Source: a virus (Duplodnaviria; Heunggongvirae; Uroviricota; Caudoviricetes). Taken from it: a stretch of 64,000 bases of DNA. The position numbers and the translations under genes were made by a program. This document shows positions 1 through 64,000 of the stretch, piece after piece. The stretch is taken from positions 3,877 through 67,876 of the IMG/VR virus record IMGVR_UViG_3300028603_000019; one strand, 5' to 3'. The notes beneath the pieces were generated by a model. The model saw only the letters and a list, made by a program, of their open reading frames with translations. It made no database searches and was not told where the DNA came from. How positions within the stretch are numbered: the stretch's first letter is position 1; each line of letters starts with the position of its first letter.

Positions 1-160
1 TTCTGATTACACGTATCTTGATTTCAAGAGTTTCTTGATTCTTCCTGATTCGTTGATCTTATCTTGATTTTCCTGGAATCTTGACTACGTGATTCGGCCC
101 AAGTAATAATATCAAGATCTATACATTATCTCCTTCCCGATTTCCCGGTGGGACATCCTT

Positions 161-189
161 ATTATACCACGGTTTTCCAGTAGTGTCAA
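161..189 (-). promoter_or_regulatory. Consensus sigma70-type (early) promoter pointing out of the left end
   Basis: Minus strand TTGACA-17 bp-TATAAT, followed by a GGAAGGAG RBS-like sequence. Confidence 0.75.
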
Positions 190-235
190 GCCAGAAAATC
201 AAGAAAAGTGGAGATTATTTTCACGCCCCTCCGAG

Positions 236-242
236 CTAAATA
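236..242 (+). promoter_or_regulatory. T4-like late promoter CTAAATA upstream of gp13
   Basis: The same heptamer sits upstream of gp18 (6208), gp19 (8099) and gp22 (12904); resembles T4 TATAAATA. Confidence 0.65.
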
Positions 243-273
243 GGAATATACCCCACAGTAAGGCATTTCTCAT

Positions 274-1017
274 ATGGCTGTCCCACAAACCCGAGATGAA
301 TTCAAACAATATGTCCTGAGAAAATTGGGTCATCCCGTTATTGAGATCAACGTGGCCGATGAACAAGTTGAGGACAGGATTGATGAAGCCATCAGGTTCT
401 GGCAAGATCATCACTTCGATGGATCCCAACTCATCTACCTAAAGCATGAACTCACTCAAGACGATATAGATAATGGCTATATCGAGGTGCCAAAGCGCCT
501 CCTCGGAGTAGTCAGAATTTGGGACGTCGGTTCAAGTATTTTCTCGGGCATGGGGATGTTTAACGTCACTTACCAGTTTGTCCTAAACAATATCCAGGAC
601 ATTACAGGATACAGTGTCCAGAATTATTACATGGCCATGCAACATATCTCTTTCCTGCAGGAAATCCTCGTTGGGCGCCCATTGATCAGATTTCAGAGGC
701 ACGTGAACAGAGTCTACATCGATGGTAAACAATCGCAACTCCAGGTGGGATCCTTTATTATCGTGGAAGCCTATGATGCCATTGATGAAGAAGCCAACCC
801 TGATATGTGGAATGACCGTTTCCTTCAAAACTACGCGGCAGCACTGGTGAAGGAATCCTGGGGAAGTAATACCTCAAAGTATGAAAATGTCCAGCTTATG
901 GGTGGGATAGTGTTTAATGGTATGCAAATCCTGAATGACGCAAGAGAAGAACGACGAACCCTTGAAGAACAAGCTATCAGTGGATTACAACCACTCGTTT
1001 ACAATTTTTACGGATGA
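274..1017 (+). CDS. Neck protein, T4 gp13-like
   Basis: MAVPQTRDEFKQYVLRKLGHPVIEINVADEQVEDRIDEA N-terminus typical of gp13; first gene of the T4 neck/tail/head block. Confidence 0.9.
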   Translation: MAVPQTRDEFKQYVLRKLGHPVIEINVADEQVEDRIDEAIRFWQDHHFDGSQLIYLKHELTQDDIDNGYIEVPKRLLGVVRIWDVGSSIFSGMGMFNVTYQFVLNNIQDITGYSVQNYYMAMQHISFLQEILVGRPLIRFQRHVNRVYIDGKQSQLQVGSFIIVEAYDAIDEEANPDMWNDRFLQNYAAALVKESWGSNTSKYENVQLMGGIVFNGMQILNDAREERRTLEEQAISGLQPLVYNFYG

Positions 1018-1770
1018 TTGACATTGGCAACCAATCCCTACTTCCGCAATTACAATAACCCAAACGAGCAGAACCTGTTTGACTCTCTGGTGATCGAGAG
1101 CATCAGGATTTATGGTGTGGACACATTGTATATCACCAGAAGTCTCCGGTCCGTCGATGAAATCCTGAATGAAGATGATCTTAGTGTCTATGACAAGACA
1201 TTTGACATAGAGATGTATGTGAAGACGGTCGATGGGTTTGCGGGAGAAGGAGATTTCCTGTCCAAGTTCGGACTGACGATTCGCGACCAGGTTACGTTTA
1301 CGGTCGCTATCAGGACATTTGAGAAGCATGTCACTCGTGTATTTCCCAGTCTCGTTCGCCCGCTGGAGGGAGACTTGGTATATTTTCCGTTCAATGGCAA
1401 GTTCTTCAAAATCATGCACGTTGAACATGAGTCAGTATTCTATCAAGTCGGTAGCCTCAACGTGTTCGATCTCAAGTGTGAACTGTTGGAATATTCCAAT
1501 GAGCGGTTCGAGACTGGAATCGACCTGATTGATCACTACTACGATGATGTCAATACCGAGAACCAACAAGTATCATCATTGGATACTTTGTTCGAGAAGG
1601 ATCCTGTCGCGAAAAACATCTTCTTTGAGGAAGAGGGACAGAACATTATTGATTTTTCTGAAGTTGATCCCTTCAGCGAGGTGATTTCCAGGCCGACCAA
1701 TTATGCGGTGACAGCAGATACAACTGACTTCACGTCTGATGATACCGATACCACGTCTGACACGATCTGA
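1018..1770 (+). CDS. Neck protein, T4 gp14-like
   Basis: NPYF..EQNLFDSLVIESIRIYG, RPLEGDLVYFP motifs; synteny. TTG start uncertain. Confidence 0.88.
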   Translation: MTLATNPYFRNYNNPNEQNLFDSLVIESIRIYGVDTLYITRSLRSVDEILNEDDLSVYDKTFDIEMYVKTVDGFAGEGDFLSKFGLTIRDQVTFTVAIRTFEKHVTRVFPSLVRPLEGDLVYFPFNGKFFKIMHVEHESVFYQVGSLNVFDLKCELLEYSNERFETGIDLIDHYYDDVNTENQQVSSLDTLFEKDPVAKNIFFEEEGQNIIDFSEVDPFSEVISRPTNYAVTADTTDFTSDDTDTTSDTI

Positions 1771-1850
1771 GGATTTTCTGATGTTAAGACAAATTATCAA
1801 CACCGGTCTTCAGGCCAACGACCGAACCGGAGATCCTCTCCGGATTGCAA

Positions 1851-1893
1851 TGACCAAGGAAGCCTGGAAATCTTCAGTTTCCAGGTAGTTCAC
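1851..1893 (+). mobile_element. IS200/IS605-type right-end hairpin (non-autonomous remnant) between gp14 and gp15
   Basis: CCTGGAAA-TCTTCAG-TTTCCAGG-TAGTTCAC; 42/43 nt identical to the reverse complement of 56329-56371. Confidence 0.65.
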
Positions 1894-1925
1894 ATGAACC
1901 TATCATTGGGTAATCACTGACACAT

Positions 1926-2744
1926 ATGCCAATCACGAATCACTTCTATCACGGAACAACTCGCCGATACATCGCTCTGTTTGGTTCACTATTCAACAAG
2001 ATGGTGATCACGCGGGACGATAATGATGGTGTCGAGCAGCAACGAATGATCGTCCCGATTTCATATGGACCGTATCAAAAATTTCTGGCCCGGATAACAC
2101 AAGATCCTAGGTTGGACAGGAAGCAGGCCGTGTCACTTCCCCGTATGTCTTTCGAGATCCTAAGCATGTCGTATGATGGTGCACGAAAGACCAATGCAAA
2201 TAACAGGCTTCGGATCTTGACAACGACTGAGGGAAAGAGGAATTTTATATACACCGGTGCTCCATATAATTTGGAATTCAACCTATATGTGATGACTAAA
2301 TATGCCGAAGATGGTACGAAGATCTTGGAACAGATCACTCCATTCTTCCAACCTGATTATACCTTCTTTGCTCATATCCTGGATGAGCTTCCGGCGTTTG
2401 ATATCCCCCTGGTTCTCAACAGCATCTCCGCGGAAGACATATATGAAGGAGACTTTGAGACACGTCGGAGCTTGATGTGGACGTTATCCTTTACTATGAA
2501 AGCATGGTATTTCGGACCTATTAGGGATCGTTCGGTAATCAAGTTTGTGGACACTCATCTTCATCAAAACATGGACCATGATTCTCCGGTGATCGGTAGA
2601 ATCATGGTCCAGCCCGGACTGACCGAGGATGGGGAACCGACGACCGATCCAGAAGATAGTGTACCGTATCAAGAGATTGAATTCGAAGATGATTGGGGAG
2701 TAATTGTGATGAAACAGGAATATTTGGATGGCGAAGAAACCTAA
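1926..2744 (+). CDS. Tail sheath stabilizer / tail completion protein, T4 gp15-like
   Basis: HFYHGTTRRYIALFGSLFN, VPISYGP, LPRMSFE, APYNLEF motifs. Confidence 0.9.
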   Translation: MPITNHFYHGTTRRYIALFGSLFNKMVITRDDNDGVEQQRMIVPISYGPYQKFLARITQDPRLDRKQAVSLPRMSFEILSMSYDGARKTNANNRLRILTTTEGKRNFIYTGAPYNLEFNLYVMTKYAEDGTKILEQITPFFQPDYTFFAHILDELPAFDIPLVLNSISAEDIYEGDFETRRSLMWTLSFTMKAWYFGPIRDRSVIKFVDTHLHQNMDHDSPVIGRIMVQPGLTEDGEPTTDPEDSVPYQEIEFEDDWGVIVMKQEYLDGEET

Positions 2745-3216
2745 CCCGATTGATGCCGCGCTAGGATTGCGTCCACTGGAAGAAATTCAGGAAGCTGAAG
2801 TTGTGAAGGAGATGACTCCGGTTGTTTCCCAACAAGAGGATCCTTTGCCGCCTGTCGTGGTCGATGATGAGGTTCTTCCGCTGATCGACCAGGAAGTCGT
2901 GAGGGACGTTGAGAAGGCAAGGGAGAATATCCTCGATCTGATTGATATTGGCAAGGACTCACTTGAAGAATTGGTCACCCTTGCCAAGCAATCTGAGAAA
3001 GCACGTGATTTTGAAGTTGCTTCCGGGATGATCAAGACCCTCCTGGACGCGAATAAGCAATTCGTGGAAGCGGCAGAGAAGAAGCGTGATATCCACAAGG
3101 AGAACCGAAAAGGTGACATTCCACAGGGTGGAGCAGTTACCAATAACAATACCCTGATCCTATCTACCGTAGATGCATTGAAAATGATCCGAGGAGAAGA
3201 AATTGAGCATGAGTGA
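2728..3216 (+). CDS. Terminase small subunit, T4 gp16-like
   Basis: Helical region ELVTLAKQSEKARDFEVASGMIKTL and C-terminal VTNNNTL; position between gp15 and gp17. Confidence 0.8.
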   Translation: MAKKPNPIDAALGLRPLEEIQEAEVVKEMTPVVSQQEDPLPPVVVDDEVLPLIDQEVVRDVEKARENILDLIDIGKDSLEELVTLAKQSEKARDFEVASGMIKTLLDANKQFVEAAEKKRDIHKENRKGDIPQGGAVTNNNTLILSTVDALKMIRGEEIEHE

Positions 3217-3754
3217 GATTGAAACAATGATTGATCCTCTGGAGTTTGTCACCAAACACATCAGACTCTGGAGTAATTACGGTGAATTTAAATTTATGGT
3301 CCCAAACAAGGATCAAGAGGAAATTTTACGAGCTTATGAACGTGGCAATGAGCTAATTGCTCGCGTGCTTCCTAGGCAGGTTAGTAAGACTTCTGTTGCC
3401 ACTGCCATCCTTCTTCATTATGTGTATCACAACCCGGACAAGACTGTTGTGGTCTTGTCTCATACACTCCAATCGGCGGCTAGCATTTGTAGTCGTGTGG
3501 GCTCAATTCATGACGACTGCACACTCAAAAACATATTCCCCTTGATTAAGCGAAACAAATTTGAATTGGAATTTTCCAATCGAAGTAAAATCCTCTTCAA
3601 GTCTTGCAACTCAAATCTGAGGGGATATTCCATCGACTTTCTGTATGAAGATGAAGGGCAATTTTACAAACACACACCTGATGGTTTGCCGTTTTCCTTA
3701 ATTGATTCGGGTGCCCGTGTCCTACAGTTGAGTTCGGCTCGATATCATGCATGA
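3203..3754 (+). CDS. Truncated paralog of the terminase large-subunit ATPase domain
   Basis: LPRQVSKTS (Walker A-like) and LRGYSIDFLYEDE (Walker B-like); only 183 aa, no nuclease domain. Confidence 0.65.
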   Translation: MSMSEIETMIDPLEFVTKHIRLWSNYGEFKFMVPNKDQEEILRAYERGNELIARVLPRQVSKTSVATAILLHYVYHNPDKTVVVLSHTLQSAASICSRVGSIHDDCTLKNIFPLIKRNKFELEFSNRSKILFKSCNSNLRGYSIDFLYEDEGQFYKHTPDGLPFSLIDSGARVLQLSSARYHA

Positions 3755-6194
3755 TCGTCGTAATGAAGCCTACATGGGCAACAGCCTCATCAAAAAGGCT
3801 GGTGTCACGCATAACTTTACTCCAGATCAACTCCTCGAGCTGAAGAAGTGTGCTGAAGATGTAGTATATTTTACCGAAAATTACTGCAAGATCATCACTG
3901 TTGATCAGGGAATGCAGCTATTCAAGGTATTTGATTACCAGAAGAAGATGTTGAATTCCTTCACTGATCATCGTTTCAACATCTGCCTATTGCCCCGACA
4001 AATGGGGAAATGTGTCCATGGAGATACCATGATTGAGGTGCGCCACCGACCGTCTGACGCAGCTACCAGAATGTCAGTATCAAATTTCCATGATCATTTT
4101 ACTCAACCTATTTTACCTCTCGATCCCAAGTTCATCGAATCATTTGAGGTATCGGAATGGGAAGTGATGACGGATACCGGATGGGAAGAAATTACCCATT
4201 CTCATAAGACCATACCGTATCAAATATATACCGTTGTTACTTGTAGGGGTAAACACCTCTCTTGTGCAGATGATCATATTCTTTTTAGAGCTGATTATAC
4301 CGAGATATTTGTTCGAGACTTGGTTATAGGAGATGAAGTCAGAACCACAGATGGTGTCGAGGTTATCAAGGATATTTTGATCGGATATACTTTCGAGAAT
4401 ATGTACGACTTGAGTGTAAACTCAGATAATCACCGATATTACACGAACGGATTTCTATCCCACAACTCTACCGTTGTTGCAGCATTCATTCTTCACTATG
4501 CCCTGTTCAATCCGGAAAAGACCGCTGCCGTCCTGGCAAACAAGGCGGTTACTTCTCGTGAGATCCTATCCCGGATCCAACGTATGTATGAGAATCTTCC
4601 GTGGTGGCTCCAGATGGGGGTCAAGGAATGGAATAAGGGATCCGCACTCTTTGGAAACGATAGCAAGATTCTATCCGCCGCCACTTCCTCATCATCCATT
4701 CGGGGACAATCTATCAACTGTGTCGTAGGGTCTACCCCTGTTACGGTCAGGTCAAGGGATGGACAAGTTGTGAACCTACCCATCAAAGAAGTGTATCCCG
4801 ATCTATATGATGAGATTTTGACTCAAGATGGGTTCAAGAAGTTTGATGGGATCAGGTCTTCCTACAACACGGAATTCAAGCTTCGGATAAATGACAGGAT
4901 TACCGTGACCCCCGGTCACCAATTTCGGACCGCGGAGGGAATATTCAAGCGGGCCGCATGTCTGAATATCGGTGAAATGTTGGCAAATGGGATCCGAGTG
5001 GATGCCATACAAACAGTATTCAGTGAAGAATTTGTATATGATCCTGTTAATGTGAAAGATACCGCTTCATACGTCACGGGAGATTTCATATCTCACAACT
5101 GCCTGTATCTTGACGAATTTGCTCACATCGAACAACAAATGGAATTTTGGGAATCGACCTATCCGGTTATTTCCTCGGGCGATTCCACAAAAGTAATCAT
5201 CACTTCCACACCAAAGGGCCTGGAACTGTTCCATAAAATCTATAAAGAGGCCGAAGAGGGCAAAAATTCATTTGTCCCGATTCGGGTAGAATGGTGGGAA
5301 CATCCGAAGCGTGACGAGAAATGGAAAGAGGAGACTCTCAAGAACATCGGATATGAGCAATTCAAACAAGAGTTCATGAATGAGTTCCAAGGCTCATCGG
5401 GAACACTGATATCCGGCGAGAAATTGAGAGTGCTCTCCGAGTCTAATCCTATTCATTCGGCGGAGGGTATATACCAATACAAGTCCCCGATCAAGGGAAG
5501 ATCATATGTTCTGATCGCTGATGTGGGTGAAGGGAAGGGACTTGATTATTCAGCGTTCGCTGTCATTGATGTCACTGAAATGCCGTATCAACAAGTGTGC
5601 ACCTTCCGTGATAACCTGGTCGGGCCGATTGACTATGCTGCAATCGTGTATCGCATCGCAAAGCTGTATAATGAAGCGCAGGTGATGATCGAGATCAATA
5701 GCATCGGTGTCCAGGTGTCCGACACGATGTGGATGGACTATGGCTATGAGAATATGGTATCAACTGTCTCCGCCGGAAGGAACGGAAAGAAAATCAGCTC
5801 GGGTTTCGGGAAGAACGTCGATCGTGGAATCAGGACGACGCGGGGAGTGAAGGCAACCGGATGCAGTATTTTAAAACTACTGATTGAGCAGGATCAATTG
5901 ATCCTACATGACAAGTTTACCATCGACGAATTGAAGAAGTTTGCTCGGAAGGGGAATTCGTTCGAGGCCGAGAAGGGTGCTCACGACGATATGGTGATGC
6001 CCCTGGTCCTGTTTGCGTGGATGACCGAGCAAAGTTATTTCAAAGAAATGACCGATATTGAAACATTGAGATCACTTCGAGAACGGTCGGACGAGGAACT
6101 GGATGACTCATTGTCATTCTTCTTTGTTGATAACGGAATAGATGATCCGTTTGGACGAGATGAAGAAGTTGTGGAGACATGGATGGGATGGTAA
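3747..6194 (+). CDS. Terminase large subunit, T4 gp17-like, interrupted by two inteins
   Basis: LPRQMGK, LYLDEFA, IITSTPKG, QEF, DVGEGKGLDYS, HDDMVM motifs. Confidence 0.95.
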   Translation: MHDRRNEAYMGNSLIKKAGVTHNFTPDQLLELKKCAEDVVYFTENYCKIITVDQGMQLFKVFDYQKKMLNSFTDHRFNICLLPRQMGKCVHGDTMIEVRHRPSDAATRMSVSNFHDHFTQPILPLDPKFIESFEVSEWEVMTDTGWEEITHSHKTIPYQIYTVVTCRGKHLSCADDHILFRADYTEIFVRDLVIGDEVRTTDGVEVIKDILIGYTFENMYDLSVNSDNHRYYTNGFLSHNSTVVAAFILHYALFNPEKTAAVLANKAVTSREILSRIQRMYENLPWWLQMGVKEWNKGSALFGNDSKILSAATSSSSIRGQSINCVVGSTPVTVRSRDGQVVNLPIKEVYPDLYDEILTQDGFKKFDGIRSSYNTEFKLRINDRITVTPGHQFRTAEGIFKRAACLNIGEMLANGIRVDAIQTVFSEEFVYDPVNVKDTASYVTGDFISHNCLYLDEFAHIEQQMEFWESTYPVISSGDSTKVIITSTPKGLELFHKIYKEAEEGKNSFVPIRVEWWEHPKRDEKWKEETLKNIGYEQFKQEFMNEFQGSSGTLISGEKLRVLSESNPIHSAEGIYQYKSPIKGRSYVLIADVGEGKGLDYSAFAVIDVTEMPYQQVCTFRDNLVGPIDYAAIVYRIAKLYNEAQVMIEINSIGVQVSDTMWMDYGYENMVSTVSAGRNGKKISSGFGKNVDRGIRTTRGVKATGCSILKLLIEQDQLILHDKFTIDELKKFARKGNSFEAEKGAHDDMVMPLVLFAWMTEQSYFKEMTDIETLRSLRERSDEELDDSLSFFFVDNGIDDPFGRDEEVVETWMGW
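4011..4466 (+). mobile_element. Mini-intein 1 (152 aa, no homing endonuclease) in the terminase Walker A motif
   Basis: GK|CVHGDT...YYTNGFLSHN|S: N-terminal Cys, C-terminal His-Asn, +1 Ser. Confidence 0.92.
4719..5099 (+). mobile_element. Mini-intein 2 (127 aa) just before the terminase Walker B motif
   Basis: SIN|CVVGST...YVTGDFISHN|CLYLDEF: N-terminal Cys, His-Asn end, +1 Cys. Confidence 0.92.
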
Positions 6195-6255
6195 GGTCAC
6201 CAAAAATCTAAATATACCGAGAGATTTCGCTATTCTAGATTAGTAGGAGAAAAAC

Positions 6256-8061
6256 ATGGTATTCTCAGTAAGCCCGTCCGTTAATGTTCGGGAAGTTGAC
6301 CTCACAGCGGTCATTCCGGCCATCGGAAATTCTCCTGGGGCGATTGCCGGTGTATTTCGATGGGGACCCGTCAACGAACGTGTGTTGATCAATTCGGAAC
6401 AAGCATTGGCCAACCGCTTCGGGGAACCAACATCATTCAATGCCGAGACATTTTTCACGGCTGCCGATTATCTTGCATATTCAAATGCACTATACGTTGT
6501 TCGCGTCGCGTCCGAACATGCCTACAACGCCGGTACAGGGTATGAGCAAATCTTGAGTGAGGAAGAAGCTCAAGCGTTTGATTCTGAGGAATTCATTGCC
6601 AAGTATCCCGGCGAGATTGGTAATGAACTGGAAATTTCATATGCGGCTTCTAATGCTGCGATGGAATTTGTATTCTCTGACTTCACGGTTACAGTCGGAT
6701 CAAATACAGGGATTACAACCTCGGATATTATCCAAGTCGGGGATACCATTCGCGTAGGAAGCCCCTCAACTGGTTTCCAGAACCTGTCGGTTTCCAGCAT
6801 TACGTCCGACACTGATGCCAACACCGCAATTACGACATATGAACTCGGCTTCACGAGACGGTTCTTCTTGGGCGAGGACATTGTGGCAGGAACTGCGACT
6901 CGACTGTGGAAATATGCTCAATACTTCCAGCCACTTCAGGATGCAAGCTCCGTTCACGTCGTGGTCGCTCGCAATGGAGAAATCCTGGACCTGTTTGAGA
7001 ACCTGTCTACCAATCCAAATTCCAAACTGGACGATGGCACTTCAAACTATTACCGGAGCGTGATCAATCAAAGATCGAACTGGATATATGCGGCCGGGGG
7101 ATCAATCCTGGCCACTGGATCTCCAGTATACAAGTCATTCAGCGACGGAACAGACGGTTACGGGGAATCTACACCTGAAATTGCTGGTGCTGTGATGCAA
7201 GGATATGATCATTTTGCCAATGCGGAAGAAGTAGATATCAGTTTCATCCTTCAGGGCAAGGCAAACATCAATTCCAATCTTCCAAACTACATCATTTCCA
7301 ACATCCTCGACAAGCGGATGGATGCGGTCCTGTTTATCTCACCGAGACTGGAAGACGTGGTCACCCCATCTAATCCTCAAGACAAGATGAATGGTGTATT
7401 GGACTTCCGGGCCACGATTCAAAACTCCTCCTATTGGTTCATGGATTCCGGATACAAATACCGTTATGACAAATACAACGACGTGTACCGTTGGGTTCCT
7501 CTGAACGGTGATATCGCTGGTCTCGCATCAAGGATTGAGCCTTGGGAATCTCCGGCTGGTTATCGTCGGGGGATGATCCGGAATGTCGTGAAGCTTGCCT
7601 TCAACCCGACCAAGGAAATTCGCGATCAGTTGTATGGAAAGGACATCAATCCAGTATTCCATCAAGTAGGACAAGGCGCCCTACTATTCGGAGACAAGAC
7701 CGGACTCGGACTGGCATCAGCGTTTAACCGGATCAATGTTCGCCGCCTGTTCATCGTAATGGAAAAGGCGATTGCGACCACTTCACGGCAGTTCCTATTC
7801 GACTTCAACGATGAATTCACGCAGGCCCAATTCAAGAATATGGTGGAACCATTCCTGCGGGATATCCAAGGACGCAGGGGTATTATCGATTTCAGGGTTG
7901 TCAGCGACGGAACAGTGAACACACCGGACGTCATTGACCGAAATGAGTTCAGAGCAAATATTTTTGTCAAGCCAGCTCGAACGATCTCGTACATCTCTCT
8001 GGTATTCATCGCAACGCGCACGAATACTGATTTCGAGGAATTGGTGGGCCAACAATTCTGA
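6256..8061 (+). CDS. Tail sheath protein, T4 gp18-like
   Basis: SPSVNVREVDLT, WGPVNER, WVPLNGDIAGL, SAFNRINVRRLF, IFVKPARTI motifs. Confidence 0.95.
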   Translation: MVFSVSPSVNVREVDLTAVIPAIGNSPGAIAGVFRWGPVNERVLINSEQALANRFGEPTSFNAETFFTAADYLAYSNALYVVRVASEHAYNAGTGYEQILSEEEAQAFDSEEFIAKYPGEIGNELEISYAASNAAMEFVFSDFTVTVGSNTGITTSDIIQVGDTIRVGSPSTGFQNLSVSSITSDTDANTAITTYELGFTRRFFLGEDIVAGTATRLWKYAQYFQPLQDASSVHVVVARNGEILDLFENLSTNPNSKLDDGTSNYYRSVINQRSNWIYAAGGSILATGSPVYKSFSDGTDGYGESTPEIAGAVMQGYDHFANAEEVDISFILQGKANINSNLPNYIISNILDKRMDAVLFISPRLEDVVTPSNPQDKMNGVLDFRATIQNSSYWFMDSGYKYRYDKYNDVYRWVPLNGDIAGLASRIEPWESPAGYRRGMIRNVVKLAFNPTKEIRDQLYGKDINPVFHQVGQGALLFGDKTGLGLASAFNRINVRRLFIVMEKAIATTSRQFLFDFNDEFTQAQFKNMVEPFLRDIQGRRGIIDFRVVSDGTVNTPDVIDRNEFRANIFVKPARTISYISLVFIATRTNTDFEELVGQQF

Positions 8062-8076
8062 CCTATCTTAAAATGA

Positions 8077-8099
8077 GCCGGGAGAACCAATCCCCCGGC
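8077..8099 (+). terminator. Hairpin after gp18, abutting the gp19 late promoter
   Basis: GCCGGG...CCCGGC inverted repeat, no clear U-tract. Confidence 0.4.
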
Positions 8100-8138
8100 T
8101 AAATAAACCAACAAGATCACAAATTACTGGAGAAACAT

Positions 8139-8672
8139 ATGTTCTCAATCAACGAATTCAGATCACAGCTTGTTGGTGGTGGTGCACGTCCTACCCTCTT
8201 TCAAGTTCAGATCACCAACCCGATTACGGGAATTGCCGATTTCAAGATTCCCTTCATGGTCAAGACCGCTTCATTGCCGTCCTCGACAGTCGGTCAATAT
8301 GAAGTTCCCTATATGGGAAGAAAGATCAAGTATGGCGGAGACCGAACATTCGAGGACTGGACGGTCACTGTCATCAACGATGAAGACTTCCTGATTCGGA
8401 ATTCAATGGAAGCGTGGTCAAATGCCATCAACACATTTGAGTCCAACGCTAGGGCACTTCCACAGATATACAAGTCTGATGCCCAGGTGATTCAATACGG
8501 TAAAGACCAAACTCCTCTTCGCCAATATACATTCCAGGGTCTATTTCCAACTAACATCTCTGAAATCAGTCTCGGTTGGGAACAGAATGACTCCATTGAG
8601 GAATTCACTGTTACGTTTGCGTATGATGCATACACAGTCGATGGCGGAATAACCGGAATGCCGCTGACCTGA
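8139..8672 (+). CDS. Tail tube protein, T4 gp19-like
   Basis: GGARPTLF, YMGRKIKYGGDRTFEDWTVTVINDEDF, IEEFTVTFAY motifs. Confidence 0.95.
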   Translation: MFSINEFRSQLVGGGARPTLFQVQITNPITGIADFKIPFMVKTASLPSSTVGQYEVPYMGRKIKYGGDRTFEDWTVTVINDEDFLIRNSMEAWSNAINTFESNARALPQIYKSDAQVIQYGKDQTPLRQYTFQGLFPTNISEISLGWEQNDSIEEFTVTFAYDAYTVDGGITGMPLT

Positions 8673-8720
8673 TTTGGTCGCGTGAGCTACCGGGACTTTG
8701 ATTATGATGGAGAATGAATA

Positions 8721-10475
8721 ATGAGACTGTTTGGTTTTGATATTAAGCGCGCCACGGACGACCAGGATCAGCCGAAATCATTTGTCGATCCTGTCAACGA
8801 TGATGGCGCACTGACAGTAGGAACTGCTCTCGGTGGCTCCTACGGGACGATCATCGACCTTGACGGCACGGCCAAATCGGAAGCGGAACTGGTTTCCAAA
8901 TACCGGTCAATGGCACTACAACCAGAAGTGCAACAGGCGATTGATGAAATTGTCAATGAAGCGATCAATGTTGATACCAATGAGCGTGTCGTTGGAGTGG
9001 TCTTGGACGACACGAAATTGTCGAACAAGCTCAAGGACAAGATCATCGAGGAATTTGATGAAATCCTACGCATGTTGGATTTCTCGAATCAGGCATATGA
9101 GATATTTCAACGCTGGTACGTCGATGGAAGAATCAACTATCATGCAGTAATCGACGAGAAAAATATCAAGAAGGGACTTGTTGAACTTCGATATATTGAT
9201 CCTAGGAAGATCAGGCTGATTCGCGAGATTGATCAAGAGAGGATGGATCCGAAAACCGGTATCAATCTCAAGAGGATCAAGAATGAATACTACATGTATT
9301 CGGAAATGGGGTTCAACTTCGGGGGTTCTTCCTCGTCGGCGACCAACGGCCTGAGAATTGCGAAGGATGCTATCGTTCGGGCGACCTCCGGAATCATGAA
9401 CGAGAACAACACCCTGGTGCTGTCTCATCTTCATGGTGCGATCAAGCCCATGAACCAGCTCCGACTGCTGGAAGATGCCACTATTATTTACACACTGACT
9501 CGGGCACCAGAGCGGCGGATATTTTACATCGACGTTGGTAACCTACCAAAGGCCAAGGCTGAACAATACCTTGCCGACATGATGGCCCGTCACAAGAACA
9601 AGCTCAACTACAATCCAGATACTGGTGAGGTCAATGATGCTCGTCGGTTCATGACGATGACTGAAGATTTCTGGTTCCCCAGGAGAGACGGTTCACGCCT
9701 GACGGAAATTGACACGCTTCCTGCCGGACAGGGTCTCGGAGACAACGAAAACCTGACCTATTTTCATCGAAAGTTGAACAAGGCCCTGAAGGTGCCAGTT
9801 TCACGCCTGGAACCCGAGGCGACATACACGTTTGGTCGTGTCAGTGAGATATCCCGAGACGAGGTGAAGTTCAGCAAATTCATACGCAGACTACGGACCA
9901 GATTTAGTATCCTATTTGATTCCTGTCTGGAAAAACAGCTTCTCCTGAAGGGCATCATGTCCCCGGAAGAATGGGATGATATCCGAGATCTTGTTCGCTA
10001 TGATTTCATGCGAGACAACTATTTCGAGGAACTCAAGCAGATGGAGATCCTCCGTGAGAAAATGGGGACCCTCCGTGAAGTTGAAGAACAGACTGGAAAA
10101 TACTTCTCACGTGCCTGGGTGAAAAGAAACGTCCTGTTCATGAGTAAAGATGAAGCTCGTGAAATCAAAGAGGAAATTGAACAGGAAAGGGCAGACGGAG
10201 AATATGATGATCCCAACACTGAAGGCGGCGGGGGATATGGGTATGACGGAGGGGGCGGATATCCTGATCAGCAACAACAACAACAACAGCCGTATCCTGG
10301 GCAAGATGAACCTCCGCAGGACGGAGAGGATGAGCCTCCACAAGATGATAACGACGGACAGGAAGTTCCTTCCGAAGGAGGAGAGGATGAAGCTCCACCG
10401 AGGGAAGAGTCTCGGCTGCTTCGGGAGACTCCGTTGAAACTAAATAAGATCAAGAAATATCGGAGACCCAAATGA
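8721..10475 (+). CDS. Portal vertex protein, T4 gp20-like, with a low-complexity C-terminal extension
   Basis: WYVDGR, YIDPRKI, RAPERRIFYIDVGNLPK, EDFWFPRR, ISRDEVKF motifs. Confidence 0.95.
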   Translation: MRLFGFDIKRATDDQDQPKSFVDPVNDDGALTVGTALGGSYGTIIDLDGTAKSEAELVSKYRSMALQPEVQQAIDEIVNEAINVDTNERVVGVVLDDTKLSNKLKDKIIEEFDEILRMLDFSNQAYEIFQRWYVDGRINYHAVIDEKNIKKGLVELRYIDPRKIRLIREIDQERMDPKTGINLKRIKNEYYMYSEMGFNFGGSSSSATNGLRIAKDAIVRATSGIMNENNTLVLSHLHGAIKPMNQLRLLEDATIIYTLTRAPERRIFYIDVGNLPKAKAEQYLADMMARHKNKLNYNPDTGEVNDARRFMTMTEDFWFPRRDGSRLTEIDTLPAGQGLGDNENLTYFHRKLNKALKVPVSRLEPEATYTFGRVSEISRDEVKFSKFIRRLRTRFSILFDSCLEKQLLLKGIMSPEEWDDIRDLVRYDFMRDNYFEELKQMEILREKMGTLREVEEQTGKYFSRAWVKRNVLFMSKDEAREIKEEIEQERADGEYDDPNTEGGGGYGYDGGGGYPDQQQQQQQPYPGQDEPPQDGEDEPPQDDNDGQEVPSEGGEDEAPPREESRLLRETPLKLNKIKKYRRPK

Positions 10476-11950
10476 AAACCTTTCGCCAATTCATGAATGA
10501 AGTTGAGGAACCGCGTTCCGAAGATGAGAAGGCATTCAAGGTCAAGCATGTGATTCAGAAGCATGATTATCCCGTTGACGGCACTGAAGATCAATTCGTG
10601 GCAAAAACTGACAAGAAGCCTCGTCCAGCCGACTATGTAGATGATGAGGACAAAGAGGTCTATGAGTCTGCGATCAAGCGTGTAATTCGAAATAAATTCA
10701 AGCTCGCGGAAGTATTCAAAGGTGTTGAACCACATGGTGGTGACTTTGGAGACGATGAAGATTCCCACGTTGAATACAAGAAGGGAAATCTGAAGCAGAG
10801 TGAAAAGCCGGATGATCCGGTTTGGCCGAAGCCGCTGGAACCGGTCGGCGGAAAATTCGGTTCGACTTCGACCACATTTGCGAGCTACAAGGCTCAGAAT
10901 AATCGTTCAGATGAGAAGCTGGAAGATGAGCATCTAACCGAAGGTGCCAGACTCGATCTTTCACGCCATGAGCGGTCTCACGGTAAAAAGAGACCACGCG
11001 GATATGGAACGTGGTTTTTTACAACTATGGAACGCGGTGAACCAGACGAGGGTGAATATCGGACCTTTAGTGGTAATTTCTCGGTAGCGTCCAAACAGGC
11101 ACGTGAATGGGCATTCAAGAAGGGCGCACATACGGTTTATCTTATGGAAGATGTGAATGAAGACGGCCACGCCTATGCCCAGGGGATGGCTGCCGCTAAA
11201 GAAATTCACGATGATGAACCGCCACTTGAGAAAAAGACCATCAAGACGGCCCACAAGATCGCCAAGAGGATTTTGGCAAATGAAGCCAAATCTCCAGAGG
11301 CACTACGCCTTGCTGCAATTAGAGCGGCAATGAAAACTCCACAACCAAATAGGCCCACAAAGAATAAGAAAGTCGGACCAAAATTCGGAGATAGTGATCC
11401 AAAATCATACCGGGCTTATCCTCTCAAAGAGGAAGATGTGCTCGTTGAAGGCCGTGGAAACTCACCTCGGTGGGGCGTTGAGAAGGTTCCTTCTGTCTGG
11501 ATACACAAGATGCCGAGCTCCATGTCCAACTCGATCACTGGATATGAGATGAACAAGGATGGACGACGTGAAATTGATAGATTTGAATTCAATAGAAAAT
11601 TGAATCAGTCAGAGATAAATTTATTGAGTTCAATTACAGGTAAACATGTTAATTTGATTTTCGTGCAAGGGAAGTCTTTCCAGTATTCTGCCAAGCCGTT
11701 GAATGAAGGAACAAAATCCTTCGGTCAGTTCATCGCTGAAGCGTATCAACTCCTCGATGAAAACTTCAAGCAAGGAAGTCTGAAACTGAAAGACGGAAGT
11801 TCAGTCTCTGTTTCTCGGCAGGATGCTTCCCTCTTGAATCAGATGTTCAAGGACTTGAACCCAGGAAATAAGAAGCGGATGATGGACGTGGCAATGACTG
11901 ATAAGGCTGGGTTCGAGGAAATCCTTGGTTTCGCAAAGGAGGCACTGTAA
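10472..11950 (+). CDS. Prohead core / internal head polyprotein (gp67/gp68 position)
   Basis: Starts MKTFRQFMNE (capsid-targeting-like); many L/I-x-E sites; lies between portal and protease genes. Confidence 0.6.
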   Translation: MKTFRQFMNEVEEPRSEDEKAFKVKHVIQKHDYPVDGTEDQFVAKTDKKPRPADYVDDEDKEVYESAIKRVIRNKFKLAEVFKGVEPHGGDFGDDEDSHVEYKKGNLKQSEKPDDPVWPKPLEPVGGKFGSTSTTFASYKAQNNRSDEKLEDEHLTEGARLDLSRHERSHGKKRPRGYGTWFFTTMERGEPDEGEYRTFSGNFSVASKQAREWAFKKGAHTVYLMEDVNEDGHAYAQGMAAAKEIHDDEPPLEKKTIKTAHKIAKRILANEAKSPEALRLAAIRAAMKTPQPNRPTKNKKVGPKFGDSDPKSYRAYPLKEEDVLVEGRGNSPRWGVEKVPSVWIHKMPSSMSNSITGYEMNKDGRREIDRFEFNRKLNQSEINLLSSITGKHVNLIFVQGKSFQYSAKPLNEGTKSFGQFIAEAYQLLDENFKQGSLKLKDGSSVSVSRQDASLLNQMFKDLNPGNKKRMMDVAMTDKAGFEEILGFAKEAL

Positions 11951-11951
11951 C

Positions 11952-12632
11952 ATGGCCCTACTCATAACAGAAGTCTTCAACGAGGATTGTGAAGTCCTAA
12001 CGGAAGCTACTGAAGACGGCAAAAAGAATTACTACATTGAAGGAATCTTCATGCAGGCCGGACTCAAGAATCGGAACGGTCGTATTTATCCTGTTCCGAT
12101 TCTCGAAAGAGAACTGAAGCGATACGATGAACAATTCATCAAGACCAAGCGAGCACTCGGAGAACTTGGTCATCCTAATGGTCCTCAGATTAATGGCGAC
12201 CGCGTCTGCCATCTTGTAACTGAAATGAAACAAGATGGCTCCAACTTCTACGGGAAGGCCAAAATCCTTGGCACCCCAATGGGCAATATCGTGAAGACAT
12301 TCGTTGATGAAGGTGTCCGAATCGGGGTTTCCACGCGGGGTATGGGTTCAGTGAATAACAAGAACGGGATCATGGAAGTCGCCTCGGATTATCATATGGC
12401 CTGTATCGACGTTGTAACAGACCCATCTGGTCCCGATTGCTTTGTAAACGGGATCATGGAGAACACGCAGTATTTCTATGATATTGCTTCCGGAACCTGG
12501 AGAGCACAAGAACTCATCGAGGATACCGTGAAGGAAATCAAGCAGGAATACAAGGCAACCGTCAGAAAGACCATCGATGAAGCCAAGGCAATTCGAGTCT
12601 TTGAGAAATTTGTACAGAACCTTCGGGACTAA
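11952..12632 (+). CDS. Prohead protease, T4 gp21-like
   Basis: YIEGIFMQ, NRNGRIYP, ALGELGHP, GVSTRGMGS, DVVTDPS motifs; ATG at 11952 preferred. Confidence 0.95.
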   Translation: MALLITEVFNEDCEVLTEATEDGKKNYYIEGIFMQAGLKNRNGRIYPVPILERELKRYDEQFIKTKRALGELGHPNGPQINGDRVCHLVTEMKQDGSNFYGKAKILGTPMGNIVKTFVDEGVRIGVSTRGMGSVNNKNGIMEVASDYHMACIDVVTDPSGPDCFVNGIMENTQYFYDIASGTWRAQELIEDTVKEIKQEYKATVRKTIDEAKAIRVFEKFVQNLRD

Positions 12633-12641
12633 GAGAGAGAA

Positions 12642-12872
12642 ATGGATTATCTAAAAGAAGCTGTTGAACAAAAATTCACAGAGCTACTTGAAGCCCGCAA
12701 ACCCGGCCGCTATGCTCATATGAGTCGATCCGAACTGGAACATGAGATTGATGCGGAAAGTGCATATCTCGCCAGGGAACGCGGCCGTGGATGGGTAGAT
12801 CGTGAAGCCGAGAACAATATTCGCGCAATGAAGAGGCAACTCCAGAAATTGATAACGACCAAGCCGTCTTGA
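12642..12872 (+). CDS. Small hypothetical head-module protein
   Basis: RBS plus 76-aa ORF between gp21 and gp22; contains LLE|A. Confidence 0.6.
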   Translation: MDYLKEAVEQKFTELLEARKPGRYAHMSRSELEHEIDAESAYLARERGRGWVDREAENNIRAMKRQLQKLITTKPS

Positions 12873-12944
12873 TCGGTCAGCGAATCGCCGAAAAACTTTT
12901 TGACTAAATAACTACAGAATATCCAATCGAGGAGAATACACATC

Positions 12945-13889
12945 ATGGCAGAGAAGAAATTTGTCTCTGATGATCAATACTCAGAAGTTGATCAGCCTGT
13001 TGAGCCAGTTGGCGGCAAGGCCAAGCAAAGCCAAACCGGCGCTGATCTCAAAACTGAAGTTGATCCAGAGGCCGAGAAGATCGTCCAGAAGGCAGATGGA
13101 ACTGCCGAGAAGAAAGATGAGCTTGGGGAATCTTTCCTCGACCTCTTCGAAGGTGCCGATCTTTCGGAAGACTTCAAGGACCGGGCTACCCTGATTTTTG
13201 AAGCCGCAGTCACGGAAGCAGTTGCTCAACGCTCGGAAGACATCGTGGCAACCATGACCGAGGAATTCAATACCAAGCTTGAAGAAGCTGTTCAAGAACA
13301 AGTTACAGTTCTTCAAGAAGGTCTTGATGCCTACATGGACCTGATTACCAAAGAGTGGCTGGAAGAAAACAAGCTTGCTGTCGAATCTTCAGTCAAGGTA
13401 GAAATGGCCGAATCTCTCATGGAAGGTCTCAAGAACCTCTTTGAGGAGCATAACATCGATATTTCCGAAGAAACAGTCGATGTAGTCCGGGAACTTGAGG
13501 AAGAAACTGAAGCTCTCCGTGCAGAGGCCAACAAGCGGATCAACGAGGCTGTGGAACTTCGCCATGACCTTCAAGTTCTCCGTGCCGAAAAAGTCTTTGC
13601 TGAAGTTGCCGAGGGTCTTACCGTTGGTCAGGCCGAGCGCCTTCGCACTCTTTCCGAGAACTTGAAAGTTTCCGATCTGGATGCATATGCCAAGTCAATC
13701 TCCACCTTGAAAGAGTCCTTCTTCAAGAAAGAGAAACTGGTAGTTGAAGCCAGGAAGGATACCCTCGACGAACTGGAAGATCCAGCCCTCGTTGAATCGA
13801 CCGAGACACGGCCCGCTCCAAAGTCTCATCATGAAGACGTCAATGCCATCGCGGGTATCCTCCGCGGTACAAGAAACCAAAAATACTAA
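12945..13889 (+). CDS. Prohead scaffolding protein, T4 gp22-like
   Basis: Acidic coiled coil; LSEDFK..ATLIFEAAV, EWLEENKLAVE, LKESFF motifs. Confidence 0.9.
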   Translation: MAEKKFVSDDQYSEVDQPVEPVGGKAKQSQTGADLKTEVDPEAEKIVQKADGTAEKKDELGESFLDLFEGADLSEDFKDRATLIFEAAVTEAVAQRSEDIVATMTEEFNTKLEEAVQEQVTVLQEGLDAYMDLITKEWLEENKLAVESSVKVEMAESLMEGLKNLFEEHNIDISEETVDVVRELEEETEALRAEANKRINEAVELRHDLQVLRAEKVFAEVAEGLTVGQAERLRTLSENLKVSDLDAYAKSISTLKESFFKKEKLVVEARKDTLDELEDPALVESTETRPAPKSHHEDVNAIAGILRGTRNQKY

Positions 13890-13926
13890 TTACCATTAGA
13901 CAATAAAGACCTAAGAGGAGACTCCG

Positions 13927-15234
13927 ATGAGTTCATACAGTGAACTAAGAGAAAAGTGGGCACCAGTTCTCGAACATGATGATTTTGAGAGCATCGGTGA
14001 TTCACACAAGAAAAACGTTACCGCGCGGATTCTTGAGAACACCATTCATGCCCTTCGCGAAAGCCGCGACGGCAACGTGAATATGCTCAACGAATCTCCA
14101 ACCACTGCTGCCGGAACCGGTGGTTTTGGTGGGTCCGCTGCGGCAGCAGGACCAGTCGCTGGTTATGATCCAATTCTGATCAGCCTTGTCCGTCGTGCAA
14201 TGCCAAACCTGATTGCATATGACATTTGTGGCGTCCAGCCCATGACCGGTCCTACCGGACTGATCTTCGCGCTTCGCTCTAAATACAATACAATGGCCGG
14301 CAACACTTCCGTTGAAGCCTTCTACAACGAAGCTGACACTGCCTTTGCTGGTACCGGCACCCACGGAACTCCGTTCCCAGGTTCTACCGCAGTAGCTGTC
14401 GACACCGGCACCGGGATGACCACTGGCGCTGCCGAAGGCCTTGGCTACAATAGTTCCGAGTTCAACGAAATGACCTTCTCAATCGAAAAGGTCGCCGTTG
14501 AAGCAAGGACCCGCGCCCTGAAAGCTGAGTATTCCACCGAGTTTGCTCAGGACCTCAAGGCAGTCCACGGTCTGGATGCAGAGTCCGAACTTTCCAACAT
14601 CATTTCTTCCGAAATTCTGGCAGAAATCAACCGGGAAGTTGTCCGCACCATCTTTAACACTGCCGTTGTTGGTGCAGCTGACACTGCCGCTGCAGGTATC
14701 TTTGACCTTGACGTCGACTCAAACGGTCGTTGGTCAGAGGAAAAGTTCAAGGGTCTCATGTTCCAAATCGAACGTGAAGCAAACGCGATTGCCAAAGCAA
14801 CTCGTCGCGGAAAGGGTAACATCGTTATCTGTTCTTCCGACGTGGCATCCGCACTGCAAATGGCAGGCATCCTGTCCTATGCACCGGCCCTGAACAGCAA
14901 CAACCTGCAAGTGGACGACACGGGTAATACCTTTGCTGGTATTCTCAACGGTCGCTACCGCGTCTACATTGACCCATATGGCATGACCAACTACTGTGTC
15001 GTGGGTTACAAAGGCTCCAATGCCTTCGACGCCGGCATCTTTTACTGCCCATATGTGCCGCTACAGATGGCACGCGCAGTCGGGGAGAACAACTTTGCGC
15101 CACGCATTGGATTCAAATCTCGCTACGGTCTCGTGGCAAATCCATTCGCTTCTGGCGCAACCCAAGGTATGGGTGGATTGACCAGCAATGCCAACGTTTA
15201 CTACCGCAAGATGATGGTAAACAACCTGCTTTAA
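13927..15234 (+). CDS. Major capsid protein, T4 gp23-like
   Basis: DPILISLVRRAMPNLIAYDICGVQPM, RALKAEYS.E.AQDLKAVHGLDAE, FYCPYVPL motifs. Confidence 0.97.
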   Translation: MSSYSELREKWAPVLEHDDFESIGDSHKKNVTARILENTIHALRESRDGNVNMLNESPTTAAGTGGFGGSAAAAGPVAGYDPILISLVRRAMPNLIAYDICGVQPMTGPTGLIFALRSKYNTMAGNTSVEAFYNEADTAFAGTGTHGTPFPGSTAVAVDTGTGMTTGAAEGLGYNSSEFNEMTFSIEKVAVEARTRALKAEYSTEFAQDLKAVHGLDAESELSNIISSEILAEINREVVRTIFNTAVVGAADTAAAGIFDLDVDSNGRWSEEKFKGLMFQIEREANAIAKATRRGKGNIVICSSDVASALQMAGILSYAPALNSNNLQVDDTGNTFAGILNGRYRVYIDPYGMTNYCVVGYKGSNAFDAGIFYCPYVPLQMARAVGENNFAPRIGFKSRYGLVANPFASGATQGMGGLTSNANVYYRKMMVNNLL

Positions 15235-15264
15235 TCAATAAAAACGGATCAAACCGTCAACTTC

Positions 15265-15293
15265 AGGCCGGAGATTAACTTCTCCGGCCTTTT
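15265..15293 (+). terminator. Rho-independent terminator after the capsid gene
   Basis: AGGCCGGAGA-TTAACT-TCTCCGGCCT followed by a T run. Confidence 0.85.
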
Positions 15294-15296
15294 GTC

Positions 15297-15617
15297 TTTG
15301 TCCAGACCAGAATTAGTTTCCTGGCTGAGGAGCGGGACGTTCCCGTCTCCTTTGTCAGTCCAGCCTACACGTCCCAAACGTGTAGCAAATGCGGGCATAG
15401 GCAGAAAGAAAATCGCCAAGGCGAACATTTCTGCTGCCTATCTTGCGGACATGACATTGATGCCGACTTGAATGCATCAATGAATATCCTCAGGCGAGGG
15501 AATCATAGTCCCCACGGTCACCAAAGTCCGTTATATTGATGGACAACTATTTCTCCTAAAATTCTCTATTCTTCAGGAAAGAGGACTATCAATGCTTTTA
15601 GCCTGATGGTTGGTGAC
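15297..15617 (+). pseudogene. tnpB: TnpB (IS200/IS605) C-terminal remnant with downstream right-end region
   Basis: Manual translation of 15297-15539: FVQTRISFLAEERDVPVSFVSPAYTSQTCSKCGH...CLSCGHDIDADLNASMNILRRG (zinc ribbon plus RuvC-III D-x-N-A); no start codon; putative end GGTTGGTGAC at 15617. Confidence 0.85.
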
Positions 15618-15651
15618 TCTAACTCATTTCCCAATTTCTGTCAATTCCCCA

Positions 15652-15699
15652 GTGAACTACCGGCAAACTGAAGACTTGCCGGTTTTGGATCACGTCCTT
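15652..15699 (-). mobile_element. Second IS200/IS605-type right end, convergent with the TnpB remnant
   Basis: CCGGCAAG-TCTTCAG-TTTGCCGG-TAGTTCAC; 37/40 nt match to 56558-56597. Confidence 0.6.
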
Positions 15700-15918
15700 A
15701 GATAAATCCGTGAACAACTGTGGGGTGGGAACAAATCCACTGTGATGAGCACCTCTGATCAGGATGCACAACCTGTTCAACTCCTGAAGATAATCGTCCG
15801 ATTTCATGGCCACAAGACTTCTTCAAGATTATCCGCGTGAAAGGTCAAAATAATCATTAGTAGATTGCGACATAGTTGACTTGCCGCACCTCTTCATCGA
15901 AAATGACAATACGAGATT

Positions 15919-16221
15919 TTAGTCCAGATATTGTTCCGGTTGGTGGTCCCAGAATTCCTGCGCATTCAGTATATAGGATCTAATGATTGTCTTGGGGTAT
16001 TGGCACAGATACTCAAGTAGGGCACAAAGAGCAGCCTGACTTCTTGTTTCGCCATAGCCCCATACAGTTCCTATCTCGTCGGCAATCGATGCAGTGAATT
16101 TGGAATCTTTCTCACAATCCGATGGACTTATGGTGAGATCGGCCACCTCTCCTTCATCGAGATAATCCATAAGAATGTACACAACATCATCTTCCGAGCC
16201 ATGAAAGGCCCGGATTGCCAT
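15919..16221 (-). CDS. Hypothetical protein, paralog of the neighbouring gene
   Basis: RAFHGSEDDV vs RAYHGSRDDV; true start unclear. Confidence 0.55.
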   Translation of the reverse strand: MAIRAFHGSEDDVVYILMDYLDEGEVADLTISPSDCEKDSKFTASIADEIGTVWGYGETRSQAALCALLEYLCQYPKTIIRSYILNAQEFWDHQPEQYLD

Positions 16222-16304
16222 GATAGCATGATCAAGCCTCGAGAAAATGCCCCGAAACCTCCATTTTGAATATCCGATATGATCTTCTGAATATCCATGT
16301 TCAA

Positions 16305-16703
16305 CTAGCTATGCAGGATTTTCACAAATTTTGAAATAGGCCCGGCCACATGATCGAATATTGCGTAAAGTCCGGCCTGTCCTGCGTTCTGGAAATAAGG
16401 AGAAGCCCCGAGAGTTACTGATCCGGAAACGGTATTCACGATAATCGACGTTCGTACAAGAATACCATTTTCTGATTGAGATTGTGTGAAATAGGAGACG
16501 GAGACGGTCTCCAAAGGTTTCGCCGAAACAAGACTGTTCACGAGAAATTGAACATCATCACGTGAACCGTGATATGCCCGATATGACATGAAGACCGTCC
16601 TTAAGCCGGGGAATATTCCAGTCTTCATTAACTCATCGGGGCTGATGTCACCATATGTCTGAAGATTGACACTGGCCCTAAGATCGGATGCGGTCAGTGT
16701 CAT
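16305..16703 (-). CDS. Hypothetical protein
   Basis: ORF; ATG of MTLTAS overlaps the upstream TGA. Confidence 0.55.
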   Translation of the reverse strand: MTLTASDLRASVNLQTYGDISPDELMKTGIFPGLRTVFMSYRAYHGSRDDVQFLVNSLVSAKPLETVSVSYFTQSQSENGILVRTSIIVNTVSGSVTLGASPYFQNAGQAGLYAIFDHVAGPISKFVKILHS

Positions 16704-16894
16704 TGGTAGCTTTCCACATACTCTACCCATTTGTTCAGTGACCACGAGTTGAAGCTGTTCATGTAGACGGATGCGGGGACCGTGTCCAGATTGACATGAT
16801 CCCCTTCCTCGATAAAATAGATGTATCCGTCGCCCTTGTAAGCGGCGATTTTGTATTTGACAATACGGCGGTTCAGTTGAGCGACGGTGGCCAT
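16700..16894 (-). CDS. Hypothetical protein
   Basis: 64-aa ORF with RBS. Confidence 0.6.
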   Translation of the reverse strand: MATVAQLNRRIVKYKIAAYKGDGYIYFIEEGDHVNLDTVPASVYMNSFNSWSLNKWVEYVESYQ

Positions 16895-17822
16895 GGATCG
16901 GTTACCCCTTGGGCTTCTCTTGAGATTATCCTAACTCATACGGTCGTTCTTGTCAACCCCAAACTTTAGCAGGTCTTCCTTCCGAACCGAACAAGTTTTC
17001 AGATGTTCCTCGGATGGATCAATATTCGGCAACCCCAGAATTTCAAGCTCCTTACCATCTCCCCATCGAAAATAACCAACAGATTTGCCCAGAGGATGAT
17101 CGGCTTCTTTGATGAAAATATCCACGTGGTTATCAACGCTCAAATACTCTAGAACATCTTCGGCATTCATGTAGTCTTGCTTCAGATGTTTGATCACTTC
17201 CGAATCTACCGCACCATGTTGCCAAACAGGATGTCCACCCGGATCAATTTCCGTCACATGATGAATGGGAATCCGAAGATAGTCCTTAAGACCTTGACCC
17301 GGTCGCTCCACAAAGAAATTGACCTTTGTCAGGCCGTGTACCACACGTTGGCAGTTTCCATGACTTCCTCGACCGTGCGATGGAGGGTATATGGCGTCGG
17401 ATGTTCCCACTCCGCCTTCCAGCCTTTCCGGCGAAGTTCACGCCGGGCATCGGACATCACATCGGGGTCCAGAAAGGTGAATTTCAGTTTGTCGCCATTC
17501 GGGGCTTCCACAACCATCTGATAGAACACGTCGTACTTCTTGGCCATTGTCTTAGTCTCCTCAGTAGGTCTTGCGATCTTTGAACACGGCATTCGGAAAG
17601 ATTTTCTCCAGCGCCGTCTGGATATGCCCATCGGTCACGTCGCGATCGACATAGGCTTCTCGGGTGATGCCCGCACGGTGGGCAATGGTCCAGGCATCCA
17701 CCCCGCTCTGCACCAGAGCGGCATCTTGCCAAGGAAGATTCTCATGGAACCACTGATTGACTTGATCTTTCCAGCGGTTCACGGTTTCGGTATCAAACTT
17801 CGGCATGGTTCTCTTCCCTCTT

Positions 17823-18107
17823 TCAGAACGTGAAGAAGTTTTCGTTGGCGACGACCCCGAAGTATCCGCCAACCCCGCGGGCCAGCATCTCGGTCATATC
17901 GAAACCGATCACCCAGCGACCCCAGGCTTCGTTATAGGCGACGATGTAGCGCATCGGGCGCTCTTGTTCGAAGTAGTTAGCGAACCGGACGGAGTATTCT
18001 TCGGCGACTTTCTCAGCGCGGGCTTCGGTCGCGTAGGACTTGCAGGGCGACTTGGTTTCTTTGCGGTAGTCTTCGATGCGGGCGATGAGGCTTTTGGTCA
18101 GGTTCAT
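17823..18107 (-). CDS. Hypothetical early protein
   Basis: Follows an early promoter; GC-rich codon use. Confidence 0.65.
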   Translation of the reverse strand: MNLTKSLIARIEDYRKETKSPCKSYATEARAEKVAEEYSVRFANYFEQERPMRYIVAYNEAWGRWVIGFDMTEMLARGVGGYFGVVANENFFTF

Positions 18108-18145
18108 GGCTCGGGTCGCTTTCTATCTAAACTCTGCTTAATAGT

Positions 18146-18174
18146 AACCTATACCATTCCGACAGATCGGTCAA
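18146..18174 (-). promoter_or_regulatory. sigma70-like early promoter
   Basis: TTGACC-17-TAGGTT. Confidence 0.55.
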
Positions 18175-18200
18175 CCCGTTTGGAGACAATTTTTGAAAAA

Positions 18201-18755
18201 TTAGGAAAGAATCTTCAGTAGGGACTCCTTGAGATCCTCGACGGATCCGTTGTTGATCACTTCATGATCAAAGCTCATCTCATCGACCGCTGTCTCCGAG
18301 ATATGTCCCGAGACTTCAATGTCCTCTTGGATACCCGGCCGAATAATCTTGATCATCGTTGCGCCGAGGTCTTCCAGAATGGCTTGTTCATGAGGAAACC
18401 GAAAATCACTACAGACGATATTGTGTCCACGGACCCGAAGAGATTTGATCCTGTCCACAAACATGCCTGTCCATAGATCGGTGCCTATCATGTCCCGCCA
18501 TTCGGTTCCCAAAGTCTGCATGGCATATCTCGGAGTCTTGTCAAGGAGCCACATACAAGGAACTTCTTTCAGGTCTCCTTCAATCTTCCTCTCGATGATA
18601 TCTGAATCTACCCCACAAGTGTGATACATGGCACGGAGCATGTTCTTGAGAGGATCTGCAAATTTGACGTCCGTATATCCAAACTCATCAACGAGAATTT
18701 TGGCGGCCGTGGATTTCCCAGAGAATCTCCGGCCCGAAAAGGCTACTATCTTCAA
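18201..18755 (-). CDS. Deoxynucleoside monophosphate kinase (T4 gp1-like)
   Basis: GRRFSGKST P-loop, FADPLK, PRYAMQTLGTEW, SDFRFPHE, HISE motifs. Confidence 0.9.
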   Translation of the reverse strand: MKIVAFSGRRFSGKSTAAKILVDEFGYTDVKFADPLKNMLRAMYHTCGVDSDIIERKIEGDLKEVPCMWLLDKTPRYAMQTLGTEWRDMIGTDLWTGMFVDRIKSLRVRGHNIVCSDFRFPHEQAILEDLGATMIKIIRPGIQEDIEVSGHISETAVDEMSFDHEVINNGSVEDLKESLLKILS

Positions 18756-18756
18756 T

Positions 18757-19350
18757 TCAGACCTCGTTTGTGATGCCAGCTAGGGCACAGTGGTTCAAAT
18801 ATTCGGTGATGCGTGGAAGCGCCTCTTCCATATGGACGAATCGATGATTGCCACCCGGAAAGGAAATCATGGGGTATCCTCGAAGTTGTTTGGCAGTCTC
18901 CTTAGATGAGATTACTTCATCTCCTTCATCGAGAAGGACCAGTGGATTCAGATACACATTTCGTTTTCCGCTCAGGTGCTTATAGACGTATGAAGCAGGA
19001 ACGGTCGGTGACAGAATGTCCTTTTCGCCCGTCACATAATTGGTCTGCGGAATGCCGACATATTTCTTGAGCGCGGAGTGGGGATCCCAGCAGGGATTGA
19101 TAATCACGGATGGCGCAAACAGCTCCTCGCCCATCTTCGCTGCCCAATATCCCCCAAGTGAAGTGCCGACAAATACGGGATTATCCAGGTATCCCACCCT
19201 GGATTTCAGAGATCCCCTGATTTCCTCGTATCCAAGAAACGTGTCATACGTGATCCCAAGGGTGTGCCCCAGATTCTGTAGCAACTGAACTTTGTCACTC
19301 TCGTGATTGAAGGCTGAGTTGAAACCATGAAGGTATACGAAGGTATGCAC
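18757..19350 (-). CDS. YqiA/UPF0227-like alpha/beta-hydrolase (esterase)
   Basis: YLHGFNS, GTSLGGYWA, INP, GGNHRF motifs. Confidence 0.88.
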   Translation of the reverse strand: MHTFVYLHGFNSAFNHESDKVQLLQNLGHTLGITYDTFLGYEEIRGSLKSRVGYLDNPVFVGTSLGGYWAAKMGEELFAPSVIINPCWDPHSALKKYVGIPQTNYVTGEKDILSPTVPASYVYKHLSGKRNVYLNPLVLLDEGDEVISSKETAKQLRGYPMISFPGGNHRFVHMEEALPRITEYLNHCALAGITNEV

Positions 19351-19668
19351 GGTGTTCCTTTCTTAGTATTCCGGGCAGTCGTCCAGCTACAGGTAGCTAT
19401 TCTGGAACTTGTTCTTGTTCTTGAGACGGGCGAGTTCCTGTTTGATCATCTTCTGAGCAACACGCAGGCCATGACTTTCTCCGGAATAATATTGTTCACA
19501 TTGGGCCGCTGACTCTGAACCATATTCTTTGAATAGTGACCGAGCCTTGAACGCCTGATTGTCGGCAATCCAAATTTCATAGGTAAGCCGATCAAGAACT
19601 TTCATAGTAGTCTCCTCTTTCTTGAGAAGATCCTACTACAGAACTGTACCAATGTAAAGAGGCAATCT

Positions 19669-20280
19669 TTACCTGATCTTGGTATCAGGAGTCCCGAAGG
19701 ATGCCTTCAGGTGCTTCTCACCGCCGATTTCTCGAACATAGAAGTAAGGTCTCAGTTGAGGAAATTTGTCCCACGTGAACCTATCTTTCGGATCCAGTTT
19801 GTCGGGGTTCACCTCGGTCTCGATGGGATCGTCCAGGAGCTTGGCAACAACTTTGGGTTCAAGGATGAATGACTTGAGATCCTCGAATGGCGCTACCTTC
19901 ATCATAGTTGCTAATGCTGGTCCAGATTTCTCGCCCCAGGCGACCCCTAGGCTCGCCTTGAAAATTTGAGACACGATCACTCTTCCTAGATCTGAACCAT
20001 CCGTAGCAATCGCGACGGCCTTGCGTCCATTCCGGTCTTTGTAGAATGCGGCGGCCACTACCTTGTCGCCCTTTGTATACAATTTCCAGAACGGAATATT
20101 CTTGATCATGTCCTCTTTTGAGTTGAAGCCATTTCCTTTCAGGCCACCCATCGGTTGATATGATTTGACCAGAATCTTCCACACTTGATCCGCGTAGTGC
20201 CGCCGTTTGTCTTCTGAATCGGGCCCTATCAGATTCTTGTAGTTTTCGGCAAGGAATTCAGAGAAAGATGGAAGAGGCAT
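19669..20280 (-). CDS. Putative virion internal protein
   Basis: N-terminus MPLPSFSEFLAE; ATAAATA late-type promoter just upstream. Confidence 0.55.
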   Translation of the reverse strand: MPLPSFSEFLAENYKNLIGPDSEDKRRHYADQVWKILVKSYQPMGGLKGNGFNSKEDMIKNIPFWKLYTKGDKVVAAAFYKDRNGRKAVAIATDGSDLGRVIVSQIFKASLGVAWGEKSGPALATMMKVAPFEDLKSFILEPKVVAKLLDDPIETEVNPDKLDPKDRFTWDKFPQLRPYFYVREIGGEKHLKASFGTPDTKIR

Positions 20281-20305
20281 GGGATATCCTGGATTTGGTT
20301 TCTTC

Positions 20306-20686
20306 TTATTTATTCGCGCGTGTAACCGGAAATGGTCTCAATTCACCGTAGAGCCATTTCTTGAAATCTCGAGCTCCCTTGTCGGTCTTGAAGAAAATTC
20401 CCGGGGTTGTAACGGCATCACTGGGCCCAACTTCCCATTGACCTTCTCCGGCGAAGAAGTGGAGTGCCTCTTCTACATATTCACGAAGTTGATGATCCGA
20501 TTCCTCAAATAGGAACTGTTCGGCCGGAGTTTTGATGTAGCTTAGTTTAGGATTGAAAACCCTAAACGGTTCACACCAGAGCACGGCAGAGAACATATCG
20601 GATTTTTGTTCACCTTTGTGAAAGTGATGTTCACCGCCGGTGCAAAGGGCAACACCATTGAGATCAACTGTAGTTTTCATTGTCAT
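20306..20686 (-). CDS. Hypothetical protein
   Basis: Tightly packed ORF in the operon. Confidence 0.55.
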   Translation of the reverse strand: MTMKTTVDLNGVALCTGGEHHFHKGEQKSDMFSAVLWCEPFRVFNPKLSYIKTPAEQFLFEESDHQLREYVEEALHFFAGEGQWEVGPSDAVTTPGIFFKTDKGARDFKKWLYGELRPFPVTRANK

Positions 20687-21041
20687 TTTGCTTTCTCACA
20701 TGTAGATTGTACCAAGAGTGAAGTGTGTTTTGAATTGAAGAAATCAGAACAGGATCAAATGGTGAATGATATTGAAGGCGTGGTTTTAGATTCTCCTCAA
20801 ACCAGATTGTTGAGCCATCATGATAGCACGAACCTCCCAGAAGCCAGCAGTCTGGAGTAGGATGATCAATTTCGGGGTTGACGGGTTCCTTTCGATGAAT
20901 ATCTATACCGCCTCGAAATCGAGGATCTTCCCCGTATGCAAATGGAAGTATCCTGAACCAGACGTGAACGGCACCATCTTCCCCCTTCAGATACCAACAG
21001 TAACGTCCGTCTTGGATTTCATGTCTGGTTCCGAGTTGCAT
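20664..21041 (-). CDS. Hypothetical protein
   Basis: Start overlaps the upstream stop codon. Confidence 0.6.
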   Translation of the reverse strand: MQLGTRHEIQDGRYCWYLKGEDGAVHVWFRILPFAYGEDPRFRGGIDIHRKEPVNPEIDHPTPDCWLLGGSCYHDGSTIWFEENLKPRLQYHSPFDPVLISSIQNTLHSWYNLHVRKQNDNENYS

Positions 21042-21257
21042 TAACTACTACCGTATATGAACAGGACTTCCACCACTTCCGGTTCCTCTGCAATATCTTT
21101 TTCAAACTCAGCCAGCTTTTTCTGGAAGAAGGTCTGCTGCCGATCTCCCCCGGGCCGAAGGAACTGCCTCTCAACCTCTTTCCGCACCTTCTTTCGGGCG
21201 CTATCGACATTGGCCGCGGAGACTACAATGTCCCCATCGAGCCAATCTGCCAGAGCT

Positions 21258-22538
21258 TCACTCTTCCAATGATACATCGGCATTAACATTTCTCCACTTG
21301 GTTTGTGCTTTCATGATTGCCCCGATCCTTGCTTTCCGCAGACCCTCCCGAATCTTGTTGGGATTGGTCTCGCCGCTCGGAAATATATCGGCAAATTTGA
21401 CAGAGTTGTAAGCTTTTACCGAGATTAGAAATTCTCCCAGATGAGTAATGTCTTCCTGTTCATAACCAAGGCGACCGCGGGTATCCGCCACAAATACATA
21501 GTAGAGGAGTGTGGCAATCCAATCGTCCTGCCGGACATTGAGTTCCGTAAGTATTTTCTCCACAGTCTTGGCATTCAGTTTGGGAAAATCATGGCCACGC
21601 ATGTGAAACTTGGTCGTGAGCATGACCCGCTTCCGAAACTGAGTCGGAACGGTCAGTCTGTCGCAGAAAGCCTCGACAATCGGAACACCCTTGATATCAT
21701 GGCCGTGGTGTTTCGGAAGAAGGTTCCGCGGAGTGATGCCTTTGCCGAAGTCGTGAACCAGGGCTGCCAGCATGCACTGAAGTTTCTCATCTTCCGTGCC
21801 CCAACCATTCAGCAGCATCTTCATCTGCTCAAGGACGAGCATGACATGTTCGAAGGCATCCCCCTCCGGATGCCAGCGATGGGCTTCCAGTGCGGTCTTC
21901 AACCGATAGATTTCCGGGAAGATCACATGAAGGGCATCGGTCTCCAGAAGAGTGTCGAAGAATAGACGTGGCGTCGTCTCTAGGAGCGCCCTGGAAAGTT
22001 CCTTCCAGATTCTCTCGGGAACCAATTCTCCGAGGACGCCTTTCTTTGCCATAGACGAAATCAGGGCGACCGTCTTGTGGTCCACGGTCCATTCAGGGCC
22101 ATACCGAGCGCGGAAGCGAGCGAGACGAAGGACACGAACGGGATCTTCCGCGAAGGCATCAGACGTGTGCCGAAAAACCTTGTTTCTCAGATCGTCCTGG
22201 CCGCCATGTGGATCTACCAGATGGGACCCATCTTCGGCGATTGCCATAGCATTGATTGTGAGATCACGGCGAGCCAGATCTTCCTCGAGGGTCACTTCTG
22301 GAGAAAAGTCGGTCTCAAAGCCGAGGTAGCCAGATCCGGTCTTCCGTTCACGACGAGCGAGCGCATATTCCTCGCCGGTCTCGGGATGCAGGAAGACGGG
22401 AAAATCGGCACCGACTTGTCGGAAACCACGGGAAACCATGTCTTCCGGGGTGGAATCGACGACCACGTAATCTCGATCCTTGATTTCATGGCCGAGGAGA
22501 TAATCTCGCACTGCTCCGCCGACGAGATAGGTTTTCAT
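21258..22538 (-). CDS. cca: tRNA nucleotidyltransferase (CCA-adding enzyme) with HD domain
   Basis: YLVGGAVRD.LLG..KDRDYVV, EDLARRDLTINAMA, EDPVRVLR.ARF, WHPEGD, LVHDFGKG motifs. Confidence 0.95.
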   Translation of the reverse strand: MKTYLVGGAVRDYLLGHEIKDRDYVVVDSTPEDMVSRGFRQVGADFPVFLHPETGEEYALARRERKTGSGYLGFETDFSPEVTLEEDLARRDLTINAMAIAEDGSHLVDPHGGQDDLRNKVFRHTSDAFAEDPVRVLRLARFRARYGPEWTVDHKTVALISSMAKKGVLGELVPERIWKELSRALLETTPRLFFDTLLETDALHVIFPEIYRLKTALEAHRWHPEGDAFEHVMLVLEQMKMLLNGWGTEDEKLQCMLAALVHDFGKGITPRNLLPKHHGHDIKGVPIVEAFCDRLTVPTQFRKRVMLTTKFHMRGHDFPKLNAKTVEKILTELNVRQDDWIATLLYYVFVADTRGRLGYEQEDITHLGEFLISVKAYNSVKFADIFPSGETNPNKIREGLRKARIGAIMKAQTKWRNVNADVSLEE

Positions 22539-22609
22539 GATTCACTTTCTCCTTCAAGAATCTTGATCTTGAAGTCATCATACTACAAAATTCGACCGGT
22601 GTAAAGACC

Positions 22610-22855
22610 TTAGAGGTTTGGATTCCGCGCCGGATCGAAAACGTTATCAAAAGACGCCGGTAGGTGTCGACAAGACGCGAAGCCCATCAGACCCATTTGT
22701 GGTGAGTCGATTTGCATCATCATCGTGGCACCGACTTGACTACATTCTTGAACAGTCTCAAATGAACCAACGACCTTGGATTCAATAGCCTTACCGGCTT
22801 CGTAACCAGAACCATCATGAACAGACAAAATCGTAATTAGGAGGAACCATTTCAT
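22610..22855 (-). CDS. Small secreted two-Cys protein (paralog 1)
   Basis: Hydrophobic N-terminus; F.T..EC...C pattern. Confidence 0.65.
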   Translation of the reverse strand: MKWFLLITILSVHDGSGYEAGKAIESKVVGSFETVQECSQVGATMMMQIDSPQMGLMGFASCRHLPASFDNVFDPARNPNL

Positions 22856-22971
22856 GACACAAACTCCTCTATTGGTTGTCTGTAACTATTTAGTTGCGAA
22901 ACCACTTTGAGGAACCCTTCAGGAAAGTCGGTTTCCATTCACCTTGCCGATGCCTTCAAGAACCGCTTTGT

Positions 22972-23220
22972 TCACCATCCCATCCTATCGGGAAGACCCA
23001 GCGTAGATTCCTGCCCCGAATCAATTTTCATGCAAATAGCGACCACATCAGCATGTTCCGCAACAAGTGCCCTTGTCGTGTCAGTGTATGCCTCTCCTCG
23101 TCGCCGACAATCCGCTTCCGTCTGATAGCTGTTGACAATCTCTCGGGTGATCACATCACCTGTCTCAATCAGGAAATTATCGACGTTTGCCACCACGAGA
23201 ATGATCAGAAGAAACTTCAT
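22972..23220 (-). CDS. Small secreted two-Cys protein (paralog 2)
   Basis: MKFLLIILVVA; YQTEADC...AIC. Confidence 0.65.
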   Translation of the reverse strand: MKFLLIILVVANVDNFLIETGDVITREIVNSYQTEADCRRRGEAYTDTTRALVAEHADVVAICMKIDSGQESTLGLPDRMGW

Positions 23221-23501
23221 CTCAGTCTCCATTCCTGATTATTATCAAATCCAAATTTGTCCGCATGATCAGCGGTCAGTTCCTGGCAAGAAGTGAACCC
23301 CTGAACGGACAGCGGAGACCAGGCATTGAGAAACACGATATTTCGATATGACTGGGCAGCCTTCTCACAGGTTTCCTGATCCTCAACCATCATCATGAAC
23401 CCACCCTGTATCACTTCGCCCCGATTGGCAACATCACTATCTGCGGTCAGAATCGCGACGGCCAAGAGAAACCAGGCGGTGTCCATCACGAAGTTTCCCA
23501 A
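23217..23501 (-). CDS. Small secreted two-Cys protein (paralog 3)
   Basis: WFLLAVAILT; DQETC...TSC. Confidence 0.65.
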   Translation of the reverse strand: MGNFVMDTAWFLLAVAILTADSDVANRGEVIQGGFMMMVEDQETCEKAAQSYRNIVFLNAWSPLSVQGFTSCQELTADHADKFGFDNNQEWRLR

Positions 23502-24054
23502 TATAGACCATACGTTAGTTCACATGCGGTATCGTCTTCATTCGTTGCTTCCTTTCAATTCCTCTTGAATTTCCTGCATGAGCAGATATTGGTTCATGAA
23601 ATTCCACCCTTCACGAACGGCAATCTGTTCCCGGTGATATCCCATACCCAGATGAATATGAAGACGCTTGAAAGTCTCTTCCGGGGAGGTTCCCTCATAT
23701 CTTGCCCGGGCACCTTCTTCAAAAAATACCTTCATTTCAAGACCACCTCGTTGAAGTTCAGATCGGAGAAAATATTTTCAGCGTTCATTTCCACCTCGGG
23801 AGCTTGATATATTCGTGCATGCCAGGTGGGAATCCGAAGCCCATCGCCCTTATACTGAAACATTGTAATGAGTTCCTAGTCGAACCTTTTCGGGCATCAC
23901 GCGGGAAATCAATGATTTCCTTCGATGCGGAACAGAGAGGCCAGAATCAGACACATGAGAAGAACGATGAGTCCGTCGGTCGCCTCCGGAATTAGGACAT
24001 TGTAGATAATGCCCAAGATGGTGACAACGAAGGATGCAAGAGCCAGGAGCAACT

Positions 24055-24726
24055 TCATACCGGTTCAATCTCATGAAGGTCGACGGGATAGTTGTTCCGA
24101 CGATTCGGAAATGTCACAGACACCGGATATGGAATATCGTCCGCGTAGCAGAATTCGACGATACCCACCTCTCCAGCAACGATGGGATCTCCACCACTAC
24201 CGCGGTATTCAAGTTCGGGATTGCCCTTGAGCCCCAGGAACCGGACCTGATCGCCAGTTTGATATTTCATTGCACTATCTCCAATTCATACGACCCACAC
24301 GGAAACGGCTCCTCGTATCCGTCAAAGAGAACTTCGTGGGCCCAAGGAACATTTTCTCTGATATCTATCAGAACACCCTCGGAACCCGCGGACAAAACGC
24401 CCCACGGTGCACCGTGATAACCTTTGTAACCGAGAAATTTGACACGATCACCAACTTTCATATCACACGAGCTCCAGTTCTTTGGGGTCAACGGTCACTT
24501 GAAGGATGGGCCATTCAAAGGCGACATAGATTCCGTTGTCGCCGATATGACGAACGATTCCGATGGCTCCTTGCTTCAGAGTTTCGCGTCTGCCGTCTAC
24601 CGCATATGCGGCCTTGTTGAAGCCGGTATAGCGGACTTGATCGCGAACTTCGAAGGACATATTCTGGTCACCTTCTCTTTGATCTGTGATTACACTATAG
24701 CTTAGGATCAGCCGCCGGTCAACCAC
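24055..24726 (-). CDS. Three tandem small SH3/KOW-like paralogs (24055-24270, 24267-24491, 24463-~24684)
   Basis: Shared (G)D(Q/R)V(R/K)(F/Y).G starts and G.V/G.L strands. Confidence 0.55.
24694..24722 (-). promoter_or_regulatory. sigma70-like early promoter
   Basis: TTGACC-17-TATAGT. Confidence 0.65.
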
Positions 24727-26174
24727 TTTTTCAAGAAATTATTGTAGTGTATTAGTGAAGTGTTCCTGCTATCAGAGACGCGAATCCCACGACCACTAGG
24801 ATCCACGTTCCGAATAGTGAGGCGTTGTTCCATGACAATTTTCGATGTGGTCGAGGTCTGATCAGGATTGCGCCCGCGAGGCAGAGAATGAATAGGAGAT
24901 GAAACATGCTCATTTGTCAAAGTCCCATGTTGATTTCAGCAAATACAGAAATCAGACCGAGGAGAAGTCCGGGAAATACGAAGCTCCACCACGGAAAATT
25001 CCAGTGAACATCGGCCGCCATGAACAACACACCCACAACATAGCCAAGAAATATGAACCAAATCATGATACAAAGTATCCCATATAATAACCGATGAACA
25101 GCATTCCGACCAAAGCCGCTGATATAAACACGGCAAGAAGTTTCTCGTGTCCCCGCGTTACCATTTCCGCCGATCCTAGTCCTATCAGAAAACTGACTAA
25201 ACCCAGGAATATCAAGCCTCCGATAGTCACCATCTGATTACCACTTTCGGCATGGAATGATCATAGCTCATCTCGTATTTCTCATACACAATTTCAAATC
25301 CACACTCCTCAAAGAAACCCTTTAGGGTGGGTATCGCAAAGTCCGCCTTCTTCACGCCGTTACCCATACATCGGATGGTTGAATATTCCTCAGGGACATC
25401 AAGAAAGAATCTTCCCTCCTGGGCCTCTTTCCTAATCAGATCGGAAATTCTCTCGATGTGTCTATCACGTGCGTCTACAGCTGCGATGTGATGAGCGTCC
25501 GCGGCTGAAATCAATTTTGTCATATTCAGAAATTCCTCACTAGTTGTTCCCGCTCTACAGTTAGAGGAAGAAGATCGTGTCCGGGAACATGAATCTGCCG
25601 CTGGCCACGATAGTTGTATCGAACTGCGCGATATCCATCCTGGTCGGTTCCCCATCGGAAGATCGTCTCGTTGGGGTATTTAACATAGAATGGTCCGACG
25701 ATTTCATCATAAGTCACATTGTAGAAGCATCTTCCATGGCCCATTTCGACGGGACCGTGTTCCCTGGAAAGAAACTCGTCTACTCACAAATTTCTCTCAT
25801 AGAGATGAAGTATGTGTTTCAGTTCCTCAACGGCACCCTCACGTCGGTGAACCCATTTCTTACTACGGTTTTTCTCCTGTTTAGATACCATAAGCATCTG
25901 CTCGTTTTGATTAATCCGACCCTTGATGATATCAATCAATTTTTCGAGTTCTTCCTTATAGGAAGCAGCTTGAATTCTTGCTCCTTCAAGATCCAGCCCT
26001 CGATGGCACTTGCCCGACAAACCACAGGTGGGACAAGTCCTAGGAATATCCCGGCCGGCATCCTGTTCTTCAATTCGACATAAGGTCATTTCAAGATCAT
26101 ATATGACATAACGGGAGAAGGAGCAACGTGAAATCCGTGTGTATCAATTTGACATTTATCGGCGACTAGAAAAT

Positions 26175-26552
26175 TCATACTTCTGATCCTTTCAGTGGTT
26201 GGCAGTCAGCCTCGATGATATTTTGAAACATGGAGAAGAACCCATTGCGGATGCCAGCTAGTTTGACGACACATGTAGCTTCTCCATCTGGGATCTGTGC
26301 CCAGACCGTCATTGCACGAAAATGCCAATTCCAAAGAGAATCGGCGACCACATATGTTTCCTGGTCGGAATACACGTAGTTGGTCCACTTGGAACTCGTA
26401 TTGCCGTCAGAGTCAGTGGACATCTTCATCAACCGCTCCTTGGAGACGACCGTGATGGTCTGATAACTGATCGTTGTAGAAATGCTGTAGTGAACCGCAA
26501 GTGCTCCTACAAAGAAGAGGCACCCAACAATTCCTAGGACCAGGACTCTCAT
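26175..26552 (-). CDS. Membrane-anchored hypothetical protein
   Basis: MRVLVLGIVGCLFFVGALAV N-terminal transmembrane segment. Confidence 0.6.
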   Translation of the reverse strand: MRVLVLGIVGCLFFVGALAVHYSISTTISYQTITVVSKERLMKMSTDSDGNTSSKWTNYVYSDQETYVVADSLWNWHFRAMTVWAQIPDGEATCVVKLAGIRNGFFSMFQNIIEADCQPLKGSEV

Positions 26553-26556
26553 CTTT

Positions 26557-27642
26557 TCATTCCCTCTTGAAATTACCGATTTCTTGGTGCACACGAAATT
26601 TAGGATGTCCCTTGAGGATTTGAACCAGGGATACTGCATCCATGTCCCTGGCATCTACCTCGATGTAGTCGGCGATGCCAAATTCCTCTAGGATATCCCG
26701 CCAATATTGAATATCCGTTTCGCGTTTGTCACCGCCATATCTCAGGGGGTCGGGAACAAAGGGGAAACCCTTGGGATTGAGAAGCACATGAATATCATTC
26801 TTGAAATTTTCCTGGTGGATCCGAACCCCCGCCTTGATTTCTTCAAGAAATTTCATGTTGTATGGAAGTCTGCCGTCTCTCATCATCAGTTTGTAATAGC
26901 CATAGGTGGAAATCAGGTCAGTGTCCCTTACCGTGACTAGTTTATCTGTCATGTTCCGAATAGCATGTTGCTGGTTCGTCTGACTGAAAAGGATATTCCG
27001 CATTGTAACTTCATTGACAGGCAAGCCCGTGTTTTCCAGATATTGCCGTGCCCACTCTGGAGATTCCTGCCAGAAATAATAATCCGCGAGTTTCCTTGTC
27101 AGTGTGGTTTTTCCAACCGATTCTTGACCGAAGAGGGTCACGTTTCGCTGTAAAAACGGACGAAAACCCGGCATGATCTTGGAACCGACCCTGCCGTCCA
27201 GGCGCCTTATTTCAGATCGGGCCCGTTCGCCCTTTACAGGAAACACATTCCTGTTCACGTCAATAGGTAGAAAATCGGCATCAAGAACATCCGCGAGATA
27301 TTTGCCATAGGGCTCCGATACAAACACCGCATCCACAGCGCCCTCCACGTGCTTCTCTACAACGGCTTTCCAGTAGTCCCAGAAGCCACTTTGGTCTCCG
27401 TCCGGTGGGTTCTGTGGAGCGTCATTATCTTCATGGAGCACAAATTTGATCCATGGATAATCATCACGATCAAACTGTCTCTTGAAGGCTAGGATCCTCT
27501 GAAGTCCAGGAACTGGTTCATGTGATCTTCCGCAGATAATCACGGTTAACTTTTCACATCCGAACTGTGCCATTTCTACCAGATACTGGTGCCCGACCGT
27601 GGGCACCAGTGCGGTCATGAGAATTACACCGTTATTGTACAT
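26557..27642 (-). CDS. nadR: NadR-like bifunctional NMN adenylyltransferase / ribosylnicotinamide kinase (no HTH)
   Basis: PTVGHQYL (T/HxGH) motif; GQESVGKTT P-loop; EWARQY, RDTDLIST, FVPDPLRYG; start at MYNNG. Confidence 0.88.
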   Translation of the reverse strand: MYNNGVILMTALVPTVGHQYLVEMAQFGCEKLTVIICGRSHEPVPGLQRILAFKRQFDRDDYPWIKFVLHEDNDAPQNPPDGDQSGFWDYWKAVVEKHVEGAVDAVFVSEPYGKYLADVLDADFLPIDVNRNVFPVKGERARSEIRRLDGRVGSKIMPGFRPFLQRNVTLFGQESVGKTTLTRKLADYYFWQESPEWARQYLENTGLPVNEVTMRNILFSQTNQQHAIRNMTDKLVTVRDTDLISTYGYYKLMMRDGRLPYNMKFLEEIKAGVRIHQENFKNDIHVLLNPKGFPFVPDPLRYGGDKRETDIQYWRDILEEFGIADYIEVDARDMDAVSLVQILKGHPKFRVHQEIGNFKRE

Positions 27643-28285
27643 TTTGGGATTTCCTCCACATATACCAGCCAAAGATAGTATTGCCCAGGAAGAACAGGTA
27701 TTGGAATGTGACGAGGTAGAGCCCCGCAGAAAGGTATGTTCCAATCGCAATCACGTTCATGATTGCCCATACATGCCAACTCTCCAGTCTTTTGTGTGTC
27801 ATCAGCATCTGAGCGACCACGGTCAGGAGTAGGATCAACGAATCGGGACCGGTGAATTGTCCTCCCATGGCCGTGAAGAAGGCGACCAAGGAAATCCAAA
27901 TCAGTGGCGTGATCCAAAGCCAAAGTGGAATTCCGTCTTGCTTCCAATCGGCGATCAAAGATCGGACAGGAAGTTCCCCGTCCTTGCCCCATACATACCA
28001 ACCATAAATAGCGAATGGCATCAGGAACACAAAATTGAGAGCCGCTGATGCAAGCAGATCGACCTCGAAGAACACCAGGGAATACAAGAATGTCGTAATT
28101 CCCATCATGATATAGGCAACACGAAGTTGCCACACAAACCACATCGTGCACACGAATGATGTGGACACGGCCAGGATTTCAAGGGTTGATGCTTCCATCC
28201 CCAATAGAACATTGACAGTGAGAACGGAAACGAGAGCCAGGAGAATTCCTGCTCCAGTTGAATGTAGTAATGCGTTGTTATTCAT
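27632..28285 (-). CDS. pnuC: Nicotinamide riboside transporter PnuC
   Basis: Multi-TM protein; AIYGWYVW, AQMLMTHKRLESW..W, FG.Y.W motifs; adjacent to nadR. Confidence 0.9.
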   Translation of the reverse strand: MNNNALLHSTGAGILLALVSVLTVNVLLGMEASTLEILAVSTSFVCTMWFVWQLRVAYIMMGITTFLYSLVFFEVDLLASAALNFVFLMPFAIYGWYVWGKDGELPVRSLIADWKQDGIPLWLWITPLIWISLVAFFTAMGGQFTGPDSLILLLTVVAQMLMTHKRLESWHVWAIMNVIAIGTYLSAGLYLVTFQYLFFLGNTIFGWYMWRKSQNVQ

Positions 28286-28971
28286 GAGAAATCAGGCTCC
28301 CTTATTCTCGCGTGAGGTTGATATTGTATAGCGGCCCAGTTTGCCAGTCGTACCTCTTATCTGGTGAAAACTCCATACTCAGAAGATCAGGAGATAGGCC
28401 GACTTTGGAAGATTGAACATATTCATCGGCGCGATATTCTAGAAATTTTCGGAACATCCTTTCTTCAGTCAAATCATTGAAGAAAATCCATACCCGGTCG
28501 CCTTTTCGACAACCCTGATAGGTCACCGCTATAGGAACACCGTTCCATAGGATGCCATAGAGGCCGACGGTTGTGTCCGTGCACAGCCACGTCCGAAGCG
28601 CGACTTCCTCGAACACCTCACCGTCGAAGAACCGTTGGACGTGATCATAATCATAGTCTGGACACCACAGATGGTTTGGCAGGTGCTCGACTTCCATCCA
28701 TTGCATCCTTGAGCGAGGAAATCCTTCAAATCCGAACTGGATCAATTCCTGGAGATTCATGATTCCCATTTCTCCTCGGGGTGATCTTCCCATTTTTTGC
28801 GACGAAGTTGATGATATTTCCTTGCTCATTCCGGAGTGTAGAACTCGACACGTTCAGCGACCTCAGGACTAAGCTCCTCCACAAATGCACCGTAGGGATC
28901 ATCATGGATACGATACGCCCTGAGGATCACATTACCACGAGCGTAATATTCAATGAGGTCATTCATGATTT

Positions 28972-29397
28972 TTACTCACGGTTCAAGTGATGTTGCAAGT
29001 ATCCGCGCAGAATTCCCTCGATATTCTGTTTTCCGACAGGATTCTGGGAATGAACCACGAACTTAAAATCTGAAGAAAACCGAAACTTACTCCGATTATC
29101 GTCCAGAATTTTCAGGAATTCCTGTTTCACCTCGGATCCATAAAAGTAGAGGTCGTGTTGATCGGCCATGTCCAGTGCTATCAGAAACTTGGCAATCTGA
29201 GCACCGGAAGCGGTATGATCACCAAGATCGTGATCGAAGCTGATGAAGTCTGGCATAGAGCCATGGAATGCCAGAAGCTCGACCACGTGGCTGATATTCC
29301 TGGCCACTTCAAAATCGCGGATCTCTGGATCCGTGTAGGCAACCCAGGTCACATCTTCCGGGATCCGTTCATCGTCGATAAACAGCGTCCAGGTCAT
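28972..29397 (-). CDS. Cyclic-phosphate-processing receiver-like domain protein
   Basis: LFIDDER, ISFDHDLG, VHSQNPVG..NI motifs. Confidence 0.75.
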   Translation of the reverse strand: MTWTLFIDDERIPEDVTWVAYTDPEIRDFEVARNISHVVELLAFHGSMPDFISFDHDLGDHTASGAQIAKFLIALDMADQHDLYFYGSEVKQEFLKILDDNRSKFRFSSDFKFVVHSQNPVGKQNIEGILRGYLQHHLNRE

Positions 29398-29543
29398 CAG
29401 AAGCAGTCCTCCATCAGGTGTTCTTCGCAATCGGAGAGAAATTCATCATCCACATAGACACTTGCATTCCACTCGGGTTGGGTGGGCGCGCAAGCACCAA
29501 GTGTGGTTGCCAGAAGGGCAAGGGTGATCAGAAGTCGATTCAT
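29397..29543 (-). CDS. Small lipoprotein (not in the ORF track)
   Basis: Manual translation MNRLLITLALLATTLGAC..., lipobox LGAC. Confidence 0.65.
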   Translation of the reverse strand: MNRLLITLALLATTLGACAPTQPEWNASVYVDDEFLSDCEEHLMEDCF

Positions 29544-30244
29544 GACGATTCCTCTTGATTTGAGCTTACCTTAACTTAGTGGAACCGAGAAGGCAACCAC
29601 ATTTTTCAAAAATCAGAAGGGAAAGAGATCTGCTTAAATCTAAGGAGGTTGACAAAATCCTCGTCCAAGCACCGAAACACGGCTTCTTGGAGTGCGCGAT
29701 ATGCCGCATCCTTTGCTTCATCACAGGTATCAAACGGGCCCAGAAAAATATTTGGGCCTGTTACTGTCCATCTTTCGATACCGACTTTCCATATCGTGAA
29801 GATGCCCACAGGAGTTGATGTAATCAAATCATCGTTCACGTAGGTTTCCCATTTCAATTTCTTGATCATGTGTCAGACTTCACCTTATGTCGTGTCATGT
29901 GAAGGAAAATAGCAACGTCGATTGTATGAATATCCGAGGCGAATTTTCTTGGTCCGCAGCCGCGAAGTCTCTAACATTCGGTATTTGCGGAATCGAAGAG
30001 AAGAACAACGCCACAATTTTTCCTAAGTCTTTCTCGGATCATACCAGCATTAGCGATCATTTCAACTTCATCAACATTCACCGGCTTAAGCCAGCGAGCT
30101 TCGATCCCACTTCGCATTGCCATTTCACATACTTCGGAATCTTGATCGTCGCCATACATGTGTCGATGAACCCAATCTTCCCCGTCCGGTTCTTCCATCG
30201 GCCGCGCCATTTTCGGTACCATTCGTCTGGTTTGGGGAGACTCA

Positions 30245-30871
30245 TTACTTTCCACTTCCCCGGAACACTTCGGCCACCGTCATCAAGATCAGAAACAAAT
30301 CCATTCCGAGGCACATGTTTCGTTCATATTCAGTATCATGGTAGCTGCGGACCACAAGGCTCGGTGAGTTTCTTTCCGTCAGTTGCCAGAAACCCGTGAT
30401 CCCTGGTTTCATCCTATAGTAGGCGTCGCCGGGATAATATTGTTCTTGCTCCGGGAGAAACGGCCTCGGCCCGACCAGACTCATATCACCCCTGATCACG
30501 TTCCAGAGTTGTGGAAGCTCGTCTATTGAAGCCTTCCGCAACCAACGTCCCATCTTTGTGATCCTAGGATCATTCGCCATTTTAGGACATTGTTCCCAGA
30601 TTGATCGAAATTCAGGATCGGATTTCAATTGCGCCTGAAGAATTTGATCCGCGTCCCGAATCATAGTCCGGAGTTTCCATATCCTGAATCGCTTGCCATC
30701 CTGACCCACACGGTCCTGGGAATACAGGCCATATAGGCAGACTAGTGGGAGCAAGAAAGGAGCTATCAGTAACGCTCCTAGAAGCGCCAGAGATAGATCC
30801 AGCGTCCTCTTCCCCAATCTCTTGTAGAACCGAGAAGTCTCGGAACGCGGAATAGTCCAAGTCTGTGTCAA
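30245..30871 (-). CDS. Bacterial sugar transferase (WcaJ/WbaP-like priming glycosyl-phosphate transferase)
   Basis: KRTLDL, RVGQDGKRF.IWKLRTM, DPRITKMGRWLRKASIDELPQLWNV..GDMSLVGPRP, KPGITG motifs. Confidence 0.93.
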   Translation of the reverse strand: MTQTWTIPRSETSRFYKRLGKRTLDLSLALLGALLIAPFLLPLVCLYGLYSQDRVGQDGKRFRIWKLRTMIRDADQILQAQLKSDPEFRSIWEQCPKMANDPRITKMGRWLRKASIDELPQLWNVIRGDMSLVGPRPFLPEQEQYYPGDAYYRMKPGITGFWQLTERNSPSLVVRSYHDTEYERNMCLGMDLFLILMTVAEVFRGSGK

Positions 30872-30881
30872 GAGCTTTCCT

Positions 30882-31646
30882 TCAGGTCAGCAAGTTCAGG
30901 TAGGTCTCGAAGCACGGCTCTGATGCCGGCTCCTCAACTAGAGACCTTCGCGTGATCATAGTATCGGGATCAGGACGCTTGGCCTCCGGGATGAAGTCTA
31001 GCTCAAGATCTCCCGCCCGTCTAGTCATATTTTTTGAAAACACCAAGGTCCCGTATTTGAATTCCGGCTCCAGGCCATGCCAAAAGATCCCATACTTGGA
31101 ACTCATCAGGTTGATCATCTGTTGTTGATCCAGATTTTGCATTTCTCGATGCCCAGCGATCCAACGACAGGCAGCACTAATGCTGTTCTTTCGGGCATCC
31201 TGTGCCCTCCAGAGCAGAACATTAGCAGCTTCTTCCAGAGTCGGGACACCAAAACTTCGGCAATCGAAATAGGCCAATTTGGTATGCCCCAGAGCCTTGT
31301 TGAAGTGTGCAGTGGCAACAGAGGCCAGAATGGAATTGAGCTTGGAAACTTTTCCACCAAAGATGTGCTCCGATGCATGTTCTCCGGGGAGGATCACCAG
31401 GGAAATCTCATCAGATTGTGTGTATCCGATTTTGGCACTTGTCACTTCTATCAGGGTCTTTGTGGTCTCTACCATTGCCGCTCTGATTCGGGCATCAAAC
31501 GGCTTGGAAAATCCCTTGGTGAATTTGGAGAACCCCTTGCCGTCGATTCGGATGCACAGTGGCTGAGTGACTGGAACGGTCAACCAGGTTCCGGTTTTCT
31601 CATATCCCTTCATCCGATTGCCGAAGTCGTCGTGCTTCTTGCTCAT
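30882..31646 (-). CDS. tRNA(His) guanylyltransferase Thg1-like protein
   Basis: RMKGYE, IRIDGKGFSKFT, YTQSDEIS, FDCR, WRAQDARKNSI, FKYGT motifs. Confidence 0.92.
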   Translation of the reverse strand: MSKKHDDFGNRMKGYEKTGTWLTVPVTQPLCIRIDGKGFSKFTKGFSKPFDARIRAAMVETTKTLIEVTSAKIGYTQSDEISLVILPGEHASEHIFGGKVSKLNSILASVATAHFNKALGHTKLAYFDCRSFGVPTLEEAANVLLWRAQDARKNSISAACRWIAGHREMQNLDQQQMINLMSSKYGIFWHGLEPEFKYGTLVFSKNMTRRAGDLELDFIPEAKRPDPDTMITRRSLVEEPASEPCFETYLNLLT

Positions 31647-32275
31647 TATTGGTGAACTCCATATAGGGCACATGCTGTTCTTTGATGATCAATTACGGCC
31701 CTGTTCAGGGCCTTTGTGAGCAGGATCCCGTCCATAACGCGAAGCCAGAAGTCGATCTGTTCGGGCGCGGTCTGCATGTTTTTCCTGATTCGATCTTGAA
31801 GACCATCCATGAATTTCAGGCTTCCCTTTGCGGATTCTTCGAGGGAACAATCGTGAATTTGCATGTTCTCCTCCATGATCAGGGACCAGTTTTTGGTGAC
31901 GGTGAAGTCACCTTCCGCGAGCTGATGAAGGTCCGCCATGATAATATGAAGGGACAATGGATCATCAGTGACAAGATGATCGGCAGTATTCATGATCAAA
32001 TCATACACGTCTTGAAGGCACACCCCAGCAGTATCCTTTAGATATTCCAATGCCTTAAGTGCTGACCTTGCTTCCTTTTCCGGTCCGTTGTCATATACAA
32101 TGTCGTGAAACAAGACTGCCCAGTCAAGTTCTGCCGAATATGGAACCATGTAACTATCCAGATATTCATACATAGACAACACATGATCAAAATCATGATA
32201 GATATGGCGGGTCATCGGCAAGCAAAGATGATACATCTCATTTGGCGGAAGAACCTTCGTCCATGGATAACTCAT
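31646..32275 (-). CDS. HD-superfamily phosphohydrolase
   Basis: RHIYHDFDHV, AVLFHDIVY, E.RSA, ADL motifs. Confidence 0.75.
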   Translation of the reverse strand: MSYPWTKVLPPNEMYHLCLPMTRHIYHDFDHVLSMYEYLDSYMVPYSAELDWAVLFHDIVYDNGPEKEARSALKALEYLKDTAGVCLQDVYDLIMNTADHLVTDDPLSLHIIMADLHQLAEGDFTVTKNWSLIMEENMQIHDCSLEESAKGSLKFMDGLQDRIRKNMQTAPEQIDFWLRVMDGILLTKALNRAVIDHQRTACALYGVHQ

Positions 32276-32340
32276 TTTCCAATCCTTTTTTGATAATTTG
32301 AGAGTGCATTCAATGTTTCGTTAGAATGAGGGTTGTTGAT

Positions 32341-33030
32341 TCATGGTCCGCGGTATCCTTTCGGATATCCCCAATCTGGATGCTTGATAATCTCTAGAGT
32401 GTGGGGATTCATATCAATGTAGCTAAGTTCCCCGAGGCAGATGAACCTGGTCTTTCCTATCACTTCGTCCACGTCGTGATGGTAGTGACCGAAAATCCAA
32501 AGTTCTGGTTCGTGCTCACTGAACATGGCATCCAGGGCAAGTGAAGTCCTCGTGCTGTTTAGTTTTCCGTTTCCGATCAGGCGACCAGTCTTTTCAAACA
32601 GGTCCACACCGACATTGTATGGACAATCGTGAGTGATCATCACGCGAGGGGCACATGCTTGATATTTCAGAATTAGGGAATCCAGCGTCGCATAGTTGAG
32701 TTCCTCATCCCGCCACCAACTGAGTCCTTCTATTCTCCGATCGCGGTCAATTGAAAATGCACCACCGACAAACATCCAATCACGCTCAAATTTACCATCG
32801 GGGATCCAATTCGGACAATGCCGACACCCATCCGGCCAGTCGTGATTGCCACGAATGAACCGGTGCCCAGGATTATCCTTTTGCCATTGAATGAAACTGT
32901 CGGGGACCAGTTGGGTCGGGCCGATGAAGCCGATGCCGTAGTCGCCAACCTGGATACTATGATCTACGTCCTTGGTGATTTCCATATAGGATTTCATCTT
33001 CGCGTGGACATCACCGATGAGACGAACCAT
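32341..33030 (-). CDS. Calcineurin-like metallophosphoesterase
   Basis: IGDVH, VGDYG, RGNHD, ITHDCP, FGHYH motifs. Confidence 0.92.
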   Translation of the reverse strand: MVRLIGDVHAKMKSYMEITKDVDHSIQVGDYGIGFIGPTQLVPDSFIQWQKDNPGHRFIRGNHDWPDGCRHCPNWIPDGKFERDWMFVGGAFSIDRDRRIEGLSWWRDEELNYATLDSLILKYQACAPRVMITHDCPYNVGVDLFEKTGRLIGNGKLNSTRTSLALDAMFSEHEPELWIFGHYHHDVDEVIGKTRFICLGELSYIDMNPHTLEIIKHPDWGYPKGYRGP

Positions 33031-33127
33031 TAGATTTTTCCTTTTCGGTGGTATCTTAACCCAGATAATAGGACTTGGCAACCACATATTAGGGCGTCAT
33101 ATATGACATCCAAACGATCTCAAATAG

Positions 33128-33943
33128 TCATATGTGACAATCTACGACTGTAATCACCGTATATGGATCCAATTCATTCCACATCATCCAGAAGAAATTG
33201 ATCCAATTTTCACGGTCCTGTTCATCGCCAGACCAATCTCCGGAGTGCCATTCTCCGTGGACATCGACTATCGCGAAAGTCGGAAATGCTCGGCGTGCGT
33301 GAAATTCGATGTATTCGTCTCTGGAAAGGAGAAATTGATCAACGATAAGGAATTGGCTAATTCTACGAATCTTCTTAACCGGTTCCTGTCCATTATACGC
33401 TTCCCGCCGCTCACCCCAATCCGAAATCCGAGCAGAAACATCTTTCCACGTTTCCCAGGTATTATCATCACCCAATACTTCGTGAACTTCATCCCATTCA
33501 GTGGCGGCTAGATCGGAAGCTTCTGAGATGATCTTCGTGATATCCACATCACGAGCACAGGCAGAATTAACACGGTCTCCGTTTTTCAAAAGGAGGTGAC
33601 CCGCAAATCGACCTCCCGTGACCCACCAGTCCCACTGAGAATTTGGATTGGTCAATTTCTTGACGGCAACAATTTCATTATTCTCATCGACCTCTGCCCA
33701 GGTGTATTCCCGAATATTCGGCTTCTTGCCCACGGGAACCTCTTCAATTTCCCCGTAAGTGTATTGGAGATAATCACGAAAGGAATGCCCGGATGAATCA
33801 TATGCTTCAAACTCGGATCGAACCTCTTCCGTGATATCAACTTCAATCACATATTCATCTTTGATACCCGTGCACTCATACTCGTGAAACGGTTGCAGTT
33901 TCTTCTCAACGTTCAGCCCGAAGACCATACATGAAAAATGCAA
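33128..33943 (-). CDS. Conserved phage hypothetical protein
   Basis: HFSCMV, NPNSQWDWWVTGGRF, GEWH, VVDCHI pattern. Confidence 0.7.
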   Translation of the reverse strand: MHFSCMVFGLNVEKKLQPFHEYECTGIKDEYVIEVDITEEVRSEFEAYDSSGHSFRDYLQYTYGEIEEVPVGKKPNIREYTWAEVDENNEIVAVKKLTNPNSQWDWWVTGGRFAGHLLLKNGDRVNSACARDVDITKIISEASDLAATEWDEVHEVLGDDNTWETWKDVSARISDWGERREAYNGQEPVKKIRRISQFLIVDQFLLSRDEYIEFHARRAFPTFAIVDVHGEWHSGDWSGDEQDRENWINFFWMMWNELDPYTVITVVDCHI

Positions 33944-33949
33944 TGAATT

Positions 33950-34468
33950 TCACTCCTTGTAAATCAGATTTCCGTCGATGTCATAGACACGGATGCCATC
34001 ATAGTCCTCAACATCGGATTCAGGCATCTGGAAGTGATGAGTCATGGTCTTGATCACTTTACGAGGCACCTTCTTATTCGGACGACAGTCGAGGCGCTTG
34101 TACCAATCATAGCGCCGTTTTTCCTCGACCAGGATCAGGTAATATTCGATCCGGTAGCCTGCGGCCCTGAATACCCTGGTGATGCTGTTCCGCTTCTTCC
34201 GCGTCAGATTGGTCTGATCCCAGATCACGTCAGCGCCTTCTTCCAGCGCCTTCCTCTTGGTCTCCTCGAGATTCCGCGTGGCATCCCCAATGGCATCCTT
34301 GAACACCTCGGAATATGTCTTACCCTCACGCTCGGCAACCTCTTCGATGAAGTTATCGGTCGACAGAACGGTCAGGGTCGGATTGACCCGAAGGATACGG
34401 GAGACCAAAGTGGACTTCCCCGCGCCGGGCAGGCCGATCATGAGATACAGGGTTTTCTGATGGGACAT
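33950..34468 (-). CDS. P-loop kinase (polynucleotide kinase/AAA_33-like)
   Basis: GLPGAGKST, LSTD, IWDQTNL.R..R motifs. Confidence 0.85.
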   Translation of the reverse strand: MSHQKTLYLMIGLPGAGKSTLVSRILRVNPTLTVLSTDNFIEEVAEREGKTYSEVFKDAIGDATRNLEETKRKALEEGADVIWDQTNLTRKKRNSITRVFRAAGYRIEYYLILVEEKRRYDWYKRLDCRPNKKVPRKVIKTMTHHFQMPESDVEDYDGIRVYDIDGNLIYKE

Positions 34469-34718
34469 GGGATCCTCCTAATACTGCCTTCCCCACCCGA
34501 ACCAGTAAGTCTTGCCGCGGACGCAGTTGAAGTTGGGGGAACCGAAACCCTCCTTCAACTCATCGTAGGACTCTGCGTAACCGATATAGGGATGTTGGTA
34601 CCAGTCGAAATCTTCCCCGAGAGCATCTTCCAGCTCCCGGGCGATATGCGACAGTTCGGGTGCGTTGAATTCGTCGCCATAGGTATACCGGAAGGTGCTC
34701 ATCTCGGGGTCTCCCTTC

Positions 34719-35099
34719 TCAGAAGCTGAAGTCGTAGTAGTGATCGCGGAAGCCGAGACGGACGTTCCCTTTGCCGACTTTGTTCCAGCGGCCGGTTTCG
34801 GGGTTCTTCCGCACTTCGGTGAAGCGGCCGTCTTTCTCGATCCGGTAGGAATCTTTGATCCCCTCGGGGTCAGCCGAGAAGGTGTATTTTTGCATTTCGG
34901 ACATCCCGTTGTCGTCGGTCCGAACCGCGCGGTCATGCTGAACGGTGAAGATGTTGCCTTCGACGGAGACGACGGTCGCGGCATGGCGATCGGTCCATCC
35001 GTAGACGGTCGCGCCCATACCAACTTCGGGCTTCACGGTCGAAGTGCCGCGGGTCGAGAGGTGATTGACGAGGCTTCCGGTTTCGGTTCCGAGGCGCAT
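34719..35099 (-). CDS. Conserved early hypothetical protein
   Basis: PEVGMGAT..WTDRHAATV; follows an early promoter. Confidence 0.65.
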   Translation of the reverse strand: MRLGTETGSLVNHLSTRGTSTVKPEVGMGATVYGWTDRHAATVVSVEGNIFTVQHDRAVRTDDNGMSEMQKYTFSADPEGIKDSYRIEKDGRFTEVRKNPETGRWNKVGKGNVRLGFRDHYYDFSF

Positions 35100-35139
35100 G
35101 ATCTGGTCTCTTTCTCTGGTTGTCTGTCTCTATGTATTA

Positions 35140-35168
35140 AACATAGTCTATGCAACCGAAGTTGTCAA
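35140..35168 (-). promoter_or_regulatory. sigma70-like early promoter
   Basis: TTGACA-17-TATGTT. Confidence 0.6.
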
Positions 35169-35789
35169 CCTCTTCGGAGAATTTTTGAAAATAATTTTAG
35201 GTCCGGTTCTTGTGTAGCTTGGTCACACGGATTTTCCAGTAGGACCAAGATTCGAGGCAGTGAGAATCTTCCCGCAGGGCGCTCCGGAAAACGAGGTCGA
35301 TCAACCAAACGAGATTGAACCTTCCTTGACGCTTCCACTCATAGTTCCGCGCCGAGAAGCTCTGGTCAGGAGACCCACCCAAGATAACATTAAGGAGGAC
35401 CGAGATGGAAACCCCGACCCTCCATACATAGTCTTTCACGGTGAAACCTCCCGACCGAGTAGATGCCTACTCCTACTTAGTCAACAACCATCATACTAAA
35501 GCATTGACAGCTTTCTTTTCTGAAGGGTTTGGGGTAAACAACGGTCCCCAAATTCTTCCGTGTTACCCTTAGTTGGGAGGTGTCTTCCGAAGTTGCTCTC
35601 GAATGAAGGCATATGGAATCGTCCAGAACCTCCAAGAGATCAACGTTTTCCATTCAAAGTTTCCGTTGTTGACGGACAAGAATAGGACAAAGGCCAAGGT
35701 GGCCAGATAGAACCCGAATAGGGTTCCGAGTGCAAATGAAATCATGAGAATTACTCCCGAAAAGTTGCGTCCTCTCGGGAGTAATTATT

Positions 35790-36536
35790 TCATTTCCGAC
35801 GCCGACGAGCTACCAGACCTAGGCCACCAATGGCACCCAGGAGGAGAAATCCTGCCGCTGGAAGGGGAATGGGAGCGATGTTGGCCTTGTGGGTGAACAC
35901 GCCCTGTAGGGAAGCTGTATTCGTCTTCCCTTCTACCGTCCAGAACTCCGATACCGGATTGCCCTTTCCGTCGAGGAAACCAGTGATGTGGAGAACATAT
36001 TCATGCTCTGTTCCATCTTCGTCCACGAAGGTCACCACGTCGGAACTCAGATCGGTCGTGATCTTGACACGATCCGCGCATCCTGCCACGTTGACGCCGG
36101 CTCCGTTGCGGCCACCATCGGCACAGATGCTTGGTTCATTCGGGGTTTCCCAATGATCAAACGAAAACCGGGAGCTGAAATCTCGAGACCCGAAGGCAAA
36201 GTCCAGCGTGTAGTTCACGACCAGATCTACTGCGGTGATGGAAGTTCCTGCCGTGATCGGAAAATTGTGATGAGTGAAGTTTCCGATCGTGAATTCCTGG
36301 TCAGGAACAATGTTGGAAATCAGGGGCGCCGCCTTGAAATCATATCCGCTCTGATTTGCACCGGTGCCCCAACGGACACCGGCATTGACAGAGCCGTTGT
36401 TGATGTGGTTCACATTGAAGCCACCAGTGGGTGTTCCCCAAGTTCCGGTGACGCCCGTGAGATCCACCGTTGATGCCTGGACACCGAAAGTGGTAGAGAC
36501 GGCAATTACAACTGCCGCCAGAAAAGTGTTTGTCAT
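35790..36536 (-). CDS. THxN-family / choice-of-anchor-K-like protein with VPLPA-CTERM (PEP-CTERM-like) sorting signal
   Basis: Signal peptide; WGTG..QSGY, GNFTHHNFPI, ETPN; C-terminal PIPLPAAGFLLLGAIGGLGLVARRRRK. Confidence 0.85.
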   Translation of the reverse strand: MTNTFLAAVVIAVSTTFGVQASTVDLTGVTGTWGTPTGGFNVNHINNGSVNAGVRWGTGANQSGYDFKAAPLISNIVPDQEFTIGNFTHHNFPITAGTSITAVDLVVNYTLDFAFGSRDFSSRFSFDHWETPNEPSICADGGRNGAGVNVAGCADRVKITTDLSSDVVTFVDEDGTEHEYVLHITGFLDGKGNPVSEFWTVEGKTNTASLQGVFTHKANIAPIPLPAAGFLLLGAIGGLGLVARRRRK

Positions 36537-36782
36537 TCGTCAGATTCCTTTTTGTTTGGAAAGTGTTCGCCCCATCGTTTCCGAATTTCTGCAACCAGAG
36601 CAACCGGAAACTTTGCACCCAGAATGATAATGCCAGTGATCGCCGAAAATGGCCAGGCGACGTATATTAGAAGTTCAAGTGGTTTGATCGTTCGGTAGGT
36701 ATCCGTGTGCACGTAGATGGCAATGATCCATCCGGCCAGCCAGATGCCTATCAGTAATCCTATTGTGAGACCTAATAACATG

Positions 36783-37100
36783 TTAAGAAGTCTCCAACAG
36801 TGGATCCAGGCCCTTCTCGGCTCGCCACTCGTCAAAACTATGGTCCCCATCAAGGACCATTCGCATGGCCATCACTGCAACTTGAATGGCTTCCTTGCGG
36901 ACATTTGCGCGAGATTCCTCGAAGGTAGCAGTGGCAAGTTCACCGACCTCTTCTACCAGTGCGGCAAAGGTGACATTCTTGCCGGGGAATTTGGTTCGGG
37001 CCCGAACCAACTCTAATTGAATTTCATGGAGCAATTCCTCCTCGGAACTTCGAGGATTGGATGCCTCGATGAGACTGTAAATATTGCTATCGCTATGCAT
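36783..37100 (-). CDS. MazG-like nucleotide pyrophosphohydrolase
   Basis: LVEEVGELA...EAIQVAVMA motif. Confidence 0.7.
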   Translation of the reverse strand: MHSDSNIYSLIEASNPRSSEEELLHEIQLELVRARTKFPGKNVTFAALVEEVGELATATFEESRANVRKEAIQVAVMAMRMVLDGDHSFDEWRAEKGLDPLLETS

Positions 37101-38406
37101 TAATTTTCCTTTATCATTTCCTGTAGCATCGGATCATCTGAGTGATCCGCAATCATTTCAAAGAAATCCAGGCAGCGACAGGATCCGCAACCGTCCATCC
37201 TGTCCTCTTTTGGCATACAACCATCCGAAACATAGACTCTCCGGCAGTAGTTCCACAATGTGATAAAAGCGTCCCGCTCAACGGAAGTCATGTTATCGTC
37301 CGACTCGGCGTTTTTTTGCTCACCGGCACCGAACATCGCTTCCGCATCCATTCCCGTGTAGTTCATGTTTCACCAAGTTCCTTCTTCAATGCTTCGAGTT
37401 GAGCCCTCTTGGCCGCGAGAGTTTGATGCTCCTCTACATTCCTCTGCCTGTCCCACAAGTCACAAACCTTGTCAGCCTCGGTCTTGACTGCATCCTCAAA
37501 GGTATCATCTAGGAGACACACGAGGGGAATCTCGTATGTACACTCGTTGTAATCCTCGTCGGAATACCGGACGGTCACCATCGTCGTGCCCTCGCCTGTC
37601 GTCCACAGTTGGATCAGTTCACCGGGGTGCCATTCCTGTTGCCGAAACATCCAATTATATTGCTTTCGTCTCCGATCCTTTTTGTAGATCAGATCTCGCT
37701 GCATTTTCGTCACATGGATCAACCGATCCTCAATGATCTCACGAAGTTCAATGAAGTCTGAAATTACATCTGGCGTCAGTTTCATCAAACTACCCTTCGA
37801 GGTATTGTTCCATGCGGAGTGTTGCCAGGAGATATGCACGTGCCGGGTTTTCGTGGCAACACATGAAAACCTTATCCGTGATATCCGGCTCCATCAGTCG
37901 AAATTCCCACGACTGATAGGGTTCCTTCTGAACTTCCAGAAATGTATCCGGGTACATATCTTCCTGAAATTTCCAGGCTGAATTCAATACGCCATTGAAT
38001 GCCATCATCATGTCCACATAGTTGAGGGACATGTATTTGTAGTTGCTCGAAATCTGATCATGCGACGGGAAATGACCTCCTTCGATCATTTCAATCAGGT
38101 CTGTCGTGTTCTCGATCATTCGCTGTTCAGGCTTCAAGAAGTTGATCCTCCATCTTCTGGAGCAAGGCCAGGAGAATTTCTTTTCCCGAAAGTGTTCCGG
38201 TCGACATGTCCATAGTCCAGGATGGATATTCCCTAGACACGAGAGCCGTTGCGTGGGGAGTAGAGTTCATATTCAACGCTTCCCATGCCAATCTCCAGTT
38301 GTCACCGAAGATCCGAAATAGTCTCCCGTCGTCTGGCATCCATTGACGGGAGACTATTTGTTGCCGGACGAGACGAATATCGTCGATTAGTCCGGGACGC
38401 TTCATC

Positions 38407-38580
38407 TCAGTTTACGCCGGAGTCGGTCGCGGGGGCATCCGAGATCATCCCGACGCCACCACCGGCACCGAAGCCGCCGAAGTCTCCGTTGGGGCAGGCA
38501 CAATCGACATAAGAAGAACCGGGTTCACCGGCACACGCGGCGATGAACAGGGCGGCGACGAGGGCAAAGATCGGTTTCAT
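38407..38580 (-). CDS. Small lipoprotein
   Basis: MKPIFALVAALFIAAC lipobox; TTAAATA late-type promoter upstream. Confidence 0.65.
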   Translation of the reverse strand: MKPIFALVAALFIAACAGEPGSSYVDCACPNGDFGGFGAGGGVGMISDAPATDSGVN

Positions 38581-38658
38581 GGTCTTTTCTCCACTGGGGG
38601 TTGTGAGATTAACATGGCTCACTATTTAAAGCTTGTCAACCCCAAAGTTGAATTCCGG

Positions 38659-39048
38659 TCATGATACCATGCTTCCTACCATCTTCATGTCCACGCGGAC
38701 ACCGAAGTGCTCTTTCACAGCCTTCATTATCGGACCCTTTCCTTCGACCTCTATGGTATCCAGGAAATCCCTCACTTCTTGTTCAGAGACCATCGACGGA
38801 AGGTACCTGTTCAGAAATTCGAGCTCTCGAAGTCCCTCGACTGTAGCCCGAATATTCATGTTTTCCTCTGTCGTTCCCCTCAACTTTTTGAGAACCCGGA
38901 CAGCATCGTGATCATTAGTTTCCCGTGTTTGTCCGATCTTCCCGAGGGCCATGATTTCAGATATCACGAAAGTCGAGAAAGGAGCAAGAGGATCCTTTGC
39001 TTTCCGAAGACGGATGCTATCGGCTTTGATCTGGGATAGGATGTCCAT
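38659..39048 (-). CDS. GatB/YqeY domain protein
   Basis: LRKAKD, LEFLNRYLPSMVSE, GPIMKAVK..F motifs. Confidence 0.75.
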   Translation of the reverse strand: MDILSQIKADSIRLRKAKDPLAPFSTFVISEIMALGKIGQTRETNDHDAVRVLKKLRGTTEENMNIRATVEGLRELEFLNRYLPSMVSEQEVRDFLDTIEVEGKGPIMKAVKEHFGVRVDMKMVGSMVS

Positions 39049-39299
39049 TACATCATTCCTAGAGCGGCCTTGTACAGATCGAGGATGGCTTCCTCTTCTG
39101 CAAGTTCATCCGGCTTTCGTTTCCGGAGGGCGACAATTTTGCGCAGGATCCGTTGATCGAAACCACGTCCTTTTGCCTCTGCCATCACCTCGCGTTGCTG
39201 AAGCAAAATCTCATGCCGTTCAGCGGCCAGAGTTTCAAATCGCTCAATGAATTGCCTAAGTTCATCCCCGATAATTCCATTGCTGTTGTGCCCGGTCAT
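39048..39299 (-). CDS. gapR: DUF2312 / GapR-like nucleoid-associated protein
   Basis: ELRQFIERFE.L..E...EVMAEAKGRGFD..ILRKIVALRK...EEEAILDLYKAALGM. Confidence 0.9.
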   Translation of the reverse strand: MTGHNSNGIIGDELRQFIERFETLAAERHEILLQQREVMAEAKGRGFDQRILRKIVALRKRKPDELAEEEAILDLYKAALGMM

Positions 39300-39469
39300 A
39301 TCATCGTTCATTCTCAACTAACTCCTTCAATTGTATCGCGGCTTCCACTGCCGCATCAAATTCTTCTCGGTTGTTGGACAGTGCAACGCACGTCCATAGT
39401 TGTTCCATGGACAGTCCACTGAAGAAGGCATTGCCTATCGCGGAACCCATATAATTCCAATCTGTGATT

Positions 39470-39895
39470 TCAAAGTTCGGTCGGTGTCGCAATTTGAAGT
39501 GTACCGTCTCGAACAATCAGGGTATGCCTTTTACACCCGTGAATATTGCCCACCAGCCGGTGATATTCCCTGCCGCCGTCAATGCAGATTTCCTTGTCGG
39601 ATGTGCAAAAGAAGTCGTGTCGGTGCCGTGAGAAAATAATTTCCCCTCCCGATTCCACGGCATCAATTTCTTGATCTTCGATCCAAGCTCCGTTGGTGAC
39701 CATGAGATTGCCCGCCTGATAATACAGGGCCATGTATCGCGACTTTGAAACCGGATGGGGCTCGGCCGTATAGAATACTGAACAGGAGACGCCCTTATGT
39801 TCAGTTGATACTACAAATTTCGCATCATAGTGTTCTTCCACCTTTCGGAGATTGTCCGGGGTAAAGTGGAGGCAATGATTGATAATTTCAGGCAT
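39470..39895 (-). CDS. Conserved phage hypothetical protein
   Basis: SRHRHDF...IDGGREY motif. Confidence 0.7.
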   Translation of the reverse strand: MPEIINHCLHFTPDNLRKVEEHYDAKFVVSTEHKGVSCSVFYTAEPHPVSKSRYMALYYQAGNLMVTNGAWIEDQEIDAVESGGEIIFSRHRHDFFCTSDKEICIDGGREYHRLVGNIHGCKRHTLIVRDGTLQIATPTEL

Positions 39896-40301
39896 GAAGT
39901 TCCATATCTCCTAGCAATCTTACCGCTTTGGGATCCGTTCGATCACGGACAAAAATATAGGCACAGGTGTCCAGGGGAATCAGATGAGTGACCTCGCCGT
40001 CCCGAATCGGATAAGTCGGATCACGGACAATACCTGCCACGAAACCATCATTTATCGCGAAATGAACCTTTTCCGCAATCGTGTCCCAATCAGCCCCGAG
40101 GACAATCGTTGTCCCGAACCCCTGAATTGTCTGTTTGGACCAGTCGATGAGATCATGTCTGTCCCGTTCGGAGAACCTGCTTTCAACCTCGTGGACGAAC
40201 ATGTTGGCAGCGTGACACGCTTGGGCACACGCCTTTCCAGGATTCATTGATGCCAGATCCGTGCGCATCAGAATATACAGAGTTTCGAGTCCTGTGATCA
40301 T
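39888..40301 (-). CDS. Peptidyl-tRNA hydrolase type 2 (PTH2-like)
   Basis: YILMRTDL..MNPGKACAQACHA, TIVL, V.DPT motifs. Confidence 0.8.
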   Translation of the reverse strand: MITGLETLYILMRTDLASMNPGKACAQACHAANMFVHEVESRFSERDRHDLIDWSKQTIQGFGTTIVLGADWDTIAEKVHFAINDGFVAGIVRDPTYPIRDGEVTHLIPLDTCAYIFVRDRTDPKAVRLLGDMELHA

Positions 40302-41706
40302 GAACTTTTCTCCCGGGAACTGATCAGAGTAATGACGGTGACCATTACAATTGCCACGTTTGTGAACACGGAGGCCGCTACAGTCGCGATCCAGCCATCG
40401 ATGAACATGAAATACCAAAGAGGAACCAGAGATAGTTTGGCCAGCAAAATCAAGAAGATTGCCAATGAGATAGTCGGCACCACGGTTTGATTTTCGGCCA
40501 TTTTCCCGATCGCACTCTTGATTACCAAGTCGGTTCGAACCAAGGCCAGTGATACCAACCCGAAACCGACCCAGATCAATGTGCCAAGGACCCACATGAA
40601 TCCTTCGTGCACCAAAAGGCCCAGGATAAGGAGAGTGTAAGGAAAGAACACGCTCAGTGAGGTTCGGAGAATGTTGTCGATCATTGATTTTCCAGTCTAT
40701 TAGTGAAGTGTGTCCGTCACCGCAGGCATCATCTCAAACATTTCCCTCGCGTAGGAACCGTGACCGGCTTTGATGATTTCCACGACTGAAGCATATCTAT
40801 CGTGACAATCTACCGGAAGCACTTTCAGTCCCTTGAACCGCTCGTCATATTCTTCCACACGGTGAATGAACTGGATCGCGGAAACCTCATCATCAAAAGT
40901 AACCGCTCGATCTACCGCTACCACGTTCTGCGTGGAGAAGAAGGCAACATTCTCAAATATTCCGAGAAAGATGCCAAGTTCCTCGTTGGCAACCATGTAT
41001 CGTGTCACCGAGATTTCCATTGCTTCTTCAACTCTGCGATGTCATGTTCCATCCGACTCTTATCGAACCCAGGATACCGGCTCCAGAATTTGAGTTTCCT
41101 CTCGCAGATTTCAAGCTCAATTCCGGCTTGCCGTTTCTCCACGGGTGAATCGGAATTCACTTCGATGAACTTGAGGAAGAAGTGGTTCTCCAGGTGCTTC
41201 CGGTAAAGCCGGTTCGGATCTGGATCCTTCATGAAAAAGGAAGATCCGGATTTATCATCGCGATAGAAGAACATTGTTCAGTCCATCCTCGATTCGACCC
41301 GAGCATTGATATCCAGGTTGTCGCGAAGGACCTTGGCGAAAGCTCTCGCGTAGGCTTCCTTCTTCTGGAGGCTCTGATTGTAGGCTGAGACGCTCATATA
41401 CACGCCGCCAAGATATTCGTCCCGGTGCATCCGATGGGTGTTCTTGGCCCAACGGGCAAACTGCGAGGTTGCCGGTTTGACGTGAACGGAAGCGAAACCA
41501 CAAACTCCATCTTCCACAAAGTAGGTGGGCTTGGAGTTGTCGAGGTCACCCGAGAACAGATGCGTCTCCGTTCCGACGACCATGGGCACAACTTTCAGGG
41601 CCGAGACGGCAGCTTCCCCCGCCTCGTGGGCCTCTTTCCAAGCGGCTTCAAACACGGTAGACATGAGTATTGGTCTCCTCTGACTATGAAGATACCATAC
41701 TACAAT

Positions 41707-42390
41707 TTACCAGCCGTGTCTAGACCCAAATTCTTTTCTAACCCCAAAGAATTTTTCTATCCAGTCCCGCGTTCTCTCCACGAATACTTGACATGAGCCA
41801 TCGTCCACCGTGATAACCGTTACCAGTTGTCCGATCGGAACTCCTGTCCTCTCATAGAAGAAATAGGCATAGGCAGACTCCTGGAGAAAGTAGTTTGTGA
41901 TCCAATCCCGTTGCTTCTCATTCCTGGAAGTTTTGAAATCCACGATGCTCAACTCACCGTCCCATTCGGCGATATTGTCCACGCGGCCAGCACATCGAAG
42001 TTTATCTGAATACAGGGCGACCTCAAGACCGAATATCGTGCCCATGTGTTTGTCCAACGCAGGCTTCAATTTCCGGAAGGAATTCTTGGTAGCATAATTC
42101 GCATCCGAAAGATACTCTAGATCATTCTTCAGATATTTTTCCACAGTTTCGTGGACCGCTGTTCCGCGTTTGGAAGCGATCCGTGAGACCAGCTTTGCCT
42201 CTTCTTCGCCCACGCGGGCTCGCCATTCGTCCAGACCAGAGTGATCCCCGACCCCGCCTATCACAGTAGTCACCGACGGATACTTGTTGCCCTCTGGGGT
42301 CGTGTATACGCGACCACGTTCCGTAATTTCATCTGTCAGAGGAAGAAATTGAAAGCGGTCGCTGTGCTCAAATGTCCTGGATTGAGACAC
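41707..42390 (-). CDS. PD-(D/E)xK exonuclease
   Basis: YPSVTTVI, RGTAVH, AGRVD, IVDFKTS, YFLQESAY motifs. Confidence 0.88.
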   Translation of the reverse strand: MSQSRTFEHSDRFQFLPLTDEITERGRVYTTPEGNKYPSVTTVIGGVGDHSGLDEWRARVGEEEAKLVSRIASKRGTAVHETVEKYLKNDLEYLSDANYATKNSFRKLKPALDKHMGTIFGLEVALYSDKLRCAGRVDNIAEWDGELSIVDFKTSRNEKQRDWITNYFLQESAYAYFFYERTGVPIGQLVTVITVDDGSCQVFVERTRDWIEKFFGVRKEFGSRHGW

Positions 42391-42850
42391 GATTGAACTT
42401 CAATTCAAAATCAGGAACTTCAAGGTCGTGAAGGTCATATGAAACGGACCTGTCATAGGACAATGACACATGAGGGACATAGGTGGGCCATTCGTCCTCG
42501 AAGCCTAGTTGTTCAAAGTGCCATCTTACTTGTTGAATGTCGTGAGACTCCAACATGAGAACAGGAATATCATGGTTTTCTCCAAGCAGTTTGAAGCCCT
42601 TGCCGAAGGCTTTACCGAAAATTTCCTTATCACCATTTTTCAAGAATACAGGATTGATACTATGGAAAATCGTGGTATGAAATTGGAACTCCCCGATATT
42701 TTGGAGAGTTCCATCCCATTTCACACCAAGATTGAAACCATTCTCCATGCACCAGGCTCGGAGTTTGGTCTGTGTGGCACCATCGTAGGTGATCGAGATA
42801 TATTTGCGAGTGTAAGACTCGTTGAATTGTTGAAATGATGGAATTGGCAT
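42368..42850 (-). CDS. acb1: 2H phosphoesterase, T4 gp57B/Acb1-like anti-CBASS nuclease
   Basis: Two H-x-T/S motifs (FHTTIFHS, YVPHVSLSY), 160 aa. Confidence 0.75.
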   Translation of the reverse strand: MPIPSFQQFNESYTRKYISITYDGATQTKLRAWCMENGFNLGVKWDGTLQNIGEFQFHTTIFHSINPVFLKNGDKEIFGKAFGKGFKLLGENHDIPVLMLESHDIQQVRWHFEQLGFEDEWPTYVPHVSLSYDRSVSYDLHDLEVPDFELKFNRVSIQDI

Positions 42851-42873
42851 GAGTATGAAAGAGGCTGGCCCGA

Positions 42874-43614
42874 TCAGGCCAACTCCAATGTCCTTTCTTT
42901 GGCAATGATGTATTCTTTTACGAACCCGGACCGAACAATATCATCAGTCTGAAATTCGATGATGTCAAAACACGACATCTTTCGGGCAACCTTCAGGAAG
43001 TCTCCTAGGCCGGAATTATCTCGCGTATTACGAGAAGTCTTGAGATCGTCCTGTTTCACGTCACCGCAGAGAAGCAACCTTGAGTTATGGCCAACCCTCG
43101 TCGCAATTGTGTTGATCTCTTGAAAATTCTGATTTTGTACCTCATCAACGATGATGATACTATTATCAAAAGTCAGACCACGAACAAATGAGGTGCTCAT
43201 GAACGTGATCATTCCCTTCTGCTTCATGATCTGATAGGCATCCTTGCGCTCAAATAGATCATTGACAATGTCCATGTAGGGTGCTTCATAGTAGCTCATC
43301 TTCTCAGCAAGTGAGCCGGGCATGAACCCCTGTTCACGGGATTGAACAGCTGAACGGACAATAATGATCCGTTCATATTCTCCCTTCTCCATCACGTCCT
43401 TCAAGGCAAGGTACATCGAGGCAAATGTCTTTCCGGTTCCAGCAGATCCTATAGAGGCAATATGTTTCCCGGCGGCATAGCTTTGGAACAATCGGCACTG
43501 ATTATCGGTCATTGGGGTAATCCGCTTCATGGCGAATTTCCGGTTGACCAAGTAGTCTTGCTCCCTGGTGATTTGGTTCCGCTTTGCCTTTGACAGACGC
43601 TTGTTGGATGACAT
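42874..43614 (-). CDS. phoH: PhoH-like ATPase
   Basis: GSAGTGKT, GFMPG, STSFVRGLTF, IVDEVQN, TRVG..S, CGDVKQ motifs. Confidence 0.93.
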   Translation of the reverse strand: MSSNKRLSKAKRNQITREQDYLVNRKFAMKRITPMTDNQCRLFQSYAAGKHIASIGSAGTGKTFASMYLALKDVMEKGEYERIIIVRSAVQSREQGFMPGSLAEKMSYYEAPYMDIVNDLFERKDAYQIMKQKGMITFMSTSFVRGLTFDNSIIIVDEVQNQNFQEINTIATRVGHNSRLLLCGDVKQDDLKTSRNTRDNSGLGDFLKVARKMSCFDIIEFQTDDIVRSGFVKEYIIAKERTLELA

Positions 43615-43700
43615 TTGTCGATGCTCCTTGCTACGGTTATTTAAACGGAATCGGGATGTGTTCCTTTGCCTCCTCGTGATTTGCTGCCTCTCCTCTTCCG

Positions 43701-43937
43701 TTAGAAAGTGTTGATGTTGCTGTGACGATTGTTCTTCTTGATCCGCCGAAGCAGTTCCCGGAAACCAGGATCCGGTTTTTTGCGTCCAAGCTTGATAGGA
43801 TCCCCGATAGAGGGAGCCTTGGATAATAGCTGTTTGCAGTGGGGGTTTTCTTTCAGGAAAATCTCAAGTTCCGAGATTTTCATGCTCATCTCCCGAATCT
43901 CACCAGATTCGGTATTCTCAATATTGTATAGTGGCAA
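43701..43937 (-). CDS. Small conserved T4-like protein (FmdB-like)
   Basis: (M)PLYNIEN..SGE...KPDPGF.E.LRRIK; TTG start after RBS; CTAAATA at 44026. Confidence 0.6.
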   Translation of the reverse strand: MPLYNIENTESGEIREMSMKISELEIFLKENPHCKQLLSKAPSIGDPIKLGRKKPDPGFRELLRRIKKNNRHSNINTF

Positions 43938-44028
43938 ACGGTAGCTCCGCTTATATGAAAACGGCAGGGTCATCCACAAAAATTGGAACAACCCTGCCTC
44001 GAATAATGTAATTGGTCGTTCGGTATAT

Positions 44029-44625
44029 TTAGTCCTCCGGGACCCCTTCCAATACACTATCACGCACAATTTGATATACTTCTTTCCAGCCGCTCACGCG
44101 TTGGACATCCTGCGGCATTGTCACATTGTAGTGCTGATCAAATAGCAGGGCATTGAGTCCGAGATCATCTCCCATCTTGGCATTGGTATATTTGTCTTCC
44201 AGCCAGAACAGGCCGGTATCCTTGTATTGTTCAAGAATCGGGCCCTTCATTGCCGATCGACCAACACAATCGACCTTGTAGATCAGATCACCAAAGATCC
44301 TTTTCAAATTCCTCAACCGCACACCCTGAACCGAATCAGGAACGGACGTGATACAATGAAACCTGAAACCAAATTCCTTGTTGAGCCTGTTCATGTAGTG
44401 AAATGAATCTGGCATAGGTTCCAGGTTTCGGAAAGCCCGGCTCTCGTTAAACCTCTGAGCAAGATCCCTTCCCTCCTGTTCACCTACCCCATAGGTGAGA
44501 TCAGTGCTATAATCTGTCTGGGATATTTTCTCATACCCTTGGGCTTCCATCCAGGCATCAAAGGCTTTTACCCACCAGAGCATAACTCCATCTACATCGG
44601 ATAGAATCAATCGTTGATCAGTCAT
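44029..44625 (-). CDS. HAD-family 5'(3')-deoxyribonucleotidase-like protein
   Basis: LSDVDGVML, WLED motifs. Confidence 0.8.
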   Translation of the reverse strand: MTDQRLILSDVDGVMLWWVKAFDAWMEAQGYEKISQTDYSTDLTYGVGEQEGRDLAQRFNESRAFRNLEPMPDSFHYMNRLNKEFGFRFHCITSVPDSVQGVRLRNLKRIFGDLIYKVDCVGRSAMKGPILEQYKDTGLFWLEDKYTNAKMGDDLGLNALLFDQHYNVTMPQDVQRVSGWKEVYQIVRDSVLEGVPED

Positions 44626-44788
44626 TGTCGCGTTCCTCGAATCGGTTCATCTTGTCGGCGACCTTCTTTCGCCGTTCATTTCTCCGGTCTTTGAGTTTGT
44701 TCCGCTTTCGTTCCGAGCGGTCTTCGTCGCCCCATTCATCATAGTAGTCATCACGGAATTCACGATAGGTCTTGTTTTTCTTTGCCAT
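44618..44788 (-). CDS. Small highly charged protein (not in the ORF track)
   Basis: Manual translation MAKKNKTYREFRDDYYDEWG..., coupled to both neighbours. Confidence 0.6.
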   Translation of the reverse strand: MAKKNKTYREFRDDYYDEWGDEDRSERKRNKLKDRRNERRKKVADKMNRFEERDND

Positions 44789-44793
44789 GTCAT

Positions 44794-45654
44794 TCAAAAC
44801 TGATTCAGTTCACCCATGAGATTCTTGAGTTTCTTCTCAACAAAATAGGACCAGAGCTTGGATCTACCGATGCTCTTTTCGTCCCAATATGCGGCCAGAA
44901 TTTTCTCCTTCAGGTCGTCCGGTGTATTTTCCAGATCAATGATTGTTTGATTGCGTTTCAACCGGGCCTTCACAAGAGGATCGAGAGATTCTGGATCGTT
45001 GATAATCTGCTCCAACCATTTGGCAGTGATTGGTTTCTGCCTCTCCCCTACCACAAGACAGTTGTCTGCTGATCTCACATTAGGAATACCATCTCCGCCG
45101 TCTCCTCTAGCAATATGCTCAAGAAGATACCGTTCGGGATTGTTATTCCGAACCCAAGTCTTCATTGCCGGATTGTATTGATCAACATTGGAATATTTGT
45201 GAAGCTGAATGAAGTCCTTGTCGCCAGATAGGATCAGGATCTTGTCAGCGCCATTATTCAATTCCACGCCATATTCATGGCATATGGTCCCGATAATATC
45301 ATCAGCTTCCGCATTTGGTATCTGAATCACTGTATACGGAAAATTCTCGTGAAGTTCAGATTTCAGGGTGGCAATCGTCTCGAAGATTGAACTCCAGTCC
45401 AACTTTGACTCTTCCCGAGACTTCCGGCGATTTGCCTTGTAATAAGGGAACACGTCCCTGCGCCATGAACCTTTGTCATCACAACAGATTACCAATTCGC
45501 CATATTCATCACGAAACTTCTTTCGGGATGCCTTCAGCGAATTGAGCAGAACATGTCGCAGAAAATCTTCCGAAATATCATCGCCGTGGCCAGGACCACC
45601 GATCGTGGCAAACATGGAAGCAAGAATCACCTGGGAAAAGTCAACAAGGATCAT
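44794..45654 (-). CDS. rnh: T4-like RNase H / 5'-3' exonuclease
   Basis: LVDFSQ, WRRDVFPYYKANR, AEADDIIG, SGDKDF.QL, GDGGDGIPNV motifs. Confidence 0.95.
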   Translation of the reverse strand: MILVDFSQVILASMFATIGGPGHGDDISEDFLRHVLLNSLKASRKKFRDEYGELVICCDDKGSWRRDVFPYYKANRRKSREESKLDWSSIFETIATLKSELHENFPYTVIQIPNAEADDIIGTICHEYGVELNNGADKILILSGDKDFIQLHKYSNVDQYNPAMKTWVRNNNPERYLLEHIARGDGGDGIPNVRSADNCLVVGERQKPITAKWLEQIINDPESLDPLVKARLKRNQTIIDLENTPDDLKEKILAAYWDEKSIGRSKLWSYFVEKKLKNLMGELNQF

Positions 45655-45969
45655 GATTCGGGGTCCTCTTCGGTACTATCTTCTTCCCCAGCAGATTCTT
45701 CGTCTGGTTCACCACCGGGAAACATCTCTTCCGCAATGTCCTGAAGTGGATGCTCAATGTCATTGGCATACAAGTGCAGGCTCCTGATTGCTTCCAAAAC
45801 GAGGATCATATGCGGAAACATGTCGTCCAGATTGTCATCAAAATTGACACCCGATCTGGTCATTTCAAAGAGAACATGGTTCCACAGAAATTCGGAAATT
45901 TCATTGGAAAAACTGGCCTTGTATTCCCGAAGTTTGTCCATGACCTCTTCTGGGGTCTGTGGCGGAGAA

Positions 45970-46995
45970 TTAAATTTCTTCGGTTTGGGGAAGGAAACTA
46001 CGGACGTCAAATTCGTGCCCTTTCAATGTGCTTAGGAGAATGTCCCAGCGAGTCTTATATGTTTGAAGTGAATGACAATGGTAGAATAGGCTAGGATTTC
46101 GGATATTCCACAGGTGTCGAAAAAATTCATCGCGGCCCATGACTTCAATAGACTTCAGAAGGTGTTTTGTAGCTTCCAAGGACAAGACCGCAAGATCATC
46201 TGATTTCCCATCAAGTGTATGCATTCCTGTATTGCACCAAGATTTTCCGGTTTCCGGGAGGGCTCCCCATGCGGAATAGATAGAAATGACACCACAGGCG
46301 ATTGCCTCAATCATTGCCAGACACGAAGTCTCCGGCCAGATACAGGGATACAGAAAGAAGTGGGATTTCTTCAGCGCTTCCAGAATTTCCCCATTGGAGA
46401 CCGATCCATGATAAGTCATATTTGGATCATCTTCAATGGTCTTGAATAGAGCCTGATAGGGTTCATTTCGTGAAGGCCAACCATAAAGATCAAACGATGA
46501 ATACACGTCGAAGTGAATATTCTGATGGGTCTTGGCTAGTTGTTGAAATATCGGAACAGCAAGTTCCAAGCCACGATGCGGGGTCGTATGATAGATGAAC
46601 CGAAGTGTCTCTTGGTCTTTGAATGGGGCTGGATCATCGATGTATTCCTGCTCAATCGCATTTTCAATGACAATACACTTGCCTAGATCAAGATCATATC
46701 GGGCGATGAATTGATCACGTTGCCAATAGGAAACAAAGACATAAGCAGCGAAGGCATCCTTGCCGATTTGAGTGTGCAGAACATTGGTCGCCGGGTCTCC
46801 AGCCAGATCATGGCAATATAGAATGTTGATCATATCCCGGATCGGTTCTTGTGGCCGCGAAAAGTGAACAGCGATCCCTTGAAGAAGGTCAGGATCAACC
46901 ACCTTCAGAAACCGGTCTCGCATCAATTCAGTGCCACCACGGGCATTCTTGGTGAGAACCGAATCTTGGATCTCACCGTTGATTACCAGACTCAT
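45970..46995 (-). CDS. Glycosyltransferase (GT-B, family 4-like)
   Basis: RGGTE, YHTTPHRGL, YPCIWPETSC.AMIEA..G, GALPET motifs. Confidence 0.88.
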   Translation of the reverse strand: MSLVINGEIQDSVLTKNARGGTELMRDRFLKVVDPDLLQGIAVHFSRPQEPIRDMINILYCHDLAGDPATNVLHTQIGKDAFAAYVFVSYWQRDQFIARYDLDLGKCIVIENAIEQEYIDDPAPFKDQETLRFIYHTTPHRGLELAVPIFQQLAKTHQNIHFDVYSSFDLYGWPSRNEPYQALFKTIEDDPNMTYHGSVSNGEILEALKKSHFFLYPCIWPETSCLAMIEAIACGVISIYSAWGALPETGKSWCNTGMHTLDGKSDDLAVLSLEATKHLLKSIEVMGRDEFFRHLWNIRNPSLFYHCHSLQTYKTRWDILLSTLKGHEFDVRSFLPQTEEI

Positions 46996-47903
46996 GTCGT
47001 CACTTCATCCGATACATATTTTTCTGACGCTCTTTGGGATGACCCAGCTTGTCATTTGCACGGACACGAATGAAACGGGCGCGGGTTTCTTCCTTGTTCG
47101 GATTGGGGATGGTCATCCAAGGATTTTGCTCTTTCAGATATGCCTTCATGATATTGATCCATTTCTCGGAAGGATCACGATCTGCCTTCATCGCATTTAG
47201 CGTTTTCTGATTGACGTTGGAATGGAGACCCTTTGAGGTGTAGGAGCTACCGGATGATTTTGGTTTACCCATGATATTACTTTCTGTCAGGTTGCAGTTG
47301 TGTTGGCTGAGTTTAGTGAGAGGAGACCAAGAGAGGTCAATGTTCGGTAGTTGAGATTCACGAGGTCCGCTTCTGGATCTAGTCTTAAGGTTCCAATGAG
47401 TCTGTCCATGAATAGGACTTCTTTGTTCTGTGACTTGGCAATCTCAATTGATTCCATCAAGGAGAACAAGTCAAATGGGTTTTCAAGATAGCGAACTCCG
47501 CCATCAGATTTTTGGTGCGACATGAAAGTGGTATTCCTATTTTGGTTGATTTTCGTGTCGCCGACAGGATTTAGCCTGTCTTATATTTTGATGGAATCTT
47601 CGAGTTCCGATCTGATGTGCAAAGCGGCTAGAGATTGTCGGCGGAGTGGGAGAGCTTTCTCCCACTCCTAATTAGCGCGGTCAATCCTCGGCCTCCGCAA
47701 AGACGGCAGACCACTCTTCCGGAGTAATGCCGGTAAGAATAAATTCCCGATCCTCTGCCGTGAGATATGGCATCAGGGCCTGGATATTATCCTCACCATT
47801 CTCCCATCTTAGGAGATCCTCAGGGTTGGCCGGAATTATCCTCTCGTGAACTTTTCCCGAAATGGCGCTTTTTCGCCGAATGATCATAGCTCAATACTCC
47901 ATC

Positions 47904-48464
47904 TTAGCTTTCGGTATTAGTATAGCTCATATGGCCCATCTTGGCAATCCAAAAGGCGTCCACCATATCAGAAACAGGGTTCCAGTGCTTTCTCTCTACC
48001 TTATGGCCAAGTTTTTGGAATAGGTTCACTTTGGTTTCTTCCAAAAAGGCATTGTACATACCTTCCTTGTTGGAATTGCCCTTTCCGGTCGCAAACTTCT
48101 TGATTGCGGTTGGTGCAAAGATTGTAAATGGAATTTCATTCTTCCAGAGATAGAATTTCAGAAGACCCGTATTTTCACCGATCTGAGTCAGGCGATTCGT
48201 GACCGCGCTGTAAGCATATCCCTCCAGGAACGCATATTTTACCCCTGATTCGTGGAGGATATTCACTGACCACCTGGCCAAATTATCGAACCTTTCCTGA
48301 TCAGTGTTCCATTCGGGATACAACGATCCCTTGATTTGATCAGTGACTATAGGATCTTTCTTGCACATATAGTGAAGTGTGCAAGATTTCCAATCCCATT
48401 CATTTCCGTCAAACACGCAGATGGAAGGTGATGTCATCGAATAGTCAATTCCCGCAAGGCGCAT
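47904..48464 (-). CDS. RNase H-fold / RuvC-like nuclease
   Basis: GIDYSMTSP, LEGYAY, GENTG, IKKFATGKGNS.K, DMVDA motifs. Confidence 0.65.
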   Translation of the reverse strand: MRLAGIDYSMTSPSICVFDGNEWDWKSCTLHYMCKKDPIVTDQIKGSLYPEWNTDQERFDNLARWSVNILHESGVKYAFLEGYAYSAVTNRLTQIGENTGLLKFYLWKNEIPFTIFAPTAIKKFATGKGNSNKEGMYNAFLEETKVNLFQKLGHKVERKHWNPVSDMVDAFWIAKMGHMSYTNTES

Positions 48465-48767
48465 GGCATAGGTTCTCCACAGAAGCTATGCCTATTTATT
48501 TGGGGAATTATTCGTGAGCCGTGTTCGCGGTTTTGTAGTGCTCAAAATTGAGCTTCAGATTGTTGGTCTGCCCACACCATATTTTCATAAAATATGCAAC
48601 CTTGTCCAGGTCTGGAACCTGTTCCTCGAGGTAATCTGTGAGCGACAGGATCGAGGACTTATCCACACTATCTGAATCGAAGATGATATTCAGGGCCTCT
48701 TGGAAACCACAATCTTCAACGATCATTATGTCCAAGACACGTTTTTCAAAATCTGTAATTGCCATTA

Positions 48768-49316
48768 TTAGACGTAATACTCCTCAACAATATCTCGTGT
48801 CAGATTGATCAAATTATCCGGGGTCAGATCCGCAAGTCGAATAATCTTGTCCAGAGTCACCGGAAGATATTCAGGCACATCGTCGCTATATTGAACTTTC
48901 TTTAGGTGAGCATAACGTCCCCGGGGCTGTTCCTTGTTGAATCCCCGATAAACTTCCAGAATTTCCAAATCAAAATCCAGGACATATGCCCATTCACACA
49001 TCAGTGAATCTGATGCAAATTCCTCATCATCTACCAGACGCTGAGGACCTTCATTCAAGATGATTCTGAGAATCCCGGCGCTGGTGTTACGAGAATACAC
49101 GGGGTTCCGATGGTCCAGTGAGTTCAATTCGCTCTCATCTTCGATGAATTCACAACCTCGAAGATGCTTCTTGAATTTCTCCATATCACTTCGATGATTG
49201 TCGATGAACTCGGCAATATCCTTGCCCTGTCCAGCGGGATAGCCGTCCCACTGTCCGTATTGTGCCAACTTACACTCACCGTCGATGTATGCCGCAATTA
49301 AGTGCCGGGTTCCCAT
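48768..49316 (-). CDS. Conserved phage hypothetical protein
   Basis: MGTR...QYGQWDGYP...CEWAYV.D pattern. Confidence 0.7.
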   Translation of the reverse strand: MGTRHLIAAYIDGECKLAQYGQWDGYPAGQGKDIAEFIDNHRSDMEKFKKHLRGCEFIEDESELNSLDHRNPVYSRNTSAGILRIILNEGPQRLVDDEEFASDSLMCEWAYVLDFDLEILEVYRGFNKEQPRGRYAHLKKVQYSDDVPEYLPVTLDKIIRLADLTPDNLINLTRDIVEEYYV

Positions 49317-49571
49317 CTAGAGTGCTCCTTGACCGTAATTTCCTATCGTTGATTCAATTTCTGTGGCCAAATCAGAATATCCACCGATGTGCCGATCGTC
49401 CCAGAATACTTGGGGAACAGTTTTCGCGTTGGGAAGTTTGGATTTCAACTCTTCCAAGACTCCCTCTTTATCAGTGTCTCGATAATCCACGGCTAGATTA
49501 TACTGCTCCGCGAGCGCGACGGCCTTCTTGCACCAGACACATCGAGCATGTCCGTAGATAGTAATTGTCAT
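49317..49571 (-). CDS. Glutaredoxin (NrdH/NrdC-like)
   Basis: CVWC, TVPQVF, HIGGY motifs. Confidence 0.93.
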   Translation of the reverse strand: MTITIYGHARCVWCKKAVALAEQYNLAVDYRDTDKEGVLEELKSKLPNAKTVPQVFWDDRHIGGYSDLATEIESTIGNYGQGAL

Positions 49572-50507
49572 GGAAGAATCTCCTCGGATGGATATCGGGC
49601 TTCATCGAACTGGCGCATGATTTCACCATAATAACCAGGTCGATGAGTGAAATCAATGGCTGTGATCAAAGTCACGGCAACAAAGACAGCCATTAGGAAG
49701 TTGAGGTAGTAGTGCATAGCTTGAACGTGCTCCTTGAATATATGGAAAATTTCCTGATGCCCGATTCTACGACGAGAGTTTCTCGATCATCGGATTCATC
49801 GGAAGCAATATATTTGCTCGTAATTTGTCCTATTGCCGGGTCGGGAAAATTGGGGTGGTCCCAGTAAGTGAATTGAACATAATCTCCGATAAATAACGGA
49901 AGTCCATTCCTATCGCGACAGTTTACGAACATGAAATTTTCACCAAAAATTCGGGATCCGAAAGATATTCTAATCGAAGGCCGTTCCCAGAAGGGAAGTT
50001 CCACGTGTTGAGATATTCAACGCGGACTTTCTTAGGCGTGAATTTGATCACTTTGGCCTTCACGAAATGTCGATAGTTGGGCGCGGTCAGCACCACTTCG
50101 TCCCCAAGGGCAAGATCATTGCCTAGGAAATCTTTCACTGTTCCTGTCCCTCTTATTCGCAATCATTTAGTGCCTCCAGAATTTCTTCCGCTGTCTTCGC
50201 GACTCGAAACCCCTGGCCATTCTCAGTCACTATTCGCGTCACTGGAAGACGCGTTCCGGCTCTTGTCTTGATATCAGGCAGTGCTACAATGGCCGTGATT
50301 TCTGCTGGACGAATTGCGATGGGATCAATCCAGATCATCGATGCTCCGCCTACATCTTCAACACACCGAAACGGTGATACTGAAGTTAGGAACCACCCGT
50401 AATTCCATTTTCCTCGCTGTTCCAATGCAAATGACTCCATCATCAAGATGATGCCAATTCCCGCGAAAAATAGGCCCAGGCCGATCCACCAGTATTTGAT
50501 CATTTTC

Positions 50508-51509
50508 CTAGTCACCGGTCTTGATGAGCCATTTATTACTGATCGCCTTGAACGAAAGACTGGGATCCATTACCGACTTGTACACGATCCCTTCCCGAAG
50601 ATTGGAGTTCAGACTTGCCCCGTCCGCAAGCTTCAGGACCTCTTCCAGAGTATCAGGCAGATGAGCCGAGGTGTAGAGCACGGGAACATGATTGAGGCCA
50701 AGATGGTCACAGATTTCTCTCCGCGCTTCACCGCTCAAATAGGAACCTTTTGTGATGTCATAGATATCATAGACATAGAAATGGTGACCCTTGAGATTCT
50801 CCCGGTTCTTCTGGATTCCCTCACCGATCAGTTCGCCCTGGAAGGCATATCCCTCGACCATTTTGTTATCCAGTGTGCGGGCCACCTTCACGAAGGTGTT
50901 ATCCTCATCCTCCAGCTTCAGTTCCAGATTTCTCGAACAAATCCGAAGCTGATCTTCCAACCGGAACACCGTCATGGAACTGCCGTCCAGCTTGACAGTG
51001 ATCTCCCACAGATGATCTTTAGGCAGATCCTCAAAAATATTCTGCGCCCGATCCTGATCGGTCTTGGGGATCAAGGAAGTTGGGAAGTTGCCCCGGACTT
51101 TTCCTTGAAGTTGGGCCGGAATCGGGGCTTCCCATTTCTGAATACCCAGTTTCTCGGTAACATCGGCACCTTCTTTCCAGGGATAATCTCGGTGGAAGCA
51201 CGAATTCAACGGCAACACCAACCCCTGGGATACCACACCGCGCAACTTCATCGTCCGCAGCCGCTCACCGAGAACACCGTTGTATTCACGAGGCTCCTTC
51301 CCCTTGGACAGAAATGGGGCAAGCTCATGTGGGACCCAGGAGTCCAGCTCAAAATAGACGGCAAAGTCTCCCGGCTTAAATTCCCCGAGCTTGGTGACGA
51401 CGTTCCAGCCTCGAACCTTCACGATCTCAAGGGCATCGGCATTTTCGTGGGGTAGCACTTCCTTGATTCGGACAACCTCGGCCAGTTTTCTTGTAATTTC
51501 AGTTCCCAT
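50508..51509 (-). CDS. RNA ligase (DRB0094-like, Rnl2 class)
   Basis: PHENADALE, FPTSLIPKTDQDRAQN, TVKLDGSS, QGELIG, REGIV, FKAISN motifs. Confidence 0.9.
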   Translation of the reverse strand: MGTEITRKLAEVVRIKEVLPHENADALEIVKVRGWNVVTKLGEFKPGDFAVYFELDSWVPHELAPFLSKGKEPREYNGVLGERLRTMKLRGVVSQGLVLPLNSCFHRDYPWKEGADVTEKLGIQKWEAPIPAQLQGKVRGNFPTSLIPKTDQDRAQNIFEDLPKDHLWEITVKLDGSSMTVFRLEDQLRICSRNLELKLEDEDNTFVKVARTLDNKMVEGYAFQGELIGEGIQKNRENLKGHHFYVYDIYDITKGSYLSGEARREICDHLGLNHVPVLYTSAHLPDTLEEVLKLADGASLNSNLREGIVYKSVMDPSLSFKAISNKWLIKTGD

Positions 51510-51782
51510 GATATTCCGTTTCCTCTCCGCTCAACAGTCGGCGAAATTTGTCTTTCTGTCGTTGGCATTCTTCCGAGAACCACAGCCTCGATATGATCTT
51601 TTGCACTTTGACGCCATCAATCTTCACATCAAAGACAAAGTTGTGATCAGTTTCTGAGAAGCCTTCCAACTCGAAATCATCTGCCTTCTCTTTGACCACA
51701 AGACGAATTAGGACCAGAGCGAGGATATCGGCTTCCTTCTCACTCAGGACTTGTTCAATTTCTTCGGGAGATAGTCCTGTTT

Positions 51783-52109
51783 TCACGCCGACTTCACTTT
51801 CTGAAGCAGTTGTCCCGCATAGATGCCGATCCGCATGTTGCCCTTCTTGTCGCGACAGCGCCAGTAGGCAGCTTGCTTCGGAGTCAGGTAGCCTTTGTCA
51901 CGGAACCACAGTGCCATCCCGGTACCAACACGGGCATGGCAAGGCCGGAAGCCCATACCGTTGCGATACTTGACGTCCCGATGGGTCTGTTCATCGAAGG
52001 TCTAATTTTCGAGGAGCCGAAGAAGGGCGCGCCCGACTGCCTTGTCATTGCGCTCCAACAGGGCGATGATCTCTTCCTTTGTCCATTCAGTTGCGGAGCT
52101 GTTAGTCAT
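51783..52109 (-). pseudogene. 108-codon gene with an in-frame TAG at codon 36
   Basis: Manual translation ...ALLRLLEN*TFDEQ...NGMGF; ATG and stop overlap both neighbours. Confidence 0.65.
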
Positions 52110-52379
52110 TGAACACCTTTACGGTCAGGTCTTCGGCGGGACTGCCGACGGACGGGCGATACGCAGCATATTGAGTGTCACCGTCTTGGGTCTTGATATA
52201 GGCGAGCACGAAGGTAACGACGGTGCCCGTATGGGTCGAGATCATCTCAAAGAATCGCGGAAAATCATGACGAAAGATCATGTGATCGGAGGCGAAGGTC
52301 GTCAAGACGCGGTCTTCTTTATCAAAGGTGAAATCGGCAGTCGTGATCATGGCTTCTACCTTTCTGCTATCTTGGACTA

Positions 52380-52408
52380 AGAATAACTCATTCTAGCCAC
52401 CCGGTCAA
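52380..52408 (-). promoter_or_regulatory. sigma70-like early promoter
   Basis: TTGACC-17-TATTCT. Confidence 0.55.
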
Positions 52409-52751
52409 CCCAAATTTTTCACCTCTTTGAGTGCCTTCAAGATGGTCATCAAATACGCCCGAGCCTGACTTTGATTGTAGGACCAGAACTCATGGTCATA
52501 TCCTCGGAGATATACGATGTGGCCCAAACCAACCGGAACACAAGCGACTTCCAGATCAGATAGCGCCGTTTCGTGAAGCTTTTTGGCCGCCTCGACTGAA
52601 CCAAAAAATGCCTCGACAGCAAGAGCGCCATCGAGGCCAATACTTCCCCATTTCGGACTCGTATCATACCAGATAGTGTCGTCACGAATCAGGTCAAGTA
52701 ATTCATCGAGTTGTCGTGAAATTCCACTCATGTGAGGGTGCTTTCAAAAGT

Positions 52752-52939
52752 CGTCACGGAACGTAATGTGTACAGATTTCAGGTCGGAAGGAACGCTCTT
52801 TGTGACGGGGTCGATATGCTACCGCGGAGTCTAAACGGTTCATGTGCAATGTTGGAAGGAAGACTCGTTGCGACAGTGCCCGTGTATAGGGCGCGGAGAG
52901 TATGACATTTCCAATATTCAAAGGAACCCTCTTTGCGCC
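52752..52939 (-). ncRNA. Tandem array of three 50-56 nt structured hairpin units
   Basis: Each unit: outer stem, AAA/AAC bulge, GAG-NNT inner stem, TCCTT(C/T), variable loop; compensatory changes between units. Confidence 0.7.
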
Positions 52940-52946
52940 AAAATAC

Positions 52947-54650
52947 TTAGTCGGTGAGAAGCAGCTCCTCTAGCCGATCATATGAGAAACCAATATAGGT
53001 CAAATCATGATCCACGATTTCCTCGGTTTCCAGAAGGTAGTCAATATCCAGGGCATCCAACAGTTTCTTTACTGTCCACTGATTGCACAGTGCCCGTTTG
53101 ATTACCGGATTATTTTCACCAAAGTTGGCAGCCCGATTGGAAATCCTTCCCATCCAAGCAACATAGGTATTACCACGAACAAATCCGATCACCATCCCGC
53201 GGGAATTGAGCTTGATCTTCTCTCGAAATTTCAGGTCACCGATCCATTTATCTTTCCCGTCTGAACCAGCGACCACTTCCATCTCACAACCCTGGTTACC
53301 GCTATAGATGTTTACAAACAATCCATATGGTTTGGCACCAGACGAGGTCATGAACTCCATTGCGCCTTTTGGAGCGTTGGTAACGTCTCCAGAGAAGTGA
53401 ATCTCACCGGAGTTATAGTAGCCCCAGCCGGTTCTATTCCCTCTTGTATCGACGGTAGAGAGATCAAGGTCACGAGCACCCCAATCATTCTCCCAATACA
53501 TCCCGGAAGAGATAGTGCGACCATCCGGTGTTACTTCGGTTCCGAACGGAACCTGTCCGACGGTCTGTTTTCGGGAGATCGGAAGACCATAGTCTACCCA
53601 TTTGTCCAATAGAACCGTTTTGGACTTCAGTTTCGGTTGCAGTCGATTCTTGAGTTCGCCAAGTATCAGCCGTTCAGCTCTCTCAATCGTCGGGATCAGG
53701 TGTTGCGGTCGCCCATCTTGGCACCAAACTTTGCCGTTTCGAACCACGAAGGAATCGACCGGATTCTGGGTCTTCTTGTAGGCCAGGAGATTCAAACCCT
53801 TGAACAGACTCCGCGTGGAAACACCCGAGAGCTGTTTTCGTTTCAGGTTACCTGCTAGTGCAGCATTGACGAAGTAGGAATTCAAATTCGGGACAATCGG
53901 AACATGGTCCCTCTTACTCATGCGAGCGATCCGGTTGATCACACTCTTGAGATCACGATTCTTCCGCGATGCCATCAAGATTTTCTTGTGACGATTGAAA
54001 ACCTGGGCAAGGACCCGAGCGTGAAGCCCGAAGAAATTGACCGGCAGGGCTTCCGAATTCCGAACCTTCTCGATCACCTCTTTGGACTTGATCAGCAGAA
54101 GCTCATCAGTCGCCTTGTAGACGATATATCGAACGGCATCATCACCATTTGTGAATATGTCGCGGGTCGGATCAAACAGGATCACCCGAGCCTCGTTGTT
54201 CTTCACCTTGGAAATATCCACACGGATGCCATAGCGGTCGATGATAGCCTTTAGGGCGACCACGTCCATAATCGGAGCATTGGAATACAGAAGATCCTGA
54301 ACCTTGATCTGGAGTTCAGCTTCGGTGATCCCACGAATGAACGTGAACCCGACAGTCTTTCCGCCATCAAATTCCAGGAGAATATTTCGGTGATCCAGGC
54401 CATAGACCAGGAAATAATGGGCAAGCTGCTTGGCCATCAGGTCTTCCGGGGTGGAATTCTGAAGTTCGGCCTTGGACCACATTGTCCGCATATCCAGCGG
54501 CTTGAATTCTTCGATAAGGAGACTGACTTGTTCTTGATCAGGAATGAAGTCAGTTACCACGCCATATTCGACAAGGGAGTAGTCGATGATCGACCGATTG
54601 ACCTTATCAGAAACCACTTGGGCCTTGAATAACTTTAGCACTTCTTGCAT
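52947..54650 (-). CDS. 568-aa protein with helical N-terminus and TerD-like C-terminal domain
   Basis: QLAHYFLVYG; C-terminal DLDLS...SGDVTNAPKGA.EF...VNIYSG resembles TerD. Confidence 0.7.
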   Translation of the reverse strand: MQEVLKLFKAQVVSDKVNRSIIDYSLVEYGVVTDFIPDQEQVSLLIEEFKPLDMRTMWSKAELQNSTPEDLMAKQLAHYFLVYGLDHRNILLEFDGGKTVGFTFIRGITEAELQIKVQDLLYSNAPIMDVVALKAIIDRYGIRVDISKVKNNEARVILFDPTRDIFTNGDDAVRYIVYKATDELLLIKSKEVIEKVRNSEALPVNFFGLHARVLAQVFNRHKKILMASRKNRDLKSVINRIARMSKRDHVPIVPNLNSYFVNAALAGNLKRKQLSGVSTRSLFKGLNLLAYKKTQNPVDSFVVRNGKVWCQDGRPQHLIPTIERAERLILGELKNRLQPKLKSKTVLLDKWVDYGLPISRKQTVGQVPFGTEVTPDGRTISSGMYWENDWGARDLDLSTVDTRGNRTGWGYYNSGEIHFSGDVTNAPKGAMEFMTSSGAKPYGLFVNIYSGNQGCEMEVVAGSDGKDKWIGDLKFREKIKLNSRGMVIGFVRGNTYVAWMGRISNRAANFGENNPVIKRALCNQWTVKKLLDALDIDYLLETEEIVDHDLTYIGFSYDRLEELLLTD

Positions 54651-54664
54651 GACTTCATCCTCTC

Positions 54665-54931
54665 TCAAAATTCCTTCTTGGCCACCACGAATCGACGACC
54701 CATGTATTTGTCAGCATCACCCCAGCCGTCTTGGGCTTTAATCTATCTTAGAATTTGTGTCTCATTCGTCGGCATCCATTTCACATCCCGTTGACCCAGA
54801 ATGTGAAAACCGATCCTTAGTTTGAGATTATAGGCTCTTGCCATAATCATGAGCCAAAATTCTTCACCCCGCGGAGTTTGCATCTTATCGGACATGATTG
54901 CCCCGTGCATATCCAGAAGATAGGTCAACAA
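54665..54931 (-). pseudogene. Broken paralog of the 56996-57625 gene
   Basis: IMSDKMQT.RG.EFW and, past an in-frame TAG, IKAQDGWG...RRF align with that gene. Confidence 0.7.
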
Positions 54932-54939
54932 CCATCATT

Positions 54940-55053
54940 CTAAATCGGGGACAGAACCCACCACCAACTCCAGGCGATATGCCCGGCCAACTTGAGACCG
55001 ATGAACAGAAGAGTCAGAAGCGGCAGAAAGATATTATTGACGTTGACGTTCAT
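54940..55053 (-). pseudogene. Truncated small membrane protein
   Basis: LLTLLFIGLKLAGHIAWSWWWVLSPI*; this phage family usually continues with Trp (from memory). Confidence 0.55.
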
Positions 55054-55271
55054 GTCCTTATCCCTTCCGGCGTTCTTGTTCAGCGCGGGCCGCGGCAGCA
55101 GCGGCATGGGCCTTCATGGCCTTGACACCATCATGAGACGGCAGATTCTTGGCATTGTAGAAGCGGAAATCGCCTTCCATCCTCTCGAGGTAAGCGTGAA
55201 GCTCGAAGTCGCCCATCTTGGTCAGATTCACCGGTTTCATGGTCTGTTTCCTCTTGGGTTATCTTGGTATG

Positions 55272-55300
55272 AATATAGCTCAAAGCACCTGACGTGTCAA
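55272..55300 (-). promoter_or_regulatory. sigma70-like early promoter
   Basis: TTGACA-17-TATATT. Confidence 0.65.
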
Positions 55301-55399
55301 CCCCCGAAAGGTGACAATTTGCTCCTTGTTTGAAAATGCGTGTCGCGGGACAAGAATCCCCACACGCTCTGGTGCCACGGAGGAAACAACACCAGGTAG

Positions 55400-55897
55400 C
55401 TACCTTTCAAAAACGTGCTGACCTTCAATCTTTCCTTGGTAGATCCAACCCGCTACCTGTAGTGTATCCATGAGCCGCTGATTTCCGATCATCTTATTGT
55501 AGAGGTATCCCAACTGCGGATGAGTGCTCTCAAATTTGATGGTCTTTGCTCTCGTCTTTTGAGCCAGCTCCTGAATTACAAAAATGGTGTATCCGAATAC
55601 TCGGATACCATCTGCGGCATATCCCCGGATATTCTTTCGGTTGTCGGTGTAGTCGGTTGGATTATCCGAGAAAATCGGACTAGCGCCAAAACCTATTTCT
55701 CCGACGGCCTTGATAATGACACAGAAGAACAATTCTCGTTGCCGAAAGAATGTCCACGTTAATCCGGGAATGGAGTCAATCTGACGATTGGAACAATTTT
55801 CATCTGTTCCGTAAGCCGTTTTCCTCGGCATCACAGCTTCAGTAAGACACTATTCCGAGAACCCTATCAGTCTCCCGTCATGTGAAAATAGACTCAT
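55400..55897 (-). pseudogene. Gene with an in-frame TAG at codon 16
   Basis: MSLFSHDGRLIGFSE*CLTEAVMPRK...; ATG overlaps the upstream TGA. Confidence 0.55.
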
Positions 55898-56112
55898 TCA
55901 TCCAAATCCCGGTCGAAATCCCCTGAGCAAACTCCATACGAAAGTGGTATCATGGTAGAATCGTTTCTTGAGCATCCGGCGGGAAACGTAGATTGGAAAG
56001 ATCCTCCAATTCCAAATTCGCGAATCCTGAATGGCAGGACTATACGCTACCATACCGTTGGATTTTCTCAACCAGATTTAGCGGGAATTTTTCCATATAG
56101 GACTATTTTCAT
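55894..56112 (-). pseudogene. Gene with in-frame TGA and TAG
   Basis: AGGAGG RBS; MKIVLYGKIPAKSG*ENPTVW*RIVLPF...DLDE*, coupled to the next gene by ATGA. Confidence 0.6.
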
Positions 56113-56132
56113 GTCGTGATCCTCCTGTTATG

Positions 56133-56206
56133 ACCTCCCAGGGCGATTCGAACGCCCGACCGCTCGGTCCGAAGCCGAGTGCTCTAGTCCGCTGAGCTAT
56201 GGGAGG
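56133..56206 (-). tRNA. tRNA-Arg(TCG)
   Basis: Cloverleaf, loop CTTCGGA, no encoded CCA. Confidence 0.85.
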
Positions 56207-56208
56207 GG

Positions 56209-56286
56209 TGGTCCTGCGGTGAAGATTCGAACTTCATCTTTCTGGTCCACAGCCAGACGTGCTTACCTTTGACACTACTGCGCAGG
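56209..56286 (-). tRNA. tRNA-His(GTG), A73, 2-nt insertion at the base of the acceptor stem
   Basis: Loop CTGTGGA, T-arm TTCGAAT, CCA end. Confidence 0.75.
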
Positions 56287-56293
56287 ATAGTTA

Positions 56294-56328
56294 TGGCGGA
56301 AGCGGAGAGGATCGAACTCTATGGCGGT
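56294..56328 (-). pseudogene. 3' fragment of a Ser-type tRNA (4-bp T stem, G73-CCA) fused to an IS right end
   Basis: AGAG-TTCGATC-CTCT-CCGCTTCC-GCCA with no matching 5' half found. Confidence 0.6.
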
Positions 56329-56371
56329 GTGAACTACCTGGAAACTGAAGATTTCCAGGCTTCCTCGGTCA
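56329..56371 (-). mobile_element. IS200/IS605-type right end, near-identical to 1851-1893
   Basis: 42/43 nt identity. Confidence 0.65.
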
Positions 56372-56545
56372 CTACAAGAGAGCCAAGGAACTTTTGACGA
56401 TTCAACGATACATATCTAGCAGGAGCTTGCGCTCCAACCCCGATAGAGGTATCTCCCCGTCCGTGACTTTCCGGCGTCCCACCGGTAGTTGGTCTCAATA
56501 GGTAGAATTATGGAACTTGGCTTTCGTTCCATGAGATATTATTTA

Positions 56546-56597
56546 GTCGATCCGTATCCGACAAACTAAAGATTTGCCGGTTTTGGATCACGTCCTT
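56546..56597 (-). mobile_element. IS200/IS605-type right-end variant related to 15652-15699
   Basis: 37/40 nt identity; hairpin retained. Confidence 0.55.
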
Positions 56598-56898
56598 GTA
56601 TAAGCGCCACGATCCGTTTAGCAAACGGTCTTGAGCACCAAGCTCAATTCTCACTTCCGATAGAAATTGGGATTATTTCTTATGGCGTTACTCCGATCAG
56701 CTAATTTACCAAACGCAGTAGGACTTTCAAGATAGGGTTCCAGTTTAGAGGTGGCTGCCGTAAATTCGTTGTCTGAAATCTTCCCCTCTTGATGGGCCTT
56801 TAGAAGTTTGTTTAATTGCATTGATGCCGCGCGGGGAGACATATAGGTTGTTCTAAAAGATTCAAAGGTAGGAAGGGCCATATTTTTCTCCTAAATTG

Positions 56899-56990
56899 TG
56901 GCGGTGCTCAGAAGAATCGAACTCCACACGGGGTTAACCGTGCCACCCGCTTTCGAGGCGGAGTCCTGCGACCAACAGGAATTGAACACC
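56899..56990 (-). tRNA. tRNA-Ser(CGA) with Sec-like 8/4 fold (allo-tRNA-like)
   Basis: 8-bp acceptor GGTGTTCA/TGAGCACC, 4-bp T stem, long D stem around TGGT, long variable arm, G73-CCA. Confidence 0.7.
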
Positions 56991-56995
56991 CTGAT

Positions 56996-57625
56996 CTATT
57001 TACATCGAATCAAGAATCTTCGTGCTTGAAATTTGTTCTCTCTACCCCAAGCATCACGTGCCGCAATCCAGGTAGCCAAATCTTGCTCTTGAGGGTCGTA
57101 CCAAATCACTTTCTTGAAATTCATGTCGGCAAAACCAACTTGGTAACCCTCGCGGGCCGCTCTTGTCATTTGAGTAATCCAGAAGGCTTTACCCCAATGA
57201 GTTTGAAGAGAATCGGACATAATGGTCCCATATTTCGGAAGCAGGTAGCCAAAGAACATCTTCCGGGTTAGATCAACAGCAGCGACTGAATTCATATCTC
57301 TCCAGAGCTTCACCTGGGTGACATACTGCCCGTGCTTGCCAAAGTTGTTTCGCTTAAAGTTGACCAGATATTCCACTTTACCGGAAGTCTTGTTGATCAG
57401 GACCAGATTTCCTGCCGCGTCATTTTCTGTGCGAAACAGGATTGTCTGCGGAGTATCGTGAAAGACCTCTTTTTGCTTCTTGAGGAACTCAACAGCTTTT
57501 GCTTTGTTCTTGACCTCGTTTCCAAGATTGAAGTCCACATCATCGACCAGAGCCGGTGATTCCCAAAGTAGGTCGCCCGATCTTCCTATCATATCTTGGG
57601 TAAATTCACTGAATGTTTGTCTCAT
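56996..57625 (-). CDS. Putative internal protein
   Basis: True start MRQTFSEF (the longer ORF overlaps tRNA-Thr); intact paralog of 54665-54931. Confidence 0.65.
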   Translation of the reverse strand: MRQTFSEFTQDMIGRSGDLLWESPALVDDVDFNLGNEVKNKAKAVEFLKKQKEVFHDTPQTILFRTENDAAGNLVLINKTSGKVEYLVNFKRNNFGKHGQYVTQVKLWRDMNSVAAVDLTRKMFFGYLLPKYGTIMSDSLQTHWGKAFWITQMTRAAREGYQVGFADMNFKKVIWYDPQEQDLATWIAARDAWGRENKFQARRFLIRCK

Positions 57626-57642
57626 GGCTTTTCCTTGAATTT

Positions 57643-57718
57643 TGGTGCCGATGACAAGAGTCGAACTCGCAACCTTCTCCTTACGAGGGAGCTGCTCTGC
57701 CATTTGAGCTACATCGGC
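57643..57718 (-). tRNA. tRNA-Thr(CGT)
   Basis: Cloverleaf, loop CTCGTAA, CCA. Confidence 0.9.
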
Positions 57719-57720
57719 AA

Positions 57721-57790
57721 GATGCCCCTAGGTCTCGAACCTGGATTTCATGGGCCAGAGCCATGCGTCCTACCGATTAGACGAAGGGGC
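57721..57790 (-). pseudogene. tRNA-Gln(CTG) pseudogene
   Basis: Loop CTCTGGC; 3' acceptor strand shortened. Confidence 0.6.
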
Positions 57791-58327
57791 AAATGTGAAG
57801 GCGGGACCTACGTGATCACCAAAAGATTTTTTGAAGGAAGATCCTTTGCCTTCAGATATTTCACCGAGATTGCACTTTGGCATATGCCTCTTGAGCAATC
57901 TCAACTTCCTTCTCCTTGGTCTTGCCGAGGATCAGAAGTAGTAGGGTCGAGAACAGGCCGAACAGGAAGCCTCCAAAGGCCCATCCAACGGCATTCCGAC
58001 CACGCAGATCGGCAAGATAGTAGTTGAGCCAAGCTACAAGGCCGGCCACAGCAAGCATTACGAGAATTTCCATTTTCACTCTCCGTTTGATACATTACAA
58101 GATTCAGTCCAAAGTGCCCAAGCACCAGCCGCGCACAACGCGATAGCGGATCCCAATAGGATCCCAGGAAGCACCACCATGTAGGCAATGCCCAAGATCA
58201 AGCTCAGGCCAAAAGACGGTTGCGGCTTGACAATGCTGAATGAAATTGCCGAGCAGAGGAACCACCAGGCAATGACCATCCAAGTTACAGCTTCAAGTTC
58301 CATTCAAACTTCTCCGCAAAAGTTTTG

Positions 58328-58401
58328 TGCCCCACCCCGGACTCGAACCGGGAACATCCGCATTTTGAGTGCGGCGACTCTACCAATTGGCCTAGCAGGG
58401 C
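58328..58401 (-). tRNA. tRNA-Leu(CAA), short variable arm
   Basis: Loop CTCAAAA, A73. Confidence 0.8.
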
Positions 58402-58471
58402 AAAAGAATATGACGGAACCTATTTGACCATGCGAAAAGTGTTTTGAAGGAAGGCTCTTTGTCACAATAAC

Positions 58472-58921
58472 TCAATAATAAACATCAACTCCTTGAATAT
58501 CCCGATCAAGGGCTAATGGAATTAACCATTTCAGATCGGAGACCACGGTCAACTCGTGAAGCTCACCAACCGAATACCATCCGACCGGTTCTTCCGGGCC
58601 TTCTGGATTGGTCACAGACTCGAATTTGTTTGTCCAGGTCCTGAAGTAATGGACGATATAATCCTCACCAGTATCATAGTTGGTTCCCTTGACTGTACAA
58701 AATCTTTCCCAACCGATCCAGTAAATTCCAGTTTCTTCCTGAAATTCCCTGGTCATTGCTACCATCCGATGTTCTGGCCAATCCACATGTCCGCCAATGG
58801 CATTCAGCTTGCCGCGGACACCCTCGGGTCCCTTGGTCTTCGACTTATGAATTAGAAGAACCATGATATCGGCAGTTACGGGATCTTCCGCGAACATAAA
58901 ACCAGCGACATATTCTTTCAT
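58472..58921 (-). CDS. Nudix hydrolase
   Basis: GGHVD...E...AMTREFQEETGI Nudix box. Confidence 0.88.
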   Translation of the reverse strand: MKEYVAGFMFAEDPVTADIMVLLIHKSKTKGPEGVRGKLNAIGGHVDWPEHRMVAMTREFQEETGIYWIGWERFCTVKGTNYDTGEDYIVHYFRTWTNKFESVTNPEGPEEPVGWYSVGELHELTVVSDLKWLIPLALDRDIQGVDVYY

Positions 58922-58972
58922 GAATTCAGTCCCGCGTCCATATCAATGATTTCATTTTTCCTTTGTAGGTTA

Positions 58973-59001
58973 ATCATAACTCAAGAACATCTAGATGTCA
59001 A
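58973..59001 (-). promoter_or_regulatory. sigma70-like early promoter
   Basis: TTGACA-17-TATGAT. Confidence 0.7.
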
Positions 59002-59016
59002 CCCGAAAACTTCAAG

Positions 59017-59087
59017 AGCGACCAGAGGGAATCGAGCCCTCGCCTCCTGCTTGGCAAGCAGGTGCACTGCCATTATGCGATGGTCGC
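59017..59087 (-). tRNA. tRNA-Gly(GCC)
   Basis: Loop TTGCCAA; T-loop CTCGATT atypical. Confidence 0.8.
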
Positions 59088-59088
59088 G

Positions 59089-59165
59089 TGGTGCCGCCGG
59101 TGGGACTCGAATCCACAACACATGCGCTCTCGACGCATGAAGTCTACCAATTGCTTCACGTCGGC
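59089..59165 (-). tRNA. tRNA-Leu(GAG), short variable arm
   Basis: Loop TCGAGAG, A73-CCA. Confidence 0.75.
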
Positions 59166-59172
59166 AAAATTT

Positions 59173-59248
59173 GTAGCCCTGGTCGGACTCGAGTCCGACA
59201 TACACCTCATTTTGAGTGAGATAGGAATACCAATTTCCATCACAGGGC
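59173..59248 (-). tRNA. tRNA-Leu(CAA) second copy, degenerate, short arm
   Basis: Loop CTCAAAA; T-loop CTCGAGT; U73. Confidence 0.6.
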
Positions 59249-59355
59249 CGAAATTAGACGTAAACAGCCTTGATAAGGCTGTTCTTTGGAAGAGATCAAA
59301 CTTCCCGAACACTCGTGTAACTACCATGGTGCACCATCTAAACCGTTATATTCCG

Positions 59356-59430
59356 TGGAGCCTATCGGGGTCGAACCGATCACCTCAAGCTTGCAAAACT
59401 TGCGCTCTCCCTACCATGAGCTAAGGCCCC
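59356..59430 (-). tRNA. tRNA-Ala(TGC)
   Basis: G3:U70, loop TTTGCAA. Confidence 0.9.
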
Positions 59431-59635
59431 GAAATTGACAATGCAAGGAGACCGGCGACAGGCCAAAATCCCATCTCGTATTGTCAAAGTTTGATCCCGT
59501 TCCTGCTTCTATGCCGTTCGGCGATGAAGACCTGCTCATCGTCTTACAAAAGGCTCCACAGGCATCACATCGGTGGATGATCATGCCTAGACTTCGGTGC
59601 GGCCCTAGGACGAATCCCGCACTTCTCATTCTATT

Positions 59636-59711
59636 TGGTCAGGGTGGTGGGGCTCAAACCCACGACTTCCGGGCTCCAAAGCCGGCACTCTATCAACTGA
59701 GCTACACCCTG
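59636..59711 (-). tRNA. tRNA-Pro(TGG)
   Basis: Loop TTTGGAG; T-loop TTTGA atypical; CCA. Confidence 0.8.
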
Positions 59712-59726
59712 AAATTTTCATTTTCG

Positions 59727-59801
59727 TCTCCCAGGAGGGATTTGAACCCCCGATCTCCTCCTTCCGAGGGAGGCAGCTTGACCAGACTTGCCCACTGAGA
59801 G
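59727..59801 (-). tRNA. tRNA-Pro(CGG)
   Basis: Loop CTCGGAA. Confidence 0.85.
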
Positions 59802-59938
59802 AAATGGGAGGGAGATGTCTCTGAAGCATTTCATCTCCTTCCTTTCAACCTGTGCCAGTCTCAACTTATCTTCCTAGTGTGGAAGTCGCGCCGATCAGGC
59901 AGCACGGTCTTAGAGTGACTTCTATGGTTCACCCACTG

Positions 59939-60157
59939 TCAAACTTCATCCGTATTACTATTCCAATACGAATATTCTTTCACGATGATCATCGGTTCTT
60001 TGAAGTCCACGTTGAAGACTTCTACCCGATCATACTAAATCACCAACTTGTTACAACGCACTTCCAGAAACGGCGAGACTTCATCGCTATGTGAAAATCT
60101 TACGACAGAATCCACGGGGAACTCAACAGTCTCTGGATATTGATCAGGAAAATTCAT
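59939..60157 (-). pseudogene. Small gene with an in-frame TAG at codon 41
   Basis: RBS AAGGA; MNFPDQYPE...KLVI*YDRVEVF...DEV*. Confidence 0.55.
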
Positions 60158-60178
60158 GGTTGTTTCCTTTCAAAAATT

Positions 60179-60255
60179 TGGCACCCCCGACAGGACTCAA
60201 ACCTGTAACCCAGAGATTAGAAATCTCTTGCTCTATTCAATTGAGCTACGGAGGC
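60179..60255 (-). tRNA. tRNA-Arg(TCT)
   Basis: Loop TTTCTAA; T-loop TTTGA; CCA. Confidence 0.85.
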
Positions 60256-60550
60256 AAAACTCGGCGCCACGCAATAAAGGTAAAATTGCTGCGCCGTGTC
60301 GGGGTTGATGAGACATGCTATACTCGCGCACTAACCGACTAATCGCAACACATTGGTGATAGTGGTATCACTGGGCGTGTCAACCCATTTCCTTACTTCA
60401 TGTATCATAGAAGAAACATTGAAGATCCAGGCCGGTGAGGTATCTGCCCCGCAAGGCGAGGTTGCCCATTCTCCGCTTACACCTTGGCCAAAGGCGCCCA
60501 CGCGACACGTCTGCCGATCGAGGCTTTCCTTACCTGGAAACTTCAAATTC

Positions 60551-60626
60551 TGGTCGGTCCCAAGGGAATCGAACCCTATTCTCGGGTGCTTCAAACCCGC
60601 GTGGTCACCAGTTCCACCAAAGACCG
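60551..60626 (-). tRNA. tRNA-Phe(GAA)
   Basis: Loop TTGAAGC; CCA. Confidence 0.8.
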
Positions 60627-60635
60627 AATATTGAG

Positions 60636-60709
60636 TTGCGAGAGGTTGGATTTGCACCAACGACCTCCAGAATATGAGTCTGGCGAGCTAACTCCTGCTC
60701 CACTCCGCA
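60636..60709 (-). tRNA. Initiator-type tRNA-Met(CAT), degenerate
   Basis: GTGGAGCAG...AGCTCG...CTCAT pattern of tRNA-fMet; T-loop TGCAAAT. Confidence 0.7.
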
Positions 60710-60710
60710 G

Positions 60711-60785
60711 ACCTCCCGGGGCGACTTGAACGCCCAACCTCTGGCTCCGCAAGCCAGTGCTCTATTCCAGTTGAGCTACGGAAGG
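60711..60785 (-). tRNA. tRNA-Arg(GCG)
   Basis: Loop TTGCGGA in an Arg-type body. Confidence 0.8.
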
Positions 60786-60792
60786 GGAAATT

Positions 60793-61161
60793 TCAGATTT
60801 TCTTGATCCGGTCGAGGACATATCTCACATCATAGAAACTGCCCTCAAGTTTCCACACTTTCATCAGCAAATCGTGATTAATCTTGATCCAGTCATAGAT
60901 GTCTTCCAACGTGGAAGTTTTCAAATTTGCACGATTCTGTCCGATAACTCTTGGTTCATGAGAAACCGTGATGATAGTGTATTCAGAATTCCCGGGATGG
61001 CCAGCATAGACCTTGATTCTCGGCCCGTGTCTGGAACCTTTCCCGTGTGAGATGTAGATTACCTTGTCCACGCCAGTGATATCCGACGAGACATTTCCCA
61101 TTTCATCCAGAACTTCGGCTCTCATAGCCTGTTCAAGAAGAAAATCTCGAAATGGTATCAT
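60793..61161 (-). CDS. DUF4160-like protein, putative internal protein
   Basis: Starts MIPFRDFLLE; HGPRIKV...WIKIN..LL..W. Confidence 0.55.
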   Translation of the reverse strand: MIPFRDFLLEQAMRAEVLDEMGNVSSDITGVDKVIYISHGKGSRHGPRIKVYAGHPGNSEYTIITVSHEPRVIGQNRANLKTSTLEDIYDWIKINHDLLMKVWKLEGSFYDVRYVLDRIKKI

Positions 61162-61314
61162 GGTGGAATCTCCGATCAATTGAGAGCGGATAGTGGGGAT
61201 CGCAATTATACAGTTTCCTGCTCATCGGTTCCACGATACGAAAGAGCCATATCACTTCCGCGACTGTAATCGGGTAATTTCTCCGATGATGTCCTCTACT
61301 CATTGAGAACTTCG

Positions 61315-61396
61315 AGCGACCGGCGGGGATCGAACCCGCGGAACCTATTCGCCTCTTGCTTGGAAGGCAAGTGCTCTACCACTGAGCTACGGTCGC
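61315..61396 (-). tRNA. tRNA-Gly(TCC) with enlarged variable region
   Basis: Loop CTTCCAA; about 10 extra nt before the T-arm. Confidence 0.75.
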
Positions 61397-61411
61397 ATGG
61401 TTAACTTTGTT

Positions 61412-61485
61412 TGGCAGGGGCACCAGGAATCAAACCCGGACCAGGAGGGTTGGAAGCTCCTGTGCTATCACTACACCATACCCCT
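61412..61485 (-). tRNA. tRNA-Trp(CCA)
   Basis: AGGGG acceptor, G73-CCA, loop TTCCAAC; T-loop TTTGA. Confidence 0.8.
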
Positions 61486-61901
61486 CAAAAGTTCTGTCTC
61501 GTGCCTCTCGGCAGTCTCGATCTAAGGTCGTCTCTACATTGACTAATATGACGTTTCGGATGTCATATTGGTTGTATCTCATAACATACAACAGCGATCC
61601 TACTTTTTGCCGGTGAATCAACTGAAGTTGTGTTTATCAGTCGATTCGAATATTTGGTGGAACATGACTGTAACCATCAAATAGATAGATTATAGTTTAA
61701 GAAGCACGAGACAGAAATTGGTCCGCCCTAGGTCAACCGTCAAAAGGACAGCCAACCTTGTCTTAATCATGATCGACGGACAATCACGAAGCATCAGATT
61801 GCACATAATTTAGGATGGGACACGCAATCTGCAAATCCCCATCCCCGCCGAACGGCTTTAGACCGCCGGGAATAATGTTGGTAATCTTGATCCAACTTTG
61901 T

Positions 61902-61976
61902 TGGTAGGTCCTATCCGAATCGAACGGATGCGTGGTGCTGTGTAAAAGCACTGCCTTACCACTTGGCGAAGGACCC
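61902..61976 (-). tRNA. tRNA-Val(TAC), atypical body
   Basis: Loop TTTACAC, A73-CCA. Confidence 0.7.
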
Positions 61977-62065
61977 AAATAATCAACTCCTGAATCGAAC
62001 AGGCCACTCGGCTAATGCCAAGCTGAGACTCCACTCTCGGCGTGCGCTGCGCCTTGTTGAAACTA

Positions 62066-62139
62066 TGGCAGAGTGGACGGGACTCGAACCCGCCTTTCCG
62101 GTTAGACAGACCGGAGCCTTCCCCGACGGCAACCACTCC
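62066..62139 (-). tRNA. tRNA-Asp(GTC)
   Basis: Loop CTGTCTA, G73-CCA. Confidence 0.85.
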
Positions 62140-62147
62140 ATATTCTG

Positions 62148-62222
62148 TACCCCGGGCGAGACTTGAACTCACAACCTTCTCCTTATGAGGGAGCTGCTAC
62201 TGACCGATTGAGCTACCAGGGC
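62148..62222 (-). tRNA. tRNA-Met/Ile2(CAT)
   Basis: Loop CTCATAA. Confidence 0.85.
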
Positions 62223-62274
62223 AAAAATTGAGCAACCGCGACTTATGGATTTGTCATCCCGCACGGTCAATTAT

Positions 62275-62342
62275 GAGTTCGGCTCAACTGCGCACTCTCA
62301 TATGCAGCGACTTAGCCTGTTGATGGCGAACAGGTACCGTAT
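62275..62342 (-). ncRNA. Three-way-junction motif, copy 1 (directly 3' of tRNA-Gln)
   Basis: ATACGGTA-hairpin-CTAAGTCG-hairpin-GAGCCGA. Confidence 0.6.
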
Positions 62343-62419
62343 TGGCTGGGAGGGGCGGACTCGAACCGCCAATCTCACGGAGTCAAAGGCCGGGATCTTA
62401 CCAATTAGACGACCTCCCA
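62343..62419 (-). tRNA. tRNA-Gln(TTG)
   Basis: TGGGAGG acceptor, loop CTTTGAC, CCA. Confidence 0.8.
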
Positions 62420-62424
62420 ATGTT

Positions 62425-62509
62425 TGGTGGGAAGCAGTGGAATCGAACCACACCCTTTTACAGAACGGTTTTACAGACCGCGTATGGCTACCAGCCAATG
62501 ATACTTCCC
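62425..62509 (-). tRNA. tRNA-Tyr(GTA)
   Basis: Loop CTGTAAA, long variable arm, unusual D-arm. Confidence 0.8.
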
Positions 62510-62515
62510 AAGTGT

Positions 62516-62591
62516 TGGTGCCTCCACTCAGCCTCGAACTGAGATTGCCGGGTTACAAAGCCGGTGTTCTGCCAAATTGAACTATGAAGGC
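62516..62591 (-). tRNA. tRNA-Thr(TGT)
   Basis: Loop TTTGTAA, CCA. Confidence 0.85.
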
Positions 62592-62596
62592 AAATT

Positions 62597-62673
62597 TGGT
62601 CCCCTCGGCGAGATTCGAACTCACAACCTCCTGATTCTAAGTCAGGCGACTATGTCATTTTGCCTACGAGGGG
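62597..62673 (-). tRNA. tRNA-Leu(TAG), short variable arm
   Basis: Loop CTTAGAA, A73-CCA. Confidence 0.8.
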
Positions 62674-62685
62674 CAATATTTTCAG

Positions 62686-62779
62686 GGGCGATGCCCAGGA
62701 AATCGAATCCTGGTTATGTGGTTGCCGCCACACTCTCCGTTCGGCAAAACGCGAGATTCACTCACCAGAGGCATTCCCC
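62686..62779 (-). pseudogene. Irregular Sec-like/allo-type tRNA remnant
   Basis: CTC-TGGT-GAG D-arm, long variable arm, TTCGATT T-arm; anticodon arm irregular. Confidence 0.45.
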
Positions 62780-62783
62780 TTTG

Positions 62784-62857
62784 TCTTCCCAGCAGAACTT
62801 GAATCTGCAACCTGCGGTTTAGGAAACCGCTGCTCTTTCCATTTGAGCTATGGGAAG
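62784..62857 (-). tRNA. tRNA-Arg(CCT)
   Basis: Loop TTCCTAA. Confidence 0.85.
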
Positions 62858-62884
62858 TTCGGTCTTTCGTCTACATTAGTCAAG

Positions 62885-62957
62885 CTCCCCTCCCCGGCCA
62901 CGATCCAGGAACCTTCAGATTAACAATCTGCTGCTCTACCAATTGAGCTAGAGGGGA
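62885..62957 (-). tRNA. tRNA-Asn(GTT), degenerate T-arm
   Basis: TCCCCTC acceptor, loop TTGTTAA, T-loop ATCGTGG. Confidence 0.7.
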
Positions 62958-62974
62958 CCACTTGGTAGTGGATA

Positions 62975-63040
62975 GTGATTGGCTCTAGAGCGGCATACGA
63001 CTCCGACTTAGTTGCTGTCACCTGCCCAGCAATACCGAAT
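62975..63040 (-). ncRNA. Three-way-junction motif, copy 2
   Basis: ATTCGGTA-hairpin-CTAAGTCG-hairpin-AGAGCCAATCAC. Confidence 0.6.
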
Positions 63041-63206
63041 TTCTCGTGTCAACGGGACTTGAACCCGACCCCCCATCCCTTTCGTACCATCAGGTCCTAC
63101 TCGTTCTGGTGTGCTCCAATACACTATTTCCACTTGAACCGCCCTCATGTCTCCATGTTCGAATGCGGGCGGAACTGCCAAGAGGAGCTACCTCTCAGCA
63201 GGCGAT

Positions 63207-63270
63207 GTGATTGGCTCTGAGAAAGGTCTCTAATCTCGACTTAGCCCAGCTTCCCTGCTGGGTACCGAAT
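63207..63270 (-). ncRNA. Three-way-junction motif, copy 3
   Basis: ATTCGGTA-CCCAGC..GCTGGG-CTAAGTCG-..-AGAGCCAATCAC. Confidence 0.6.
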
Positions 63271-63794
63271 CTGAAAGCTTGTCACAAGTGAAATCATATT
63301 CTTGACCCCTCAAACACCGTAAGTGCCGCAAATGTCTGCGGAATATGATCCCACGTGAAACAGGCTTTCGCAAAGAACCGTTCGGGCACGTTCGCCAGAG
63401 TTGGTTCTCTGTTTCAGGTTCGTCATCGGAATTTCTTCCTAGAACCACAAGGAGCAAATTGTCAAAGAGCGGCAAGACGGTCGTTGGCGCTAGGCGCTTT
63501 CTCTGTCTCTATGGTTAGACTTTATGCCGATTCGCGGCAGATGGCAACCAAAATTTTCGGTCTACGGTAGAAAAAATTATGGCCCGGAAGAGTGGTTATC
63601 TCCGCCGGGCCATGTACTAGGTACTGAAAAGATATTTGAGTGAAATTCCTTTCCGCGTCTCCTACATGGCCCCATTCAATCTGCCAGGACGATAATTCCC
63701 TGCAAACCAAACTTGCTGACTATCTGTGGCGAGGACGTGTATAAGCACGGATCAAATATCCCAGTTGAAATTTCTATACATACTTAGTCGCGAA

Positions 63795-63824
63795 TTGTGC
63801 CCGTATCTCGACCCGGGCACAATA
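63795..63824. terminator. Strong hairpin downstream of the last CDS
   Basis: ATTGTGCCCG-10 nt-CGGGCACAAT. Confidence 0.6.
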
Positions 63825-63842
63825 TTTTTGAGATTTTTCTCC

Positions 63843-63998
63843 TCAGAAGTTGAGGACCAGCTCCAGGGAGGCGAGGGTCTTGTCGTTTCCGGTATCGAAG
63901 GTGCGGATCACACCCGGGACAACGGAGACACGATCGGTGACGGCAAAGTCAACACCGACTTGAGCATAACCACCGGCGCGGGACCAGTCGTTGGTTGC
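63843..63998 (-). CDS. C-terminal part of an outer-membrane beta-barrel protein (runs off the window)
   Basis: Manual translation ...GGYAQVGVDFAVTDRVSVVPGV...ASLELVLNF*; alternating residues and terminal Phe. Confidence 0.7.
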   Translation of the reverse strand, partial: ATNDWSRAGGYAQVGVDFAVTDRVSVVPGVIRTFDTGNDKTLASLELVLNF

Positions 63999-64000
63999 AT

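What the first reader, a model, noticed from the sequence alone, without database searches (positions are those of the whole stretch)
52752..54650. TerD-like gene followed by a tandem array of constant-scaffold / variable-loop RNAs (candidate new RNP system)
Seen: 7 nt after the stop of a 568-aa gene, three units follow on the same strand (52890-52939, 52821-52874, 52752-52807). Each has an outer stem (GGCGC/GCGCC, GTCGC/GCGGT, GTCAC/GTGAC), an AAA/AAC-versus-C internal loop, and a 6-bp inner stem (GAGGGT/ACTCTC, GAGTCT/AGACTC, GAGCGT/ACGTTC). A 24-28 nt loop then opens with constant TCCTT(C/T) and continues with unrelated sequence. Stems covary while loops differ, which is the pattern of a repeat/spacer guide array or of Y-RNA-like decoys. 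The loops contain anticodon-loop-like heptamers (TTGGAAA, TTGCACA, CTGAAAT). Known: Ro60/TROVE proteins are flanked by Y RNAs that can mimic tRNA; TerD domains occur in stress and anti-phage clusters. Inference: this protein binds the hairpins, either as guides or as tRNA-mimic decoys against anticodon nucleases.
Basis: partly seen in the sequence, partly recalled or inferred. Interest (0 to 1): 0.82.

Follow-up and report, generated by a model that had tools for sequence, protein, structure and literature searches.

The report
Phage small RNAs partnered with TerD-fold protein
Three small folded RNAs behind a large phage gene, plus two more among the phage's tRNA genes, belong to a widespread uncatalogued RNA family that almost always sits beside this one uncharacterised protein, so the pair looks like an undescribed RNA-protein particle resembling Ro60 with its Y RNAs.

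Summary
The three hairpins start 7 nt after the stop of a 567-aa gene. Two more copies lie in the phage's 26-tRNA array.

A covariance model finds the same RNA beside the homologous gene in about 55 other loci. These include phages down to 28% protein identity and bacterial MAG chromosomes. It is always on the gene's strand and within about 500 nt. In whole phage genomes of up to 382 kb, hits occur only there or in tRNA arrays.

- **Structure:** across 65 distinct units, 97.5% of pair cells pair and 10 of 11 pairs covary. G.U outnumbers A.C 36 to 8, so the fold is RNA on the sense strand.
- **Protein:** it matches no Pfam, PHROG, NCBIfam or PADLOC family. Its C-terminus has a TerD fold. Its N-terminal helical domain has no clear solved relative, and it has no TROVE domain.
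- **Loops:** they are compositionally biased, partly conserved, and match nothing else in the phage. The guide-array reading is therefore not supported.
- **tRNA mimicry:** these five units are not tRNA mimics, but one relative's unit carries a complete YrlA-type tRNA-like domain.

Best reading: a Ro60/Y-RNA-like particle tied to tRNA handling. Binding is inferred, not shown. Rfam and the papers searched do not describe it. This scan has already noted the same module on other DNA.

The parts
52947..54650 (-). Gene for the 567-aa partner protein: N-terminal alpha/beta plus helical region (about residues 1-345) and C-terminal TerD-fold beta sandwich (about 374-520)
   Evidence: ORF. More than 340 homologues, and 1347 cluster representatives at 50% identity. 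No Pfam, PHROG, NCBIfam or PADLOC family. AF2 model pLDDT 81. TerD fold Z 8.9 to 2qz7 and 8.6 to 2kxt; AFDB clusters named TerD family protein.
52890..52939 (-). RNA unit 1: outer stem GGCGC/GCGCC, AAA bulge opposite C, inner stem GAGGGU/ACUCUC, 24-nt loop in which UUCC can pair with GGAA
   Evidence: (63.9 bits).
52821..52874 (-). RNA unit 2: same scaffold with an AAC bulge and a 28-nt loop
   Evidence: (67.6 bits).
52753..52806 (-). RNA unit 3: same scaffold, 28-nt loop
   Evidence: (62.4 bits).
58410..58465 (-).
   Evidence: (62.8 bits).
57797..57853 (-).
   Evidence: 32.2 bits with R1; 45.6 bits with R2.
56132..62957 (-). Array of 26 tRNA genes on the same strand, holding units 4 and 5 (context)
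   Evidence: In relatives the gene plus hairpin array lies inside or beside tRNA arrays in 17 of 23 loci scanned and in S-CRM01 and S-CBWM1.
52610..52637 (-). First terminator-like hairpin with a T run downstream of the array. No promoter-like or terminator-like site lies between the gene and the units, so co-transcription is inferred.
   Evidence: consensus scan only.
50508..51509 (-). RNA ligase gene (PF09414 plus PHA02142 OB domain) 1.2 kb downstream on the same strand. Local context only; not conserved next to the module elsewhere.
   Evidence: No homologue in 60 related loci.

Best explanation
The five hairpins are genes for small structured RNAs of one uncatalogued family.

**The constant 'handle'**
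- A 5-bp stem closed by G-C and C-G.
- An A-rich 3-nt bulge opposite a single C.
- A 6-bp stem ending G-C, U-A.
- An invariant UCCU at the start of the loop.

This handle is the docking site for the 567-aa helical-plus-TerD-fold protein encoded next to it. The loop is a payload that differs between copies: plain A/U-rich loops here, and stable hairpins or a YrlA-type tRNA-like domain in relatives. The plan is that of Ro60 with its Y RNAs, but with an unrelated or unrecognisably diverged protein.

**In this phage**
- Three units are transcribed with the gene.
- Two are transcribed with the tRNA array. They would be released by the same processing that frees the tRNAs, for example RNase P cutting 4-8 nt downstream of units 4 and 5.
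- The particle most likely acts on tRNA or other stable RNAs during infection, in quality control, repair, turnover or protection.

**Shown:** the RNA family and its fold, RNA-level selection on the sense strand, near-obligate linkage to the gene, embedding in tRNA/tmRNA/GOLLD islands, and the TerD fold.

**Inferred:** physical binding, processing into 50-60-nt RNAs, and the biological role.

My odds: about 0.85 for a functional RNA-protein partnership, 0.6 for a stable particle as described (the confidence given), and 0.35 for a role in tRNA or stable-RNA handling.
For: **Structure**
- 4 window copies: 100% paired, 5 of 11 pairs covary.
- 65 distinct units from other loci: 97.5% paired, 10 of 11 pairs covary, 222 double-sided changes, against 27-43% pairing when partners are slid.
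- G.U/U.G 36 against A.C/C.A 8 in 85 distinct units, so selection acts on RNA of the gene's strand.
- Near-invariant positions among the 68 aligned units: the third bulge A, G-U then UCCU, the A-C on the 3' side, and the bulged C (66 of 68).

**Linkage to the gene**
- Model hits flank the homologous gene in all 7 first loci, including S-CRM01 and S-CBWM1 at 28-29% identity.
- 30 of 33 metagenome loci have hits. Two of the three without have almost no downstream DNA and the third is cut at its 5' end.
- 3 of 3 distant members have arrays upstream of the gene.
- 15 of 16 MAG loci have hits, some among ordinary chromosomal genes.
- Every hit listed at the reporting thresholds is on the gene's strand.
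- Whole-genome scans of 42-382 kb place every significant hit beside the gene, apart from one or two extra copies per genome in three genomes: within the tRNA array in this phage and in S-CBWM1, and at two unexamined sites about 12 kb upstream of the gene in G005.
- No protein neighbour of the window is conserved across 60 loci.

**Context**
- tRNAs lie within the flanks in 17 of 23 loci.
- Permuted tmRNA, GOLLD and skipping-rope RNAs lie nearby in relatives.

**Payload**
- One unit of L054 has the handle closing a complete YrlA-type tRNA-like module (36 bits, E 7.6e-7, no non-canonical pair).
Against: - Discrete RNAs and binding are therefore unproven.
- The protein has no recognised RNA-binding domain. 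TerD domains are not known to bind RNA, and the N-terminal domain has only weak, generic helical matches.
- The YrlA match is below Rfam's gathering score (36 against 69 bits). That model also gives sub-threshold matches in 11 of 14 control genomes.
- All three arrays in the window start 6-7 nt after a stop codon. This would also suit a 3'-end stabiliser.
- Genes that stay adjacent over long evolutionary distances are not always physical partners.
Confidence: 0.6

Rival explanations
1. The hairpins are cis-acting operators. The protein, or a host factor, binds them in its own mRNA to control translation, termination or stability of the gene, and they are not independent RNAs.
For: The units lie in the same transcription unit as the gene with no promoter or terminator between them. 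In distant members and bacterial loci the array sits in the leader, 20-520 nt before the start codon.
Against: The array switches between downstream (the close clade) and upstream (distant clades), and S-CRM01 has both. Extra copies lie far from the gene, among tRNA genes. Arrays have 1-5 units with different payloads, including a tRNA-like one. None of this is expected of a leader or operator.
Confidence: 0.12
2. tRNA-mimic decoys: the loops imitate anticodon loops and soak up host anticodon nucleases.
For: The module sits in tRNA arrays, with an RNA ligase nearby in this phage. A relative's unit carries a tRNA-like domain.
Against: The five units have no anticodon-type stem-loop. ARAGORN, the Rfam tRNA model and the YrlA model do not match them. 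The heptamers fit a Y-U-NNN-R pattern that I estimate, without computing it, to occur about once per loop by chance. The YrlA-type module replaces the anticodon arm with the handle, so it has no anticodon loop to offer. The module also occurs alone in bacterial chromosomes.
Confidence: 0.08
3. Guide array: the variable loops pair with nucleic-acid targets and direct the protein to them.
For: A constant scaffold with differing loops, arranged in tandem.
Against: Loop composition is constrained and partly conserved. There is no match to the phage's own genome above shuffled controls (best non-self 24.3 bits, shuffles up to 28.2). Many loops are replaced by self-paired hairpins or a tRNA-like fold. 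No nuclease or other effector domain was recognised in the protein. The host's genome could not be searched.
Confidence: 0.05
4. Generic processing or 3'-end protection hairpins of a polycistronic tRNA/mRNA precursor, with no special tie to the protein.
For: All three arrays in the window begin 6-7 nt after a stop codon, and units 4 and 5 end 4-8 nt before a tRNA.
Against: Generic stabilisers would not keep an invariant bulge and loop sequence across phages and bacteria. They would also not be confined genome-wide to the flank of one gene family.
Confidence: 0.05
5. DNA-level palindromes recognised by the protein for mobility or recombination, as REP elements are by RAYT transposases.
For: Repeated hairpins flank one gene, and the gene-plus-array unit appears in unrelated phage lineages and in bacteria.
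Against: G.U pairs outnumber A.C 36 to 8, which a double-stranded or either-strand DNA hairpin would not favour. Orientation always follows the gene. No transposase, nuclease or recombinase family was recognised.
Confidence: 0.03

Closest known systems
Ro60 (Rsr; TROVE plus vWA) with its Y RNAs, especially bacterial and phage YrlA/YrlB (Chen et al. 2014, PMC4201824; Rfam RF02553)
   Same: - Small RNAs are encoded on the same strand next to one large protein gene, often in several copies. For YrlA, best model matches lay within 4 kb of Ro60 on the same strand; here they lie within about 0.5 kb.
- The RNA is a stem formed by its two ends, with a conserved bulged helix as the presumed docking site, plus a variable module.
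- One family member carries a complete YrlA-type permuted tRNA-like domain.
- Both occur in bacteria and in phages that carry many tRNAs.
- The protein is built from a helical region plus a second globular domain.
   Different: - The protein has no TROVE or vWA domain by Pfam, and the phage encodes no TROVE protein in any frame while the controls match.
- No Ro60 structure appears among the fold matches.
- The second domain has a TerD fold.
- The handle sequence differs and does not match the YrlA model.
- Units here are 50-57 nt against 80-130 nt for Y RNAs.
- They come in tandem arrays of up to five or more.
TerD family (PF02342; solved structures 2qz7, 2kxt) of tellurite-resistance and stress operons
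   Same: The C-terminal roughly 150 residues adopt the TerD beta sandwich (Z 8.9 and 8.6, 130 residues aligned). AFDB clusters annotated 'TerD family protein' share the long N-terminal extension.
   Different: There is no sequence-level match to the Pfam model. No ter operon partners (TerB, TerC, TelA) lie nearby. The domain is fused to a roughly 345-residue N-terminal region of unknown fold. The RNA partnership is not a known TerD property.
Other orphan structured RNAs of phage tRNA islands (GOLLD RF02032, skipping-rope RF02924, phage tmRNA)
   Same: They share the same genomic habitat. GOLLD lies about 0.6-0.7 kb after the hairpin array in L019 and L009, permuted tmRNA lies directly after it in L031, and a skipping-rope RNA lies in L009.
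   Different: These are single large RNAs with no fixed protein partner gene. The present RNA is small, multi-copy and tied to one protein family.

Membership tests
Y RNA / YrlA (Rfam RF02553, RF00019) | Matches the Rfam covariance model at its gathering score | tested here: not met
   No Y RNA or YrlA match on the units even at E up to 10. The only YrlA hit in the genome is 26.8 bits at a junction of two tRNAs.
Y RNA / YrlA (Rfam RF02553, RF00019) | Partner protein is Ro60, with a TROVE domain | tested here: not met
   Pfam gives nothing for the protein or 26 relatives. PF05731 has no match in six frames of the whole phage, while the Deinococcus and Bacteroides controls match. Fold searches list no Ro60; the fold evidence alone is inconclusive.
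Y RNA / YrlA (Rfam RF02553, RF00019) | Encoded near the partner gene on the same strand | tested here: met
   Met with respect to the TerD-fold gene in about 55 loci.
Y RNA / YrlA (Rfam RF02553, RF00019) | At least one RNA per genome with a tRNA-like domain | tested here: not met
   None in this phage. Present in relative L054.
Y RNA / YrlA (Rfam RF02553, RF00019) | Length 80-130 nt, with a long terminal stem plus a large internal loop | tested here: not met
   The units are 50-57 nt with an 11-bp interrupted stem and one terminal loop. The general plan is similar.
TerD (PF02342) | Sequence match to the Pfam model | tested here: not met
   with controls matching.
TerD (PF02342) | TerD beta-sandwich fold | tested here: met
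   Z 8.9 (2qz7) and 8.6 (2kxt), 130 residues, rmsd 3.4-3.7, the two top rows of 48,161 chains. AFDB TerD clusters match at E 1e-18 to 1e-12.
TerD (PF02342) | Calcium-binding acidic motifs | not tested
   DLDLS and SGD are invariant in alignment A1, but no comparison of metal sites was made.
CRISPR-like repeat/spacer or other guide arrays | Near-identical direct repeats separating unique spacers that match targets | tested here: not met
   The constant parts covary across the loop instead of repeating. The loops match nothing else in the phage and are compositionally constrained. Host targets could not be tested.
tRNA or anticodon stem-loop mimic | Cloverleaf, or a 7-nt loop closed by an anticodon-type stem | tested here: not met
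   ARAGORN and Rfam tRNA models do not match the five units. The folds show no inner stem around the heptamers.

The most novel reading that the evidence does not exclude
This is a second, independent class of Y-RNA-type particle. A helical-plus-TerD-fold protein, unrelated to Ro60, is loaded with interchangeable small RNAs through a UCCU-bearing bulged-stem handle. It is widespread in large phages and in several bacterial phyla. Phages would deploy it inside their tRNA/tmRNA/GOLLD islands to survey, repair or shield stable RNAs during infection.
Probability: 0.4. Interest if true: 0.88.

Novelty: new variant of a known kind. Interest (0 to 1): 0.8.

Why it matters
Large phages carry islands of tRNAs and orphan structured RNAs whose purpose is still debated. 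Ro60/Y RNA is the only well-studied bacterial particle of its kind.

Here a protein family of at least 1,300 sequence clusters, with no entry in Pfam, PHROGs, NCBIfam or PADLOC, is tied to an RNA family absent from Rfam. The comparative signal is strong enough to design experiments directly, because the docking handle, its invariant bases and natural payload variants are all defined.

Cultured systems exist (S-CRM01 g174, S-CBWM1 gp22). The questions of what these phage RNA islands do, and whether Y-RNA-type adaptors evolved more than once, therefore become testable.

Tried and rejected
- **Rfam:** the gathering-score scan of the window gave tRNAs only. At E up to 10 on the region, only four chance-level hits appeared and none lay on the units.
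- **Nucleotide search against phage records:** no match.
- **Protein family libraries:** nothing credible from Pfam, PHROGs, NCBIfam or PADLOC for the protein and its relatives. A profile search of PDB sequences gave nothing at E up to 10.
- **Fold searches:**
  - Foldseek against the PDB gave nothing meaningful for the whole model.
  - For the N-terminal domain alone, the best matches were generic helical bundles at Z 7.1 or below, with weak PPR, HEAT and Puf rows at probability below 0.45. I do not read these as evidence of an RNA-binding repeat fold or of a new fold.
- **HEPN idea:** an R-x5-H stretch (R243 to H249) suggested a HEPN RNase. No fold or profile match supported it, so I dropped it.
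- **Loop targets:** loops against the phage's own genome gave no match above shuffles.
- **Long-insert handles:** a search for handles with long inserts in this genome found none.
- **Conserved protein neighbours:** a tblastn of seven neighbouring proteins against 60 loci found none.
- **Other motif ideas:** K-turn, T-loop, box C/D, CRISPR-repeat mimic, anti-Shine-Dalgarno and tmRNA resume-site resemblances were considered from the sequence. I set them aside because the required conserved bases are absent or covary.
- **Complex prediction:** not used, as it handles proteins only and no protein partner is proposed.
Full report
**What is there.** The window is part of a 210.5-kb phage record judged complete.
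- On the minus strand a 567-aa gene runs from 54650 to the TAA at 52949-52947.
- Seven bases later three hairpin units follow on the same strand: 52939-52890, 52874-52821 and 52806-52753.
- Each unit has a 5-bp outer stem, a 3-nt AAA or AAC bulge opposite a single C, a 6-bp inner stem, and a 24-28-nt loop that opens with UCCUU.
- A degenerate pattern for the core gives 5 matches in the window (4 exact) against 0.53 expected.
- That search, and a covariance model built from the copies (R1), revealed two more units inside the 26-gene tRNA array.
  - One lies at 58465-58410. It starts 6 nt after the stop of a NUDIX gene and ends 8 nt before tRNA-Leu(CAA).
  - The other lies at 57853-57797. It starts 7 nt after a small ORF and ends 4-5 nt before tRNA-Gln(CTG).
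- A structure-aware scan of the whole genome found no further copy and none with a long insert.

**The fold is real and acts as RNA.**
- In the four strongest window copies, all 44 pair cells pair and 5 of 11 pairs change on both sides. Sliding the partners drops pairing to 32-49%.
- In 65 distinct units from other loci, 97.5% of cells pair, 10 of 11 pairs covary with 222 double-sided changes, and slid controls give 27-43%. That alignment was fitted to the model, which favours pairing. The size of the effect, and the independent four-copy MAFFT alignment, make the conclusion safe.
- G.U and U.G pairs number 36 against 8 A.C and C.A. This asymmetry is expected only if the sense-strand RNA is what folds.
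- Near-invariant positions are the third bulge A, the G-C and U-A pairs that close the inner stem, UCCU at the start of the loop, and the bulged C in 66 of 68 aligned units.
- The MFE of the whole 216-nt stretch is not unusual (z -0.47). The evidence is therefore covariation, not stability.

**Linkage to the gene.** The protein has more than 340 relatives in one search and 1347 cluster representatives at 50% identity in an exhaustive profile search.

| Set of loci | Result |
|---|---|
| Five IMG/VR phages (42-53% identity), Synechococcus phages S-CRM01 and S-CBWM1 (28-29%) | Hits directly beside the gene in all seven |
| 33 metagenome loci | 30 have 1-5 units within about 460 nt of the gene. 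Two of the rest have 2-21 nt of downstream DNA and the third is cut at its 5' end |
| Three distant members | Arrays of 1-4 units upstream of the gene |
| 16 loci from binned genomes (Saprospiraceae, Flavobacteriaceae, Roseivirgaceae, Calditrichia and others) | 15 have units next to the gene |

- In three of the binned loci the neighbours are ordinary chromosomal genes (a penicillin-binding protein, an amidase, an SprB adhesin). The module is therefore not only a phage feature.
- Every hit listed at the reporting thresholds is on the gene's strand.
- Whole-genome scans of records from 42 to 382 kb place every significant hit beside the gene. The exceptions are one or two extra copies per genome in three genomes: this phage, S-CBWM1 and G005. 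In this phage and S-CBWM1 the extra copies lie within the tRNA array; those in G005, about 12 kb upstream of the gene, were not examined.
- None of seven neighbouring proteins of the window recurs in 60 related loci. The RNA is thus the only conserved companion.

**The protein.**
- Pfam, PHROGs, NCBIfam and PADLOC give nothing credible for it or its relatives. A profile search of PDB sequences also gives nothing.
- An AF2 model (pLDDT 81) has a C-terminal beta sandwich. It is the top match to the two solved TerD structures (Z 8.9 and 8.6, 130 residues) and to AFDB clusters named TerD family protein that share the long N-terminal extension.
- The Pfam TerD model does not match. 'TerD-like' is therefore true at fold level only.
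- The N-terminal 348 residues, modelled alone at pLDDT 87.6, find only generic helical matches.
- Atlas and AFDB neighbours include actinobacterial RING-domain proteins of the MXAN_6230/SCO0854 family.
- There is no TROVE domain. The phage encodes none in any frame, while the control genomes match.
- Invariant basic and polar residues cluster in the helical part (N219-R220-H221-K222, R243, S245, K246, H249, R304-N305-G306-K307). I note this as compatible with nucleic-acid binding, nothing more.

**The loops.**
- They are not free spacers. Across 85 distinct units the first half is G-poor and A/U-rich, and the last five positions are A-rich and end in a pyrimidine.
- UGG occurs in 35 units against 7.4 expected, and GGA in 27 against 8.4.
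- In about a third of units, UCC at the start of the loop can pair with this GGA, as in unit 1.
- No loop of the window matches anything else in the phage above shuffled controls.
- In relatives, the first unit after the gene often carries a GC-rich hairpin with a UUCG-type loop in place of the plain loop.
- In L054 the fourth unit is 127 nt. The handle closes a module that aligns to positions 23-85 of Rfam's YrlA model with every helix intact: anticodon-stem equivalent, T arm, closed acceptor stem and D arm. The score is 36 bits, E 7.6e-7. This is below the gathering score, and the YrlA model gives weak hits in many genomes at tRNA junctions. ARAGORN finds no tRNA in L054, and the module lies inside one handle, so I take it as real.
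- In two Saprospiraceae loci, tRNA-model hits of 114-115 nt lie between units.
- The family therefore has a constant handle with exchangeable payloads. That is the logic of Y RNAs.

**Context.**
- In 17 of 23 loci scanned, tRNA genes lie within the 2-4-kb flanks on the same strand, often with arrays on both sides. In S-CRM01 and S-CBWM1 the gene is in the middle of the tRNA array.
- Permuted tmRNA genes follow the hairpin array directly in several phages.
- GOLLD RNA lies about 0.6-0.7 kb downstream in two phages, and a skipping-rope RNA lies nearby in one.
- In this window an RNA ligase gene lies 1.2 kb downstream, but that adjacency is not conserved.
- No promoter-like or terminator-like site separates the gene from the units. 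The first terminator-like hairpin is at 52637-52610.

**Interpretation.**
- The best-supported reading is a particle in which the protein docks on the bulged-stem handle and the RNA acts as adaptor or regulator, as Y RNAs do for Ro60.
- Phage copies are produced from the same long transcripts as the tRNAs.
- A role in handling tRNA or other stable RNAs is inferred from the habitat and from the tRNA-like payload.
- Binding, processing and function are not shown.
- The rivals (cis operator, decoy for anticodon nucleases, guide array, generic stabiliser, DNA palindrome) each explain less. Their scores are given separately.

**Novelty.**
- Rfam 15 has no model that matches the handle.
- No paper in the searched library holds both YrlA and TerD, and searches around phage tRNA clusters and TerD found nothing relevant.
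- The jumbo-phage survey by Iyer and colleagues mentions TROVE proteins and stand-alone TerD in phages but not this pairing.
- Within this scan, the same module has already been noted and followed up on other genomes.
  - I reached the linkage result before reading those notes.
  - I confirmed for myself their claims of recurrence in phages and bacteria and of a tRNA-like payload.
  - I did not see an RtcB neighbour in the three bacterial loci I annotated.
  - I could not confirm a Ro60-like ring for this 567-aa member.

Noticed in passing
L019:4936-5397 and L009:5756-6218; L031:2327-2688, L011:6873-7239, L008:2467-2777; L009:222-313: Relatives of this phage carry GOLLD RNA (187-192 bits), permuted alpha-type tmRNA and a skipping-rope RNA within a few kb of the TerD-fold gene. 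The module is part of larger islands of structured RNAs. In L031, L028 and L035 the predicted tmRNA start overlaps the 3' half of the last hairpin unit.
   Followed up: no
L060:4698-4812 and L066:4539-4652: In two Saprospiraceae MAG loci, a tRNA-shaped RNA of 114-115 nt sits between hairpin units upstream of the homologous gene. It scores 50-58 bits on Rfam's tRNA model but ARAGORN does not call it. A roughly 45-nt insert containing AAAGGAUUUUCCUAAAG stands where the anticodon arm should be, which looks like a handle built into a tRNA body.
   Followed up: partly
window 56899-56991 (-): The tRNA that ARAGORN calls Ser(CGA) is 92 nt. It scores better on Rfam's tRNA-Sec model (43.1 bits, just under the 47-bit cut-off) than on the general tRNA model, so its shape is unusual.
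   Followed up: no
window 50508-51509 (-) and 58472-58921 (-): An RNA ligase (PF09414 with a PHA02142-type OB domain) and a NUDIX hydrolase lie in the same minus-strand block as the tRNA array. This is RNA-repair-type cargo, but it is not conserved next to the module in other loci.
   Followed up: partly
window 52610-52637 (-): A 12-bp GC-rich hairpin followed by a T run, which looks like a terminator, lies inside the 108-aa ORF that follows the hairpin array (52731-52405). Either transcripts end within that ORF or the ORF call is wrong.
   Followed up: no
window 62563-62631 (-): Rfam's YrlA model gives a 26.8-bit hit that spans the T arm of tRNA-Leu(TAG) and the D arm of the next tRNA. This is an artefact of tandem tRNAs, and a caution for reading weak YrlA hits in tRNA arrays.
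   Followed up: yes

Follow-up and report, generated by a model that had tools for sequence, protein, structure and literature searches.

Since the 1970s, some tRNA clusters of phages have been known to encode additional stable RNAs, namely species 1 and 2 of T4; to our knowledge, their function has never been found. In the annotation of T4 (NC_000866), rnaD (species 2, 119 nt) lies at 71053-71171 and starts 1 nt after the CCA of tRNA-Arg, and rnaC (species 1, 139 nt) lies at 70908-71046. Relatives of rnaD were found by BLAST in 735 records, from T4-like phages only and mostly those of enterobacteria; their 5' block is invariant, so a covariation test is impossible there. Theta ribozymes are a second kind of RNA located beside phage tRNAs. 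These HDV-like ribozymes of uncultivated phages lie within 1 nt of a tRNA 3' end in 77% of cases, and just 4.5% of their tRNAs have an encoded CCA (Kienbeck et al. 2024, PMC10879173). In addition, 8,495 candidate RNA models termed 'DNAVirus_X' have been derived from IMG/VR, the source of the DNA analyzed here, and represent short covarying RNAs of uncultivated phages, including tRNA-like ones (Fremin et al. 2023, PMC10690425). The text of that article describes no three-way-junction motif of tRNA arrays; the RNA reported below may be among its models.

The window, a 64,000-nucleotide stretch of IMG/VR record IMGVR_UViG_3300028603_000019, is part of a complete virus genome of 210,571 bp with 33 tRNAs. 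It encodes a T4-type large terminase, tail sheath and portal, and at its 3' end carries an array of 26 tRNAs predicted with ARAGORN, all on the minus strand (56132-62957). The stretch was found in only two sequencing runs, both of landfill-metagenome DNA, and no RNA run is listed for it. A preliminary description of the array claimed at least three copies of a repeated three-way-junction RNA, here called motif A, and a diverged fourth. Employing the pattern CGGTA-N(12-30)-CTAAGTCG-N(10-30)-GAGCC, we found exactly three matches in the window, all on the minus (tRNA) strand (62281-62339, 62981-63037 and 63213-63267), and none in 100 shuffles. The same three copies scored 49.7-60.0 bits with R1, a covariance model built from motif A, and the whole 210.6-kb genome contained no further one. 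The features of the locus are listed in the table.

Table. Motif A copies and neighboring features in the tRNA array (positions in the window)
Feature	Position	Strand	Evidence and remarks
tRNA-Met(CAU)	62147..62222	minus	ARAGORN; starts ~7 nt past the motif B match
Motif B, second conserved module, between copy 1 and tRNA-Met	62230..62275	minus	R2 44.7 bits, E 9e-12
Motif A copy 1	62273..62339	minus	Exact pattern; R1 49.7 bits, E 1e-12
tRNA-Gln(UUG), encoded CCA, upstream neighbor of copy 1	62343..62419	minus	ARAGORN and Rfam tRNA model
tRNA-Asn(GUU), downstream neighbor of copy 2	62884..62957	minus	ARAGORN and Rfam tRNA model
Motif A copy 2	62973..63037	minus	Exact pattern; R1 60.0 bits, E 7e-16
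tRNA-like element, just upstream of copy 2	63045..63133	minus	Rfam tRNA model 24.6 bits vs cut-off 29; no ARAGORN call
Motif A copy 3	63205..63267	minus	Exact pattern; R1 55.5 bits

The proposed fourth copy (63481-63553, minus strand) was rejected as a member of motif A. It showed no match to R1 (filters off, E<=10) or to R2, the model of motif B, and shares with motif A only a hairpin followed by UAAAGUC. A promoter scan identified a sigma-70-like match overlapping this segment (TTGCCA-17-TAAAGT, 63547-63519), which could be the start of the array transcript.

All three copies have hairpins that differ in sequence yet pair, as had been noticed before. Copy 1 consists, in order, of CGGUA, the first arm P2 (CCUGU..ACAGG), CUAAGUC, the second arm P3 (G-CUGC..GCAG-U), U-GAGCC and the tail GAACUCAU. 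It directly follows the CCA of tRNA-Gln, as described, with a 3-nt spacer. The arms of copy 2 are UUGCUG..CAGCAA (P2) and G-GAGUCG..CCGCUC-U (P3), and its tail is AAUCACUA; 23 nt separate its GAGCC from the start of tRNA-Asn. The tRNA-like remnant reported upstream of copy 2 corresponds to the sub-threshold element in the table, 7 nt past which copy 2 starts. In copy 3, GGU (63266-63264) faces GCC (63215-63213) in the closing helix P1, followed by A (63263), P2 (63262-63245), the junction strand CUAAGUC (63244-63238), P3 (63237-63219), AGA (63218-63216) and the tail AAUCACAU (63212-63205). The minimum-energy fold of copy 3 yields the identical three helices.

We scanned IMG/VR and JGI metagenome loci for further copies. 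The exact pattern occurred in 93 IMG/VR stretches, ~35 of which had both hairpins, nearly all of those inside tRNA arrays. On the same contigs, R1 recovered extra copies outside the search pattern, in which CUAAGUC is replaced by UUAAAUC or GUGAAUC, or CGGUA by UGGUA, and additional members came from scans with the UUAAAUCG form, with the closing helix left free and with the junction left free. In the JGI metagenome scan all 23 distinct matches were real. A relaxed viral pattern gave, among the matches listed, mostly chance ones and one real one. Altogether, R1 aligned 81 instances, 73 of them distinct, at 23.6-75.6 bits. Motif A is ~55-95 nt long and occurs in 1-4 copies per genome in complete phages of 195-519 kb. 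Portal homologues were present in all four complete motif-bearing genomes (195-519 kb) at 28-67% identity; the nearest cultured phages by portal are the Sinorhizobium phages phiM12 and phiN3 (56% identity).

Outside these contigs the searches were negative. Among prokaryotes (one genome each of ~185,000 species) there were 67 pattern matches, none with the hairpins, and R1 found no match in the whole records of T4, phiM12, phiN3 and cyanophage S-CREM1. BLAST against GenBank phages with a consensus-like copy of motif A or with motif B gave no match, which is a weak test as BLAST needs long exact words. The TerD-associated RNAs of the window (52.7-53.0 kb) constitute a separate family, and R1 had no match there. 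So far, motif A is phage-only and known just from uncultivated phages. The preliminary description saw no fit to the hammerhead, twister, pistol or HDV consensus, in agreement with our Rfam search: with Rfam 15, at the gathering score and at E<=10, 8.5-kb and 1-kb slices gave tRNAs and noise only, and no family matched any copy, even at E<=10 on the 1-kb slice. In the literature on the motif string and on RNAs of tRNA arrays, we found no description of motif A.

The de novo covariance model led to a family with covarying arms in uncultivated phage and metagenome contigs. Among the 73 distinct sequences, standard pairs made up 98.5% of cells (84.5% after shuffling), and double changes were present in 98 cells (14.7 in shuffles). 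When the registers were slid, pairing collapsed to 11-41% in all cases. Compensatory changes occurred in all four modelled pairs of P2 and in three of the four of P3. RNAalifold independently predicted the same P1, P2 and P3, and an unbiased MI/APC scan placed the six variable helix pairs and positions 1/5 of a junction strand in its top seven. The junction is formed by strands of 1, 7 and 3 nt, namely A (between P1 and P2), YUAARUC (between P2 and P3) and AGA (between P3 and P1), and ~20 nucleotides of the junction and ends are invariant across the family. With the junction left free in the search pattern, the 7-nt strand was still CUAAGUC or UUAAAUC.

P1, which joins both ends of the motif, is a 3-bp helix of GGU with GCC. 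GG and CC were unchanged in 33 instances from patterns leaving them free, and a single U-to-C change retained pairing with G. The closing helix is plausible but unproven by covariation, because it has 3 bp and its two G-C pairs never vary. A longer end helix with a bulged C (AUUcGG/CCAAU) had been proposed earlier. It can form in copies 2 and 3 but not in copy 1 or in the family, where only GGU/GCC is constant and the flanking columns mostly place A opposite A; the extended helix was rejected. C13 and the A that follows GCC were likewise rejected as a candidate fourth pair, because the combinations in 38 sequences (CA 33, UU 2, CU 1, CG 1, UG 1) show no consistent pairing.

An A/C-rich tail downstream of GAGCC is also conserved, with the consensus AAACACAU. 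The tail had no partner column in the MI/APC scan. Its base six positions past GCC is C in all 73 sequences, which argues against a functional RNA simply trimmed to CCA.

Instances of motif A lie in tRNA arrays, in the orientation of the tRNA genes. Within 1.5 kb of the 73 copies, ARAGORN predicted 449 tRNAs, every one of them on the strand of the motif, and 70 copies had a tRNA within 700 nt. A tRNA 3' end, most commonly that of tRNA-Asn, lay 3-12 nt upstream of 28 copies, and a tRNA 5' end, most commonly that of tRNA-Pro, lay 9-14 nt after the GCC of 32; at least one side was adjoined by a tRNA in 46 of the 73. Ordinary spacers between tRNAs of these arrays consist of CCA plus 4-10 A-rich nucleotides. 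The end of motif A, GAGCCA followed by an A-rich spacer, is built alike, so that motif A fills its slot by the grammar of a tRNA gene.

Given its slots and its GCCA end, which is that of tRNA-Asn or tRNA-Gln, motif A might be regarded as a decayed tRNA or a functionless chance repeat. However, copies 1-3 gave no ARAGORN call and no match to the Rfam tRNA model (RF00005) and have no T or D arm signature. In addition, the pattern was absent from the 100 shuffles, and the family comprises 73 distinct sequences whose arms show compensatory changes and whose core is invariant, in phages with portals only 28-67% identical. This explanation, scarcely credible on such evidence, is refuted for practical purposes. 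A conserved, aptamer-like junction with variable arms would also suit a riboswitch that senses a ligand, or some other kind of mRNA leader. But motif A is flanked by tRNAs or other RNA modules rather than ORFs, lacks an expression platform, has no consistently associated downstream coding gene and matches no Rfam riboswitch; we consider such a role highly improbable. Proteins common to motif-bearing loci were just homing-endonuclease-like (NUMOD3) and PP-loop ORFs, none of them shared with the window, and provided no candidate partner. When the phage's own genome was searched for antisense targets of the arm loops, only chance 9-13-mers were found.

The tight distances to tRNAs raise the question of whether motif A acts in cis. 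As a processing or insulator element, its junction would guide or block RNase P, RNase E or exonucleases of the host, or prevent misfolding of tRNAs, and it would serve the adjacent tRNAs only. The spacing of 3-12 nt upstream and 9-14 nt downstream is in keeping with this, as are the multiple copies per genome, each beside tRNAs, and the fact that the conserved A/C-rich tail of motif A doubles as 5' leader for the tRNA behind it. The pairing of GGU with GCC resembles the contact to nucleotides N73-C74-C75 of tRNAs that is established by RNase P RNA and by T-box RNAs. In contrast, just 1-4 of the 20-40 tRNAs of an array have a motif A, the neighboring tRNAs vary in identity (Asn, Pro, Met, Arg, Gln, Ser, Tyr, Gly and Lys), and 27 of the 73 copies are without an ARAGORN tRNA within 20 nt. 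Moreover, the invariant C of the tail keeps its distance to motif A, not to the tRNA. We therefore regard a purely cis-acting element as unlikely, if worth serious consideration.

Theta ribozymes resemble motif A in being small structured RNAs that adjoin phage tRNAs on the tRNA strand, and the preliminary description had drawn an analogy to them as elements of tRNA trailers. This analogy fits poorly. Theta ribozymes fold as an HDV-type double pseudoknot and abut CCA-less tRNAs, whereas motif A is a three-way junction located 3-12 nt past an encoded CCA and is equally often directly upstream of a tRNA; the HDV-family models of Rfam showed no match to it (E<=10). Apart from that analogy, the interpretation given earlier is supported in part: motif A is a real, conserved structured RNA with covarying arms and an invariant three-way junction, without an Rfam match and tied to phage tRNA arrays. 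As such an RNA family, hitherto undescribed, it is well supported.

Could motif A be a self-cleaving ribozyme of a new class, one that divides the tRNA precursor into units? Small ribozymes share its design, a small three-way junction with variable arms and an invariant core. As in the type III hammerhead, the junction is closed by the ends of the RNA, the strands of 1, 7 and 3 nt stand in the same cyclic order, the 7-nt strand begins with C-U, and the GUA in front of the first arm resembles NUH. Hammerhead ribozymes have a C3-G8 pair. In the 7-nt strand of motif A, positions 1 and 5 covary, which recalls that pair and ranks fourth in the MI scan: C..G was found in 56 sequences, U..A in 16 and G..A, the one exception, in 1, with no mixed forms otherwise. 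The C..G and U..A forms coexist within single genomes, so the covariation may go back to an early split into two paralogue types and not to many separate changes. Ribozymes beside phage tRNAs also have a precedent (PMC10879173). The ~20 invariant nucleotides are equally typical of a catalytic core and of a binding site. However, when YUAARUC/AGA/G-U is set against the hammerhead core (CUGANGA, GAA, A15.1-U16.1 and H17), only C3, U4, A6 and H17 correspond; at G5, G8, A9 and G12, which catalysis requires, motif A has A, U, C and A, respectively, and it has G-U where the hammerhead has the likewise required A15.1-U16.1. Neither the hammerhead models (8.5-kb and 1-kb slices) nor any other ribozyme model of Rfam scored even at E<=10. 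Furthermore, the upstream tRNAs encode their CCA 3-12 nt away, so a cut would yield no usable tRNA end. A ribozyme role is possible but without support, and we are doubtful that motif A defines a new self-cleaving class.

The closest parallel to motif A is T4 rnaC/rnaD, as a likeness and not as membership. Like motif A, the T4 RNAs are products of non-tRNA RNA genes in the tRNA cluster of a T4-type phage, lie on the strand of the tRNAs and closely adjoin them. By eye, rnaD shows a hairpin (CCGG..CCGG), UAAGUCG, a helix and ..CACC(A), the same order as P2, YUAAGUCG, P3 and ..GAGCCA in motif A, and rnaC shows GG..CC followed by GUAAGCCGA, resembling motif B. The T4 RNAs are longer than motif A, and neither R1 nor R2 had a match in the T4 tRNA region or the whole T4 record; there is no statistical homology.

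Motif B folds into an outer helix, a 2-nt bulge and an inner hairpin (GGAU..AUCC), with the 3' internal loop AUAAGU (RUAAGN in the family). Nine copies were aligned, with compensatory changes in five of nine pairs; the copy in the window shares an 18-nt core with another locus (L041), and in eight other phage loci motif B immediately precedes motif A. Each of motif A, motif B, rnaD and rnaC contains a hairpin followed by UAAG, which may be a shared building block.

Building on the observed family, P2/P3 fold, invariant core, tRNA context and strand, we propose with moderate confidence that motif A is a small RNA gene occupying a tRNA slot, co-transcribed with the tRNAs, freed by tRNA enzymes and acting as a binding or decoy RNA by means of its junction and its GCCA-like end. 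The gene would fill tRNA-sized slots in the arrays of large T4-superfamily phages and be transcribed within the polycistronic tRNA precursor. Its release would be due, on one side, to RNase P, which would cut where the following tRNA begins, and, on the other, to endonuclease cleavage and exonuclease trimming behind the CCA of the preceding tRNA. In the resulting three-way junction, P2 and P3, being free in sequence and length, would serve as scaffolds, and the function would be carried by the invariant junction (A, YUAARUC and AGA) plus the conserved tail. Presumably stable, the RNA would present its junction, along with the GCCA-like end, to some component, protein or RNA, of the machinery for tRNA maturation or tRNA-end recognition. 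Most likely, then, motif A binds a partner or serves as a decoy and does not cleave itself.

A bolder reading, which we also rate as unlikely though deserving attention, is that motif A is either a new self-cleaving ribozyme punctuating phage tRNA precursors or a mimic of the tRNA 3' end (GCCA), its own GGU clamping the CCA-like end. As such a mimic, it would be a decoy or cofactor for enzymes or host defence toxins that recognize tRNA acceptor ends. In either form, motif A could be a small, widespread counterpart of T4 rnaD.

Motif A is a compact and sharply defined member of a hidden class of non-tRNA RNAs in tRNA arrays, with ~73 distinct examples across T4-superfamily phages whose portals are down to 28% identical. 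Being small, it is a convenient means to study what these RNAs do, the invariant junction offering clear targets for mutation and the related copies natural variation for comparison. If motif A is catalytic or mimics a tRNA end, it would represent a new RNA mechanism in the conflict between phage and host over the translation apparatus; if it only aids processing, it would still reveal a new rule for the maturation of long tRNA arrays.

Beside motif A, the three-way-junction RNA family of phage tRNA arrays, there is a second uncatalogued module, which we designate motif B. Its parts are an outer helix, a 2-nt bulge, an inner hairpin of the form GG..CC and, on the 3' side, the internal loop RUAAGN; compensatory changes were found among its copies (n = 9). 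Motif B also occurs in eight of the other phage loci compared (L003, L028, L041, L052, L053, L218, L228 and L231), where it is placed immediately 5' of motif A. In the window, by contrast, it lies 3' of motif A copy 1, shortly upstream of tRNA-Met.

In the 3' tail of motif A, the C located six nt past GCC is kept in all 73 distinct copies. Its spacing to the next tRNA varies, and no pairing partner was found for it. In the UUAAAUC-type copies of motif A in L028 (378-446), L228 and L231, a 30-nt insertion within the P2 hairpin holds a small hairpin and then UAAGUCC. In these copies the 'hairpin + UAAG' theme is thus repeated in nested form.

By eye, two small RNAs of phage T4 resemble the two motifs: rnaD, with CCGG-loop-CCGG followed by UAAGUCG and a 3' end ..CACC(A), resembles motif A, and rnaC, with GG..CC followed by GUAAGCCGA, resembles motif B. 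Neither RNA gave a score with the covariance model of motif A or that of motif B. The 5' block of rnaD showed no variation across five divergent T4-like phages.

Features in the window and in the phage loci compared with it
Feature	Location	Strand	Remark
Motif B	window 62230-62275	-	
tRNA-like element	window 63045-63133	-	Rfam tRNA model 24.6 bits, cut-off 29
~70-nt segment between motif A copy 3 and tRNA-like element	window 63134-63204	-	
Invariant tail C of motif A, window copies	window 63207, 62975, 62275	-	
GC-rich hairpin GGCCCGG..CCGGGCC, then U run	window 63572-63612	-	by eye
Large terminase, T4 type, 815 aa	window 3747-6191	+	
T4 rnaC	L101 (T4, NC_000866) 1909-2047	-	
T4 rnaD	L101 (T4, NC_000866) 2054-2172	-	
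CUA-anticodon tRNA, related phage tRNA array	L014 1399-1473		ARAGORN label 'Pyl'
CUA-anticodon tRNA, related phage tRNA array	L017 4949-5026		ARAGORN label 'Pyl'

The ~70-nt segment starts about 9 nt past the GAGCC of motif A copy 3, the position expected for a tRNA; it contains a long hairpin (CCGCCC..GGGCGG) and matched no tRNA or Rfam model. The adjoining tRNA-like element, which was not called by ARAGORN, could represent a tRNA that has decayed or one of unusual form. The GC-rich hairpin with its U run directly precedes the promoter-like site of the array and resembles a terminator that would end the unit upstream; it was absent from the output of the scan, for which its loop is possibly too long.

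Elsewhere in the window, residues 374-413 of the large terminase showed a weak intein-splicing match, under the cut-off, and the protein may carry an intein insertion. The CUA-anticodon tRNAs of the related arrays are possible amber suppressors.
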